From Iphione sp. A-MEVVRFRX5 (lineage: Eukaryota): a stretch of 64,000 nucleotides of DNA. The notes under the pieces are model-generated. The model did no database searches. It was not told the DNA's origin and saw only the letters and a list, made by a program, of their open reading frames with translations. The position numbers were made by a program, and so were the translations under genes. Positions 1-64,000 of the stretch are shown one piece after another. The DNA is taken from positions 12,338,001-12,402,000 of the forward strand of contig OZ320321.1 in NCBI GenBank assembly GCA_976226885.1, read 5' to 3'. Numbering within the stretch: the stretch's first letter is position 1; each line of letters opens with the position of its first letter.

Positions 1-15
1 TGCCTGCCACCGCGC

Positions 16-1494
16 CTATTCGCTGTTCCCGGACGGTGGCGTTTGTGCGTTTCCCTTCCGATCCGTTTTAGTGGTGTCCTTTAGTTTAGGGCAATCTTGC
101 TTAAAATGGTCTTCAGAGAAACAATTCCAGCAAACAAACTTTCCCTGAGCATTTCGCCCAGTACTCTTCACTTTACTTTTCTCTCGTCGCGGATTCAACT
201 TTGGCGGAACCATTGGCTTAGCTGGTTTTGGGGCCACCGTTGCGACGGGCTTCTGTATTTCTTCCTTCAACTTCTGTATCTGTTCTTTCAGACTGTCTTC
301 TGTAACAATGGTGCGGATTTTCTTCTTTTTAGCGTACATTTCTTCCATTTCAACCACACGGATTGCTTCTTCTAAGGTTTTAACGTCAGCACGCATACAC
401 TTCAATTCAAGTTTATCCCCCAGTGCTCGCTGAAAGAATGCCACAGAAAAAGAATCTCTGGTTTCACGGTCAACTGCAGGATAGGCCCTCCTCATTAACC
501 TACGGACTGTATCTGCAAGTTCCTTAGGCAGCTGGTCCTTTTCCCTTCTTAGAGTAGTCAATTCCTGAACTGCACGGACTTTCTCTCTCCCTCGTCCGAA
601 ACGGTCCTGGAGCGCTGCTACTCTCTTCTGGTACGTAGATGTCTCTGCCGAGGTCAAGTCGCCGTAGAAAGAACGGGCCGAACCTGTTAGGGACAGTGCT
701 AACATGCTCTTCTTCGTCGGGAGATCCCAATCGCTCACCCGAGCCCATTCTTCGAATTGTGAGTGCCATCCCTCCCAGTCTGCTTTGCCATCGTATCGTT
801 CCGGTTTGAGCAGGGTAATACGTGAGGGTCGTTTCGCTACAGCGGTCGTTACAGGCTTCGGTGATGATGAGACGCTCTTCTCTATCTTGCGACGCAATTT
901 CCGTCTGAGTTCCGACTTCCTGGCTTCGTCCGTCAGGGATTCGCTGCCAGATTCTTCCTCGGTCTCGCCGGAATTCTGCAAATCGTCTTCTTGCTTGATG
1001 CGACGGTTCCTCAGCCGATACTTGCTCCTGTGCTGAACAATGATAGGAGGAGTTCCTGGAAGACGCGGATCTATCCGAGGAGTCCGGTCGCTCTGACTCC
1101 CAACACTGGCATCGTCTCCATCCTCGTGTACAGGGGGGTCCTCTCCATCCTCGTGTACTGAATCCGGCGGCTGCCCATGCCCAGGGACAGGGTCGACATC
1201 CTCGTCTATTACCTCTATCACATCCTCGTCCTCGTCCTCGTCCTCGGACGGCTGGTCGTTCTCCACGTTCACGTCTATCGGTATCGGTTGAGGTTGTGGC
1301 CCTATCGGTATAGGCTGGTCGTTCTGCTGGTTGTTCTGCGGATTCTGGATAGGTTCGAACTGCGGGTCGAGTTCCGGTGGTAGATTCTGGTCGGGACCCT
1401 GAGGCGGCTGATCCTGGTTCCCATTCTGGTTCTGGGGAACTCCCTGGTCCTGGTCCTGGTCCGGGAGGATCCCGTTCGCTCCGTTGGCTGCCAT
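16..1494 (-). CDS. gag: Ty3/gypsy-type retrotransposon Gag (capsid-like region plus C-terminal CCHC zinc knuckle)
   Basis: Uninterrupted ORF with first ATG at 1494-1492 (the track starts one codon earlier at a GTG). Contains the gypsy-gag-like segment KPERYDGKADWEGWHSQFEEWARVSDW...KKSMLALSLTGSARSFY and a CX2CX4HX4C knuckle (CWNCFSEDHFKQDC). It lies just downstream of a PBS and LTR. Confidence 0.92.
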   Translation of the reverse strand: MAANGANGILPDQDQDQGVPQNQNGNQDQPPQGPDQNLPPELDPQFEPIQNPQNNQQNDQPIPIGPQPQPIPIDVNVENDQPSEDEDEDEDVIEVIDEDVDPVPGHGQPPDSVHEDGEDPPVHEDGDDASVGSQSDRTPRIDPRLPGTPPIIVQHRSKYRLRNRRIKQEDDLQNSGETEEESGSESLTDEARKSELRRKLRRKIEKSVSSSPKPVTTAVAKRPSRITLLKPERYDGKADWEGWHSQFEEWARVSDWDLPTKKSMLALSLTGSARSFYGDLTSAETSTYQKRVAALQDRFGRGREKVRAVQELTTLRREKDQLPKELADTVRRLMRRAYPAVDRETRDSFSVAFFQRALGDKLELKCMRADVKTLEEAIRVVEMEEMYAKKKKIRTIVTEDSLKEQIQKLKEEIQKPVATVAPKPAKPMVPPKLNPRREKSKVKSTGRNAQGKFVCWNCFSEDHFKQDCPKLKDTTKTDRKGNAQTPPSGNSE

Positions 1495-1562
1495 CACTCA
1501 TCTAGGCGTAGCTTCGTTTTTCTGTTATCAGGAATTCGAAAAGTATTTCTGTTTCTCTTCTT

Positions 1563-1585
1563 TTCGAATCCCACCGCTGCCACCA
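1563..1585 (-). other. Primer binding site complementary to the 3' end of tRNA-Leu
   Basis: The plus strand reads TTCGAATCCCACCGCTGCCACCA, matching the 3' end (with CCA) of metazoan tRNA-Leu(AAG/TAG) as I recall it. It is 3 nt from the LTR boundary. Confidence 0.9.
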
Positions 1586-1588
1586 AAA

Positions 1589-2023
1589 TGTAACGTGACT
1601 AACGTAGAGAGAAATGACAAGTCAACGGACCGAGCAAAAATAATCTTGAGAAAAAGTAGAATATAAGTTTCACTCCAATATACACTAATTCGTTGTGCAT
1701 GGAATGGTCTCTCTCGTATGTGCAAAGAGAAAGGGTCTGTTTATTCCAGAAAACATGGGTTTATATATGACAGTGTTACATAAGAGTTGCTAAAAATAGG
1801 ATGTCTAGACACCTGCATATGCGCAGCAAATAAACAGTCCGCGAAGTACCCCAACTACGCAGCACCACAATCCGTGAGATACCTCTACTACGCAATACCT
1901 CTATTGGTCCGGAAGTCGTCACGGATCGCACCCTATCCCGGATCGCGGATTCCGTTGCGGACTATTCTCACGGACCGACCTTCTCTCTAGCACTATACAC
2001 TCTTATGACATGCCTACGTTACA
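1589..2023 (-). mobile_element. 5' LTR (435 bp) of the gypsy element; the element continues beyond the left edge
   Basis: Perfect 8-bp terminal inverted repeats TGTAACGT...ACGTTACA. Minus-strand TATATAAA (1767-1760) is followed by AATAAA (1745-1740), and the PBS is adjacent. Confidence 0.9.
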
Positions 2024-2685
2024 ATAACAAGGGATTTATAAGGAAGATCAAGCCTAAAAAAACACCCATGGTGTCTTATTCTTATACCTTATGCAGCAAT
2101 AATGCCCTTTCCTTCCTCTGCCTATTCAGATCCACTTCGTAGAGCTACAGAATCAAAATGAGGGTCTGAGATATGTTGGCTGTATTTCTGCCCAGGAAGC
2201 ACCCCATGACAGAGTTTGAATAGTGACAGGAGGTACTTAATGTCACAGGGAGGATCAACTATTTTGGTGAAGTGTTATTGCTTATTTTAATTCCACGTGA
2301 AACGTTATTTACCCTCCTATATACATGTGAAGGGCTATTAGGCATATCCTGGTGAAGCGTTATCAAATAATTAATTCCACGTGAAGCATTACTTGCCGTT
2401 CCTTTAAGCGTTACAGATGGTCTGAATTCTTGGTGATGCGTTATTGGGTACCCCCGACCCCCCCTGTAATGTCTTTACCATCACAGTCTGGCCTAGGGAC
2501 CTTTTCACCTGGAAATATTTGTAGTTTTGCATCGATTGATCATAGATTTACTATGCAAGTCGGGGATGTTTTCCTTATAATTTGGAGACCTGGATATGCT
2601 TTGAGATGTTTTTGAAGTTGTACATGGTGTGAGTTGGTTATAGAAAGTGTTGTTTATGGTGGAAATTACACTACTCCCATCACGC

Positions 2686-2870
2686 CAGTATGTTTGTCTG
2701 TGGTCTAGATGTTATCCTTGTTTGTGGTCTGGCTGCTAGTATGCTTGTCTGTGGTCTTATTGTTGGTATACATGTCTGTGGTCTGGTTGCTGATATGCTT
2801 CTCTCTGGTCTGAGTGCTGTTATGCTTGTCTGTGGTCTGGATGTTGTTAGGCTTGTCTATGGTGTGGATG
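2686..2870. repeat. Degenerate 24-27 bp minisatellite (core TGTGGTCT)
   Basis: Recurrent ATGCTTGTCTGTGGTCTG units. Confidence 0.8.
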
Positions 2871-4379
2871 CTGTGGTCAGACAGATGCGCAGCCACTGTC
2901 AGCAGTGTTCTGTCAGCAGGGTTCTTCACGTGACCAAGCCCCACTAGGTGGAGCTGCCTTCTGGAAAGTATAATCAATGTATTTGATGTATTCCGATTAT
3001 GTATCAGTGCTTATCCTATCTAAGACTGTATACTCACCATATATGTGTTAGCACTGAGTTAAGTAGTTGTCTTGAATCCAGGGTTTTGTTGTAGTAAACA
3101 TATGTATTCATGAAGAAGCTTTTTGGTAGTAGTAATATTATTATTGCTGACAAAGACATTAAATGGATATGCAGATGATGGACACGGTAATAGAAACCTT
3201 GAAACCTTGAAATGTGAAATTTCTATCGTCTGCGAATTTGCATCATAATGCAAATAAGGACTAAAACCTGACCAGTTATTAATCTAGATACGTCAACTTA
3301 ACATCATGAGTATTAGTATTACTCGTAACTAAGTATGATATACTGTCAATCCCTGCTCTTGTGTCATTGCAGTCATCGGTGGGAATAAAAATCTGAACCA
3401 TTGTACCATTATATAGTATGGATCATATTTAAAAATAAAAACGTTCTGAAATCTCTCAGATCTCTCAAATCTCAAATATCGGTGTGCATATATCATTTTA
3501 TGTACATGTACATAACTACAGCACCTGGCGAACCTAAACATCTATTCGCCACTATTATATGTCATAGACTGCCCCCCCCCCCCCCATTAGCGGTCCGTGA
3601 GCTGAGTGGTCCCCCGCTCAAGCAGGGACTCATTTCTCCCCTTTCCGATGCTTGCCTTCACAAACAAGCAAGAGTTTTTATCAGAGGAGGAAGCCGAGAA
3701 GCCACACTAAGCACGTGATCAAGCGAAAGTTGCCTCTCGATGAGGCCCCATTTCCTCCCACTTGGCGCGCGCCGGGCGGCCGGTCCCGCTGGTGCCTGAT
3801 GCGATTAGTGACGGGAATAATTTCATTTACGCGCCAATCAATGATGCTCACACATAAGCCTCCCGCTTCAGTTTGGCTAATCCTTTCTGCACAGGTGTCA
3901 TGGAGCTAATGCAACCTGGCTGCCAACGCTCTAATTCACCGGATCCCACATTCCTCTCTTGTTTTTTGTTTTTGTTGGTTTTTCGTCTACCAGGCCGCGC
4001 GCATCGTGGCTTTGGGCGTGTCTAGCTGTTCTGTCTCCTCCCCGGGATGTGGAATACTGTGTCTCCCCGGTGAATTCCATGAAAATTGGTTCTGATGTTT
4101 AAACGTCGGTCTTTTGGTAATAAACTACAATACCCATTAAGCTTTTTTTTCATCAGAAAGGAAAAAGATAACGTGGGTCTGAAAGCTACACAGACAAGTA
4201 GGCCTACTGTACTCTTATCGGTATGGATATACTGCGTATGTATACATATATATATAGAGAGAGATAATGGGTCTGTATATAAAACATAGACATGTGCGTT
4301 AGATATAGAAGAGCGCGGACAGCCGGGTACTTGGTGTTCACTCAGGCGGAGCCACTGAAAACAGAGGTGTCAAATAGTG

Positions 4380-5845
4380 CTACCACACCTATACAGAGAG
4401 AGANNNNNNNNNNNNNNNNNNNNNNNNNNNNNNNNNNNNNNNNNNNNNNNNNNNNNNNNNNNNNNNNNNNNNNNNNNNNNNNNNNNNNNNNNNNNNNNNN
4501 NNNNNNNNNNNNNNNNNNNNNNNNNNNNNNNNNNNNNNNNNNNNNNNNNNNNNNGAGAGACAGGGATAAGGACAAGGACAGAGACAGTGCTACTACATCT
4601 ATACAGAGACACAGAGAGACACACACATACACATAAACACCTATACATTTGTATGCATACACCCAAACACATATACCTGTACACATCCATACACATATCT
4701 ATGTATGATCGGTTCCAGTGAAAATAAAGTTCTTAACAAATACACATGTGAATTCACACAAACACCAAGACACACCTACACACATCCATACACACACCTA
4801 TACACACATCCATACACACATCTATACACTCAACTAAATACATGTCTACAGATGCATACACCTACACACTTTAATACACACTTCTAAACACACAAGTACA
4901 TAGATGTCTATAGACACATATACAGCTACACACATCCATACACATCTACACACTCAGCTACATTTATGTGTACAGGTGCATAAACCTACACACATGCATA
5001 CACACATCTATACACACAACTACACACATATCTATAGACACATATATCTACACACATCTAGACACACAACTACACACATATCTATGGAAAAATACACCTA
5101 CACTCACCAATACACACACCTATACACACAACTACACACATATCTATAGGTAAATACACATACACATGCCAATACACACATCTATACATACAACTACACT
5201 CATATCTATGGACAAATGCACCTACACACATCCATACACACATCCATACACACAACTACACACATATCTATAGGTAAATACACATACACATGCCAATACA
5301 CACATCTATACACACAACTACACACATATCTGTGGACAAATACACCTACACTCACCAATACACACATCTATACACACAACTACACACATATCTATAGGCA
5401 AATACACATACACATGCCAATGCACACATCCATACACATCTACACACTCAGCTTCATTTATGTGTTCAGGTGCATAAACCTACACACATGCATACACACA
5501 TCTATACACACAACTACACACATATCTATAGACACAGCTACACACATCTAGACACACAACTACACACATATCTATAGACACATATATCTACACACATCTA
5601 GACACACAACTACACACATATCAATGGAAAAATACACCTACACCCACCAATACACACATCTATACACACAACTACACACATATCTATAGGCAAATACACA
5701 TACACATGCCAATACACACATCTATACATACAACTACACTCGTATCTATGGACAAATGCACCTACACCCATCCATACACACATCTATACACACAACTCTA
5801 CACACATCTGTAAATATGTATGTGTAGTTGTAGGTATGGCTGTGT
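4380..5845. repeat. GA tract, N-gap (4404-4554) and long CA-rich compound satellite (ACACACATCTATACACACAACT-type)
   Basis: Visible directly; accounts for the H/T/Y-rich ORFs in the track. Confidence 0.9.
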
Positions 5846-6013
5846 GGGTTTTCAGTGGTTCCGCTTGACTGCCCAGGGTTGTGACGTAGCTCCGCGCTCT
5901 TTTATACATGTAGCATGAGTGTGTGCGTGAGGGGGGGGGGTTGCGAAACATAGCAAGGTTTGGATGGAGCCGAGTTAATCTAACAGAGGGACATTGAGTG
6001 TACTCATTCTTGA

Positions 6014-6351
6014 GGCTGGGTTTCCATGTATGCATGTCAGCATGTTGCCATGTTTGGGAGCATATTTCCACTAATTGCTTGATAATCTGATAACCACAGT
6101 GTACATGCCATGAAGCGTGTTTTCACCATATTTTTTTGTTACACATCTACTGTTAAGCCTATTCCTTAAAAAAACATGCCACTGTGTTCACAGCAAAATG
6201 GGACAATTTCCATTTTGAAAACATGGTACATGCATACATGTTACATGCTTCATGGCCCATGGCTACATTGGCACATGTGTGTATTCACCCAAAACACACT
6301 GCCGATATGACTTCACATCTCAGGCCTACACATGCACATTGAACTCCAGCC
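6014..6351. mobile_element. Old PIF/Harbinger-like MITE
   Basis: Left end GGCTGGGTTTCCATGTATGC and right end GCACATTGAACTCCAGCC; the interior resembles 12086-12290. The TSD is not preserved. Confidence 0.5.
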
Positions 6352-8358
6352 TATATATCTACATCTAATGCCAAATAGCACAGAGCATTCCATAGGTTCT
6401 AGGCATTGACATATTTTAGTAACTAGGTGTAGAGAATGCCAACCTCTAACCAGACTACATGTATTTGTTTTTCATCTGTGTAAAGTTGGAAAAGACAGAA
6501 AGGAATTTGAATCAGGACAGGAAATGAAAGGACAATGAATTAGAGGACAGAAAATTAGAAGACAGCGAATTAGAGGACAATGAACAAGGGTTATAAGACC
6601 CACAAGAGTGTGATGGAAGGCCAGACAGTCAGCCAGCAGTATTCCTGAGGTGTCCCCCTCTCTATGAGGTGGGGGATAATTAGAGAAGTGGGTGAATCTT
6701 ACACTCCACACCACACTACATTCTCACACTACACATTCAGAATGTTTACCTGGATAAGACGACTCCTTTTTCTAACGTGCCTCATCCATTCTTCGTCCAT
6801 TCATCTACCCTTCTCTGTTTCTATCGGTTTCTACCTTGTGCCGAGACTTAAATGCACAAGAAGACGCATTCGTCTTTCCTGCATTTAACGGCGCATTTCT
6901 GCTCTGATGAGAAGGACACGAGTACAATTTCCAGTTATGTTCTCTGTATTCTTTCTCTGAACATCGATCTATTCTGAAAATGAAAGTGTTTAATTGACCC
7001 TTGAAAAGGCTTTGTCAGTGTGTCGTGCTGGTAGGTTTGTTAGCAGTATGAAACGGCGACAGGAAGGAGAGAAGCGAATGAATGCATATAGAGACAAACA
7101 TCAATGGAGGTCCCTCGTATGCGCCTGTTTATCATCTGCCCTTGAAAAAAGAAGCTCTATTTATGTGTAGCCACCCCCGCCTGCCGGCCTTCTACATCTC
7201 TCTGTATACCTTCATCCATCAATCACTATTTCCTCTTCTCATTGTTTTACTGTAGGATCATTCACTTCACTTACGATGCCAACATCTTCATATGTCCATC
7301 AATAGGGCATACAAAAAGATATCAAGGTGTCTCCAAGGTAACATGGTGAAAAATGATAGGATCGGAAGGTAGGTGGTATTTTTTTTTATTTTTCCTTTGT
7401 TTCTATGTTGAGTCATACGGAGAGAAACAAATGTCGATGGCAATATGATTTCTGCGGCTTGGATTTTTATAAAAGACTGCATCATTTGAAGGCTGATGAT
7501 GTAAGGAACATACTTATCTATTGAATATGTCTCTCGCATTATTACTTCCAAAGATACTCACAAAACAATAAATAAGTTACAACTGGTCACAATGTAGGGT
7601 CGGTCGGGTTACCGAAAAGACAGATCATTTTTGACAAGGGTTAGTCCATATGATGATCACTATAGGAAACAGCAGGGCAAGCAATTGGAAGAGGAGGTAT
7701 TTTACCAAGACCTTAATAAAGGTTCGATAGGTTGATTCGTTATGACAATCAATAGATCCAGTCAAATACTGTATTGTCTTTGCGAACTTAAGGTTTCTAT
7801 ACTTCTCAAAGTTTTTTGTCTGAAATTGTAGCAAACATGGCGGAGTGGGTTAACGGTTCCGTCAGCAATAATGTTGAGTTTTGTTTGAAAATAGAAGAAA
7901 TCATGACTTTATTCTTCTTTCGGTACTTTGTGAGTAACGTATGGTATGAGCTTGTGGTGCTCGAAGTTGCCCATAGCATGGATCAGTAATGGTGTTGAGC
8001 CAGTTATAATACAACTCGTACTGCTCCCATCTTTGCAGGGTGCCTTATTAACCAGCTACGAAAAAATAAACAAATTTCTGAAAACGGGGAGAGTCTTACA
8101 CGTCCAGTTTCAAGAATCTTGGTAGAGATGTTGCCCTGTGCTCGTGAAATGGTCCAAGCTTATACACCGACACCAAGTTAAGTAATGATCATACACTCCA
8201 TGTATTCACGCACCAGGCTAGGTTCACATCTCCAACACACCTTCATTCCTCACTCTCCGGCTATTGGATAAATCATCTGGAACACCAATTTCTGGTTGAT
8301 TCTTCATATTTACCCTTATTCCAGCCATGTGCTGGGACACAGTGAGGTAACCGACCTG

Positions 8359-8619
8359 TAGTGGGGAGTATGGTGAACAAGTGTATACCAGCACTGTTGG
8401 TATGTGAAAGAAAATAGTTCCACACACAAAGAAAAGGTCATTTATTTAAATGTCAAAGCTGCAATAAAGACAGAACCAATACGGTGAGCTGTGGATGAAG
8501 CAAAATACTCATTCAAGCAGCATTATCATACCAAATTTTGCCTTCCGTCCTTGTTTGGTATTCATGCTACCTGAGCTCCTATTTTGCTTCATCCAGGCAC
8601 ACCATACTTGTTTTGTCTA
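8359..8619 (+). repeat. Dispersed repeat with an internal palindrome of about 150 bp (copy 1)
   Basis: Co-linear with 58413-58674. The arms GGATGAAGCAAAATA...CAGCATTATCATACCAAA and TTTGGTATTCATGCT...TATTTTGCTTCATCC are reverse complements. Confidence 0.8.
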
Positions 8620-9444
8620 CTTAAGTCCTACGTCCCATCAGTCTTGGTCGTAGCCTTTATTTGCCACCTGAAGGCTAATATTGCCGCCATTCCCTGCGAT
8701 CGAGGCAGACACCGCTGCTGAGTCTTAGCGTTTGAAAGAGTGAGTTAATCTATGCCTGCTGTCATGTGACCGGAGTGAACAGAGCCAGCGTCCGCAGCCC
8801 CGCCTTCCACTTTCAAACTCCACACTAATCCACCAGAAGAGGCGTGTCATGGCCCAGGCATCAAACAGATCTGATGTCAGGGCCTTTAAAACACTGCAAA
8901 ACATCTGCAGATTGAATGAGGAGTGAAGGGAGCGATACAAATTGATGCGGTCCTCAATACATATATGCATGATGGCGAGAAATATGTATAGTATACCGTA
9001 TGCACAGAGATATCGAAGTGTAAGGTTATAAAAGCATTGTATTTCAATACGCCAGACTGAATACGATTCAATAGGAGATACTGGATGTATACATTATCTT
9101 TCAGTGGAAATACAAGTTGTTAAAAAAGTAGACGGCAGCGACCCCTGGTGTACTCCTCAGGTGGATCTCCTCGATCCACTGTTAACCGTTGGCTTCTCTT
9201 CCAATGGACCAATCGCCAGACATGTTACTACAAGAAATGTTCACTATTTGTGACGTCATAATAGGAAACCCACCAATGATACTGTGCTATTTTCAGACAT
9301 TGAAAAAATGGTAAACATATATGTAGTAACAGTGTGCCTGTCACTTCAGCAACTCCCTCCATTACTTTTACTCATCCCAGAGTTTCTCTGCACTAAAACG
9401 CAGCATGCTCCATGATTGGTGAATCTGTAAACCAGCTGATCTCT

Positions 9445-9592
9445 CACACAGACATGACAGAGCCCCAGGGCAGACACATAACAGAGTCCCAGGGCAGACA
9501 TACTGGAGTTCCAGGGCAGACACATAACAAAATCCCAGGGCAGACACATGACAGAGTTCCAGGGCAGACACATGATGGAGTTCCAGAGCAGC
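9445..9592. repeat. Minisatellite, about 24 bp (CAGGGCAGACACATGACAGAGTTC)
   Basis: About 6 tandem units visible. Confidence 0.85.
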
Positions 9593-9644
9593 TCCGGCAG
9601 ATTTCGTACTGGGAATCTATATGAAAAAGCTCGTTGTTTTTTTT

Positions 9645-10200
9645 TTTTAACATTAATTTGAACTTAATTTGCTTCTGACCACCATTGTATATTGTTAATG
9701 TCCACTTGCATATTGTTCAGGTCATCAGCTTTAGCTCTTCCATTGCTTTTAATTATAAGATCACCTCCATAATTATCCTCGTCAACTTACAGACCTTATA
9801 AATGTTATTAGCAAATATTAAAACCAACAGAGGGCCTAATAGAGACCCCTGAGGCACTCCATATGTACCTTCCGAAATTATGTTATTTGCTTTTGTCCTT
9901 TGACTACAATCTGACAAATAATTCACGAACCAATTTATGCTTCTTCCAATTCCCATTTCTGTCAGTCTACGTATTACAAACTTATTATAACCTTAATAGT
10001 TTAAAGGCTCTCCTATAATCGAAATAGGTAGCCAGAACAACCTTATCTTTATTCAAATGTTCATGTATATGCTCTTTCTATCTTTACGATATAATTAACT
10101 CCTGTCAACAGTTACTTTGTTCATCCCTTCCTTATCCATCCACGTACTTTGCTTTAGTATAACTCTCGCCTTCTTCACAGAGCATAATTCCACAAAGATT
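9645..10200 (-). pseudogene. Decayed non-LTR (CR1/L2-group) reverse transcriptase fragment
   Basis: Conceptual translation gives HLNKDKVVLATYFDYRRAF, WFVNYLSDCSQRTK and YGVPQGSLLGPLL, then DINNIQW, matching LINE RT motifs (DxxKAFD, GVPQGSxLGP). Frameshifts and stops are present. Confidence 0.8.
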
Positions 10201-10852
10201 TTTCAGATGACCATTCTTAAATACTCTACTTGCCTAGCTTACAAACAGATAAGTACTGAAATTTGTTTGATTCTTGACCTTTATCTCATTGTATGCTTCA
10301 GGACCTTGCTGATTCCCTAGCACCACCTCCACCCAGTAATGGTCACTGCATGTAGTTCCAATTAGTTTGGATTTTGCACTGCAAGTTAGTCAGACACAAA
10401 TCTATTACTGAGCTCCCTTCTCTATTCTCTCTCATTACATGTGTCACCCTCTGTTGCAGACCCATAGAGTGGATCATATTTCGTAGTTGTACGTGTAGTT
10501 TGATCATTTTTGTTCCATTCACTGTTGTAGTCTGAAGTCATTATGATATTTACCCTCGGTTTTGAACTTAAAATATCGCATTATTCCCCCCAGTCCCTTA
10601 TGACCTGGCCAACAGCAGTCTTTAAATTTCCCTCAGCATTATTTTTAGACTCCTTTTATATTAAATCTCCAGCCAGGTTTGCTCAATATTCCGAGTGGGA
10701 GGTAAATCGCTTCATGACCTTTAACCTCATCTTCTGATGTATTTTCTATATATATATATATACACCACTATGCCCCCTCCCCACGTCTTTCCACTCGACT
10801 CTATGTAGTTGATATAATATGTACCAATTAATCATAAATGCATAATCAGGTA

Positions 10853-10986
10853 CAGCAGAGACTCAGTTAAAGATCATCTTGCAGGGGTGAAGAGATCAAG
10901 TTTAGCCAGAACAAAAGCCCTATCCTAGAAGACAAGTGCTCACAGGGGAGACCACCTCTTAGGAGAGACCAAGCGAGGCTCTACTG
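10853..10986. mobile_element. Tc1/mariner-type MITE family A (copy 1)
   Basis: TA-CAGCAGAGACTC...GAGGCTCTACTG-TA; homologous to 17935-18116 in reverse orientation. Confidence 0.75.
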
Positions 10987-11504
10987 TATATGATTATGGG
11001 TCCACATCTCAGTTATTACAGCTATATCTACTTTTATCGTATAATAATCTCTATTGTATCTCTCCTAATTTATTCCATATACTACGAATATTTTGATGTA
11101 ATAACTTGCAACCCCACCATATCAGCTCAGTCTTAACCTTTCATCAATATGACAGTTACTAACATTTGGGAGCAAACATTCTATGTTTTCTGTATCAAAT
11201 AATAGAAAAAAAACAAATGATGAATCGATGCATAAGGGTGATAAATATTTACAGATGGGAGCAGACGCTCCCTATAGGTCATGGCAACTATTGATATCGA
11301 CTGTCACACCCATTGTCCTCCGTATCTTATTTGATAATAAATTCCTCCAGGCACCTATGGGATCTATGGTATCCTATATATTTACTCTTTACGCCTCGCC
11401 AGCTGGTTACCTGTGTGCCATATGGAATCCCATATTTTACCCTTTATAGCTTGAGATACAGCACCTCACCTGTACACTTTACATGAAACATCCATTAAGA
11501 TCAT

Positions 11505-11857
11505 CATTTCATTTTCATTATATCTTTAACTGGAACTAGATATTCAGCTATTATTTTAGCTGTTCTTCCATATTCTCCTGGGGTAGCTCCCTACATCTTT
11601 CGTTGAGAACTGAGAGATTATAATATCTGGGGTTGGCCCCCAATCTTGTTTTGAACAGGTTCCTGGTCTTTTTGCACATAGGGGACAGAACAATATGTAC
11701 CCATGCTCTTTATTACAAGTTTTTGACCACTCTGTGTTGGGACTAGATTAAATACGTCTGGTCATGATCAAGAGTCCCAAGCCCAGGATTGAACCTGTAA
11801 TCTCTCAATCAGTGGACCAGTGCTAGTCAGCGCTCTTAGCAACTGAGCCAACTCCCC
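11505..11857 (-). mobile_element. tRNA-derived SINE (copy 1)
   Basis: Minus-strand head GGGGAGTTGGCTCAGTTG...GGTTCAATCC (A and B boxes), body co-linear with 46146-46491, and an (AAATG)n-like tail. Confidence 0.8.
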
Positions 11858-12085
11858 AGCCTAGTACATATATGACAAAAATGGAATCCAGCTGTATCAG
11901 ATTATTTGTGAAGCTGTGGAGACTACAATTCCCAAGCTTAATAAGTAATGCTTACAATGCCTGTATACATCAACACATAGTGATGGTTCAGAACACGCCT
12001 CAGCTGTCCTTGTCATAACACAAGTTATGATCCCGCATGTTCCTTAGTCCAACAATATTTCATATCACATTTTTGTAGACGTTTA

Positions 12086-12976
12086 GGCTTGGTTTCCATG
12101 CAAACGTGTAGGCATGTTGCCATGTTTGGACACATGTTTCTATTAATCCTTTCTTAATCTAATAACTGCTGTATACATGCCATAAAGTTTGTTTCACCTT
12201 GTACATGTATTCGTTTTACATGTCTCTCTCCCCCCAACAATGCCGAAAGCACTTGTCACTATCGTGGTGAAATGAGAAATGTTCCGTTTTTAAAAAAAAA
12301 TAGTTTATTTATCCTGAAATTATATATGTACATATATTTCATCCAGCATTGATTTTATTACATAGTAATGGCTGCTATAAATACTACCTATATCTAAGTC
12401 CAAATACATATTACAACGAGGCGATGGATTCTTCTTGTACTGAACCATGCAGTCTCCGGATAGATCTTAGTTATAAGTCATAAATAATGCTAATAGATAA
12501 TAATACTAAATATCATTTGATATTTATCATGTTATACTTACTTATCAATTTAAATATCAATTTATCTTATCAATTTCGGCCCAGGGCATCACGACGTCTC
12601 AGAGTATAGTCTCTTGTTGTTCCAGATAACATCCAAATGTTCATATTTAGTAGTGGCAAGGTAGCAATTCAGATAAGTATGATTATCATACAGAATCATA
12701 CTCTGCACTTTGCAGGCCACATCTGTCTCAGATAACATCTAGGCGCATGTTTTCTTCAGAGGTCAATATATGTTTCATCTATTATCTTTTCCTATCAAGA
12801 GGATACAGTTCACATAAGAACAACTTTCTATGTATGATATAATGATTTCACACTAATAGTTTTGTACTACCAATGTATATTTCTGATCATTTATGCTTAT
12901 AATTTATACCATTTTTTATCATTTTATATATTATCATTGTGAAAACATGGAGACACGTGCACATGAAACTCCAGCC
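12086..12976. mobile_element. PIF/Harbinger-like non-autonomous element (891 bp)
   Basis: TTA on both flanks (12083-85, 12977-79) and imperfect TIRs GGCTTGGTTTCCATGCAAACGTG / CACGTGCACATGAAACTCCAGCC. Confidence 0.65.
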
Positions 12977-13619
12977 TTACCTTTGCTGTCTCTTATTGCA
13001 ACTGTGACTCTGCCTCGTGTTATTTATAGCATTCCTAGATCACCAGGTGTTAACTTTCCCTGTAACCTGGCTCATATCTTCCTTTGGTAGATGGTATCCA
13101 TCCTTTTGGTTGCTTTATTGCGCGACCCACCACGATAACACTTATGGTGGATCATCCTGGAACCCCTGGGAGTAGAAAGTGGATTCCTCGGATACAGATC
13201 CACCCTGTTGCTTTTTGCCGTTCTTTATACAATCTTCACACTCACAATCACAATCTTCACACAATCTATCCTAGTATGAGAGAATGTAACATGCTTTGTA
13301 CTATGTACAAAGGTCGGGTAAGCCTTATCTCTGCCTGTCTGCTATATGTTTCACTTTGGTTACATGTAGCAGTAACCAGCAGCCTCAGTGCTTTCAACAA
13401 ACCCAGTATTCTTAACCTGCTGGTATAATCTAAATAAAATTTCTGCATTATCAGCTCCGGTGTCTATGAAGGCTATAGTTCAAAGTCTAATCCAATCAAA
13501 ATGGGGCAAGAAGGTTTCCTACCACTTAGTGCATCTACATGCATCTATCACTTGTTTTCTCTTCTCTCCTTCTTGTCTAAACTATTGGTTGGTCGACCTA
13601 TTGGGCGACTTTTGCAAAT

Positions 13620-14450
13620 GGTGAGTTCATGGAGGAAAAATGGGATGAGCTGTTAAAAACAGGGCTCACCAGACAGAGTTAGAGCCGTGGCCAGTGCTGG
13701 CCATAATAGTGGGAAAAAAGGATGATATTTAATTGATGTGTATTGACTCTCAGTAATTGAATAGCTGCACTTGTAAGTGCAACTTCCTTCTTCCCAGATC
13801 AATGGCATTCTTATGGCACTTGGTATGAAGTGAATTATTTCTTCTTTCTAGATTTAAGAAGTGTCTATGATCAGGTGCCTATGGATGATAATCATAAGGA
13901 AAAGCCTGCCTTTTATGTTATAAGGGTGTCTTTGATTACATCATCATGCCCTGTTGACTTATGAATGCTCAGAGATGATGAGGAAAGTTCTTAAACGCAT
14001 TGATGGCAAGGATACAATTGCATACCTTGAAGGCATTATCATATGGTCTGAAACACCTGATGAGCACCTGCAGTATCTGCAAGTACAGTGAAACCCCTCT
14101 ACTAAAGACACCCTATATAAAGGACAACTCATATTCTGTACATGCTGGAAACAGAATCAAATCTATTTAATTATGTTTAAATACTCCTGCTATAAACGAC
14201 ACCCCTCTTTATGGACAGTTTTTGGTCAGTCCCTTTCTTGTCCAGAGTAGAGAGGTTCCACTGCAATTGTAGTGGTTTGGACTCCATCCAGAATATTCTT
14301 TCAATTTTTTCAATACTTAGGAATTGTATCTCAAATCATCCAGTTTAGTATCTGAAAGCTTGGGTCTCAAGCTGGAACTATTCCAACTTAAGGCATGAAA
14401 ATAAGGGGTTTGGTGCAATCTGCAGATACTCCAACTCAGGTCAGAACCAG
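13620..14450 (+). pseudogene. Decayed Ty3/gypsy RT fragment interrupted by a MITE
   Basis: Frameshifted translation: EEKWDELLKTGL, IIVGKKDD, LMCID, LDLRSVYDQVPMDDNHKEKPAF, RMMRKVLKRIDGKDTIAYLEGIIIWSETPDEHLQYL (a degenerate YLDD), and GLKL after the MITE. Confidence 0.8.
14086..14263. mobile_element. Tc1/mariner (pogo/Tigger-like) MITE family B (copy 1)
   Basis: TA-CAGTGAAACCCCTCTACT...AGTAGAGAGGTTCCACTG; co-linear with 45259-45435. Confidence 0.85.
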
Positions 14451-14781
14451 GCAACTAAGAGGTGTTAACTGTTTCCAAATTTAAAAAAACCCTGTTCAAC
14501 TTGAAGCTCATTTTAGAGCCAGACTTTGTTTATGAGCGACTGGAGTTTGCTGAATAAAAGTTAGTCTCTCACTACACTTGAAGAGGATAAAACTGAACAC
14601 AGATCTTGTGTAAACATTCTTTATTTCTTCAGCCAGCATTCGTCTGAGATCAGAGTCATGTTACATAATGTTCAACATTACTCAGCAGTTTTCAAACAGA
14701 AGTATAAAAATCTTAGTGAATAAAACCAACACGCTGTTTCGGAACGATCTTTGTATTCAGAGAACAGTCAAAATATTAAGT

Positions 14782-14818
14782 TCCAAGCTTTCGGGTGTGA
14801 TCCACCCTTCTTCAGGGA
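14782..14818 (-). ncRNA. Minimal type I hammerhead ribozyme motif of Penelope-like element (PLE) type
   Basis: The minus strand reads UCC-CUGAAGA-A-GGGUG-GAUCA-CACCC-GAA-AGCU-U-GGA: catalytic boxes, a 5-bp stem II, palindromic AGCU helix III and a 3-bp stem I. Confidence 0.65.
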
Positions 14819-15299
14819 TACGGTTCAAATGAAGTATAAAAAGTATGAGTGCTACAGGGAAGAACTCAATATTGTTGGACATAATTATGTTAGAGCAAGC
14901 AGGCAGACTTCCTAAGTTGGTTTCCAACAAGCACGGATGTCAAGGTCATCAACAATGACTACATCAACACACAGTAGAGCAGGAAGACTAATGAGAAAGA
15001 AAGCGACATGTGTTGGATCCTCCATAAAGCTTAAGTGCTGAAGACAGCTCTGACACAAGGGCAGAGCAAGCTAGGAACAGCAAGGTAGGCAAAATTAAAG
15101 CTAACTCTAGCTACCGCATGATTGGTGGGGATCCTTTACAACATTAGTGAGGACCCACCTGGTTTGAAACTAGTATAAACCCGATCACCTAAAACCAGTT
15201 GTGTTTCAGAAATACAATACTGATCTAGGTCATATGGGGTTGGATAAAAAAACATAACTGTATTAGGGAAAAACATCACTGGAAAGACTTTTACAAAGA

Positions 15300-15680
15300 T
15301 TTTGTAAGTCATCTTTCACAAGGTGTTAAACTGCAGCAACAAACCCCACCAATACAAAGAATGGCTTTGGTGCAGGTGCTTCTCTAGATGGCCTCTATCC
15401 CATTTCACACGAGGGGAACAGGCATTTGATCACTTTTGTCACCATGTATTTAGGCCAGCCTGAGTTTTTATGCACTGACTGACAAAACACCACTAATTGC
15501 GGCTAACCTGATCCTAAATGGGATATTCCAAAGATTGGGTGCCCAGGGACCTTGCTTTCTGATAATGGGATTGAGTTTGTTAACAAAGTCGTGGCCAGGC
15601 TTTGCGAGAAAATGAAGCTCAGAATAAGCCTACCCTATCCCTAATCAGATGGAAAACTAAAGAAGCTTCACCAAGCCTGG
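15300..15680 (+). pseudogene. Decayed gypsy integrase core fragment
   Basis: GCPGTLLSDNGIEFVNKV at 15537-15590, preceded by a YPISHEGNRHLITFV-like segment. Collinear with the RT fragment upstream. Confidence 0.7.
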
Positions 15681-16579
15681 AATGCAAGATCCTAGGTCCG
15701 GGGACTTCTTCACTCCTGGTTTTAAGGATCTGTAACCATGAGACGATGCAGAGGAAGACTCAGAGCAGAACGGATTAAAAACATAATGGAATGGAGTGGG
15801 ATAAAGAAATATGATGATTTGATTAGGAAGGCACAAGATTGCAGAAGTTGGAGGATCATGGCAGCCCACTTTCATGATGAAGATGACACCCAATGATGAT
15901 GATGATGAACCATGAACTGAACAGTCTTCGTTCTTCCTCATGACATGATGTCACCCACCTCATCCTCTTGGTATCTTGCTATGTCCTAGGCCAGACCACT
16001 TGGGCAAACCGTACCCTGAGCATGTGCTTGAGAGGAATCATAAAGCCAGGGTGGCAGTCAAAAGGCCCCATAAGAGGCCATAAGAGTGCACAAAGCAGTA
16101 TCATGATTGCAAAGGGAAAGATGTTTGCCATATGCTACCGTGCCGAGTCATCTCTGAGTTCAAGATTATGACAGATTGAGAATAAAAAGACTCACATTCA
16201 AATCAGTACTCAGTCAGTCATTGAGCTATCATGGAACTCGTCGTGTGTCCTAGTTATTAAGAAAATAGCGCTTCACAAGTAAGGTATGTCTTCAAATTGT
16301 GAAATGTTTGCTTACAAATGGTGAAAAGTATGTGTTCGAATTGTGAAAAGTGTAGTTACTGTAGTTCATAATACACTGTGATTTACCGTGCCTTATTTAC
16401 ATAAAAAAGCGAGAAGTCCCAGAAATTGCTATGCTGTTCATAAAGGAAGAACTAGTTATAAGATTCATCACTGATAGAAATAATGGCCGAAAATCTCTAA
16501 CGATGCATTTCAAGGAATGGTGACAAAAACTGGCAAACGCCCTTTATTCGAGAATTCCATACGGATGGCTCAGAGAGGC

Positions 16580-16835
16580 CGACAGAGAGAGAGAGAGAGA
16601 GGGGAAAGAGACAGAGAGGCAGAGATAGAGAGAGGCGGAGGGAGAGAGATAGAGGCACACATAGAGAGGAAGGGAGGGAGANNNNNNNNNNNNNNNNNNN
16701 NNNNNNNNNNNNNNNNNNNNNNNNNNNNNNNNNNNNNNNNNNNNNNNNNNNNNNNNNNNNNNNNNNNNNNNNNNNNNNNNNNNNNNNNNNNNNNNNNNNN
16801 NNNNNNNNNNNNNNNNNNNNNNNGAGAGACAGACG
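16580..16835. repeat. GA-rich microsatellite with N-gap (16682-16823)
   Basis: Visible directly. Confidence 0.9.
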
Positions 16836-17934
16836 GACAATGACAAACAGACAGATTTTAAAGGACAGAGATGGTTTAGATATACGTCCATTGCTTAAAT
16901 GTCCTTGTTTGTTTGCATGATATCCTCCAACATGCCCACATCTTGCGTTACGACACTTCGGGTGACACTGTCCGCTGGGACCGTTGATATCGCGGCCGAC
17001 CTTCCCAGCTCTGCCTCCCGGCAACATGGATGTGACTCTCCCTCACAGCCCGACGTTGAGGAGGCCAGGCTTGTGGCTTCGCCGCTATCCAACCCGGAAA
17101 GTCACATTTACTTCAGTCGCCTTTGTCATACTTGATTCCACACCTTGGTGTCGGCCTCTTGTTTAGCACAAGCACGGCAGTCTGGAGGGGGGGGGAGAGA
17201 TGTCAGGCCACACCGGGTAGTTAAAACCTGGGTCTAGAAAGTTGCATTTTCTTCCATCTGTAGGACTGGCTGTCAACTTCCAAGCCACATTTGTCATGCT
17301 TGATTCTTTCTAAACGTTGGTCTTTAATAAGTGACGACCTCTTGTTTAGCACCAGCAGAATAGCCTGTGGGTAGGCGCTTGGGTGGATGTCGCACCACAC
17401 GGGGCGGGAAAGACCTGGATGTAGGTATCTACCTATCTCATATTCACGACAAGGCTAGACAAATAACATGTTAGGCCCAGTTTCTTTACCGGCATTTGGC
17501 TAGGTACGGCTGTCTAACAGGTCAGGGAACGATCTGTTTTTCTTGCAGCTTCAAACTGGTGAATTCCAGTAGAAAAAGTATTAAAGCTGGTGAATTTGAC
17601 AGGAACAGGGGTGACAGTTTGTGAACTTCACTAAAAAAAGTATAATAAAATGGCAAATTTGTGCGGATATGTGCAGGTATGTGCAAAAAGCACAGGAAAA
17701 GTTAGTAAATTGAAGGAAATGTAAGGAAATAGACCATGTGTTCTCTTGCATCTGTGTGTGTTGTGTTAGACGTTCAAAAATCAACAACCTAACTCAATGC
17801 ATACATGCACACACGCACGCTATCCTCCATTGAAATCAACTTGTTTGATAACAACGCACACCAACGCAGCCTAACACACCCTATAACACACACATGCTAA
17901 ACCCAGGTATGGATACCAGGCCTCATAGGTAGTA

Positions 17935-18116
17935 CAGTAGAGCCTCACTTAGGAGACCACACTTGGGACTGACTGATTTTGGTCCCTTCTGAGAGGTGGT
18001 CTCCCCTGTGAAACACTTGTCTTCTAGATTTGGGCTTTTTGCTCTGGCTAAACTAGTTTTAGTCTCTTCTATGGTGTGGTCTCTTCTGCGAGAGGGCTTT
18101 AACCAGGTCTCTTCTG
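17935..18116. mobile_element. Tc1/mariner-type MITE family A (copy 2)
   Basis: TA-CAGTAGAGCCTC...GGTCTCTTCTG-TA; its reverse complement aligns with 10853-10986. Confidence 0.75.
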
Positions 18117-18150
18117 TATATGTGTTTAATTCAACGATTTGGGAAAGTAA

Positions 18151-18770
18151 GGCCCGGTTTCCTTATGTGCGGCGACCTGCGTTGGTATGCGTGTGCGTTT
18201 CAGTGCGGGAAACGCATCAGCAGGTGTTTCCGCACTGAAACGCACAGGGGTGTCCAGTGACAACCAGTGCGGGCCAGTGCGTTTTATGACTGGAAAATAC
18301 AAAAAAACGGCAAAATACCGCCGAAAAGCGGCAAATTACATGCAAATTGTCCCAAAAAACGCTCATTTCATGCAAATTCAGCCAAAAAACGGCAAATTAC
18401 ATGCAAATTCCGCCGAAAAACGGCTAATTTCATGCAAATCGGCCGAAAAACGGCAAAACTGTGCCGAAAAAAACGGGAAAAAAACGACATTGTGCGGAAA
18501 TGTGCAGATATGTGCGGTATCATCAGTCAAAAGTCAGCCAAATTCAGTCAAAGTCAGTCAAAATGAGAGAAAGACAGGTGCGTTGCTGTGCGTGTGCGTG
18601 GAATTTACGGGAACGGTCCGAAAATCGGCTCCGCACGGCTCCGCATGGCTCCGCACACGCACAGCAACGCATGTAAGGAACACCCTTCATTAAAATAACC
18701 GTGACAGTAAAATTGGTGCGTTTTCCGCACAGCAACGCACGCATGGCTACGCACATAAGGAAACCGGGCC
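18151..18770. mobile_element. PIF/Harbinger (Tourist-like) MITE, 620 bp
   Basis: Perfect 21-bp TIR GGCCCGGTTTCCTTATGTGCG, TAA target-site duplication (18148-50, 18771-73) and internal ATGCAAAT repeats. Confidence 0.9.
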
Positions 18771-20354
18771 TAAGGCCTCCTTTCCATATGCATGCACTAT
18801 TTTCCCATATATGGGACCTCTCTGGGATATTTGGCAATTTGTCCAGATGCCGACAGATTGGCATGGACGCCTACTTTCTATTTGTATGGGCCTCTCTCTG
18901 GCCCCTGATGGTGGTGGCAGCAGTAACAATGAAAACCATACGTGGTAGTGGTAAAAACGCAAAAAAAGCATTAGGTTTAGTGGTTAAAACCAGCAAATTT
19001 GACAGGTTAAAGTATGAAAACTGGCAAATTTGATGGGAATAGCAGTAAAAACCGGCAATGTTGACTGGCATAAGTAAGAGTAACAGTGACTTTGATGGGA
19101 ATTGTGGTTTAAGCTGCCGAATTTCATTGGAAAAAGAAAGAAAAACTGAATTCGCTCTTCACGGCACCATAATAACAACTGAACATGGAAATTACGCCGT
19201 AGGGTGCATCTCAGGGAGAACACATACATTTGACGATCCGGTGTAGCTATGACAAAGCACAGGTTTCTTTCCGTGAATTTGATTGGTCCAGCGTAGTTGG
19301 TCATCACTCAGAGGAAAAACGCATCCACCATGAAATGTTCAGCTCAGAGTGCATGGTTGGCTGTCTCTCAACGTCAGCGCCTGTCAATCCGGATGCTCGT
19401 TATCTTTCGATGATTCATCCTTATCTCTAAGTATCGATTCTGTAGATACTAAAATGAGTTTCTGGACATTTTTTATACATCAGTCCTTACACCACGAATT
19501 TACTAAGACGCAATTGGCCGATCGCCGTTTTCTGTCATTTTGCGGTAAAATGACGTTTACATTTTGCCATGTGTGACGGCTGAGTGACCACCGAGTAAGC
19601 ACAGAAATTTACATGGCTGTAAAACTATCCATAATGGCTCTAGAGAGCCACGCTATGGCTTATTTTCTTGCTTAGATCCTTAGCTTTAATTTGATATAAA
19701 CTCTATTAAAATCAGGCAAATAGAACTGTGTGCTGTGGGGTTGGAAGACATGTCATATCTAGATATTTACCAGCAGCATGTAAGAGCTATTGTAGTGGGA
19801 CCTGTTGCTGTCATAGCCTTGCTACCAGTTGCATCCATTGTTCTAAGTAATTTTGCATTATAATGACGTTTTTGGTGATCGGTCAATTTCACATTAATTA
19901 ATCTCTTCTTCCTAGTTCTACTAAATTTACTTTTCATGACCATCATGAGGTTCCTTATTGTTAATAGTAATATTTATTTTTTCATTCAGACTGTTTCAGG
20001 GTTGCAACAATGGAACCTGGATAGACACAAAACCCTTTGTATGTAATATCTGGAAATGTAAGAGGGATATATCACAATTCTGAAATTCGCGAAGAACGTG
20101 ACCATCTTTGAGTCTAAAGTTTCTTTAAATCTCTCCTTTTTTATGATGTTGTGATAAGATTGGTCACAGTGTAATCTACAGCCTCGACTCGAGGAAGTGC
20201 GTCCAGCGACCTTACACCTCTTTGACTTTCACGGTTAAGTGTTTGAATAATCTGCCCACATGCGCCGATAAATTTGTGATGATTGAAGATTACAGTTATT
20301 CCCCCGGTAGCTTCATGAGACTACGTACAGAAACTTCCAGGATACAGCAAGTAC

Positions 20355-20450
20355 ACCTCCCTCCCTACACCCTCCTTATACCCTCCCTACGCCCTCCCTA
20401 CGCCCTCCATACGCCCTCCCTACGCCCTCCCTACCCCTGGTCTACGCCCT
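20355..20450. repeat. 11-bp tandem repeat (CTCCCTACGCC)
   Basis: Visible directly. Confidence 0.85.
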
Positions 20451-22303
20451 CCCGCCCTGGGAGAGCAGGAAACGGTTGCTTTCTCGAACGACGGGGCCGC
20501 CGCTGCTGCTTTCTTTCTTTTGGTTTCGGTATCGAGTGTGGCGTACTCGTCCATGGCATTGAATCCCAATCGATGGTATTTTCCTGGGTTATTTTTATCG
20601 TTTTGCCCTATTTTTGTCCAGACCGCTTGATAACGACATACTGAAAGCCTTCAATGATTTCTATATAGATAAGATTAGAATGACGATGCAGTCCTTCGGT
20701 GAACCGAAGTTATATAAAAAAAGTTCCCCGTCGTAATTTGTCACATACGAATTGCATTGTTTGAGGCAGCGGATGAATATTGTGCAATGTTTCCAGTTTA
20801 CCAATATTTAGATAAAATTAAATCCTGGAACCTACGTGGATGACCGGAAAATAGGTTGTATTGTCCAAATACGTAAAATTGGAAGCAAAAGCAACGTCAG
20901 GAATCGCAGACAAATTACATCACTGTCAGTAGAGCTGATACAGTTCTTGAAAGAATATTTTTTACAATATAAATTTAAATATATTTGTCATTTTATAACA
21001 TTAATTATTGGAGCGATAGTCCGTACGGTTTTCAGGGCCGTCCGTGAAACAAAACAGCTTTACCTGAGACAATTTCAACTGTACATTGCTTCAAATCTTT
21101 TTCAGTAATCAAGAAGAGGAATTTATTACTCCCCATCCTGAAGAATTACAGTATGCCCGTTGACATTTCTTACTTTAGTAAGAGACGGCAGTATGTTAGT
21201 ATGGGTGGCACTACATCAAGGAAAAGAAAGATCCAGTGCCGTGCAAAAGGTTAAATTATTCGATCGTTAACCGCCAGCAGTATAATAAATAGTATTGCAG
21301 CCAACTTACCAGTTGATGGATACCCGACTATATGTGATGATGAAGTGACAACAGGTACACTGTATCATTGTTAAAACATGTAAAACGGTATCTCAATGGG
21401 CTGATATTAATGCCTTATTACTGACCACGAGAAGAGTGGCTTCATGGTCGGCGGAATAAAATTATAACCGAAACGAAAGGTTTCAGTTAAAGCGTACGAA
21501 TATTTTATACATTCTCGGATACATTCTAGATTAATCATTACGCGGGAAAGACTCCTTGAACAAATCAAAACTATTTTTATTGCACTTACTACAATATAAG
21601 GAAGCTACTTATTTTCATTCCAATGTAACTGAGTGACACTGATCAAAATCTTCACTTGACCCTACATAGAGTATCTAGCGGAATAAGCAAAACATAAACT
21701 AAATGTCTCGAAAGATGTTTTTTGAAACGCATTTAGTTGGCATTGTTCAATAGGAAAGTGAATTATTCCACTTGCAGTACCAAGACAAATCTAATATTCA
21801 ATATAGATGGTTACGGCCCTGCAATTAGCACCACAGGGGACAGTAGCGCTAATACATAGTCTATTTTCGTTGGGTAAATTGGAACCACAGCCAAAGAGCT
21901 GAAGCAGATAAAGAAACGCTACGACAATAATTTTGAGGTAAGAACAGGGTGCTTGATAGATCATTAAGGTGTTAAATGGAGTAGCATGTTACCTGATCAT
22001 TCTAAAGCGTAGGCTACAACAAGACAACTTTAGCTTTTAGTCAAATACCGCACCAGCTGTAATAGTTTGATATGCATACTCTACAAGTCGATTACATACG
22101 AATGCACCTTCTGACTTCGCTACGAAAATCTAGTTTCGTATTCATGTCGTTATTTGGGAAAAAACACCTCAACATGAAGAGAGTACTGGGACAATAAACA
22201 CGTGATTATTATCATCCTTATTTTTTATATGTGAGTCCTGGAGGTTGTTTATGTGGACGTGTGTATAGAAACCCTGGATATCCTGGAGGTTGTTCTTCCA
22301 GGG

Positions 22304-22315
<12 letters not shown>

Positions 22316-22360
<45 letters not shown>
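22316..22360. repeat. (GA)n microsatellite
   Basis: Visible directly. Confidence 0.95.
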
Positions 22361-22363
<3 letters not shown>

Positions 22364-25049
22364 GGAGGCTGCCCTTTGCACCAGGCGGGTCTCCCCCCCC
22401 CCCCCTCGAAACGGGGTTACTCTACCAATACCATAGGAGGTAACAGGTATAAGGAGGGGGGAGGGTTCAAGAGGTACTAGAGATTCCAAATGTATTGTTG
22501 TGCGTCACTATCTTTCATTTATTCAGTTTGTGATTAACAGGATTTCCTGTAATCTCCTCAGTATAAATCAAGCAATTCTAAGCATGGACTACATCTACTA
22601 GGCCACACTGGTGACACAACTTCTCGCAAAGAGCTGGCGATTATAAGTCCTCCTCCTCGTCCATCGCGCGAAGGAAGTGTGTGGTAAACGTTCTTGTAGA
22701 TACGTAGAAGCGGCGGGAACGGCGAGGTGCTCGAGGGGGTAGTATTCCAACGTCCCCAAATTGACCCATCGGATATTTACGTTATTACGACGCAAAATGA
22801 ACCAAAACATTAAATCATTGCAACTGGTAGACAGCCTACGACAGATACAGATCAGACTACGACAGCTATCATATGCTGCTACTAAAAAATGAAGATAGGG
22901 GGTGTCTTTCCAGTTGTCTGATTTTAATAAAATTTATATCAAATGAAAGCTAAGGATCTAAGGAAGACGTTGGTGTATTGATTATCTTTCTATCTTTACT
23001 GACAACGAAGATACAGCCTTGTAAAGTTTACCCACGAACTCGCGATGTAAATGACGTAAATTTTACCACGAGGGTAAATAACGTAATTTTACGTCATGAT
23101 GACGTAAAAAAGTGAACGGTTAATAGTTCACCTAACTCTGTTCTTTGACCCTCAATCCTGCTTTACGCCTATCACCAAATTACTACTCTCACACACAGCT
23201 TCTTGTACCTGCAGCTTCCAGTACAAAAACTACAAACGAACAAACGAAAAAGAACTAGAAATTTCGTAAATTAAAATTTCGTAAAATAAAATTATCTATT
23301 CTAACGGATCACTTATTCAATACTTTCAGCGATCAAAACATATTTCCGGGACGGAAATTTCTTTTCGTACGGAATGAAATAATATAAATGTGTTGATAAA
23401 ACGATACGCATCTCTTACCTTCAAAACGACACCATAAAAAAGTTGGAGAGAGCCGTGTTTGGCATTGAGTGGGATTGCTTTAAATAAAGTGAAGCTTACT
23501 CAGTAGTGATGAATTTAACCTAGATCACATGAAACAATTATCGTTTGTGTATCGCTTAGAAATGCAGCCCCACATCTGACCCTCATTCTAAAGTCTGTCT
23601 ATGAAGCTCCTGGGTAGAGATACAAAGAAAATGAAAAAAATAAAAAAATATATATGATAAATTTTTAAAAACATTATTTCAATATGTCAGTGTGCTGATA
23701 TAAAATAAAAATGTAAGATTATTCACACTTTCTATAACCTGATGTTAATTGTTGTAGCTACATAAGCCTACACTAAAACCTCTTCATATATTAACACTCT
23801 GTATCATAGTATTTAAGGTATGTGAGAAGAATACAGACACACTGATCCATTTATTTCTATGGATACATATAGGTGTTTATTTTTAACACGTTGACACACA
23901 TTTCCGACAAAAATGCATCTCGACTAACAGTTGTATTTACAGTCAAGTGGGCAGGTTTTGGTTAGGGTTTTGGTCATATTTAAGTACGTAATTGGTTTAC
24001 ACCAACCATACACCATGTCGCTGTAGAATTTAGAATTAATTGTCCAATCTAATAAAATGCTGCTAAGGTAACGCCGAGCTGTCCCATATTTCCCCCAAAC
24101 CACAGGTAGTCACAGTAACAATTGCCGATATAGAATAAAACATAATCATCATTATCATTGCTATCATTATTAACACTATTGTTATTATAATAATTATTAT
24201 CATTGCTGTTATTATCATTATAACTATTATTATTATTATTTTAAAAATGCGTTTTTGTAGATTGACGCCGAAGCGTCAGTTGCAGAATTGCCAATAAATT
24301 ACCACCAGATCTTAACCAAAGTGAGTAAGGCCACTAACGGCTTAAGCGTTACCATTAACTACATGTAAGCCAGTGAAGCAAATCACGTTGCTAAATGTTG
24401 CTAAATCCGTTTATTCCAAATAAAAGCCTTTGAAAAGGGGGGCATTTGACCTCCTCTTGAAAGCTTCTACATAGACCGTACGTCAAGTCCAAATATTTGC
24501 AATTTAGCCTAGCTCTCTAAAGGTATATGTATATAGCGTAGGCCTCTTCGCAAATGGTCCTTGAAGGTAGCGAAACCCACTGGATATTAAAGCTTTTATG
24601 ACACATTTCGTCACACATACACACCAAAGGTTGCCTTTTGCTTTCAATACCCTCGCTGCTAAATCTTACGAAAGAAAACGATTGTCCCGGGAAAGATTTT
24701 CTTCATCAAAACGTGTTTAGTTTGAGCAGATATGGCTTGGTAGAAAGACCCGAGTGACTTATCAACGGAATTAAGCCCAATGGTACATGTTTTATATTTG
24801 GGTTTGACACAGGAGAGCATGGCAGGTGGTGTTTCACAGCACACCGACAACTCCCGTATAAAACCCACCAGCTCGCAATGCGTTTCCCCCTGCCGTGAAC
24901 CCCGTGTTGGTTTTAGATATAATAGTCGGTTGGGTGGGGGGGGGGGGGGTTGGGTTGGGGCAGTCGACTTGGGCATACCTGAGATTGGGACGTAACTATT
25001 TGCACACGGCTAATGCGTTCTCGCTTTGTCTGATATACAGTGTTTTTTT

Positions 25050-25882
25050 TTATTTTCCCGACAAACAGAAGCCCTAGCTTATAGCTATCCCGCCCGGGGG
25101 TGGGTCGGGGGGGCCGAGAATTCGCAATCGCGGGCTTGAAAGGAAGTGGAAGCCGACATTGCCTCCTCCACTTGTCGACAGCTCATTTGTACACCTCGCA
25201 GAGCCCGTTGTAACGGAAGTTTATCCAACAGTCCGCCGGTATTGCTCGCCAGACGGCTCTGCAGCGTGGTGCGCGCGGCGGCGGGCTTGATTGTGCCCCA
25301 TGGTGTGCATATTTACAGCATCGATCTGGAACCGTAAAGCAAAGACAAAGAGAAACTGATCAGTATCGATACGCAGGTTCTGCCGCCAGCAGCGCTCCAA
25401 GTGAGGAGACCAGAAAACACGTTGCAGCCCACATGTACTTGGTTTTCAGTAATGGGGAGTAAATTCTAAAAAGTCTACTCTTAGTGGTGGGATTTGTTAC
25501 CATTGCCTACAACCAGAAGAACGGTATACAAACGGACGACGACGAGAAGGAGGAGGAGTAGGTCATACGGACAAGTCGCCATTTGGTATACCTACATCAT
25601 CAGGTGGCTCGGTTTGAGGAAGGTGGAGACCAACGCCTGTTGCATGAGCGTTTAACCCCTGTCTTCCCCCTCTCTCCCTCCCTCGCTTGGTGAGCACGCC
25701 ACGTGTTGGCAGCTCGGTTACCTGACACGAGACGACCCCTCGCGCCATCAGGTTTCTTCCCTCGGCCGCGCCGTTTCTTAGCAGCAGCGGTTTGGATCCC
25801 GAAGGGGCCGGCGTTTAATTCTTCGCCCAACCTCTCGTCCTGCCTCGTCTCCCGCGAGACCGCACGACTCTCATTGGTAAGT
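25050..25882 (+). promoter_or_regulatory. CpG/GC-rich island, probable promoter and first exon ending at a GTAAGT donor (25877)
   Basis: Local CpG enrichment, GC-box-like and ETS-like (AGGAAGTG) motifs, and a consensus donor CATTG|GTAAGT followed by AT-rich sequence. Confidence 0.45.
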
Positions 25883-28429
25883 ACACGCCGCCGTCCTTTC
25901 TTCAGTTCGTCGCCAGGTCAGGCTCGGACAACGAAAAACCTTACAAGAGAGAATAGCTGTCTTCTAGGATGTTTCAATTATTTAAGTTTTCAGCAAGCGT
26001 ACAGATTGCCTTTTGTTTTTCTATTTTACGTATCCGGGAATGTCTATATTTGTTGCAGACTGCCTTATGTTTTTCTATTTTACATATCAAGGAATGTTTA
26101 TATTTTTGCAGATTGCCTTTTGTTTTTTTATATCTGTGAATGTCTCTATTTTCCCGTTTACTATATATTCATATATTATATATACATGTACATCAGTCAA
26201 CCTCGAATTAATTACAAATGTTGGTTTACCTGGAAATTGAAAATATGATCACATGATGATCCCAACTTTGTTTTTAGTTTGTGAATCGAGTAGCTGCCAC
26301 ATGCAGAAGCCTATCTTACCTTACTCTGATTAAAGATCCAATATTAATATTTAATCTTGACTTTTGAATTCTGGAGTTTCTGCCGTACGCAGGCGCCTAT
26401 TGTACCTCCCTCTGATTTCACCAGGTGGGAAAGTATAAGATGGCTTTTAGTAATAGCGAGTGTCAGAAGACTCATACGCTTTGACTTAAGTTTCTGGTAC
26501 AACGAAGTCCAGCTTCTTTTGAAGGATATTCAGAATGGAAATCCTAGACTCCACAGTTTATTTCATCCCATCGGGGATTGCTACACTCTACCCACCTTGG
26601 AGCCCAGACGTTGGAATCGAGTATCCCGTATCCTCCACCCAGAACGGCCCTAGTCCTGGGCGTGGGCCGGTGATGGTACCATCTATCCTGACAAACCACC
26701 AAAAACTAATGTCGTTCAGAGCATGTTCTCAAAAAATGTTATTATCCATTAACTGAGAAGGATAGCAAATACATAGATAAATATATCACGTGTTAGGAAG
26801 AACATGTATACGTGCTACCCGGTCTGTTTAAATGTTTGTGAAACTTCCACCTTAATTCACTTTCATATCAGGACCTTCTCTTCTGACATCCTTTCTACGT
26901 TCAATCTTTGATCGGTTTAACTCGTTATTAATTTAATGTTCACTTAATTTCCCTTACTTTATACGTATTTATTCGAGTGTGCCCCTGGCTCCCGTTAACG
27001 AGCGGTTGATGGTAGAAGGCCCTCCCACGGCAGCTTCCNNNNNNNNNNNNNNNNNNNNNNNNNNNNNNNNNNNNNNNNNNNNNNNNNNNNNNNNNNNNNN
27101 NNNNNNNNNNNNNNNNNNNNNNNNNNNNNNNNNNNNNNNNNNNNNNNNNNNNNNNNNNNNNNNNNNNNNNNNNNNNNNNNNNNNNNNNGTGCCTTCCCCA
27201 GCTTGCAAAGAGTGTAAATAGTGATCTAGAAGGTCAGGATGAGCTCATCGGTCCGTTATACCATAACCTGCCTATGTCATCACCATCATCATCATCCATG
27301 TCCGGGGCCGTGCTCGCGTCATCCCGCACATCCGGGCCTTCTTTTAGCAGCCAAGTGGGCATCACATGCTTTTACTTCCTGTATGATGCCAGCCACTTGT
27401 TCATTTGTCAATTTCAAGAGCGCAGTTAGGTCAGCTTCAAGAATGCTTGAAGGCGACCCGCGATTCAAAACAACCCAAAATCTTCATCTTGTTTACGCTG
27501 CTCGGACCTCCCTTAGTCATCCTTATTTCATGCACGGATGCAGTATTAAATAGGTTTACTGTTCATTATTCGTCGTAAACAAATACCGCGCTTGTTCCAG
27601 ACCCTACCTTCCTTCCTGGTATCCCCCCTCCCTAGTATATACTGTTTTCCAATGTAGCGCTTAAGATTGCGTTACCAGCTGCAGTTACGTTGACTAATCA
27701 TTTCTCAGATGTTTTTATTTTCTCCGAAAAATAAATACACATTATCACTATATGATCCTGGTCTTGGTGGAGGAATGTGTTATTGATACAGTCGGTTTTC
27801 AACTTGGTGACAATGGAGATGATATTAATTAGAATTCTTGGGTTAGGTACCATTAAATAATTGTTATAGTTCGTACTAGTGGGCCATTGTGGGCCACCTC
27901 TGGTACTGTAGAAAGCTGGTCTCTGTTGGTCTGGTCTCTCCTATGGTTTCTTTTTTCATAGAAAAATTAGTTTGGGCTCTGGTAAAAGCTGGTCTCTCCT
28001 TTGGTCTGGTCTCCTCTGTGATCGGGTCTTTATATAAGAGTTTACTTTATTAGTGTCATGTGGCATAGATGAGTGCAGCGCACTGTCTATGGCACACGTT
28101 TGATGGTACAATATTAGAGAGGGATTTTGCATAGAACTGCATGCAGTTACAACATGAAGACATAACATGGTTAATGGCACAATACTCTACCAAGTGCTTG
28201 GACTTTAGAGGGTCATGTAACAATATAATGCATAGTAGACTTGATCATCATTTCACTCTGGACAGCGACTACTTCGGCTTTAGTGAATCGTGTATAGAAA
28301 TTCACTTCATGCAAAGGATATGCAAGTAATTTTGGGAATGACAGTAGTTGCCTTTCAGCATGGTCTCCTCAGGGTTAGACAGTGAGCCTATTTTACTGGC
28401 TTCACTGAGTCTTTAAGAGTTAGCTTTAT

Positions 28430-28800
28430 TTCTTCCCTACATCAGCGTTAGTTCTCCCTCTCCCTTATACAGAAATACTCAAAGCTGGCCTCTAGATTTG
28501 TTTATACAACATTTAAATGATCGCAAATAGCTCGGGAGGGCATTCCACAGCTCTTGTCCAGCATAGTAGCCACTGTATGCAAACATTTCCAGCTTAGCCT
28601 TTTCGTGTTGAGTGTAGTTCGAAGTATGCAGTCAGGCCAGTCACAGATCTTATCCCAGGAATTATGCAAATAGATGCTACTTGGGCTTCTTCTTAAAGTT
28701 GCAAGCATTTTTATTGAAGTGGACATCATGTTTGACCTATGATGGCTAAATATTGGCATAAATCTTGCTAATTGCTGAATTCATCGACCCCAATATCTAA
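28430..28800 (-). pseudogene. 3' end fragment of a CR1/L2-group LINE ORF2
   Basis: One minus frame reads FAYSGYYAGQELWNALPSYLRSFK; the LWNxLP motif is typical of these ORF2 C-termini. AATAAA follows shortly after. Confidence 0.55.
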
Positions 28801-28862
28801 CATTACTCAGTAGTTATCAACTTTTCCCCCTGACATAATCATTGACTTGGCAGGTGATGATC

Positions 28863-29830
28863 GACAGGACCTCCATCTCCAGTCACACAAGCTAGGGTTT
28901 AAATATACAGAATCTACAGCAGATGATAGGACCCCCGTCTCCAGTCATACCAGCTAGGGTTTAAATATACAGGATCTACAGGAGATGATGGGGCCCAGGT
29001 CTCCACTCATACTAGCTAGGGTTTACATATACAGAATCTACAGGAGATGACAGGACCCCCATCTCCAGTCACACCAACTAGGGTTTACATATACAGAATC
29101 TACAGGAGATGACAGGACTCCCATCTCCAGTCATACCAGCTAGGGTTTAAATATACAGAATCTACAGGAGATGATATGACCCCCGTCTCCAGTCATACCA
29201 GCTAGGGTTTAAATATACAGAATCTAAAGGAGATGACAGGACCCCCGTCTCCAGTCATACCAGCTAGGGTTTAAATATACAGAATCTACAGGAGATGATA
29301 GGACCCCCATCTCCAGTCATACCAGCTAGGGTTTAAATATACAGAGCCTGCAGGAGATGACAGGACTCCCGTCTCCAGTCACACAAACTAGGGTTTAAAT
29401 ATATAGAATCTACAGCAGATGATAGGACCCCCGTCTCCAGTCATACCAGCTAGGGTTTAAATATACAGAATCTACAGCAGATGATATGACCCCCGTCTCC
29501 AGTCATACCAGCTAGGGTTTAAATATACAGAATCTACAGGAGATGATAGGACTGCCGTCTCCAGTCATACCAGCTAGGGTTTACATATACAGAATCTAAA
29601 GGAGATGACAGGACTCCCGTCTCCAGTCACACCAGCTGGAGTTTAAATTTTCAGAATCTACAGGTGATGACAGGACCTCTATGTCACGCCACACCAGCTA
29701 GGGTTTAAATATACAGAATCTACAGGAGATGGCAGGACTCCCGTCTCAAGTCACACCAGCTAGGGTTTACATATACAGAATCTACAGCAGATGACAGGAC
29801 TTCTGTGTCACGTCACATCAGCTGGAGTTT
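28863..29830. repeat. 62-bp minisatellite, about 15-16 copies
   Basis: Unit GACAGGACCCCCGTCTCCAGTCATACCAGCTAGGGTTTAAATATACAGAATCTACAGGAGAT; period measured from 29041, 29103 and 29165. Confidence 0.95.
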
Positions 29831-31453
29831 GTTGGAAACATACTAAAGAGTAGTTCATAATTAGCCTATCAGTGACGAATGCATGTTATGTTCTCTTCCG
29901 CATTATATGAGTTTGCTGTGTATATTAACAGAAAGTTCAAATTTTTCTGAATACAAAATTGTCCTATTATATCATAGATAATACGAATACGTTTATGTGT
30001 AGGTGTATAATCAACTTCCTCCCGTAAAAAGAGTGGAATGATGGCAATAATATTGGACATTTGCTCAAAAGGTGTTATGGCAATATTTCAATTTAATAAT
30101 CCGCAGACGAGAGACTTATATCAACTGCGTTATTCGATCCTTAACAATTCCCTATACAAGCTGTGTAATTAGTTTTGTCTAGTCCAACGGTATACCCTCG
30201 TGCAACTGTGAAAACCACTCGTGAGGTGTTCCTGCCTAGAAGTAGAGCCTAGCAGGCCCCAAGACTCCTGATCACGATATGTTCCAACATGTCGTCTTCC
30301 GCCTGGCTGGGTAGACGCCTTGGGATAGTGGGGTGGCCTCAGTCTGTGGGTGGGGAGTATCATATGGTCACAACGTCTAGTTGAATGGTTGGTACAGTTC
30401 TCCATGGCGATGTGTACGTGTGTTTATCGTCACATATTAAATATAGGTGTGAATGTCACCCATCTTTGATTCCTTGTCTTTATAGAAGGTCTCTGAGGTC
30501 ACCTATGTCAAGCCGTTGAATATTGTCTCAATGATTACATAATTATAAGGTATCTGAAGTTCGGTACAAGAAACCAAGTAGGCAGCCCAAGGGCTGTGGT
30601 GACGCATATCATCTTGCTTTGCCTTTGCCCTTTGAAGGCAGGCCTCTCATTGGCTGGTTGAGTTACTCAATATGTTCACTTATGGTGGCTTCTTATGAAG
30701 TTAGCAAGATGTTTGTCTAGATAATGAGCATTATAAAGATTTAAATATCCTAGCTGCTTCTTCTTAAAAGCACATTGCCTTGAGACACCTAGCCAGAAGA
30801 AATGATAATCTGCAGGTGATTATGAGTGCCGACCCTTCCCCTTGGAACACCTAGCCTTGGAGGAAGTTACATTCTGCAGGTGATTATGAGTGCCGACCCT
30901 TCCCCTCGGGATGCCCAACCTGGAAGAAGTCAAACACTTCAGGTGATTATGCGCTGTGTAGATTGACACACAGGCTGTATGGTTATCATCACGTCACTGT
31001 TGGGTCCATGTGTGATGAAAAGATTTCCTGATTGTTTGCTCACACATACGGATCTCTACAAAATGTCTGGTATAAAAACACTTCTCAATAGCTCCAAGCC
31101 TTTGTTGTACAGTGTGTTGTCAAATGCCTGTCCACTTTCAGGAGATAGATGTAAAAATATGTGAGTACAGTTCAGCATTTCATTGTTATATATATAGTCG
31201 TGCAGTTGCAGACGGAAGTGCCCTTTCTGTCTGTATGAACGCTGATGTCATTGCCATACGATTTGATTTTGATTCCCAGCACCAGTGGTGGTCTCCCAGG
31301 CAAGAGCTGACTGTATTTTAAGTTACGCCACTGTGTTGTTCGAGTGAGCTACACCAAAAGTGACAAGGGAAAAAACCCTTTACGCTAGCTGCACTTTCCC
31401 ACTCCCTTCGCCTAGCTCCCGAAGATTATAGAAGAGACCGACAAACCTTATAC

Positions 31454-31579
31454 CTTCTCTGGCTGGTAACATTGTGCGGGAAAATGATCCATCCCACGAA
31501 TACGTAGGTACAACGTCAGAATCAAGACACGAGTTACAAAACCGCCAAATCGGCCGTTTAAAATCGTGTTTACTCAATT
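31454..31579 (-). CDS. Candidate 126-bp phase-1/phase-1 internal exon of an unidentified gene
   Basis: Acceptor GTTCTTATCCTCTCCCAG and donor GAAG|GTATAA; only one frame is open (LSKHDFKRPIWRFCNSCLDSDVVPTYSWDGSFSRTMLPARE). No homology recognised. Confidence 0.3.
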
Positions 31580-32609
31580 CTGGGAGAGGATAAGAACACC
31601 AGGGGGCAGCACCATTGGTCGCGTTCGTTCGGCCCAGGTCCGAATCTCATGATGGCGTCTGAGTTTGTATGCATGTTTGTTTGTTTATCCCTCTCAATCT
31701 ATAGAAGGTTAGACTGTTGAAATTCCGCTATGAAATACTATATTAAATTGGTATGAATATAATTGCACGACACCGGGTTAAAAACAATAACATTTCCCTG
31801 AACGTGACTTGGAACTTTGTGAAGGTAAATATTGAGAAATCGGCTCAGGCTCAGGTATGCGTACTGTTCTCCTGCTCAGACAAAGGGGGGGGGGGACAAC
31901 ACTATTCGGAAACCTTTTCAGACATATTTACGAACATTCTCCCGGTCGATACTGCATTATTGCATTAAATAATAAACTCCAATCGTATATATGGGCGAAG
32001 AATGCACTTCTGAAATACGCAAAATATAGGTAAAAAGCTTAAAAGTGCACCCTCCTAGGAGAGTTTGAAGAAATCCTACATTCACAGGAGAATTCTAGGT
32101 GGAAAATATCCAGATATCTTTTATCAGTTATTTACAAGTTTAGCGCCTTTCTGGTACCCTGATATAAATAGCATATGTACCTCCGAAGTTTTATCATTCA
32201 GACTATGGGTACATGTATATGTATAAATCTACATGTGGTTTCTTCGTAACGAAATGTAGCACGTACTACTGACAAAAACATTCCCGACTCCATCAAACGT
32301 TTTGGAGATTTTGTTTGACATGTAGCCATTCTGATATCTTTGCAAGGGTTGTACCGTACGATGAAACATTCCAGATTTTGTGAAATTTAGTATACAGATA
32401 TTCCCATAACAATGTATGCTAGGCCCATTTATGAAAAGAATTTACTGTATTATTCACTCTTAGAAGGCGAAAGACAGGAAAAAGACACTCAAAGACTCTC
32501 AGCTTCCTTTCTTCTCTGGTTCCTCATCCAGTAACAGTTTATTTCATTGTGTGTTCACCTTCAAGAACATTGTCTGTCTCCACTCCAGCAGTCTTGTGTT
32601 GCGGCCGTT

Positions 32610-33707
32610 GACTCAGAAGAAGAGTCCCTGACAGCCATGGGCAATAGAGGAGAGGGTGTTATGGCTGTCAATAGTTGGAGTAGGAGACCTGGCAGTCACA
32701 TTCAGCAGCAGATGGTAATGACAGGGAAGAAGAGCCCCTGATAACCCTAGGTAGTGGGGAGAGGGTGTTATAGCTGTCAATAGTGGATTAGGAGATCTGG
32801 GAGTCATATGCAGCAGCAGATGTTCCTGACAGGGAAGAAGAGTCCCTGACAGCGGTAGGCAGTGGGGGAGAGGGTGCTATAGCTGTCAATAGTGGATTAG
32901 GAGATCTGGGGCAGAGGGGGAGAGGGCGTTATGGCTGTCATAGTGGAGTAGGAGATCTGGGGCAGTGGGGGAGAGGGCGTTATAGCTGTCAATAGTGGAG
33001 TAGGAGATCTGGGGCAGTGGGGGAGAGGGCGTTATAACTGTCAATAGTGGAGTAGGAGATCTGGGGCAGTGGGGGAGAGGGCATTATAGCTGTCAATAGT
33101 GGAGTAGGAGATCTAGGGCAGTGGGGGAGAGGGCGTTATGGCTGTCAATAGTGGAGTAGGAGATCTGGGGCAGTGGGAGAGAGGGCATTATAGCAGTCCA
33201 TAGTGGAGTAGGAGATCTGGGGCAATGGGGGAGAGGGTGTTATAGCTGTCAATAGTGGAGTAGGAGATCTGGGGCAGTGGGGGAGAGGACATTATGGCTG
33301 TCAATAGTGGAGTAGGAGATCTGGGGCAATGGGGGAGAGGGCGTTATGGCTGTCAATAGTGGAGTAGGAGATCTGGGGCAGTGGGCGAGAGGGCGTTATG
33401 GATGTCAATATTGGAGGAGGCAATCTGGGGCAGTGGGGAAGAAGGCCGTATAGCTGTCAATAGTGGAGTAGGAGATCTGGGGCAGTGGGGGAGAGGGCGT
33501 TATGGCTGTCAATAGTGGAGTAGGAGATCTGCGGCAGTGGGGGAGAGGACATTATGGCTGTCAATAGTGGAGTAGGGGATCTGGGGCAGTGGGGGAGAGG
33601 GTGTTATGGCTGTCAATAGTGGAGTAGGAGATCTGGGGTAGTGGGGGAGAGGGTGTTATGGCTGTCAATAGTGGAGTACAGGATCTGAGGGGTCATATGC
33701 AGCAGCA
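32610..33707. repeat. G-rich 52-bp minisatellite (about 16 copies) embedded in a longer repeat of about 109 bp
   Basis: Unit GGGGCAGTGGGGGAGAGGGCGTTATAGCTGTCAATAGTGGAGTAGGAGATCT; period measured from 33011 and 33063. Confidence 0.95.
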
Positions 33708-35431
33708 TAGAGAGGGAAGCCTAGACCTGGCTTGTAGGTCGAGCTTCTTGTTTCTAAATAAAACCCCCTCTACGTCTTCTTTGCATAATCTCACTTCAAA
33801 TGCCCATGGCATACTCACATGTTTCTGATGGAATTGGACAATACATGTATATCTCATCTTTTGTTGGGCTATTTTGATTCTTCCTGTGAAGGAGAGGGAT
33901 GCTAACAACGAGACAAGGGACAAAAAGACAAAGCAAGGCAGAGAGACGGACACACCGACAGGGTGGGAGAGACAGTTAAAGAGACAGAGAACGAGAGACA
34001 GAGACATACAAACTGGGATTCATGTGTATGCGTGAAAGTTCAGCAGGAGGTTTCTTTCATATACACAGATAAGAAATGAATCTATCAAGTGCAGCATTGC
34101 ACTGTTTGGTTAATGAGATTTACTGCTTTAAAATAATGGTTAATATTTCCCAGATGTACCACAAAATATAAAACAGTACCACCACATATTCCACAGCGAT
34201 TTGACATCTGCATTTCCACTGTAATTTAAAAATTGTATTTTACACCTATTTCACTGTGATTTAACAACTACATTTTCCGCCATGGTCAGCCATATATTCC
34301 ACTGTGAGTTTAAAGCCATATATTTCACTGTGATTAAACAACCATATATTTCACTTTGATTTTTAAACCATATATATTCCACCTTGAATGAATAAGCATT
34401 GAAATAAATAGATGTGCAGACTGATGAATTTAACGTCCATCATTGTCCATAATTCTACTACTTACCTGTGTTTAATGTGATTTACCTCAATCTATGGTAC
34501 ATTACAGAATGTACCGTTAAATGAACAGGATACAATGATAAAAGCTACATATCCAAAAAAATCGAAGTACCATTGTTTTCACAGCTTTTCAGGATCGATA
34601 TACTAACCCTTACTCCGAGTAATGGAGAGTCAAACAAATGCTCCTCTTTTTTGTTAATGATTTTCCATATGTGCAACAGTCAGGTCTGAAAAAGGCCAGT
34701 TCTCTAAGGAGGAAACCCCGCTGTCGGGCGCGGGCAGAAGTTCGTGCTTTGCGGGTGTCAAGGAGGTTCACCAAGGGTGGGGGGACCTGAGGACACACTT
34801 TGCATTATACATGGACGGTGCCGTTTATAAATTGTATTACCTGGAAGAGGCTGGAAGCGACGCAGCGTCAATATGGAATCTGTGGACCTCTCCTCCGCCT
34901 CCTCCTTCTACTTTCTATGCTCTCTCTTTACTGCTTGTCTCTGTAGGTCGAGAGGGGTGGGGCCGGGACCAGGGGTGGCAGCTGACAGTCAGCGACAACA
35001 TGTTGCTAACAACGTTGTTGTCGATGATGACTAAACCATGAAGGGAAAGAGGTAAGATGAGCTTGTCCCACCTACGCGGAGACGATCACAGCTGACAAAG
35101 CTAACTCCATCAATCTGTGACGGTCAATAGTCCGTTCCCCCGCCCCCGCCACCTATCACGCCCTCGGTGTGTCCTGTGTGTACAGGATGAGCCAGCAGTG
35201 GACACTGTGGGGGTTGTATATCAGGCACGTTCCAAGGGCACGGTTATCTAACATGCACAAGTCTAGACCATTTACCGCATCGTGAACTCGCGCCATGGCC
35301 GACTGAGCCTCCCTGCTGGCTTACACCCTCCAGATCATTCCACAGAGAATTCACTCATCGATTAGCATCGGGAGATGGGGAAGCAATATTGCTCCCAATA
35401 AACCAATCAAGGAAATCAACAGGTTTTAATA

Positions 35432-35610
35432 CAGTCGCAACTCAGAATTAAGACCACGCATGGGACCAGACACAGTTACCTTTAAATGTGAGTTGCCCTC
35501 CTACCTGAATTAGTTATATCATAGAAAATACACCACTGGGACCAAACAAACCTGGCCTTAATCCTGAGTTGCCATCCTAGTCAAGTTGCCGACAAGGTGA
35601 GTTGCTACTG
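35432..35610. mobile_element. Tc1/mariner-type MITE family C (copy 1)
   Basis: TA-CAGTCGCAACTCA...TGAGTTGCTACTG-TA; co-linear with 47391-47559. Confidence 0.85.
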
Positions 35611-37061
35611 TATTCTTAACCTGTGCTGGAGTGAGTTGGTCTTGATACTGTGAGCTGCTCATGTTACGTCCCCATGAGCTATGCGCAAGGAATCATTAAA
35701 TATACAAAGGCACCGCCCATGGCTCATGTGCCGGCAAACTGACCTGCTTCCTGGTCTCTGTCCACACCTGTCCTTGGCAATTTTTCCTGCCACGTGTAGA
35801 AACGCATGAACATGAAACATATACTGAAACATTTACTGACGAGCACTTCTTCTCATACCAGAGTGCGTGTTCTGAAGTAAAAATAAATACTGCGGTATTC
35901 AGTGTTGCGTTGCCAGCTATGGTAAAAGCATTTAATTAATGCGTCCATTTAAAGGACTAGTATTTTTTCCCTTGCTGCAAACCCTCCTAAGAGTTTCCTT
36001 GTATACAAGCACGTCGATGCTCGCACTGGTTAATTACGGTGGAAGAACTTGGAAGGAATTACACTGGATTACTAGTGGGATAACTAAGGCAGTACACTAG
36101 TGGACAATAGTGGGATTATTCCAAGTGAGAAAGTCAACATTTAAATTTAGGTACGCCAGCAAAGGGGAAAGACTCCCACAGGCGGGAAGGTACCTCACCC
36201 AGAATGGGCCAGGTCAACAAGGTCAAATTCCCACTAAGGAACCTCCCAACCCTAACAAAAGCCGTACCAGGGCAGAACAGAGAACAGAGGCGTTCTAACG
36301 TATGCTGATAAAAGGCAAAGACAACCCCCGTCCCTACTCACAACTGTGCTATAGCTAAAAAAAAAGTCAAAAAGAAAACTACAAGCAATGGTGAACAGGT
36401 GAGAAAATCGACCTCTCGACATATCGAACACTGGTGCGGAAGATGTAAATAAGGAGGCCACGTGACGATGAGCCACGTGACCTAATGACAACCTAAACCA
36501 AGTATAAGAAAATCTCTGAAGGTATATATACCACAGTATGCTAGAGGAAGATATTAAGGTAAGGATACTTGACTAGAGACCCCTTTGCAGTCAGCTCCCT
36601 GAGAAACATCTTGCAACAGGTTATTAGCTATAAATACTTAGGAGTGTATCTTAATAACTACTAATAACTACTAGTTAGAATATGACAATTATGGTGATGG
36701 ATTGACGAGTAAAGTTAATCGTAAATTATTCTATTATTCAAATTAGGAATAAAACTAACAATTACAGACAGAGGATTCCCATTAAATGCAGCTAAAATGT
36801 AAATCTAAATGTAAAAGCTGCAATCTGATTAGCAAATGCAACTCTCATGTCATGAAAAGCGCTCGGTCAATTGAATACGGTATCATGCTACTTACTGGTG
36901 ACTGCTCAAACAGTCCATAATGTCACTCAATATCGTTGCTAATATTTCTCACGTCCCTACCACATCCACTCACCTGTATATTTTAAGAATACGATGGGAC
37001 CTGAGAAAACGTATAGCATGTATAGATCATAGTGAGGCAAGATAAATATGGAACAACCTAA

Positions 37062-37630
37062 GATGTATGCCTTTCTCTCCTTTCACATCATATGTATGCC
37101 TTACCCTCTCTTCTCATCTCAGATGTATGCCTTACCCTCTCTTCTCATCTCAGATGTAAGCCTTACCCTCTCTTCTCATCTCAGATGTATGCCTTTCTCT
37201 CCTTTCACATCATATGTATGCCTTACTCTCTCTTCTCATCTCAGATGTATGCCTTACTCTCTCTTCTCATCTCAGATGTAAGCCTTACCCTCTCTTCTCA
37301 TCTCAGATGTATGCCTTACCCTCTCTTCTCATCTCAGATGTAAGCCTTACCCTCTCTTCTCATCTCAGATGTATGCCTTATTCTCTCTTCTCATCTCAGA
37401 TGTAAGCCTTACCCTCTCTTCTCATCTCAGATGTATGCCTTTCTCTCTTTTCACATCATATGTATGCCTTACTCTCTCTTCTCATCTCAGATGTAAGCCT
37501 TACCCTCTCTTCTCATCTCAGATGTAAGCCTTACCCTCTCTTCTCATCTCAGATGTAAGCCTTTTCCTCTGTTCTCACCTTGGATGTATGCCTTTCCCTC
37601 TCTTCTCACCTCAGGTTTATGTCTTACACT
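37062..37630. repeat. 31-bp minisatellite with interspersed 29-bp variant units
   Basis: Unit AGATGTATGCCTTACCCTCTCTTCTCATCTC; the variant core TTTCACATCAT occurs at 37081, 37203 and 37449. Confidence 0.95.
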
Positions 37631-37716
37631 TTCTTACCATTACCCTCTAATCTTATCTTAGTTGTATCAATTATCCCTGCTCTCATCCGTTTCCCTCTGT
37701 TCTGACCTTAGGTGTA

Positions 37717-37871
37717 CAGTCAAAACCCTATTTGTGGCCACCACTCTGTTCAAAGCTCAAATGGTCACATTGGCAAATTTGGTCACAAATCAAAATTTTG
37801 GTTCCCACCTCAGGTGGTCACAAATAGAGAATGGTCGCAAATTGATGCGGTCACAAATAGGGTTTTGACTG
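37717..37871. mobile_element. Tc1/mariner-type MITE family D (155 bp)
   Basis: Perfect 20-bp TIR CAGTCAAAACCCTATTTGTG with TA on both flanks. Confidence 0.9.
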
Positions 37872-39117
37872 TAAACCTTTCCCTTTGTCCTCACCTTAGG
37901 CGCATGTCTTACCACCAGTGGTCATCTCAGATGTCCACCTGACCCCTTGTTTCTCACATTACCTTACCTTACCACTTGTTCTCACATCACATATCTATCT
38001 TATCCTCTGGTCTCACCTCAAATGGTCACCTTAACCTTTGTTCTCACCTCATATGTAACTCCTCATTGAAGATCTTTATAGAATTATCATGCACTGGTCA
38101 CAATGTTCCTTGTCACAGAGCATGAGGGAGCGTGGACTTAACGCATACCTGAACATAAGGCACAGGAATGCTGTTTAAACCCCACGCATGTACAAGTATA
38201 CCTGTATATGGAGACCAACGTTGTTTGATATCCTCTTTGAAACATTAAGATATAAATAAATATCTGCCCGATCTGAATATCTACAAGGCCAAACTTTGAT
38301 TGAAGTCCAGTCTATTTACATGACCAAGCTGTCCGAATACAGCAAGATCATTGAGACCACACTTATACCTTTGTATTATTTTATTGTGAACCTTCTGGAT
38401 CGCAGCGAGAGGTAGGGGCTGTCTGAGTTGCCCAAAACGTTGGTCTCAGTTCTGGGGGTTTGGAGATCATATATATATATTATACATAGTTCTAACCCGG
38501 CCTTAACTGCCAGTGTGTGATGAAAGAAGCCATTTCAGTCATGGCATTTAGAACCTTGTACTCCAAGCCTGTTTACTGAACATTACTTGTATCCTCACCG
38601 ACCTTGTGGCTACCGTCTCGATAACAGGCTTATTTTGTCTGTGTGTGGTCTCTGCTACTGCTTCCCTGCGGAAACCCTTGTAGGAATTCCTTTTATCTCC
38701 GCCTTTTAAGAAAATGTACAAACGTCTGCCAAAGTCAGGCTGATATGATCCCGTGACAGGGTCAGGGAACTGTAAGGATATGAAATGGAAATGAAAGTGT
38801 ATAAGATAATTACTACCTGATGTTATGTGATACTACAATCTATATATAATGCAATCATGTATTTGTTCATATTTCACTGTTCACCTTAGCCATTGGGGGG
38901 TTAGGGGGTCAAACCACACAATGAAATAGCTTTCTCTCTATATACAAAGTTTATATGATTATTTCCTGGACAATTCCTTAGGTAATTAAAAAAAATGACT
39001 GAAATAAAGTTCTAAGAGTGCTGAATTTTATGGGCAAAAGTCCAAAAAAGTTCTAAAAGTGTTGAATTTGGAATAATGAATAAAAGTGAAATCAAGGATA
39101 ATATATTCACAGACATT

Positions 39118-42106
39118 TGAAATGAAATGAAATGAAAAGAATTTTTATTCCGAGCATCGCCCTTAACAGGGCGCTTTTCATGATACAGAGATTCAGTTGA
39201 CAGCATTCTATGTAACTATTGTTATAGTTCTTTTCAATTGGTTCGAAGTTGAATTAATAGTGGTAAATCTTCATAGCTTCTATTCTTGCAATGGTTCTAA
39301 TCAGCTCACAATTTTCTGGCATTCGGAACATGACATCTAAGTTGTTCCAATACTTGATACTATTATAGCATATTGATTTTTTCACCTTCAAGTTTTTAGG
39401 TTTTACTAGGACAACAAGTGGACCAGCAGCATTTCTAGTAGGTAATACAGGTTTCAAAGGCAGTAGGTTGTTCATGACCATTGAATTCACCACACAATAC
39501 TGGAAAATCAATCTTCTCATAAAGGTGCTATCTATGTTAAATTTTTGGTGTAGGTCTTTCATAGATATATAGGCACCATTCTTATGTGAATTTTTATGTA
39601 TAACATAGAGAACTCTATTTCGCGCTTTCTGGAGCTTATCAAGTTTAGCTTTCTGGTTGGTATCCATGAAAATTGTTGAGTAGTCTAAATGTGGTCTAAT
39701 TAATGCCCTGTAAATATTCAACATGTCTCTTGAACTGAGCCTATCCTTAAGTTTCAGTAGTAGACTGATTTTCCTTGTCTGTCTCTGAAGTGTTATCTCT
39801 AGTTCTTCATCAAATTTAAGTTGGTCATCTATTACTACTCCCAGATATCTATATGAGGAAACAAGCTCGACAGTGTCCCCATTTAGTAGTACCTGATGGC
39901 TGTAATCAGGGGTATTGTTGTTTGGTTTAATGTGCATAATTTTGGTTTTCTGGGAGTTTAATAGAATCAAGTTGTCTTGACACCATTTACTGAAGGCATT
40001 GCAGACTGCCTGAGTTCTTTCAGAGAGAGCGGCTGCACTGCGGTCCCATACAATTACCATAGTGTCATCAGCAAATAACACTGATTCCTCTCCAAGAGTT
40101 TCTACTACATCATTGATAAAGATTGAAAACAGTAATGGCCCCAGGGTTGCTCCCTGGGGCACTCCATGACGATTTGCCAGACACTCTGATTCTCTGCCAT
40201 TGACCACACATTTTTGCCATCTATTGGATAAATAATTGTCAAGCAAGTCAGCCGCATGCGTTGAAAAATTAAACAGGTGTTTTAGTTTGGAAATTAACAA
40301 TTTTCTATTAACCATGTCAAAAGCTTTTTTTAGGTCAAAAAATATGATATTTGTCAGGTAGTTATTGTTATAAGATTCCATAATTTTATGTAGTGCATAG
40401 AATATTGCCTCTCTGGTCCCTCTATTCCTGCGGAATCCAAACTGTTTACATGATAATAGTTGATGATTTTCTAGATGGTCATAAATCTGCATAAATAGGA
40501 CCTTCTCCAGCACTTTGCAAGGCAATTGAAGCATTGCAATAGGCCTGTAATTGTCTACCGAGTTTTTGCTACCTGACTTAAATATAGGCACCACTCTGGC
40601 CGTTTTCCAAGCTGTGGGAAAATTTTTGGTGGTTATTACAAGATTAAATAGATGTTGTATTTGGTCAATAGTACAGAGCATCAAATGTTTGAGTAGGATG
40701 GTGCTAATGTTTTCCACATTAGATGCCTTGTTCTTGTCCAACTCCCCAACTACTCTTAGTATATGATCCTTTTGGATTTTCCTCAATTCAAATTCTGGCA
40801 CAGGTTTTGGGGTTGTTCCAATGGGTGGTGGGGTTTTGTTGAGAGTCATCGTTAACCTATCAACGATGCTTGTGAAATACTCATTAAAATAGGTTGGAGT
40901 CTCTTCTTCAGATATTTTAACCCTATCATTATGAAGCTTAATATTCTCACCCATTCTTTTACTAGTACCCATGATATTCCCTATTGTATCCCAGTAAGCT
41001 TTTGGTGACTTCCTTTTGCTCAAGAGTTTGTCCTTCACATAATTTGCTTTATGGGCTTGAATGGCTCTTCTCACCTGATTTTTCAGATATTTGGCAATGC
41101 GAGTTGTGTCTATGTCATTTCTGTTTTTAGCTTTCTTAATAAAATAGTTTTTTACTCTAATTTGTTTTTTCAGTTCAGTCGTAATCCAGGTCCCTGTTTT
41201 TCTACATGGCACCTCCTTTGATACTAGTGGACATATTTCATCTAGAACATTATTGTAACAGTTCAGAAGGGTTGCCCATGCTTGATCCACATCTTTGGTT
41301 TCATAGAATGAGTACCAATTACTATCCTTTAATTTGGAGTTTATTTCCTTTTTCTTCTTCTCGTCTACTTTACGAGCTGTAATTTTTACTAATTCGGGTT
41401 TGGAATAGCTTGCCTTTTTTATTTTTTTAACCACAAAACACAGATGATGGTCTGAAATGCAGTTCTCAAGCACTCCATTAATTGTTATGTGCTTGCAATC
41501 AGATGCTATCATATCAATTCTAGAGCTAGTGTTTTTAGTAACTCTTGTAGGCTTCGATATGAAGTTTGTTTATCCAAAGGCATGTAGTAAGGAGTTTAAC
41601 TTTTTCGTGTTTGGTTGATCAAGTTTAGAAAGATCAATATTAACATCACCAAGAATGTAGACTTCCTTCCTTGATTTAATTCTTTTTACTGTGGTTTCCA
41701 AACATTCAATGAAGTTATTAACACACCCGGACGGGGGTCGGTATGTATTGAGGATGACCATGGATTTCATGTTTCCTGGTTTTATGTGAATGACTTGAAG
41801 TTCAATGTCACCAGAGACTACATTCATGTTATCCAAATTGTCTATTACCTCATAACTATCTGAAATGTAAGTTAATAGACCCCCTCCTGATTTATCCAAA
41901 CCATATTTACGATCAAGCCTAAAATGATTGTATTTTTCAATTTTTAGGAGATGGTTGGGAAGAGAGGAATCAACCCATGTTTCCTGAAGGGCCAGAATGT
42001 GGAATGAGTATTGATATAACATGTATTCCACGTTTGCCAGTTTTCTAAACAAACTGCATACATTTTGTTGTCCAATACGTAGACCTTTAACCAGAAGTTC
42101 TGTCAT
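39118..42106 (-). mobile_element. Near-intact non-LTR retrotransposon of the CR1/L2 group: ORF2, 3' UTR and microsatellite tail
   Basis: ORF2 is followed by about 100 nt of UTR, AATAAA (39149-39144) and a (TTTCA)4 tail (39137-39118). Confidence 0.92.
39254..42106 (-). CDS. LINE ORF2 (APE endonuclease plus reverse transcriptase) with one in-frame premature stop at 41572-41570
   Basis: APE motifs GQQNVCSL, LALQETW, GGGL, YRPP, GDVNID. RT motifs NYRPI, QFGFR, FFDLKKAFD, GVPQGATLGP, LFADDT, YLGV. The two track ORFs are in the same frame, joined by *TNFISKPTRVTKNTSSRIDMI. Confidence 0.93.
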
Positions 42107-43559
42107 GCAAGTATGTACAGTATGTACTGAATATTGTCACAAACTATAGTCAATAGAGCTAAATAAAGATGAGCAATGAATGTAAAATATAAGAAAACAG
42201 TTGTAAAACTTGGTAAAAAACAAGGAAAATATCCTTTGATGACGGCAGTTTTTGTAGGACTATGGGGAGAGACAAATTAGGTGCTAATATTAAGTAATGG
42301 TGAGTGGTCACAACCAAGGATACGATATAAATAATAAATAACAATAATAAAGTGAGAAGTTTAGTTTACTTACTCACTTGAGGTTGCAATCAGACACAAG
42401 ACAAAATTAGTAAAATAGAAATAAAGATAAAGACACGCTGGTATGTCATTTAGAGTTAAGCCTGCTCAGTTTATTTAAGAAAGTCATGGTATAATATGTA
42501 CTCACAGTTGACCTATCAACATGTATAATACAGAGATACCAATAAGGGTATGTAAGGAGGTACTGAGAAATCCAGAGAAGTTGATCTATCAACGTCTCTT
42601 CCAATGCCACATATTATAGAGATTAGTTTGTTTTACTCTTAGATCAGCATGGCGTTAATAGGAGTAATAGCAGTTATAAAAGAAAAATAAATAGATGTGA
42701 CAATGAAAATAATGAGAATAATGCAAAAATGATGCCTGTGTTGAGCTATCAACACACTGTGTGAAGGTTACTGATAATGTCATAGGTAATGAGAGGTTGA
42801 ACTATCAACATCTCTTACAATGAAATATTCAAATAAGTTAGACAAAGCATTTATTGCTATAAGATTTTGTAGAAGATGTACATGTACACATTTATTGAAA
42901 TCAGTCAAATATATGTATGCATGAATATATTGTATGGAGAATATATGGAGTTATGTACATATGTAAAATTTACAGATCATTGGCCATGTGTATCATTCAC
43001 TTTTTCAACAAGAAGGGCCACTCCTCATAGATGGAACTGTCCATTCAGACCTTTAAAACCTATATGTGGTATAAAAAGGATATTTACGTGCTGCTAAGTC
43101 ATCATTTTTTTAATTGAGAACAGGCGGTAAGACAAACATGTGAGGTGAGAACAACAGGTAAGGTGACACGTCATTCATTATGAGGCGGCAGCTCCCGATA
43201 GAGAAGTACCGAAAGATTTGGTCGAGGATCTTATGATTGAATTGACATTTCCATATAATGCCAAATAAGTATCTTCATTTGGATAATGTTCGGGATCCAA
43301 GGCAACGTATTGCATGTACCTGGCAACCGACATCACAACAAATGACGCATTATGTATACTATAGAACATATTGTGCACTAACCGTCATTCCGCTCTCAAT
43401 TTTCTATATATATTCTCGCGGGAAAATTTAACAATCTCTGAAGGCTCACCACAGCCTAACAAGGACTGGATAGTTCCTACTAGCTGCAGGTAGAACCAGA
43501 GAATGCTGCGGGTGGGGTGGGGTGGGTGGGGGGGGATGTTTATCAAGGCTTGGGGGAGT

Positions 43560-44784
43560 GATTAAATCCTTCTACTGAAATGCACTTCTCAACTGAATTT
43601 GGTGGTGGTGGCGGTGGGGGCGGCGGCGGCGGCTCCAATCGATCGATACGACACAGATCGTCGGCCCTCAAGAGTGGCCAGCTTCATTCCCCGCTTCCCG
43701 GCCGTGCAGGGCGGCCTGGCTGGCAGGGTCGAGGTGTAGGTGCTCAGTTAATACCGAGCCCCTGCCAAGCCCCTGCAGCAGACCGGCAAGGGGGAGGGGG
43801 GGTCCTACTGGCGTGGAGTAGGGGCTACTCAGGACAGACAGATTAACAGGAAACGTCGGAAAACTAGCACCAAAGGTCTAAAAGACGAAGTAAGGGGAAA
43901 ATGCGCTGCAGTGCATATCTTCAAAGTATGATTCCGTGATGGAAATGATGTCCTCATTATGGTTGTCCGGGTTTACCTCCGGAAATTGATATTCCTGAAG
44001 ACGGTGGGAAATCTTACCCTTTTTTGGTGGTGGGCAGTGAATGATAGCCTAATCGTTGGAAATACAGTATTGTAACTAAAAATAGGAAATATTCACTCAA
44101 ATGTTGAGTATTCGGCTCGAGCCAGCCGTCCAATAGTCTCAGAGCTGGATTTCCCAGCCGTTGAGGCCCCCAGCAGCTGCTGGCACTCACTATGGACGCT
44201 TGGCCGGCGTCTCTTTATCCAGAACAGCCAGCAGCGACGCATGGCGTGATGTGAGAGAACGAGTCGTTGAAGGAGTGGCTCGCCGGGCCAGGACGTCAGT
44301 TGCCAGAGTGTGGTTGTTTACACGTGCAGCGCCAGACTGTCGCCGTCCTCGCCCGGTACTTCACGGGGGAGACAACCCCCCGCCGTGTCCTCCTCCTACT
44401 CCTCCTCCTCACAGAGGCGAGCCATCTCCTACTCCTCAGACTAGCCATTCACTCACAACGATCTGCTCCACGCGTGGACTCGAGTTGCTCTCTCGGCGTG
44501 TAGTAACCCGCCTCGTTGACTGAGATCCCCCCCCCTTCGCCCCGCAGGCCGAGAGACAGGTAGTTGAAGGCTCAAGCCGAGGCGAGCGGTTGCTAGCAGG
44601 GCGCCCGGACATGGAGGAGCCGGACTGAGCCGTCCTGGTGCCGCCCTCGCCCAGCGACGGAGGCGGTACCTGTCTGAGACCATCCCGGTACCCAGTCCCC
44701 CTGCAGGACAGACTGAGGCCCCCGGTCAGCAGAGCAACCTTCCAAGCACAGATTCAGCTGCCCACACGGAACTGTAAGGTAATA
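43560..44784 (+). promoter_or_regulatory. CpG/GC-rich island, probable promoter and 5' exon of the downstream claudin-like gene; donor AAG|GTAATA at 44778/44779
   Basis: Strong local GC/CpG rise, a splice donor at its right edge, and position 6 kb upstream of the GC-rich coding exon on the same strand. The linkage is inferred. Confidence 0.45.
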
Positions 44785-45258
44785 CCATTGGGAACAACAA
44801 ACGAGTTCACTTACTTGGTGGCGACATTACCTGAGTATGGAATTGTCCAGCTTTTTGCATGTATTCGCATGTAGACTATTAACGTTATTTGTTAAGGTCT
44901 TATGTACAGTAACTGACATCGTATGCGAAATTTCTCAGTATTTTTTATGCATTTTAATTTTGTTTGATGGTTATATTGGTAGGGGTATATCTCAGCGCTT
45001 TGATGAAGTATGTCATCACTGGAAATTGTAAGTAGACCGCACTGGAATCTTACAAACATAAAATATTACATCATAGAAGATATCTGACTGAAGCTGGAAA
45101 TTACCTCAGTAATTAAGTGTTTTTAAATGGATGGACCATAAATATATGATAAACTACTATCACTGGCAGTTGACTTAAATATACATGTACTATCTTTCTA
45201 TATTGATTACCTTGAAAAAGGGGAGCACATACTGGTCAACAGCAAAATACTGTATGTA

Positions 45259-45435
45259 CAGTGGAACCCCCCTACTAAGGACACCCTCTACAAAGGACAT
45301 CTCACATTATGTACAGGCTGGAATCAGAACCAAATCTGTATAGGCATTTCAAATACCCCTGCTATAAAGGACACCCCTCTTTATGGACACTTTTGGGTCA
45401 GTCACATTGCTGTCCATAGTAGAGAGGTTCCACTG
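45259..45435. mobile_element. Tc1/mariner (pogo/Tigger-like) MITE family B (copy 2)
   Basis: TA-CAGTGGAACC...GGTTCCACTG-TA; co-linear with 14086-14263. Confidence 0.88.
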
Positions 45436-46145
45436 TAACACCTTAGTGAGAGTCATGGTTGTTACAGGACTTTCTTGTGGTAGAAGTCTACTCTTACATG
45501 AGAGTGCTCTGTCTCTGGATTTAAATGTTAAAGCCCACAGAGTTAAAGTGTAATTCCAGATGAGGCATAGCTGTATTCATTGTGGGAGCCTATTTTCATC
45601 ATTAGGTGCTTTCAGATGAAGTACAGCTTTATTCAGCATGGGGGCCCATTTTTATCATTAGGTGAATATATATGCATGAAAACCGGAACTATCCAGGAAA
45701 GAATGATATATACATACAGCAGTTGTACAGCAGTTGGTAGTACTTTTCTGTCTCTTGGTTAAGATGTTAAGGTTCACAGAGGTGAAATGTGCTTTCAGAT
45801 AAAGTACACCTTTACTCCAGGGGGAGACTGTTTTTTTCTATGGATGAATATATATGCAGGAAAACCAGAAATATCCAGGCAGAGTGATATGGATGTACAA
45901 ACTGTGCAGGAGCCGATGACCTGTAGTCAGAAAGATGTTTCAAGTCATAAAAGTGGAGGGAGACTATCCACTTCCATACATAGTACAAACACAGATGAAG
46001 TTAACATATACATAGAGGTTACATTGCTCCAGTACTGCTACATAAATGTTAAAGTTTATCTACCACTGCTACATATAATTTACATTTCTCTACTAGTGCT
46101 ACATTTAAGTTACATTTTTCTACTGCTGCTACACTTAAGATAAAT

Positions 46146-46491
46146 TTCTCATTTCATTTCATTGTATCTTTAACCAGGGACTAGATATTCTCTATCACAT
46201 GACAGAGCTCTTCCATATCCTCCTGGGGTAGCATACTACCATCTATTGTTGAGAATTGAGAGACCAGAATACCCGGGACTGCCCCCTACTCTTATTTTGA
46301 ATAGCCCTTGGGGTCTTTTTGTACATAGGGGACAGAATCCTATACACCCATGGCCTTTTTACGAGTTGTGGACCACTCTGGGTTGGGGCTACAGTAAATC
46401 TGTCTGGTCGTAATCAAGAGTCCCAAGCCCGGGATTGAACCTGCAACCTCTCAATCAGTGGACCAGTGCTCTACCACTGAGCTAACTCCCC
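46146..46491 (-). mobile_element. tRNA-derived SINE (copy 2)
   Basis: Head GGGGAGTTAGCTCAGTGGTAGAGCAC...GGTTCAATCCCGG (A and B boxes), body matching 11505-11857, and an (AAATG)n tail. Confidence 0.85.
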
Positions 46492-47390
46492 ACCTTTTGC
46501 TCCATTTAATTAACATTTTCTACTACTGCTACGTTTAAGTTACATTTGTCTACCACTGTTACATTTAAGTTACATTTCTGTTTTACTGCTACAGAAACAA
46601 GCAATCAATGGTGCCTTTAGCCGTTTGCTTTCCTTGTTTTAAAAGGGTATTTCGATTAAAGAATTTCATTTTTATTTTAAAGTTTCCTCATTATAAATAA
46701 CTCATATTTAGAAGATTACAGACCTTTGAGGGATCGAAAAGTATGACAATATTGAGAACCTCGGTAGCCATATACATGTAAGTTGGGGTTTTTTTTCGTT
46801 ACTGGCTCGAGGCTTTCAGTCCATGCGGACTACGGTTCCCAGCGCGCTCCTGAGGAGCCTCCTGTTTACGGAGACTGCTCATTGATCATGAATTCCTTAT
46901 GCCCAGTGGTTGCTTAGCTCCCACTCTATGATCTTCAGTACTCACCGACTCGCCGCCTGCCCAGTAGCCCCCCACCCCTCCACTCCTCCTCACCCAGCAG
47001 GCTCTCCCATCCACCCCCACCCCCTTCAACTGGTCTCTCGGGAGTAAGACCAATCTACCAGGCGCCAAGATGGTCGGTGCGAAAGGACTGCAAATTGGGT
47101 TACACAACACCGTATCGGCCCCTGATAGCGTGTTATAGAAACTAATGCGCCATAATGACGGGGCTGACATAACCTCCATACCCCATGCCTGTCAGAAACA
47201 GAAGATATACTATCAATAACAGCATAACCGTTGCCGTGTGGAACCCCCCCCAAAAAAAATTTGGTGCTGGTTCTTGATACCATTTCGATTTATATAGTGC
47301 AGAAAAAAAGCACGGACAGGAAAAAACTCTAGGGCTGGTAAAAGTGGCAAGTGTGCAATTCTAATAACTTGTTCACCCAAAAGACAAATA

Positions 47391-47559
47391 CAGTAGCAAC
47401 TCACAGTTAAGACCACCAACAAAATTACCCTTAGCTATAGGTTGCCCTCCTACCTGAGTTGGTTATATTATAGAAAATATACCATGAGGAACAGCCAGAC
47501 TTTCCATTAATCCTGAGTTGCTCTCCCAGTTGAGTTGCCCACAAGGTGAGCTGCTATTG
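47391..47559. mobile_element. Tc1/mariner-type MITE family C (copy 2)
   Basis: TA-CAGTAGCAACTCAC...GTGAGCTGCTATTG-TA; co-linear with 35432-35610. Confidence 0.82.
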
Positions 47560-50337
47560 TATTTCTGTCACCTTCTACCACCGCCATCTGAATGTATACG
47601 ACCAGGTGAACTTCAAACGTCAGGGAAATGAAGTCAAAAGAACAAAAGAATTACAATTCTCCCAATAGCAACTTATATGGTGTTAGGCTTTTCACGTTAG
47701 CTGTGAAAACCACTTCAACTGTCTAAAGAAATCATTAGCGGTAACAATATGTGGGGTCATTCATTCACGATTTTTCAAAATCCAACACAACAGATTCATA
47801 TCTATCGACGACTGTCCCAATGTCTGGCCCCACTTTCGGCCGAAGTAGCACCAGTTTCCAAGAGCCCCCTGGGTTTTTTTCGCATATATACGGACAATCT
47901 TCACCGATAGGAGACCACCTCACAGCCTATCCACCACTTTCCTCCTGCCACATCCACACCCCAGCACCATCATTTGGGCAACCCAAGCATTAACCTGTTT
48001 TAGAGGCATTGCTAGCCCCTGCGGTCCGCCTCGCCCGTAGATCTTTTTCTTCTTCTTCTTCTGGTCAATCTGTAATTGGAAACGGACGGTTCCCTCCACT
48101 TATTACAGCCGGGGTTCGGTGAAGCCCAGCCGGCGCCAATTGGTAACACTAGAGGCATCGGCAGTCTAGTCACACGCCCTCTCCAGAAGGGGCGCTCTCT
48201 CCACACCCCACAGAAGGGAGAGAGGCTCCCCCCCCCGCCCTTCTACCGTCATGCAGTGTGGCACAGCTGTATATATGATCTAGCTATTGCTGTTTTCTAG
48301 CTGCACGAAAAGAGAAGATTTCCCACCATGAGGGAACCCAGTGGAAAAGGAAGACTGCTCTCTGATTCTGAAAACAGTCGGCAGTCGAAACAGATGTGGA
48401 AACGATTTGCTTCCCGGGAAATTATACTGGAGAGAACAAAATATGTCTACGTATGCAGGGAACGGTACAAGGTTTCTCCATAGACTTATGGAAACCAAAG
48501 CCAAAGATATTGCCACCTTTGTGAAAGGCAGCAATAGCTGTTACGCATCCAGAACTTTCCCATACAGCATACTTGTACCGTTATACAATTTGTGTGCATT
48601 ATAAATTCAACCTTCCCCAGAGTAATTGAGGAAAACATTACTCATCAAATTTAAATGAAAGTTTTGATTACAAGTAGATACCACACCAAACACAAAGTCC
48701 CAAGTCTTGATTAGGAAGTTGGCTTTTATTCCTGTAAGGAGTACAATTACTCGAGAGTTTCGATAGCGAATAAAACGTGCTTTAGATATTTCCATTCTCC
48801 TGATTTATTGCCTGTCTTTGGTTTCCATGTTCCTTTTCTTACTTTCTGTATGTGTCTGCTCGTGAACATATTTTCTGCTCTGAATGAGAAATTCCCGCAT
48901 GAACTGATAACAGGAAAGGCCAAATCAGTTCTTTTCAATGCCATCCAATGCCGGGAGGTCTGCTTGTATAAGATCATAGAGAAATGGATCTGTGGGTAGT
49001 CCCCTTTTTCCATCTTATTTCTCATTGGGCACTCATGTTAAAGACCAGCCTGTTGTCCACTACCATGCACTGACCTGGATTTCCAACCTGTGTTAATGTA
49101 AGAAGAGCCCGTTATCTACCATCATATATACACACCTGGGTCCTCTTACGATGTTAATTTACGACAAGCCTGTTGCCCTCTACAGTGCAATGCCCTGAGT
49201 TATCCACCAGTTTTAAACTAAGATCATCCTGTTGTCTGCCACCATACAATGACCTGGGTTCTCCACCAGTGTCCATTGTAGACATATTACATGGTCAATA
49301 TCGGAGATTTACAGGGTTGATTCCAGTGTTCAAGACGATCCTATTCTGATCTTTATAGAAAGTACACGTATCAGTGGTGACAAAATAACAAATCAGCAGA
49401 AAGGCTTGGAACATGAATGATATCTTCCGAGATTGATTATACAACTAAGACAGTCCCTGCCATTTCCCTCGGAGTAGTGAATATATTTCATGTGATTTCA
49501 TATTGTTTTTCCTACGTTGACTATCCTGCCTCCTGTATGACGACTCCGTAAATATAATACCCCCCACACTCAACATTCTACATGTAAACTGTCCGGATAA
49601 CGTATTGATATGAAATATTATTTAGTGTACATATATTCCTTTTAGGGACGTGCGGCTACCTGTGGTCAAAGGAAATCTTATGTGTGCACCGAACATACAC
49701 ACACACGTAGAGGGGGGGGGGGCTTTAGGTATATATCCGCCTGTCCACGTGTATTTGTGTTACTACATGTACTTGGGCTTAGTGGAAAGGGCACATTCTT
49801 GGTGTAAAACGCTAAAATTGAGACAAACTTTAGGAAAAAATATCCTTCAACGAGGCTTTGATTTCTCTTTGTGGCTCACCAGGTTTTCCTGGGATGAATA
49901 CAAAATATTCGAGCAGATTACAAAAGAATTCGCGCAGCATCATTTATCTTCCAGTCACGACAGCCCGGAATCGCGCGGCACACATAATATTAAAGATTCA
50001 CGTGGACTGGTAATAAAGTGGAAACTCTGAGGCTTGCCTCGTCTGAAAGCGATTGGAGCGAGTTATTGAATTTATACCTTTGAATCACAAGCGATGTTAT
50101 TTTTTTAAAACCGACCTTGTGAAAAAAATAGTTCAAAAATTGAATACCTACTAATGGCTGAAAAGATAAATGCATCATTAAGCACAAAAAACAGTATTTT
50201 AGAAATTGTTTTACCTTGTTTGAATTGTATTTCGTTATCTAGGTCGCCCACTAGGCTGAGCTGTGACTATACAACCCTCTTGGAGCACGTCTGATATCGA
50301 CAAGTTAGATTGACCCGTGTGGAGATATCCAACAGGC

Positions 50338-50822
50338 CCTCAGTGGGCTGCAGGGAGACCCACATAGAGAATTCCAGTGGACCTCAGTGGGATGTGGGGA
50401 GACCCACATAGAGACATCTAACGAGACTCAGTGGGCTGCAGGGAGACCCACATAGAGACATCCAGTGGACCTCAGTGGGCTGCAGGGAGACCCACGTAGA
50501 GACATCCAGTGGACCTCAGTGGGCTGCAGGGAGACCCACGTAGAGACATCCAGTGGACCTCAGTGGGCTGCAGGGAGACCCACGTAGAGACATCCAGTGG
50601 ACCTCAGTGGGCTGCAGGGAGACCCACGTAGAGACATCCAGTGGACCTCAGTGGGCTGCAGGGAGACCCACGTAGAGACATCCAGTGGACCTCAGTGAGT
50701 GCAGGGAGACCCACGTAGAGACATCCAGTGGACCTCAGTGGGTGCAGGGAGACCCACATAGAGACATCCAGTGGACCTCAGTGAGTGCAGGGAGACCCAC
50801 ATAGAGACAGTGGGCTGCAGGG
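50338..50822. repeat. 44-bp minisatellite, about 11 copies
   Basis: Unit CAGTGGGCTGCAGGGAGACCCACGTAGAGACATCCAGTGGACCT; period measured from 50473 and 50517. Confidence 0.95.
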
Positions 50823-50935
50823 GTCCATACACACCTCTGAGTATTACCTCGGCTCCCCCTATCGGCTGAGCTGCTCACTATTGATCCTCGAGCGACTCCT
50901 CCTCCTCCTCCTCCTTCCTGCTGCTCCCACCGCAG

Positions 50936-51786
50936 CGCCCCCTCCGGCCGCCCTCTTGCGGCGACCTCTCGCGGCTTCCTGCTGGATTCCCGAAGGGACC
51001 TGGCTTCGCCCTCCTCCTCCGCCGCCAGCCTCCGCAGTGCCTCGTGCGCCGCGCTGACCAGCGACGTCGCTTCCGCCGCCACTTCCGAACGACGCAACTC
51101 TCGCGAGAGGCTGACGACGACGTCGGGTGGCGAGAAGCAGAAGAAGCGGCGCCCGAACATCCGCCTCACCACGTCGCACTCGTCGCAGCACAACCACCAC
51201 CACCGCCAGCAACAGCAGCAACAACAGCAACAGCAACAGCAACGACATCAGCACCAAAATGGCGACATCTTCGGTGGGCGGCGGAGCGACCACCGGAAGG
51301 ACATCTCCGCACAAGATAACGGGTCGGTGCCGACCTCTGGCGGCGGCGGGGGCGGCGAGAAGAAGAGCGGCGAGAAGCGGAGCAAGAGCCAGCAGCAGCA
51401 GCGGGTGTCGGCGGGCAGCCTGCTGCTCAAGGTCTACTACCTGTGCTCGCTCGTGGGCAGTGTAATAGCCGTGGTATTCATGGTGGTCGGCTTCTCCACC
51501 CCGCACTGGGAGCACATCGACTACGACACGGACAAGGTGCGCTTGGCCGCCGCCGCCGACCCCAACGTGTCCGTCTTCTTCCCCACCGACGGCGCGGGCG
51601 CCGGCGCCGACGGCTACTTCACCGTCACCAACTTAGCCGCCATGGCCGCCGCCGCCGCCGCCAGCTCGGCATCGACGACGGGTTCCGCCGGAAGTACGGC
51701 CGTCAATGGGTCGTCTATCCCCGCTATCTTACACATTCCGCTGAGGAAGTATGGCGGACTGTGGTCAACGTGTGATACTCTCCCAG
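50936..51786 (+). CDS. Coding exon of a claudin/PMP22-superfamily tetraspan protein: long low-complexity N-terminus, TM1 and first extracellular loop
   Basis: The frame is open from 50841, with GC3-rich codons and a CAG/CAA polyQ. It encodes a hydrophobic helix LLLKVYYLCSLVGSVIAVVFMVVGFSTPHW and the signature YGGLWSTC (W...GLW..C), ending at a phase-1 donor CCAG|GTAAG at 51786. The start is placed at a putative acceptor (CCCACCGCAG|); the true start is unresolved. Confidence 0.8.
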
Positions 51787-51819
51787 GTAAGCAGCATATC
51801 CTCCTCTCCCATGCATATT

Positions 51820-52310
51820 CACGTTACCCCTCATATACTCACGTTATACCCCTCATATTCATCTTATACCCCTCATATTCATCTTATACCCCTCATATAC
51901 ATGTTATACCCCTCATATGCATGGTATCTCTTATATTCACATAACTGCCCATATTCATGTTATACCCCTTATATTCATGTTATACCTCATATACCTCATA
52001 TACACGTTATACCCTTTTATATACATGTTATACCTTTCATATTCATGTTATACCCTCACATACATGTTATACCCCTCATATTCATTTTATACCTGTTATA
52101 AACATGGTATACCCCTCATATTCATGTTATCTCTTATATTTACATAACTGCCCATATTCAAGTTTTATCCCTTATGTTCATCTTAGAACCCTCATACACA
52201 TGTTATACCCTTCATATAAATGTTATACCCCCTGTTTTCATTGTCATCTCTAATATTCATTCTATACCCCTCATATACCCATTACACTCCTCATATTCAC
52301 ATCATCCCTG
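51820..52310. repeat. AT-rich minisatellite, about 20 bp (TCATATTCATGTTATACCCC)
   Basis: Visible directly; intronic. Confidence 0.9.
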
Positions 52311-52689
52311 ATAGAAAAAATAATTTGGTAGAGTTTGCCTCCGCCCTGACAGCTTTCCACTAATAATAATCGCCAACAGTATTCTTTCAATGGCAAAAGT
52401 TGCACAGAACGCATGCTGTTATTATATAATTCCTCTTTTCCTTTCTATTGTATGTAATTGCACTCTTCTAAACAGCCTGGGCGGCCCTAGATAAATCCAT
52501 TTATAGAACAGAGTTGCAAAAAGTTAATTACTGTAATTTGCTGTATGATTCAGTGCGCCGAGGAAATTGCTACCTAATAATGCCTCATTTGCGACCTTTA
52601 CTGCTAGGCATGACATTTTTATTGTACTGTTAATCGTAGTGCCTTAAGTAAACATGGAACTAGCATCGGGAACAGGGCCCTATGCATCC

Positions 52690-53045
52690 TGATCTACGAT
52701 GCCCTCCCATACAGACAACTACTGCCTCCTTGTTTCTCCTTAATCTTGTTCTCCTGTTACTCCTCTTCTCCTGCTCCTCCTTCCCTGCCCCTGCTCCTCC
52801 TGTTCCTGTTCCTCCTGTTCCTAATATTCCCGTCTCCTCCTCTCCCTGTCCCTGCTTCTCCTGCTCCTGCCGCTTTTTCTCCTGTCCCTGCCTTATGCTC
52901 CTCCTGCTGCTGCTACTGCTGCTGCTCATACTCCTCCTCGCCCTCTTCCTCCTCCTTGTGCTACTCCTGTTCCTTCTATTCTTTTTCTTCCTGTTCCATA
53001 TCCTCTTGCTCCAGCTCCCCCCCCCTCTCTCTCTCTCTTTTCACC
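52690..53045. repeat. Pyrimidine-rich (CTC/CCTG) low-complexity tract
   Basis: Visible directly. Confidence 0.85.
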
Positions 53046-56000
53046 TTCTCTACATCTCTCAATGCACCTTATCTTTCTATATCTTTCATGACCCCTAGAA
53101 GCAGGTGCATGGATACATTAAGTCCATCCCAAGACCTGATGCATGGCATGGTGAAACTCTGCCTTAGGTGGTTATCACATGCATGAATATGCAATAGAGA
53201 TGAAAAATATGTCTACAGGTCCAGAGACCTAGAATGCTGATAACTGCCTTAGTCAGGTCCAGTTTTCAAGCGTGGCTGCTAACAGTAAATACGTCGTGAA
53301 CTTTATGTTATCGTTAGATGGGGATCATCAATCTATCCTTCTAGAGTCGTTTTCATGGCATAATTATTCCTTCATCATGGAAAACGAAAGTAGTGCATTC
53401 ATGCCAAATGTGATTCATAAGTATATCCACGTCTTTGATGCTCTCCCTAACCACCGACCCAGAAAGGACTGCAGCGGGTTCCCCCTTAGCTTATTCCAGT
53501 TAGGTTGGAGTCCTTAAAGAGTCTGGTTTTACCTCGAAAATCAAACAGAGAGCAGTGAAGACAGAAAGTTGAAAGGTGCAGTGACTAAAATGGAGCATAT
53601 TAGTTTATATTATCAAATTACGATTTCGGTTCCACTGATGGTGTTCGCACCAACCACCGAACCCCCCATGTCAGTAGAATGACATAGAATAGCTTGGAAC
53701 ATTCCATGTAGAATTAAACTTTAATAAATTGTCCACGGGTCATTTCAGGAGATATTTATCATACAGATAGGTTTAAGTAGACTCTTATACATGAGCTTTG
53801 CTGTGTGCCTAACACGTGGTAAATACAGGACTTTCACTAAGGTTTTATTACATGTAGACATTGACAAAGAAACACTGCTTACAAATTACCATGTTACATG
53901 GACCGTTAGCATTTCCACACGAAGATTACAGGTTGTCATTAACCTAATCATTTCCATAAATGATGTGATTTTTTTACCGAAGTTAATATGACCTGGTAAT
54001 CAAAGCTGTACTCTGAGCCTGATTCTCCAAATACGTACCAGGTTTACCAGTTCTCCCACTCGATCGTTTTTGCGCTGGGGGGATGGGGGCGGGGGGGAGG
54101 GGTTACACCTGACTGCTCTCTCCTTGGCATGCGCAGTGCTATTTTAGAAGATATGACACCCCAGATGTGACACTGTCCAAATGGATGCCACCGAGTAGAA
54201 ATAGCAGACTTCTAGGCACCAGGATTTCGCCTCTATAGCCAAACAACACAGACTGCAGTAGGTCTCTGGGTGTGCTTCACTGCCTTGATGTGTACGAAAC
54301 AGCTCATGCATGCACAGGCTTGTACAGTCACACCGGGATGATATACTGGGATCATCCTGTACGCAGAAGTTCCCATGACTCGGGAAAGTGTCAAGATAGC
54401 ATCTCCAGTGTTACTTAATCAGCCACATAACAGGCAGTCATCAACATGTCAGCTCGTAAACTCGATTCTTTCTGTCCCGCCAGTAACAGATTCAGTCACT
54501 TGATAAAATCAACTCCATCTCGAAAGGTAGTTCCCATGTTCTTTACCTATTGAATTCTCAACATACAATTAATGTATGCTTTAGCCCCTGCAAAAAAAGG
54601 CCAGCAATTGTAGTCTGCCGTAAAATCACTAAACCAAGGTGATCATGAGCCAATGGCAGTACATATAATAGGTTCATTTCATAACCACTGCTGAGAGAAT
54701 TAGTATATAATAGTGACAAGGACTGCATGCATATCTGAAGGCAGTTGCCTGGACGGTGGTGAATAGCTATCCTTGGAAAGGAATAGCTGGTGTAATGTTT
54801 ACTAGTGCCTCAGATCTTGGTACAGAATAAACCTGTATACGGTCTTTCACAAAAGGAATAATTGAAATGATCAAAGTTTCCTGTTCACCAAGAGAGCCTA
54901 TGCCTGTGAATAGAGAGTCCCTGTCGCTGTCCAATAATGTATAATTTGTATACATGTACATAACTATATATATCATACTGCTAACAAGCAGATGGGCCTA
55001 TCCATGGTGTTCAGAATATTGTAACGTGTATACTTTGCGTACCAATGGGTATATCGATTACATTTTCAGCTGTGGTCGCTTGTGCCTGAGCAGGGTAGGC
55101 AATTACCGCCAGCAATCCAAACTAGATGATCCTCCTCCTCTCGACAAGGAGGCGATCTGGCTAGAAATCTGCATGGTTTAAAGCCGCGATCTCCACCCGA
55201 TGTCGTTGTATGTGTAGACGTCTATAAAAATAGATATAGAGATACCCCACCTAGAAGTCCAGTTCAAGTTAAACCCTCAGGGGGGGGGCGGGGGTTTCAC
55301 ATGTGTCCATATAAGTCTGCCCTGCATCCGGACGCATATGCGGAGACCCCTCGTGGATTTGCCATTGTTAATTGCTTCCTGATGATCACCAGATGTATTT
55401 CACTATATATATTAGCTCCTATGGAATCCGCATGCAGATGTGGAGAAAAACCATCCTCGATGGGTTTGAGTCCAGGTCCGGATGCATATCCGTAAAAGTA
55501 AGAACGAATCTGAAGGTTTTTATTGCTTTTACCCGGGTAGCAAAGTCTCCACATCTGCGTCCAGACTAGAACGGAAGAATTAGGACACATGAAAAGCTCT
55601 CCCCCCACACCTTGTACCCTGCACCAGTGGGTATTTCTGCATTGAAGACATTCGGCCATCATGGGGGAAAGTCTCTAATCAGGAGAGCCTTGGTTCTTGC
55701 CCATACTGTCCCCAATTGAGACATGCCTTTATTAGAGATTTCATGTATTAAATAGAGTCTGTTCTTCTCATAAGTGTCCCTAATAGAGACGTGTCCTTAT
55801 TAGAGACGTGTTCCTAAGGTGTCTTTCCACTGCATGGCGGATGCTGTGTTTGAACCTCTTCGGTTTCAGGGTCTCAAGTCTCGCTGTNNNNNNNNNNNNN
55901 NNNNNNNNNNNNNNNNNNNNNNNNNNNNNNNNNNNNNNNNNNNNNNNNNNNNNNNNNNNNNNNNNNNNNNNNNNNNNNNNNNNNNNNNNNNNNNNNNNNN

Positions 56001-56789
56001 NNNNNNNNNNNNNNNNNNNNNNNNNNNNNNNNNGAATTTCAGAATTGCGATGAGCAGAGCAACATTTATAGAAATTTTAAAAAAGACATTATTATCCTTT
56101 TATAACTGCGACCATAACTGACCAGATTACAACGTGGAAGGTGATCTTAAGAGGCCAAATGCAATTTTAGCGGTTTATTGAATTAGCTTAGGGCTGCATG
56201 ATTTGGGGAACACAATCGGATTTCTGTGACAAACATCGCCCACAAATGTGTGGAAAAACGCTCTCATGCTCGCGTTGAGGTTCAACTAATAGCGCGGGAC
56301 GAATTGATTGTCACGAGTCAACACCCGATCCAAAGTCAACACCGACACAACCATTGCCCCACAAACCTAGACCAATAAAAATTAATCTCAACCTTTGCGC
56401 AATGAAATCAGGAATTATTTTTCCAAAAAGCAATCAGGCGTCGACATTTTGCCATTTGCTCACCGTAGTGCCTTGTGGTCGCCATGTTGGCGGATGTGAA
56501 ACACGTCAATATTTAAACAGGAGTGACCGAGATCGGGTGTTTCGCTTTTTCTCGGGTTATTTTCGTCTTTTATTTATAAAACATAATTCTGTATCAAAAC
56601 ACACTTTCATATATTTCCCTTGGGTAATCATTTTCAGGGATTTGTGGCGATAAACCCAAAACATAGTTGCCATGTGCAACGAACAGGTTTATTTAGGAAA
56701 AATCACCAGTCCACCTGGCAGCAGTGAACGTGTGGCCGAATGGCACTGCAGGAAATCCATGCATATTTTTAAGTGTGGTTGCCGAGGCA

Positions 56790-57165
56790 CACACTCTCAC
56801 ACTATTGCACACACTCTCGCACTCTCTTAGACACTCACACACTCTCATGCACACTCAAACACTCTTGTAAACACTCACACTCTCGTAGACACTCACACAC
56901 TCTCATGTACACTCACACACTCTTGTAAACACTCACACTCTCGTAGACACTCACACACTCTCATGTACACTCACACACTCTTGTAAACACTCACACTCTC
57001 GTAGAAACTCACACACTCTGATGTACACACTCTCAGACTCTCGTAAACACTCTCACACTCTCGTAAACACTCTCACACTCTTGAAGACACTCGCACACTC
57101 TTGTACACACTCTCTGACTCTTGCACACACTCACACACACTCATACACACTCACACATTCTATCA
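56790..57165. repeat. CA/CT-rich compound tandem repeat (ACACTCTC...)
   Basis: Visible directly. Confidence 0.9.
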
Positions 57166-58412
57166 CATGACTGACGTCGTGCATTGTTATGATACAGACA
57201 CTTAAATTCTTGGAAATGTGCGAACACTCGGTGATGCAGCAATTTCCTCACTTTCATCCTGTGTGATTGCATCCAAATTCAACTCAAATAGTTTATTAAA
57301 CAAAGAATGTTTCATATGCACTTTGTTGCATTCAAATTGGACAATTATGAAGGAGGTTGTAGCTGTGTAAAGTTTTCCTGTCTAGTCACAAGTAAAAAAA
57401 GACGTTGTTTATTGACTGGCAGTAAACAACGTCATTAACAATGTCATTTTGATGTTTATCATTCCATTATTCTATGGTGAGTCGGTGGTGAAATTTACAG
57501 GGTTATAATGTCCTTATCAATAATGCTATAAACACAATCTATAGCTCATTCTCTTTCTTAGATCCATAGCGTTCGTTTAATATATGATTCATCGAAGTCA
57601 GACCATTAGGAATGATGGTTTAAGCCTTGGATTACACTGAAGGTGAGAACATGGTAAATATCACTGATTTATTTTCTGGACTAAGTCTGTAAAGACTTAT
57701 ACCCTCTAAGAGCAATAGCTATACCCCCCACTATCCCATGGTATAGCTATTCCCTGGTATAACTTTTCACAAGGATCTAAAAACCGGCCATAAGAATATA
57801 AACCACAATGTTTTATTTCCTACATGAGATATATCCAAAAATGTATACTTCAGTTGTTGTCTTTTGAAAGGTCGTTTTTCAATATTCTACATCTCCTAAT
57901 TCTACAAACTTCAGCATGCTAGTAGCAAATATTTTATCACCGCCGTTTTAAAGCACCTATCCAACAAAGCCAATTAGTAATCTGATAGGTCTGCCATAAT
58001 TGTAGGCCTAAGACCACACGAGGTATGTGATAAGCATTTATGATTGTCAAAAATGTCATCCAGGTAAGGTCGTGCCCTTCTCAAGAGAAACATCGCAGAT
58101 TTCTTCACCATCCCCTCTATCAACCTCTTCAAACTTATAAATCGGCATCTAATGAAAATCACGGAAAAGTTAAACTCATGGACCTTCGCTGTGTTAGTGC
58201 CGTGTCATCTCAGATCCAAGTCAAAGTTCTTTGGCTTTGACTTAGATACGTACCTTTGGCATGATTAATGGGGGACCCCTCCCCCTCACACCACGTAGAA
58301 ATTCCGCTTCGAGCATGTTGAGCAATCAGTGATAGAGGCACGGCATTTATTTCCTAACTCTACAGTATATTATTCCAGCCTTGTCCTGGGATAATGTGAG
58401 GTTACTTACCTC

Positions 58413-58674
58413 TAGTGGGGGTATGGTAAACAATTAGTGTGCACCAACACTGTTGGTATGCAAAAGAAAATAGATCCACAAACAAAGAATAGGTCATTTT
58501 TAAAATGTCAAGGCTGAAATAAAGACAAAACCAGTATGGTGAGCTGTAGATGAAGCAAAATACTTGTTCAGGCAGCATTATCATACCAAACTCAGACTTC
58601 CGACCTCGTTTGGTATTAATGCTACCTGAACTCGTATATTGCTTCATCCAAGCACACCATACTTGTTTTGTCTA
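58413..58674 (+). repeat. Dispersed repeat with an internal palindrome (copy 2)
   Basis: Co-linear with 8359-8619. Confidence 0.8.
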
Positions 58675-59368
58675 AATATTGTCAGTGCATGAAAAATACC
58701 CCTGTAGAGAAACCACTGCTTGTGATATCATTAACCAATATCAAGAACAGCCATGTCACCAAAACAGAATCCTCAGGAACACCAATATGAATATGTCATA
58801 CTTCTCAACTTGAGACTATTAAGTAAAACCAATTGTTTTCTCTATGTGATTCTTGTCTTTCGGCTTTTTCTGTGTGTCCTACTCCTTTTGTGCCGCCATT
58901 CTCACCCATACCTCCATTAGTATGTAGAGTTAATGGAAGAGAAATGCTCCTATCAGCTCTGGGAGTCACTTTCGTCCTCTTAAATAGACAATGGCATAAT
59001 GTATTAGATTTCCTCACGATATGCACCTATTCCCTGAAGGCAGTCCCTGACGTGCTTTACATGTATCACAACAGACATTGAGTGACATTATATTCTGTCC
59101 TTTATCTCTAGAGTAGGGGACATATTTCGAGTAGGGGCAAAGTTGTAGTTGGCAACGTTAGACAGTGACGTTTAACATCACGGTGAGCTGCTCCTTTGTG
59201 TCTGTGTGTGGCGAGATAACAGCTTAACCTCACCGACTAGCTCACCTCATTCTGTCACACGGCACGTCACCAAACTCCTAGTGGTAAGCCCTCAGCATTC
59301 TGATCCCTCAGATGCCCTTACCCCTGGGCCCCCCAACCCCTCAACCCCCAACCCCCCACCTCCTGCAG

Positions 59369-59465
59369 TGACGCTGCCGAGCGGACTTTCTTCATCCGCG
59401 ACGACGCAAAGCGATATTATCAACAAAGAGCTGTCAACTCCCCCTCCAGGACCAACGATCAATGA
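59369..59465 (+). CDS. Candidate terminal coding exon, possibly the cytoplasmic tail of the claudin-like protein
   Basis: C-rich tract plus CTGCAG| acceptor. A GC3-rich frame reads DAAERTFFIRDDAKRYYQQRAVNSPSRTNDQ*; an alternative frame is also open. Confidence 0.3.
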
Positions 59466-60019
59466 TAAAACCTACACCCGCAGATACTGTCTGGCTATAT
59501 TGAGCGGCGTGCGAGGATTGGGCTGGTCTTTTCAATGGGATTACCTCAGCGGTAGGATGTCAGCGTTTTTCACAAGTTAATGGTAACCCCCCCCCCCACC
59601 TCCCTTCCCCACAGGACTGCGTCTGGAGGTTTTAAACAAAAACAGTATAAATCAGATATTAGCGTCCTCATGAACGTCATGGTATTTTCAAATTGACCTT
59701 CTGCCTCGTTTAGTACTAATTTTCAACGCAAGTATCTTCTCATTTGTATTCCCTACGTTTTTTTACTTTAGCATCAAGGTATGGAAAAACACCGTATCAT
59801 CAGCTAACATATAATCCGATTTATTATTCCATAAGCACCTAGGGTTTTGTTGTTCTCTAGAGACCCTCTTCCTTGCCTTCCCTCCCACGCTTGCCCTTTC
59901 GGCCGTCTCTTTCTCTGCCCCTTATTATGATCACGTGACGCGTGACGTTACTGCCGTCAAGATTGTTACTGACAGTCGTCCTCATGAGACTAATATGCCA
60001 GAGAGAGGTCTCCTCGGCC

Positions 60020-60535
60020 CTGACACACAAACACACATACACACATATAGAAACCCACAAACATCCAAACACAAACACATAAACACACAAATAGGAACAG
60101 CCAGTACACACAAACATAGACATAGACACACAAATAGAAACACACATACACACATACACAAACACACAAATAGAAACAGACAAACACACAGACACAAACA
60201 CATTCATAGAAACACACACACCAACACACATACACACACATAGAAACACACATACACCCTAACACACAAATCGAAACAGCCAGACACACAAACATAAACA
60301 TATAGACACATAAATAGAAATACACATACACACAAACATACATATATAAACACACAAATAGAAACACACAAACACACATACACAAACACATACATGTACA
60401 TAGAAACACACACACCAACACGCATACACCCACACACAAACATACACATAGAAACCCACATACACACAACCACAAAGACGAATGCACATACACAAACACA
60501 CAAATATAAACACACAAACAAAAGCACACACACTG
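60020..60535. repeat. CA-rich compound microsatellite
   Basis: Visible directly; accounts for the C/V-rich ORFs in the track. Confidence 0.92.
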
Positions 60536-61140
60536 AAACGTCTACTCCTGGTAGAACGTCAGTCTGAGGACGGTGTCCTAGTGAAAGACGAATAGAAACC
60601 TTTATTGCCTTATAAGGAGAACCATCGGTCATGATGACCATGTCTGCCGATTGAGGGCGCAGTTTGCCGGAGTGAATCGGTCTGGTCAGACGAGGTCAGG
60701 GAAAAGTGTGCAGGCTTAAGGGAAACCATAGAGCGCAGGGCCCTGCCAACTTCTGGCCACGGCAGGCCAGTATGACGGGAAGCTCAGCGAGGGAGAAGAA
60801 GGAGAGGCTGGCATCAAAGTGGCGGCGGTGTTACAAAGGGAAGGAATGGCACGCGTGCTTTGAGTGACCGCTGCGAGTGATGTAACTCAGATGAAAGCGG
60901 CCGAAATGTCGCCGTCTTGGAAATGGTACGATTCACACGCATATCTCGCGTCATAGTGACTTCAGCACGCACGAACACACACACATACATACATGCACGC
61001 ACGGACTTAACTGACATACTATTATGGTCAACATAGGGTAGAACTGCACAAAGGTAGCAGCCAAGCCAGCTCCCATATCCGGCCACTCTCCTCCTCGTCT
61101 GATATGGAGCTTGATTATAATTACTTCAGGTACATAGCTG

Positions 61141-61194
61141 CCCTCCCTCCCTCCCTCCCCCTCCCTCCCTCCCTCCCTCCCTCCCTCCCTCCCT
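61141..61194. repeat. (CCCT)n microsatellite
   Basis: Visible directly. Confidence 0.95.
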
Positions 61195-61639
61195 CGACAA
61201 GCGCTTTTACCTCAGATGTCTCCCTGTTATAGGGAGAAGAGGTTAATCCATGCTCTGAAAGGCATGATAATCCCTACCTGAACTGAGGCAGAACAAGGGA
61301 TCAGCCCGTAGGGAACTGGGAACATGGCGGAGGGCTTACTCCATGTGGGCGACTCCCAGAAGCAGATATCGTCTCCGTTCAGTTTGGGAGTATACGTAAA
61401 GTATGGTCACTGGGGGGGAGACTTGAGCAGGCTTGGATAAGTTAACTGCTGGCGGGAATTAAGTTTTACTTTAACTAATGTCTCAAGGATCGAGACGTAA
61501 AGGGAAAGACACGGGGAACCTAATGGCCTACAAGTGTACATACAGAGTCATCCGTGCCACCTGCAGGCTATTATGTCACCGTGAGAATGTGTACATGGAT
61601 AGATCTGTCGACTTTCAGTGGTTTCGGTGTATTTTGCTA

Positions 61640-61818
61640 GGAAATGTAAAAATTACGGCATAATGCTAATATGAAATTTACCATGGAAACCTCACTTTTG
61701 ACCTAATCAACTGTTTCTTTTCTGCTCTTAATGATCAAATGTATACCACCGAATTGCCAAAGATCCTTGAAAATTCTTGTCGTCATTGTTGAGCAAATGT
61801 CGGAGTTTTTACATTTCC
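61640..61818. mobile_element. MITE-like element with imperfect TIRs of about 28 bp
   Basis: GGAAATGTAAAAATTACGGCATAATGCT versus the reverse complement of AGCAAATGTCGGAGTTTTTACATTTCC; no clear TSD. Confidence 0.55.
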
Positions 61819-63408
61819 CACTAGAATACACAAAAACCTTTGATACTGGAGGAGTTTATTAAGGAAGTGGGCTACCACAGGTTTCCCAATGGCCTCTGTT
61901 AGCACGTCGCGTAGTCGCATCCACCTGCTCCGTAGGACCATGCGGGGAAGAGCGAAATATAATCATCCAGATTGAAATCCAACTACCGGGTTCGCACAAA
62001 AGATTTAAAAAAAATCGTTTAATGCACTGCCTCCACTGGTTGATGATAGTGCCGTAAGGTCTTGGTGATGGTGAGTATAGTATCTGCGAGGTGCGCCCGG
62101 TGGCGCCCTGCAGCCTCACGTGACCTGGCGTCAGTTGCATAATGTCTGCTCACAGGAAGAGTGGAATGGATGGCTTCCCTTGGCAGACTCCATGTAGCTC
62201 ATTACCATATGACCATATAAGGAGCGAGAGCCTGCGCCACTGCGGTGTCTGTTATTACGTTCTCATACAGGGCAGACTGCATAAGGAACCCAGGATAGAC
62301 TCACAAACGCCAGTACGACTCAAGTTCAAGTTCAAGTTCAAATTGTTTTTATTGAGCAAAATAGTACCGCCTTATAAGGTTTATACATATATACACAGTG
62401 GAATGCCTATCTGTTACCTTCCGAGATTGTGACCATTACCGCCAATACGATCATCTGAGCTTGGAACATAAGTGTTAATTTCTATAGTAATTTTTCACCA
62501 ATATAGCAACCATTCTCGCTAAAACGACAACTCGAGCTGGGAACAGAGGGTGGTCATAAATAGGCATTCCACTGTATACATATGTAAACAACAGCAATAC
62601 GCAAAATTGGGTTATAATAAGGACATTATTATGGATTAATAAAAAAAAAAGAAATTGAGTTATGTGACGGCTGACACAGGGATGATTTCCACGTAAACAA
62701 CACCTCATGCTTACAAACTAGAGGTTGTCAGATGTCGATATGTAAGTTGTGATGTTTCCATACCAATGCTTAAATATACAACTTACTTGTCATGTATACA
62801 TATTTTATGTTTAGTAGATATGACACACCAACACAAACACAGTGGATTCAATTTTGAGTTGTTTTTTAATTCCCAACATTTCGAACAATCTGTAGTTCTT
62901 CTTCAGGGGTTAATTAGTATATCAAATGCTAACTCTGAAGTACAAAAAATGAGCTCTTATGTCCTTGGGTATTAGGTAAGAAAAATTAGCTGTTACGGAA
63001 CCAAACTCTCTGCTGCCTGTATATATGACTAGAATGCTATGTAATAAGTTACTGTCATCCTTGAGTATGGAATGATGATAAGTTAAATAAATTATAGATT
63101 AATTGATTATATATTTAAACTGTCCATCTCTGGATATGTAATAGCATATCTGGTAAATAAAATCTATCCATCTCTGGATGTGATAAAAGATGATCAAAAA
63201 ACAGTCTTTGTTTCATTCGTTACTCAACGTGGAAAGTGTATAATGCAACATTAAACCTTTGATAATAGAAATGGAAATGTCCAGTAAATGTCAATTTTTG
63301 ACCATAACGTCCTGTATTTTAAGAAACAATCGGCATATCACAGTCCTAGCTGAATCACAAATGGTGTCACCTACTTGTGGACACAAAATTATAGGTTAAC
63401 TAATGTTC

Positions 63409-64000
63409 CTAATTGGGCACTAAGGTGTGGCGGGGCTTCAAGCCCTGCCTGATCATTTCACGTTCCATAGCGTCATCAACTCCTTGGTTCAGCTTTTGTA
63501 CAATAATCCAGTGGTCGAAGAGCACCTCGGCAGCCGGTACCATCCTAGGTGGAGGCGCTCGTCCTTCTGCTGCACGCATGAGTCGGTTCAGGGGGGTCGG
63601 GTTATATTCAACCACCCTTCGATCGTGATCGCCTATATCACCAGTCTTGACACGTTTCGCCAGGTTGGGCTCGGGGATATATGGCGGCTGCTGCTGGGCG
63701 TGGTAGGCAGTACCATGAGATGTAGATGCAGTGGCAGTCACAGTCGAATTGCGCGATGTCGTGGGTTGCGAACTATACTTGCCTTTAGGTGTAGTGGTGT
63801 TCGAGCTTGTTGCAAAGTTCGAACTCCCCGATGGTAAGTCTGGGCGTGATTTCGAGGTGTTTGGGAGCTTGTGCTTGGCAGTGGAAACGGAATTAGCTTG
63901 GTTGGTGGGCGCTAAGGATATGGTCGATTTCACCTTGGGGGCTGTGGATGAGTTGGAAGCCCCTACCGGGTGTTTCACAGAGTGTCCATTTCCCAGAGTT
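63409..64000 (-). CDS. 3' part of an unidentified ORF entering from the right edge (at least 196 codons)
   Basis: The frame is open from the window edge (TLGNGHSVKHPV...) to TAG at 63411-63409. An S/T-rich disordered part is followed by a more complex C-terminal region of about 90 aa. Confidence 0.5.
   Translation of the reverse strand, partial: TLGNGHSVKHPVGASNSSTAPKVKSTISLAPTNQANSVSTAKHKLPNTSKSRPDLPSGSSNFATSSNTTTPKGKYSSQPTTSRNSTVTATASTSHGTAYHAQQQPPYIPEPNLAKRVKTGDIGDHDRRVVEYNPTPLNRLMRAAEGRAPPPRMVPAAEVLFDHWIIVQKLNQGVDDAMEREMIRQGLKPRHTLVPN

Follow-up and report, generated by a model that had tools for sequence, protein, structure and literature searches.

The window analysed here is a stretch of 64,000 nucleotides (G000:C19:12338001-12402000) in a genome of 1.18 Gb, and it was read together with the adjoining 8 kb beyond its edge (L001). 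The first positions of the window hold, on the minus strand, the end of a gag gene. At the edge there very probably lies the boundary between gag and pol of a young LTR retrotransposon of the Ty3/gypsy type; its pol is read in the -1 frame, and a minority of ribosomes would slip at G_GGA_AAC and make Gag-Pol. The genes and ends of the element are listed below, in window positions unless L001 is given.

1589..2023, minus strand: 5' LTR of 435 bp, paired with the 3' LTR at L001 1052-618
1563..1585, minus strand: 23-nt primer-binding site that can pair with the last bases of host tRNA-Leu(AAG), CCA included
524..1501, minus strand: overlapping ORF of 325 codons, -1 relative to gag, rich in Arg, Ser and Gly, without a transmembrane stretch
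16..1494, minus strand: gag, 492 codons plus stop, with an acidic low-complexity N-terminus, a capsid-like helical region and one zinc knuckle
91..132, minus strand: CCHC zinc knuckle (nucleocapsid), a clear match in gag
1..54 and on to L001 4768, minus strand: start of pol in the -1 frame, encoding protease, reverse transcriptase, RNase H and integrase (PR-RT-RH-IN)
L001, plus strand: antisense ORF of 297 codons, with a TATA near 3570, a predicted intron at 3726-3852 and exon 2 at 3853-4747
L001 3349-1796, minus strand: ORF3, 517 codons

The element was 9,406 bp long, and its two 435-bp LTRs differed at 1 base. A 4-bp target-site duplication bounded it and a polypurine tract was present; with the paired LTRs and the primer-binding site, these agree with a Ty3/gypsy element. 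Of three host loci fetched for the primer-binding site, ARAGORN called tRNA-Leu at two. Besides this reference we read 19 family copies, each 97.6-99.8% identical to the window element; in the 18 that were parsed, the LTR pairs were 0-2 bases apart. Full-length gag existed in 19/20 copies and full-length pol in 17/20. At least 777 copies with the junction flanks were present in the genome, and among the 777 with exact flanks the heptamer was exact in 761.

In 8/18 parsed copies (L003, L004, L006, L015, L016, L018, L019 and L020) the first two bases of the 5' target-site duplication matched the 3' copy, but its other two were AA, as at the end of the polypurine tract; this looks like a donor 5' overhang that was kept during gap repair. 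Two loci, L046 and L057, showed a second gag match after the element, at about 9,000-9,900, which suggests tandem or nested copies. A long imperfect CA-rich tandem repeat was also found next to an N stretch at about 4,570-5,870 of the window.

The capsid region of gag matched Pfam Retrotrans_gag, Ty3_capsid and PNMA, all below cut-off, and the top three fold matches of its low-confidence structure model were Arc and PNMA2 capsids (E 0.4-1.1). In pol, RVP, RVT_1, RT_RNaseH and rve were matched above the Pfam cut-offs, and the best matches of the protein were about 45-59% identical, most of the named ones being animal. The pol frame is open for 1,100 codons past a stop at 70-68, with protease, reverse transcriptase, RNase H and integrase in gypsy order. 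This stop bounds a gag/pol overlap of 49 nt, with the heptamer inside. The first Met of the pol frame is residue 231, which lies 3' of the protease, and none precedes the protease active site; pol therefore cannot start by itself.

The elements of the junction itself are as follows.

49..55, minus strand: slippery heptamer G_GGA_AAC, in gag phase
41..48, minus strand: spacer of 8 nt, with its length kept in 35/36 aligned rows and its sequence variable
31..40, minus strand: 5' arm of the stem, with a 7-bp core at 40-34, a non-conserved U33 and an extension at 32-31
6..16, minus strand: 3' arm of the stem, with the core at 12-6 and the extension at 16-15
17..21, minus strand: loop strand of a candidate pseudoknot helix 2, with its partner at L001 7992-7988 (bases 9-13 past the window edge)

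The original prediction, made from the window alone, had proposed a complete -1 frameshift signal at this place, and all of it was read again as described: GGGAAAC at minus-strand 55-49 in the gag phase K-G-N, the 8-nt spacer at 48-41, a 19-nt loop that contains the gag stop TAG (18-16), and a -1 frame that reads KRTNATVREQRIGAVAG and stays open to the edge and well beyond. The expected continuation of that frame into PR-RT-RH-IN was found, and neither a pol in the 0 or +1 frame nor an early closure was seen. An X_XXY_YYZ heptamer in the 0-frame phase, a spacer in the range of 5-9 nt and an overlapping -1 ORF without its own start agree with the canonical -1 arrangement. The further proposal that Gag-Pol is made by -1 frameshifting is supported at the sequence level by pol lying in the -1 frame with no Met before the protease.

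The junction was identical in 20/20 family copies, a weak observation given that 19 of them were chosen as best matches to that region. Young copies say little, so older relatives were sought within the same genome, with two patterns: one with the heptamer (42 matches, 20 fetched) and one without it, on the protease side (27 matches, all fetched, 7 of them common to the heptamer-pattern set). The relatives fell into two subfamilies, A2 with a pol identity of about 91% and B with one of about 66%, besides decayed lineages. Among the 27 loci from the heptamer-free pattern, G_GGA_AAY was exact in 17, had one mismatch in 7 and two mismatches in 1, and the junction was lost in 2; all 25 recognisable sites were in phase with the protease Asp codon. 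Alignment A1 contained 36 of the 41 loci. L038, L039 and L040 were left out as unlike or accidental matches, L043 because it has lost the junction by deletion, and L054 for a tandem duplication. Its rows are kin from one genome, forming about three clades plus singletons on a poorly supported tree, and many are decayed.

Two heptamer positions are silent in gag. Position 4 was A in 36/36 rows of A1, including 18/18 rows from the heptamer-free pattern, and position 1 was G in 31/36 rows (13/18 in the heptamer-free-pattern rows), in codons for Leu, Lys, Pro, Gln or Glu. In the 3' arm, past the gag stop, both silent positions favoured G, in 30/36 and 31/36 rows, compared with 14-18/36 for the most frequent base at each of four third positions nearby. 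An unpaired third position right after the stem was as conserved (A in 32/36), and the 5' arm codes in both frames, which limits the conservation argument. At four-fold sites of pol, subfamilies A and B were only 30-36% identical, which is close to saturation, and G was kept in 4-9 of 30-32. The silent-site conservation at the heptamer and the stem points to a constraint at the RNA level.

The description of the downstream stem was refined. It had been described as 8 bp, with arms at 40-33 and 13-6; the 7 Watson-Crick pairs and one U-G pair are present in the window, but the U-G pair was formed in just 7 of 35 distinct rows and the conserved core is 7 bp. Each of the seven core pairs was formed in 27-32 of these rows. 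Folding predicted an extension by two further pairs, between 32-31 and 15-16, which are formed in 29 and 31 rows; the energy of the predicted fold is -17.1 kcal/mol. The arrangement at the junction is beyond chance, though the hairpin alone is not: its stability was unexceptional against shuffled sequences, both in 60 nt (z -0.46, 63/200 as stable) and in 50 nt (z -1.39, 19/200). The covariation looked for among the copies did not exceed shuffle level for any version of the stem (8-bp stem 45/500, extended stem 247/500, a further version 168/500), and RNAalifold favoured another, weak register. No relatives were found among viral contigs with the pol query or among metagenome contigs with the gag query, and because of this the covariation rests on one genome. 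We regard the 7-bp stem with its 2-bp extension as the most likely stimulator, with reasonable confidence.

Two alternatives bear on how pol is expressed. The stimulator might be an H-type pseudoknot, in which the stem plus extension forms helix 1 and the loop bases 21-17 pair with Tyr-Leu codons past the window as helix 2. Its geometry would be canonical, with no bases between the helices and a third loop of 13 nt; the same register yields long helices in some other lineages, L032, L056 and L053 (8-13 bp, with 4-22/200 shuffles as good), and its share of paired cells is 65%, falling to 29-46% if the strands are slid. But this register was picked from these very sequences, its columns are explained by conserved protein codons, and in this subfamily helix 2 consists of four A-U pairs plus one G-U, for which 187/200 shuffles were as good; its covariation was also at shuffle level, 398/500 reaching its score. 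We consider the pseudoknot possible but rather unlikely. The second alternative is that pol is read from a spliced or separately initiated RNA, with heptamer and stem kept for protein or packaging reasons. Splicing is apparently used elsewhere in the element, in the predicted antisense intron. At the junction, however, the 12 AGs from position 97 downward lack a pyrimidine-rich tract (pyrimidine fraction 0.25-0.5), and the two AGs with higher values (0.6-0.65) come before the stop of the pol frame. With no acceptor-like site in the overlap, splicing is an unlikely source of a pol message, and the lack of a Met before the protease and the conserved silent bases of the heptamer speak against either kind of separate RNA, which makes this explanation very improbable.

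For the preferred frameshift reading, the established tandem-slippage model supplies the steps: both tRNAs on the heptamer re-pair one base back. Here the stem-loop 8 nt downstream would pause the ribosome on G_GGA_AAC, and in a minority of ribosomes the tRNAs for Gly and Asn, decoding GGA AAC, would shift their pairing by one base in the 5' direction. The slipped ribosome would read pol, bypassing the gag stop in the loop, and produce Gag-Pol; the fusion would read G-N-R-T-N, and the K of the -1 frame would be absent from the product. We infer the slippage, the pausing, the RNA fold and the resulting Gag to Gag-Pol ratio from frames, domains, spacing and conservation that were read directly.

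Such a signal has many parallels. According to PMC5009743, pol in the -1 frame is common among animal LTR elements (28/51 in a 2003 survey cited there) and G_GGA_AAC is among the most shift-prone heptamers. The element resembles these animal elements in its -1 overlap, canonical heptamer and PR-RT-RH-IN order, and differs in having three further conserved ORFs, one of them overprinted on gag. PMC11299033 and PMC5009743 also describe GGGAAAC in PEG10, PNMA3, PNMA5 and Rtl3, where it likewise lies at the gag-pol junction and has a structure 5-8 nt behind it. These four are mammalian genes that were domesticated, whereas the present element is mobile; PEG10 has a proven pseudoknot, while here it is only a candidate. 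The frameshift would thus be ordinary in kind, adding a well-supported case to a mechanism that is common.

The antisense ORF and ORF3 occupy the interval from pol to the 3' LTR. For the antisense ORF, identity was 87% with A2 and dropped to 32-35% with B. Its predicted intron of 127 nt has a donor and an acceptor placed within the start codon, and this holds for A, A2 and B (4/4 loci read); all 20 family copies had the TATA and the donor, and 18 had the acceptor motif. Without splicing, the antisense AUG is followed directly by a stop codon. In subfamily B, the splice would build a near-perfect Kozak context. The antisense protein had no Pfam or PDB match and its fold model reached pLDDT 32. 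Its best Atlas matches were all nucleoporin or Mediator beta-propeller clusters at low recognition, with the Nup133 N-terminal propellers at the top (0.92, 189 features, recognition 1396). That the protein may be a nuclear-pore mimic is a weak and unsupported lead.

ORF3 contains two C2H2-like fingers, with Pfam C2H2 matches below cut-off, and a conserved C-terminal block. It was 25-31% identical in B and strongly variable among B copies; in L021, L026, L042 and L048 it differed widely despite close protease genes. Judged from these sequences, the variation suggests fast evolution or exchange of the gene. Word searches with a single sequence or a profile found no homologues of ORF3, one distant relative with the same layout was found among representatives (P0121, E 1e-7), and its Atlas matches were unnamed clusters at low recognition. 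Neither ORF3 nor the antisense protein could be placed in a family. A simple word comparison of the LTR with the region upstream of ORF3 showed no common palindromes, TATA-like words being the only ones to reach 10 nt.

An env gene was considered for these ORFs and rejected. The maximum 19-residue hydropathy was 0.1-1.2 in the three extra ORFs, and neither ORF3 nor the antisense ORF matched an env family, so the element is not errantivirus-like in this respect. Grande, RIRE2, Retand and Boty also carry extra ORFs, sense as well as antisense, in the interval from pol to the 3' LTR (PMC7264820, PMC11963269), and there too they are kept in most copies. Those lineages differ in being from plants and fungi, and Retand carries a TRP28 domain. 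In the present element there is no Pfam match, the start codon of the antisense ORF is interrupted by a predicted intron, and ORF3 is zinc-finger-like and lacks a transmembrane stretch.

The third extra ORF lies inside gag. It covers the 5' two-thirds of gag, and its AUG (1501, weak context) is located 7 nt upstream of the gag AUG (1494, strong context). A stop in this frame requires a T before a gag codon starting with AA, AG or GA, and 0 of the 108 possible stops was used. Elsewhere T was frequent: at 56/213 other third positions in the same span, and at stop-type places in 15/61 cases in the rest of gag and 89/302 in pol. When codons were resampled, none of 5,000 controls was open as long and none stayed open past codon 110. 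The N-terminus of gag in subfamily B could not be aligned to that of A. The upstream AUG in the overlapping frame existed in 8/8 B copies examined, and in three B copies 0/72, 4/81 and 1/83 stop places were used. The frame ended at the same codon in 7 of the 9 copies of A, A2 and B that could be anchored (4 of 13 could not), and an eighth ended three codons earlier. Between A and A2, silent gag sites were identical in 74/85 codons inside the overlap and 39/80 outside it (p 1e-7).

A different explanation is that the frame is no protein gene: codon bias alone could have left it open, or it could serve only in regulation, as an upstream ORF that lowers initiation at gag. Early breaks occur in 5/20 young copies, most of which have an intact gag, and in the majority of decayed B copies; two early stop positions are each common to two B copies; A and B show no extra silent-site constraint in the overlap, and the high identity of A and A2 there could reflect recombination. 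Against this stand the complete avoidance of stops, which no resampled control approached in length, the few stops used in B, the stop position common to A, A2 and B, and the excess of identical silent sites between A and A2 inside the overlap. We consider the non-coding explanation unlikely. It is probable that the overlapping frame encodes a protein, which would be translated from the weak-context upstream AUG, with gag reached by leaky scanning. With 16% Arg, the product would likely be a basic, disordered RNA-binding accessory factor, judging by composition only.

Overprinted accessory genes read by leaky scanning occur in viruses, as polerovirus P0/P1 and tymovirus p69. These are alike in layout: shortly before the main AUG, another AUG opens a long ORF in a different frame. 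They differ in being RNA viruses and not retroelements. An accessory gene overprinted on gag was not found in our literature search; Repbase, Dfam or supplements may already list the family or its extra ORFs.

On balance, we favour the reading that the element represents a complex five-gene Ty3/gypsy lineage. Three proteins would come from one genomic RNA: the overprinted basic protein, begun at the upstream AUG, Gag through leaky scanning, and Gag-Pol through the -1 frameshift. An internal divergent promoter region would drive a spliced antisense gene, which stays off until splicing has joined the two parts of its start codon, as well as a zinc-finger protein that evolves fast.

The overlapping frame would carry more weight than the frameshift, as it implies that a retrotransposon can hide an accessory gene of 325 residues within gag, unseen by repeat annotation. 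The stop-avoidance test is applicable to any repeat library. Since hundreds of near-identical young copies are present, all three extra products should be detectable where host RNA or protein can be obtained. It is also implied that gypsy elements without an envelope can match complex retroviruses in gene richness.

What the first reader, a model, noticed from the sequence alone, without database searches (positions are those of the whole stretch)
50841..51482. Claudin-like gene: 213 codons of apparently coding frame with no AUG, plus a strong out-of-frame AUG
Seen: the frame is open from 50841, and the first in-frame AUG (51480) lies inside TM1, too late to be the start. The upstream part looks coding (GC3 bias, CAG/CAA polyQ varying only at third positions, HHH, KQKKRR). 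An in-frame CUG at 51000 has optimal context (GAC-CUG-G). A strong AUG (AAA-AUG-G, 51259) opens a 68-aa overlapping ORF in another frame, ending at 51465. No upstream exon with an in-frame AUG in the phase needed for the 50935 acceptor was found in the 44.6-44.8 kb or 50.2-50.7 kb candidates. Established: claudin/PMP22 proteins usually have very short N-termini. Inference: non-AUG initiation giving a long polyQ cytoplasmic N-terminus with a nested alternative ORF; otherwise an unseen start exon or an indel error.
Basis: partly seen in the sequence, partly recalled or inferred. Interest (0 to 1): 0.7.

Follow-up and report, generated by a model that had tools for sequence, protein, structure and literature searches.

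The report
Claudin-like coding exon without AUG
This is a real coding exon of a four-pass, claudin-like membrane protein with a long disordered N-terminal tail; it has no start codon of its own, most likely because the AUG sits on an upstream exon not yet identified, and unusual non-AUG translation is neither shown nor needed.

Summary
Frame f0 is open from 50841. Its only ATG before the donor is 51480, inside TM1. ATG 51259 is out of frame and opens a 68-codon ORF.

The stretch is exon A (50936-51786) of a claudin-superfamily tetraspan gene. I located two further exons 44-45 kb downstream, outside the window. They are phase-compatible, share the GC3 bias, and have homologues in a metagenome relative.

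The N-terminal tail is coding in f0 across ATG 51259. GC3 is 0.8-0.9, the polyQ varies only CAG/CAA, and alignment with the closest relative (L009, 52% identity) scores best in f0. This rules out an indel.

ATG 51259 falls on conserved Asn-Gly codons (AAT-GG). The same ATG occurs in a relative that has an undisputed upstream AUG. The nested ORF is not conserved.

Two relatives (L009, L012) also lack an in-exon AUG. In L009 an AUG 59 nt upstream joins in frame through a 46-nt intron (2.3% of shuffles give such a model).

Exon A starts at a strong acceptor where GC3 jumps. The lack of ATGs is explained by base composition.

Best reading: an upstream exon supplies the AUG. One weak candidate is 44192-44250. 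Non-AUG initiation stays possible at about 13%.

The parts
50936..51786 (+). Exon A of the claudin-like gene. It encodes about 160 codons of low-complexity cytoplasmic N-terminal extension, then TM1 and extracellular loop 1. It ends on the first base of a Gly codon (phase 1).
   Evidence: The frame is open and GC3 is 0.80-0.91 throughout, against 0.45 just upstream. There are 10 homologues by HMMER, the best at 52% identity. A donor at the same G|GTAAG position is shared by all homologues.
50893..50935 (+). Pyrimidine tract plus CAG acceptor, the 3' end of the upstream intron. The exon starts at codon position 3, so the upstream exon must contribute 2 nt.
   Evidence: 80% pyrimidines in the 20 nt before AG 50934-50935. 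It is the last AG before the conserved block, and GC3 jumps at this point.
50974..51026 (+). Conserved block (..LLDS..L.S.SSSAA..) holding the in-frame CTGs at 50979, 50982 and 51000.
   Evidence: blastn against L009:9861-9913 gives 76% identity over 55 nt, E 0.02. The conservation is at nucleotide level in low-complexity sequence and cannot be assigned to one frame.
51183..51257 (+). His-rich and polyQ tract (H N H H H R Q12 R H Q H Q).
   Evidence: The CAG/CAA units differ only at third positions. The tract is absent from L009.
51259..51465 (+). Out-of-frame ATG (frame +1) and its 68-codon ORF. I read it as a by-product of the Asn-Gly codons AAT-GGC, not as a gene.
   Evidence: The same AAT-GG occurs in L009, L012 and L010 copy 2. 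The f1/f1 alignment score is 33 against 54 for f0/f0.
51420..51497 (+). TM1 (LLLKVYYLCSLVGSVIAVVFMVVGFS). It contains the only in-frame ATG, at 51480.
   Evidence: Kyte-Doolittle maximum 2.42. The Pfam Claudin_2 match to profile positions 1-26 falls here.
51498..51786 (+). Extracellular loop 1, with W-E after TM1, two N-x-S/T sites and the GLW..C motif (51756-51773).
   Evidence: W223, E224 and C311 are invariant or nearly so among 11 family members. N-x-S/T sites.
51787..51792 (+). Splice donor GTAAGC.
   Evidence: 11.1 bits on a generic donor matrix. The position is conserved in the homologues.
44192..44250 (+). Candidate start exon, unverified. ATG in context CTCACTATGGA, 19 codons plus 2 nt, donor GAT|GTGAGA at 44251. 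It joins 50936 in frame through junction codon ATC.
   Evidence: It is the only AUG-supplying option in the nearest upstream GC island. By chance, 6.5% of ATGs have such a donor and 0.8% also have this Kozak context. Against it: GC3 is only about 0.5.
44101..44760 (+). GC-rich island (63% GC), a possible promoter or first-exon region. Further donors lie at 44560, 44774 and 44779.
   Evidence: It holds no convincing ORF on either strand.
50338..50809 (.). 44-bp minisatellite, 10.8 copies, in the intron directly upstream of exon A.

Best explanation
The stretch is the 5' part of an internal coding exon, exon A (50936-51786). The gene encodes a divergent four-transmembrane protein of the PMP22/claudin superfamily. 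Exon A encodes a cytoplasmic, low-complexity N-terminal extension of about 160 residues (Ser/Ala/Pro-rich, a basic patch, His/polyQ), followed by TM1 and extracellular loop 1 with the GLW..C motif. Two more exons complete the protein. Exon B is G000:C19:12433601-12433744 (L055:1601-1744) and holds TM2 and the start of TM3. Exon C is C19:12434628-12434881 (L055:2628-2881) and holds the rest of TM3, loop 2, TM4 and a tail ending ..YDQICSM. Translation runs in frame f0 through the whole exon. Inferred, not shown: the initiator AUG lies on an upstream exon that is cis-spliced to the strong acceptor at 50934-50935. One phase-compatible candidate is 44192-44250. The ATG at 51259 is then just an internal, out-of-frame triplet created by Asn-Gly codons, with no role.
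For: Shown:
- f0 is coding from at least 51101. GC1/2/3 are 0.69/0.37/0.81 there, and GC3 is 0.80-0.91 from 50936 to 51786, against 0.45 in 50841-50934.
- Between ATG 51259 and TM1, the f0/f0 alignment with L009 scores 54, against 33 and 29 for the other frames. BLASTP window vs L009 gives E 2e-47, and the match begins upstream of the ATG.
- Exons B and C are phase 1 like exon A, with GC3 0.83-1.0. They have homologues in L010 with the same phases and the same C-terminus (E 2.5e-12 and 5e-21).
- L009 and L012 also lack an in-exon AUG. Their called 'M' is a GTG chosen by a prokaryotic gene caller.
- In L009, ATG 9793, donor AAG|GTATGC (8.2 bits) and AG 9850-9851 form a 46-nt intron that joins in frame. 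It is the only such model there, and only 2.3% of shuffles give one.
- In L012 the frame opens exactly at an acceptor.
- In L010, both copies have an AUG a few nt after an acceptor or stop.
- The acceptor at 50935 has a long pyrimidine tract.
- Zero ATGs in 50936-51258 is what the composition predicts (P=0.45).
- A phase-matched ATG exon exists at 44192-44250.
Against: - No transcript evidence is available, so the upstream exon is inferred.
- The candidate 44192-44250 has GC3 of about 0.5, unlike the rest of the gene. 6.5% of random ATGs in the window have a phase-compatible donor.
- No conserved upstream coding exon was found between the window and L009.
- The window has no local ATG-plus-mini-intron solution like L009's. 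No ATG occurs at all between 50393 and 51258.
- The predicted intron phases differ: 2 here, 1 in L009, 0 in L012.
- The CUG-bearing block is one of the two best DNA-level matches to L009.
Confidence: 0.68

Rival explanations
1. Non-AUG initiation. The upstream exon or exons are untranslated, or exon A is itself the first exon. Ribosomes then start at a near-cognate codon in exon A (CUG 50982, CUG 51000, or another upstream of 51100) and make the long N-terminal extension without any AUG.
For: No in-frame AUG lies in 213 codons although f0 is coding. CTG 50982 and CTG 51000 are both kept as CTG in L009 (9869, 9887), inside the best-conserved DNA block of the extension. The local ATG that L009 appears to use has no counterpart here. 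The GC island at 44.1-44.8 kb looks non-coding. Conserved non-AUG N-terminal extensions are a known class (PMC3105428).
Against: Genes that start only at a non-AUG codon are very rare (own knowledge). The strong acceptor and the GC3 jump at 50936 suggest that coding begins at the exon edge. CUG 50982 has C at -3 in both species, and CUG 51000 loses its +4 G in L009. L012 has no CUG. No stable structure follows the CUGs: z = +0.95 and -0.22. There is no ATG depletion beyond composition. The closest relative has an AUG solution.
Confidence: 0.13
2. Gene in decay, or a 5'-truncated copy. The ancestral AUG-bearing mini-exon seen in L009 was lost in this lineage, and the locus no longer makes a full protein.
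For: A pairwise alignment places L009's ATG-bearing piece against a gap in the window. No local AUG model exists. The genome holds no second copy that could compensate.
Against: The frame is intact over three exons spread across 46 kb, with strong and uniform codon bias and conserved motifs. No stop or frameshift is present.
Confidence: 0.08
3. Spliced-leader trans-splicing. The acceptor at 50935, or the phase-0 AG at 50869-50870, receives a spliced leader that carries the AUG, as in flatworms.
For: Open frames begin at or near acceptors in the window, L009 and L012. A spliced leader donating the initiator AUG is documented in flatworms (PMC9851317, citing Cheng et al. 2006).
Against: Nothing shows that this organism trans-splices, and no SL RNA was sought or found. 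The strongest acceptor is in phase 2, which does not fit a leader ending in AUG. L009 and L010 are explained by ordinary AUGs.
Confidence: 0.04
4. Assembly indel. A missing base between 51259 and about 51420 would put ATG 51259 in frame and make it the true start.
For: ATG 51259 has a strong context (AAAATGG). A G5 run lies at about 51348-51352.
Against: f0 is the conserved and GC3-periodic frame on both sides of the ATG. The polyQ and basic patch upstream are coding in f0. L009, L012 and L010 copy 2 have the same out-of-frame AAT-GG ATG. Independent assemblies would not share one error.
Confidence: 0.02
5. Functional dual coding or programmed frameshift. The 68-codon ORF from ATG 51259 is translated as a product of its own, or ribosomes starting there shift into f0.
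For: The AUG context is strong. L009 also has an overlapping ORF of about 60 codons.
Against: The ORF is 23 codons in L012. Its product is not conserved (f1/f1 score 33, as expected for a frame overlapping a conserved one). Open alternative frames are normal at 64% GC. AAT before GG avoids a CpG, which explains the ATG. This reading does not account for f0 coding upstream of 51259.
Confidence: 0.02

Closest known systems
PMP22/EMP/MP20/claudin superfamily (Pfam Claudin_2 PF13903; nearest feature-space neighbours are GSG1-like, TMEM178 and LHFPL-type tetraspans)
   Same: Four hydrophobic segments are arranged as TM1, a long loop 1, TM2, a short turn, TM3, loop 2 and TM4. Loop 1 has a Trp just after TM1, the GLW..C motif, and a second Cys 14-15 residues later at the start of exon B. 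Sub-threshold Claudin_2 matches are collinear: profile positions 1-26 on exon A, and 136-187 on the L010 homologue of exon C. The nearest ESM Atlas clusters all belong to this clan.
   Different: No exon reaches Pfam's gathering score (16 and 14.5 bits against 29.1). There is no hit to any solved structure by sequence profile. Loop 1 is long, at about 95 residues. The cytoplasmic N-terminus is about 160 residues or more, where claudins have a handful. The C-terminus ..YDQICSM is not the claudin -YV motif. The family was seen only as unnamed single-exon fragments in metagenome assemblies.
Evolutionarily conserved non-AUG-initiated N-terminal extensions (Ivanov et al. 2011, PMC3105428)
   Same: An in-frame, coding-looking and partly conserved extension lies upstream of the first in-frame AUG. 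It contains near-cognate CUG codons that are kept in one relative.
   Different: In the described cases the non-AUG start and the downstream AUG lie on a defined mRNA whose 5' end is known. Here the 5' end is unknown, a strong acceptor precedes the extension, the downstream AUG (51480) is inside TM1 and cannot give a working protein, and the closest relative has a spliced AUG solution.
[quoted passage not shown] 2006, as cited in PMC9851317)
   Same: An ORF that begins at an acceptor with no AUG of its own.
   Different: There is no evidence of trans-splicing in this genome. The phase of the best acceptor does not fit a leader ending in AUG.

Membership tests
PMP22/EMP/MP20/claudin superfamily | Four transmembrane helices with a large first extracellular loop | tested here: met
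   Hydropathy was computed exon by exon. TM1 is in exon A, TM2 and the start of TM3 are in exon B, and the rest of TM3 plus TM4 are in exon C. The exon phases are compatible.
PMP22/EMP/MP20/claudin superfamily | Loop 1 signature W...GLW..C...C | tested here: met
   W223, G306-L-W308 and C311 lie in exon A and are conserved in the family. The next Cys is in ..SGNAC.. at the start of exon B.
PMP22/EMP/MP20/claudin superfamily | Pfam Claudin_2 or PMP22_Claudin match above the gathering score | tested here: not met
   16.0 bits on exon A and 14.5 bits on the L010 exon C homologue, against a cut-off of 29.1. Only single exons were scanned; the joined protein was deliberately not searched.
PMP22/EMP/MP20/claudin superfamily | Very short cytoplasmic N-terminus | tested here: not met
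   This gene has about 160 residues or more before TM1. Seven family members do have 3-9 residues before TM1, with real ATGs where checked.
PMP22/EMP/MP20/claudin superfamily | Claudin fold (four-helix bundle with a beta-sheet formed by the loops) | not tested
This needs the joined three-exon protein. The sequence profile found no PDB relative.
Non-AUG-initiated N-terminal extension | A coding, conserved in-frame region upstream of the first in-frame AUG | tested here: met
Non-AUG-initiated N-terminal extension | No AUG available on the mature mRNA upstream in frame (5' end known) | tested here: inconclusive
   A strong acceptor lies at 50935. A phase-compatible ATG exon candidate exists at 44192-44250 but is unverified and has atypical GC3. 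No transcript data are on hand.
Non-AUG-initiated N-terminal extension | Conserved near-cognate codon in a favourable context | tested here: inconclusive
   CTG 50982 and CTG 51000 are conserved in L009, but with C at -3 or without the +4 G. L012 has none. No downstream hairpin is present.
Non-AUG-initiated N-terminal extension | Initiating ribosomes or an N-terminal peptide at the non-AUG codon | not testable with these tools
   This requires initiation-site Ribo-seq or proteomics.

The most novel reading that the evidence does not exclude
A claudin-superfamily membrane protein whose only route to translation is initiation at a conserved CUG (50982 or 51000) inside a nucleotide-conserved block. 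This would yield a polyQ-bearing cytoplasmic N-terminus of about 150 residues. The strong out-of-frame AUG at 51259 would capture the ribosomes that scan past. The AUG-less state would have arisen in this lineage after loss of the small AUG-bearing exon that the closest relative still has.
Probability: 0.12. Interest if true: 0.7.

Novelty: new member of a known kind. Interest (0 to 1): 0.3.

Why it matters
As it stands this is mainly an annotation matter. The result defines a three-exon core model for a divergent claudin-like tetraspan family that public protein collections hold only as unnamed fragments. It also shows that some lineages of the family carry a long disordered N-terminal tail. 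It warns that an open frame without AUG, even one conserved between species, is not evidence for non-AUG initiation when a splice acceptor precedes it. If transcripts were to show that no in-frame AUG reaches exon A, the gene would become one of very few animal genes with an obligate non-AUG start, and it would have a natural comparison in a relative that kept its AUG.

Tried and rejected
- Three word-indexed protein searches gave nothing useful. Two were swamped by low-complexity words and returned either nothing or only two fragments already in hand; the third found only 13 candidates, none scoring.
- Both metagenome-contig scans (protein-pattern and DNA-pattern) found no orthologue; the DNA hits matched only the searched motif.
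- Own-genome searches with PF13903, PF07803 and PF00822 did not find the downstream exons. A GC3-periodicity scan did.
- No paralogue or retrocopy of exon A exists in the genome.
- tblastn and blastn between the L009 flanks and 100 kb of window plus upstream found no conserved upstream exon. A G-rich hit at 43610-43635 proved to be chance.
- ATG depletion as a 5'-UTR-like signal was rejected by shuffles.
- The shared 8-mer CTATTGAT upstream in both species is not significant; 29% of shuffles share an 8-mer.
- Frame-specific conservation in the LLDS block is uninformative, because polyPro in frame +1 scores highest.
- RNA folding downstream of the CUGs showed no structure.
- Rfam found nothing in the window.
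- The PDB profile search found nothing.
- Cluster look-up gave no names.
- The organism could not be identified with the tools at hand.
- The only joins made were short in-script frame checks at junctions.

Full report
**Observation.**
- TGA at 50838-50840 closes frame f0 (codon starts at 50841+3k). The frame is then open to 51941.
- Between 50700 and 51500 there are only two ATGs. 51259 (ACCAAAATGGC) is in frame +1, and its 68-codon ORF ends at 51465. 51480 is in f0, inside the hydrophobic ..VVFMVVGF...
- CTG 51000 has G at -3 and G at +4.
- A long pyrimidine tract ends in CAG at 50933-50935, and G|GTAAGC follows 51786.

**What the stretch is.** An exhaustive HMMER search with the TM1-loop 1 part (51399-51788) found ten true relatives.
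- All are single-exon fragments from metagenome contigs.
- They share YY..S..FM..SF.TP.WE.I.YD.DK ... GLW..CDTL.G and then a donor at the same point.
- The best is P0001, on L009, a 60-kb ENA contig, at 52% identity.

A scan for open frames with this gene's extreme GC3 found two more exons, 44-45 kb downstream and outside the window.
- Exon B is L055:1601-1744 (C19:12433601-12433744).
- Exon C is L055:2628-2881 (C19:12434628-12434881).
- Both have phase-1 boundaries that fit exon A's phase-1 donor.
- They supply TM2, TM3, loop 2, TM4 and a tail ending YDQICSM.
- L010, a metagenome contig with two tandem copies of the family, has homologues of exon B (53% identity, E 2.5e-12) and exon C (45%, E 5e-21). 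These show the same phases and the same C-terminus, which validates the model.

Evidence on family:
- Pfam Claudin_2 matches stay below threshold but are collinear: positions 1-26 on exon A, and 136-187 on L010's exon C homologue.
- The nearest ESM Atlas clusters are GSG-1/Claudin_2 for exon A (0.94 and 0.93) and TMEM178A/L_HMGIC_fpl/Claudin_2 for exon C (0.90).

The gene is therefore a divergent tetraspan of the claudin superfamily. The joined protein was neither searched nor folded. Only short junction frame checks were made inside scripts.

**Is the N-terminal extension coding, and in which frame?**
- GC by codon position in f0 is 0.69/0.37/0.81 (51101-51258), 0.62/0.54/0.81 (51259-51340) and 0.63/0.43/0.91 (51341-51479). 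This is the same pattern as the TM1-loop part (0.56/0.59/0.83).
- GC3 is 0.80 from 50935 on, but 0.45 in 50841-50934.
- The polyQ differs only CAG/CAA.
- Between ATG 51259 and TM1, local alignment with L009 scores 54 in f0/f0, against 33 and 29 in the other frames. Shared residues are NGD, RK and DNG.V..SG, with synonymous differences.
- A basic patch (KKRRP..RL..S.S) aligns with L009 and with L010 copy 2, where it lies downstream of an unambiguous AUG.

So f0 is translated from upstream of about 51100 and straight across ATG 51259. The indel idea fails for this reason, and also because independent assemblies show the same layout.

**The out-of-frame ATG.**
- It is made by AAT-GGC (Asn-Gly). 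The same residues are AAT-GG in L009, L012 and L010 copy 2.
- In the last of these, a real in-frame AUG lies 36 codons upstream, so the triplet is internal there.
- AAT before GG avoids a CpG. The window's other AAT codon is also followed by GGG.
- The overlapping ORF is 68 codons here, about 60 in L009 and 23 in L012, and its product is not conserved.

Nothing supports a nested gene.

**Where is the start?** The AUG-less state is not unique to this genome.
- The 'M' of P0001 and P0010 is a GTG picked by a prokaryotic gene caller. The true frames (L009:9821 onward, L012:1195 onward) have no in-frame ATG before TM1.
- Seven members start with a real or called M 3-9 residues before TM1. Real ATGs were verified in L014, L072 and L073.
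- L010 copy 1 and copy 2 have real ATGs 45 and 89 residues before TM1, shortly after a stop or an acceptor.
- In L012 the frame opens exactly at ..cttgtag|.
- In L009 one local model exists. A strong acceptor lies at 9783, followed by ATG 9793 and four codons. Donor AAG|GTATGC (8.2 bits) opens a 46-nt intron that ends at AG 9850-9851 and joins in frame eight residues before ..LLDS. Only 2.3% of shuffles give any such model.

The closest relative thus most likely uses an ordinary AUG brought in by splicing.

In the window no such local model exists. There is no ATG at all from 50393 to 51258.
- This absence is not a signal. Dinucleotide shuffles of 50936-51258 give 0.69 ATGs on average (P(0)=0.45), and codon shuffles give 0.51.
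- The start must therefore come from farther upstream, or be non-AUG.
- The nearest upstream GC island (44101-44760) offers one AUG solution: ATG 44192 (A at -3, G at +4), 19 codons plus 2 nt, donor GAT|GTGAGA at 44251. This is phase 2, as the acceptor needs.
- It is weak. 6.5% of all ATGs in the window have such a donor (0.8% with that Kozak context too), and its GC3 of about 0.5 is unlike the gene's.
- The other donors in the island (44560, 44774, 44779) give open frames without AUG.
- No conserved upstream exon was detected against L009.

**Non-AUG initiation.**

In favour:
- CTG 50982 and CTG 51000 are CTG in L009 too.
- They lie in a 55-nt block with 76% identity, one of the two best DNA matches between the loci.

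Against:
- The block is low-complexity, (TCC)n(GCC)n, and cannot be assigned to a frame; frame +1 scores highest through polyPro.
- The contexts are mediocre, and L012 has no CUG.
- The 100 nt from 50976, spanning and following the CUGs, fold no better than shuffles: z +0.95 here and -0.22 in L009.
- Genes with an obligate non-AUG start are very rare (own knowledge; the class is described in PMC3105428).
- A spliced leader donating the AUG is known in flatworms (PMC9851317), but nothing here points to trans-splicing.

**Verdict.** The most likely explanation, at about 0.68, is an as yet unidentified upstream AUG-bearing exon spliced to 50936. Non-AUG initiation stands at about 0.13, a decaying 5' end at about 0.08, trans-splicing at about 0.04, and the rest is marginal. 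The gene is a new, divergent member of a known superfamily, and interest is modest unless transcripts show that no AUG reaches exon A.

Noticed in passing
G000:C19:12447997-12448413 (L056:5997-6413), 46 kb beyond the window's end: First exon of a second, different claudin-like gene on the same strand. It has an ordinary ATG (AACAACATGTC), a short N-terminus, a TM1 and an SLGLW.FC motif. It has no Pfam hit on its own.
   Followed up: partly
window 16-1497 (-), and window coordinate 125411-126889 (+), outside the window: A 493-aa Gag-like ORF with a CCHC zinc knuckle (retrotransposon). A closely similar copy lies about 125 kb away on the other strand.
   Followed up: no
window 50338-50809: A 44-bp minisatellite, 10.8 copies at 94% match, directly upstream of exon A's acceptor region.
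   Followed up: partly
window 51814-52299: A degenerate 20-bp tandem array (CATATTCATGTTATACCCCT, about 24 copies) that begins 27 nt into the intron after exon A.
   Followed up: no
L010:3942-7112 and L010:10001-11440: In one metagenome organism the family is tandemly duplicated. Both copies have an extra intron inside loop 1 and real in-exon ATGs. Copy 1 is complete on the contig (exons at about 3942-4200, 4510-4575, 6437-6577 and 6867-7115).
   Followed up: partly
window 43591-43860 and 44101-44760: Two GC-rich islands (63-64% GC) 6-7 kb upstream of exon A, with a (GGN)n run and no convincing ORF on either strand. They may be a promoter or 5'-UTR region.
   Followed up: partly
L009:9784-9795 and L010:9984-10003: In two relatives the exon that carries the AUG starts with similar bases right after the acceptor: GTCCTATTGATG and GTGCCTATTT..ATG. 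This may be a conserved exon start, or chance.
   Followed up: no
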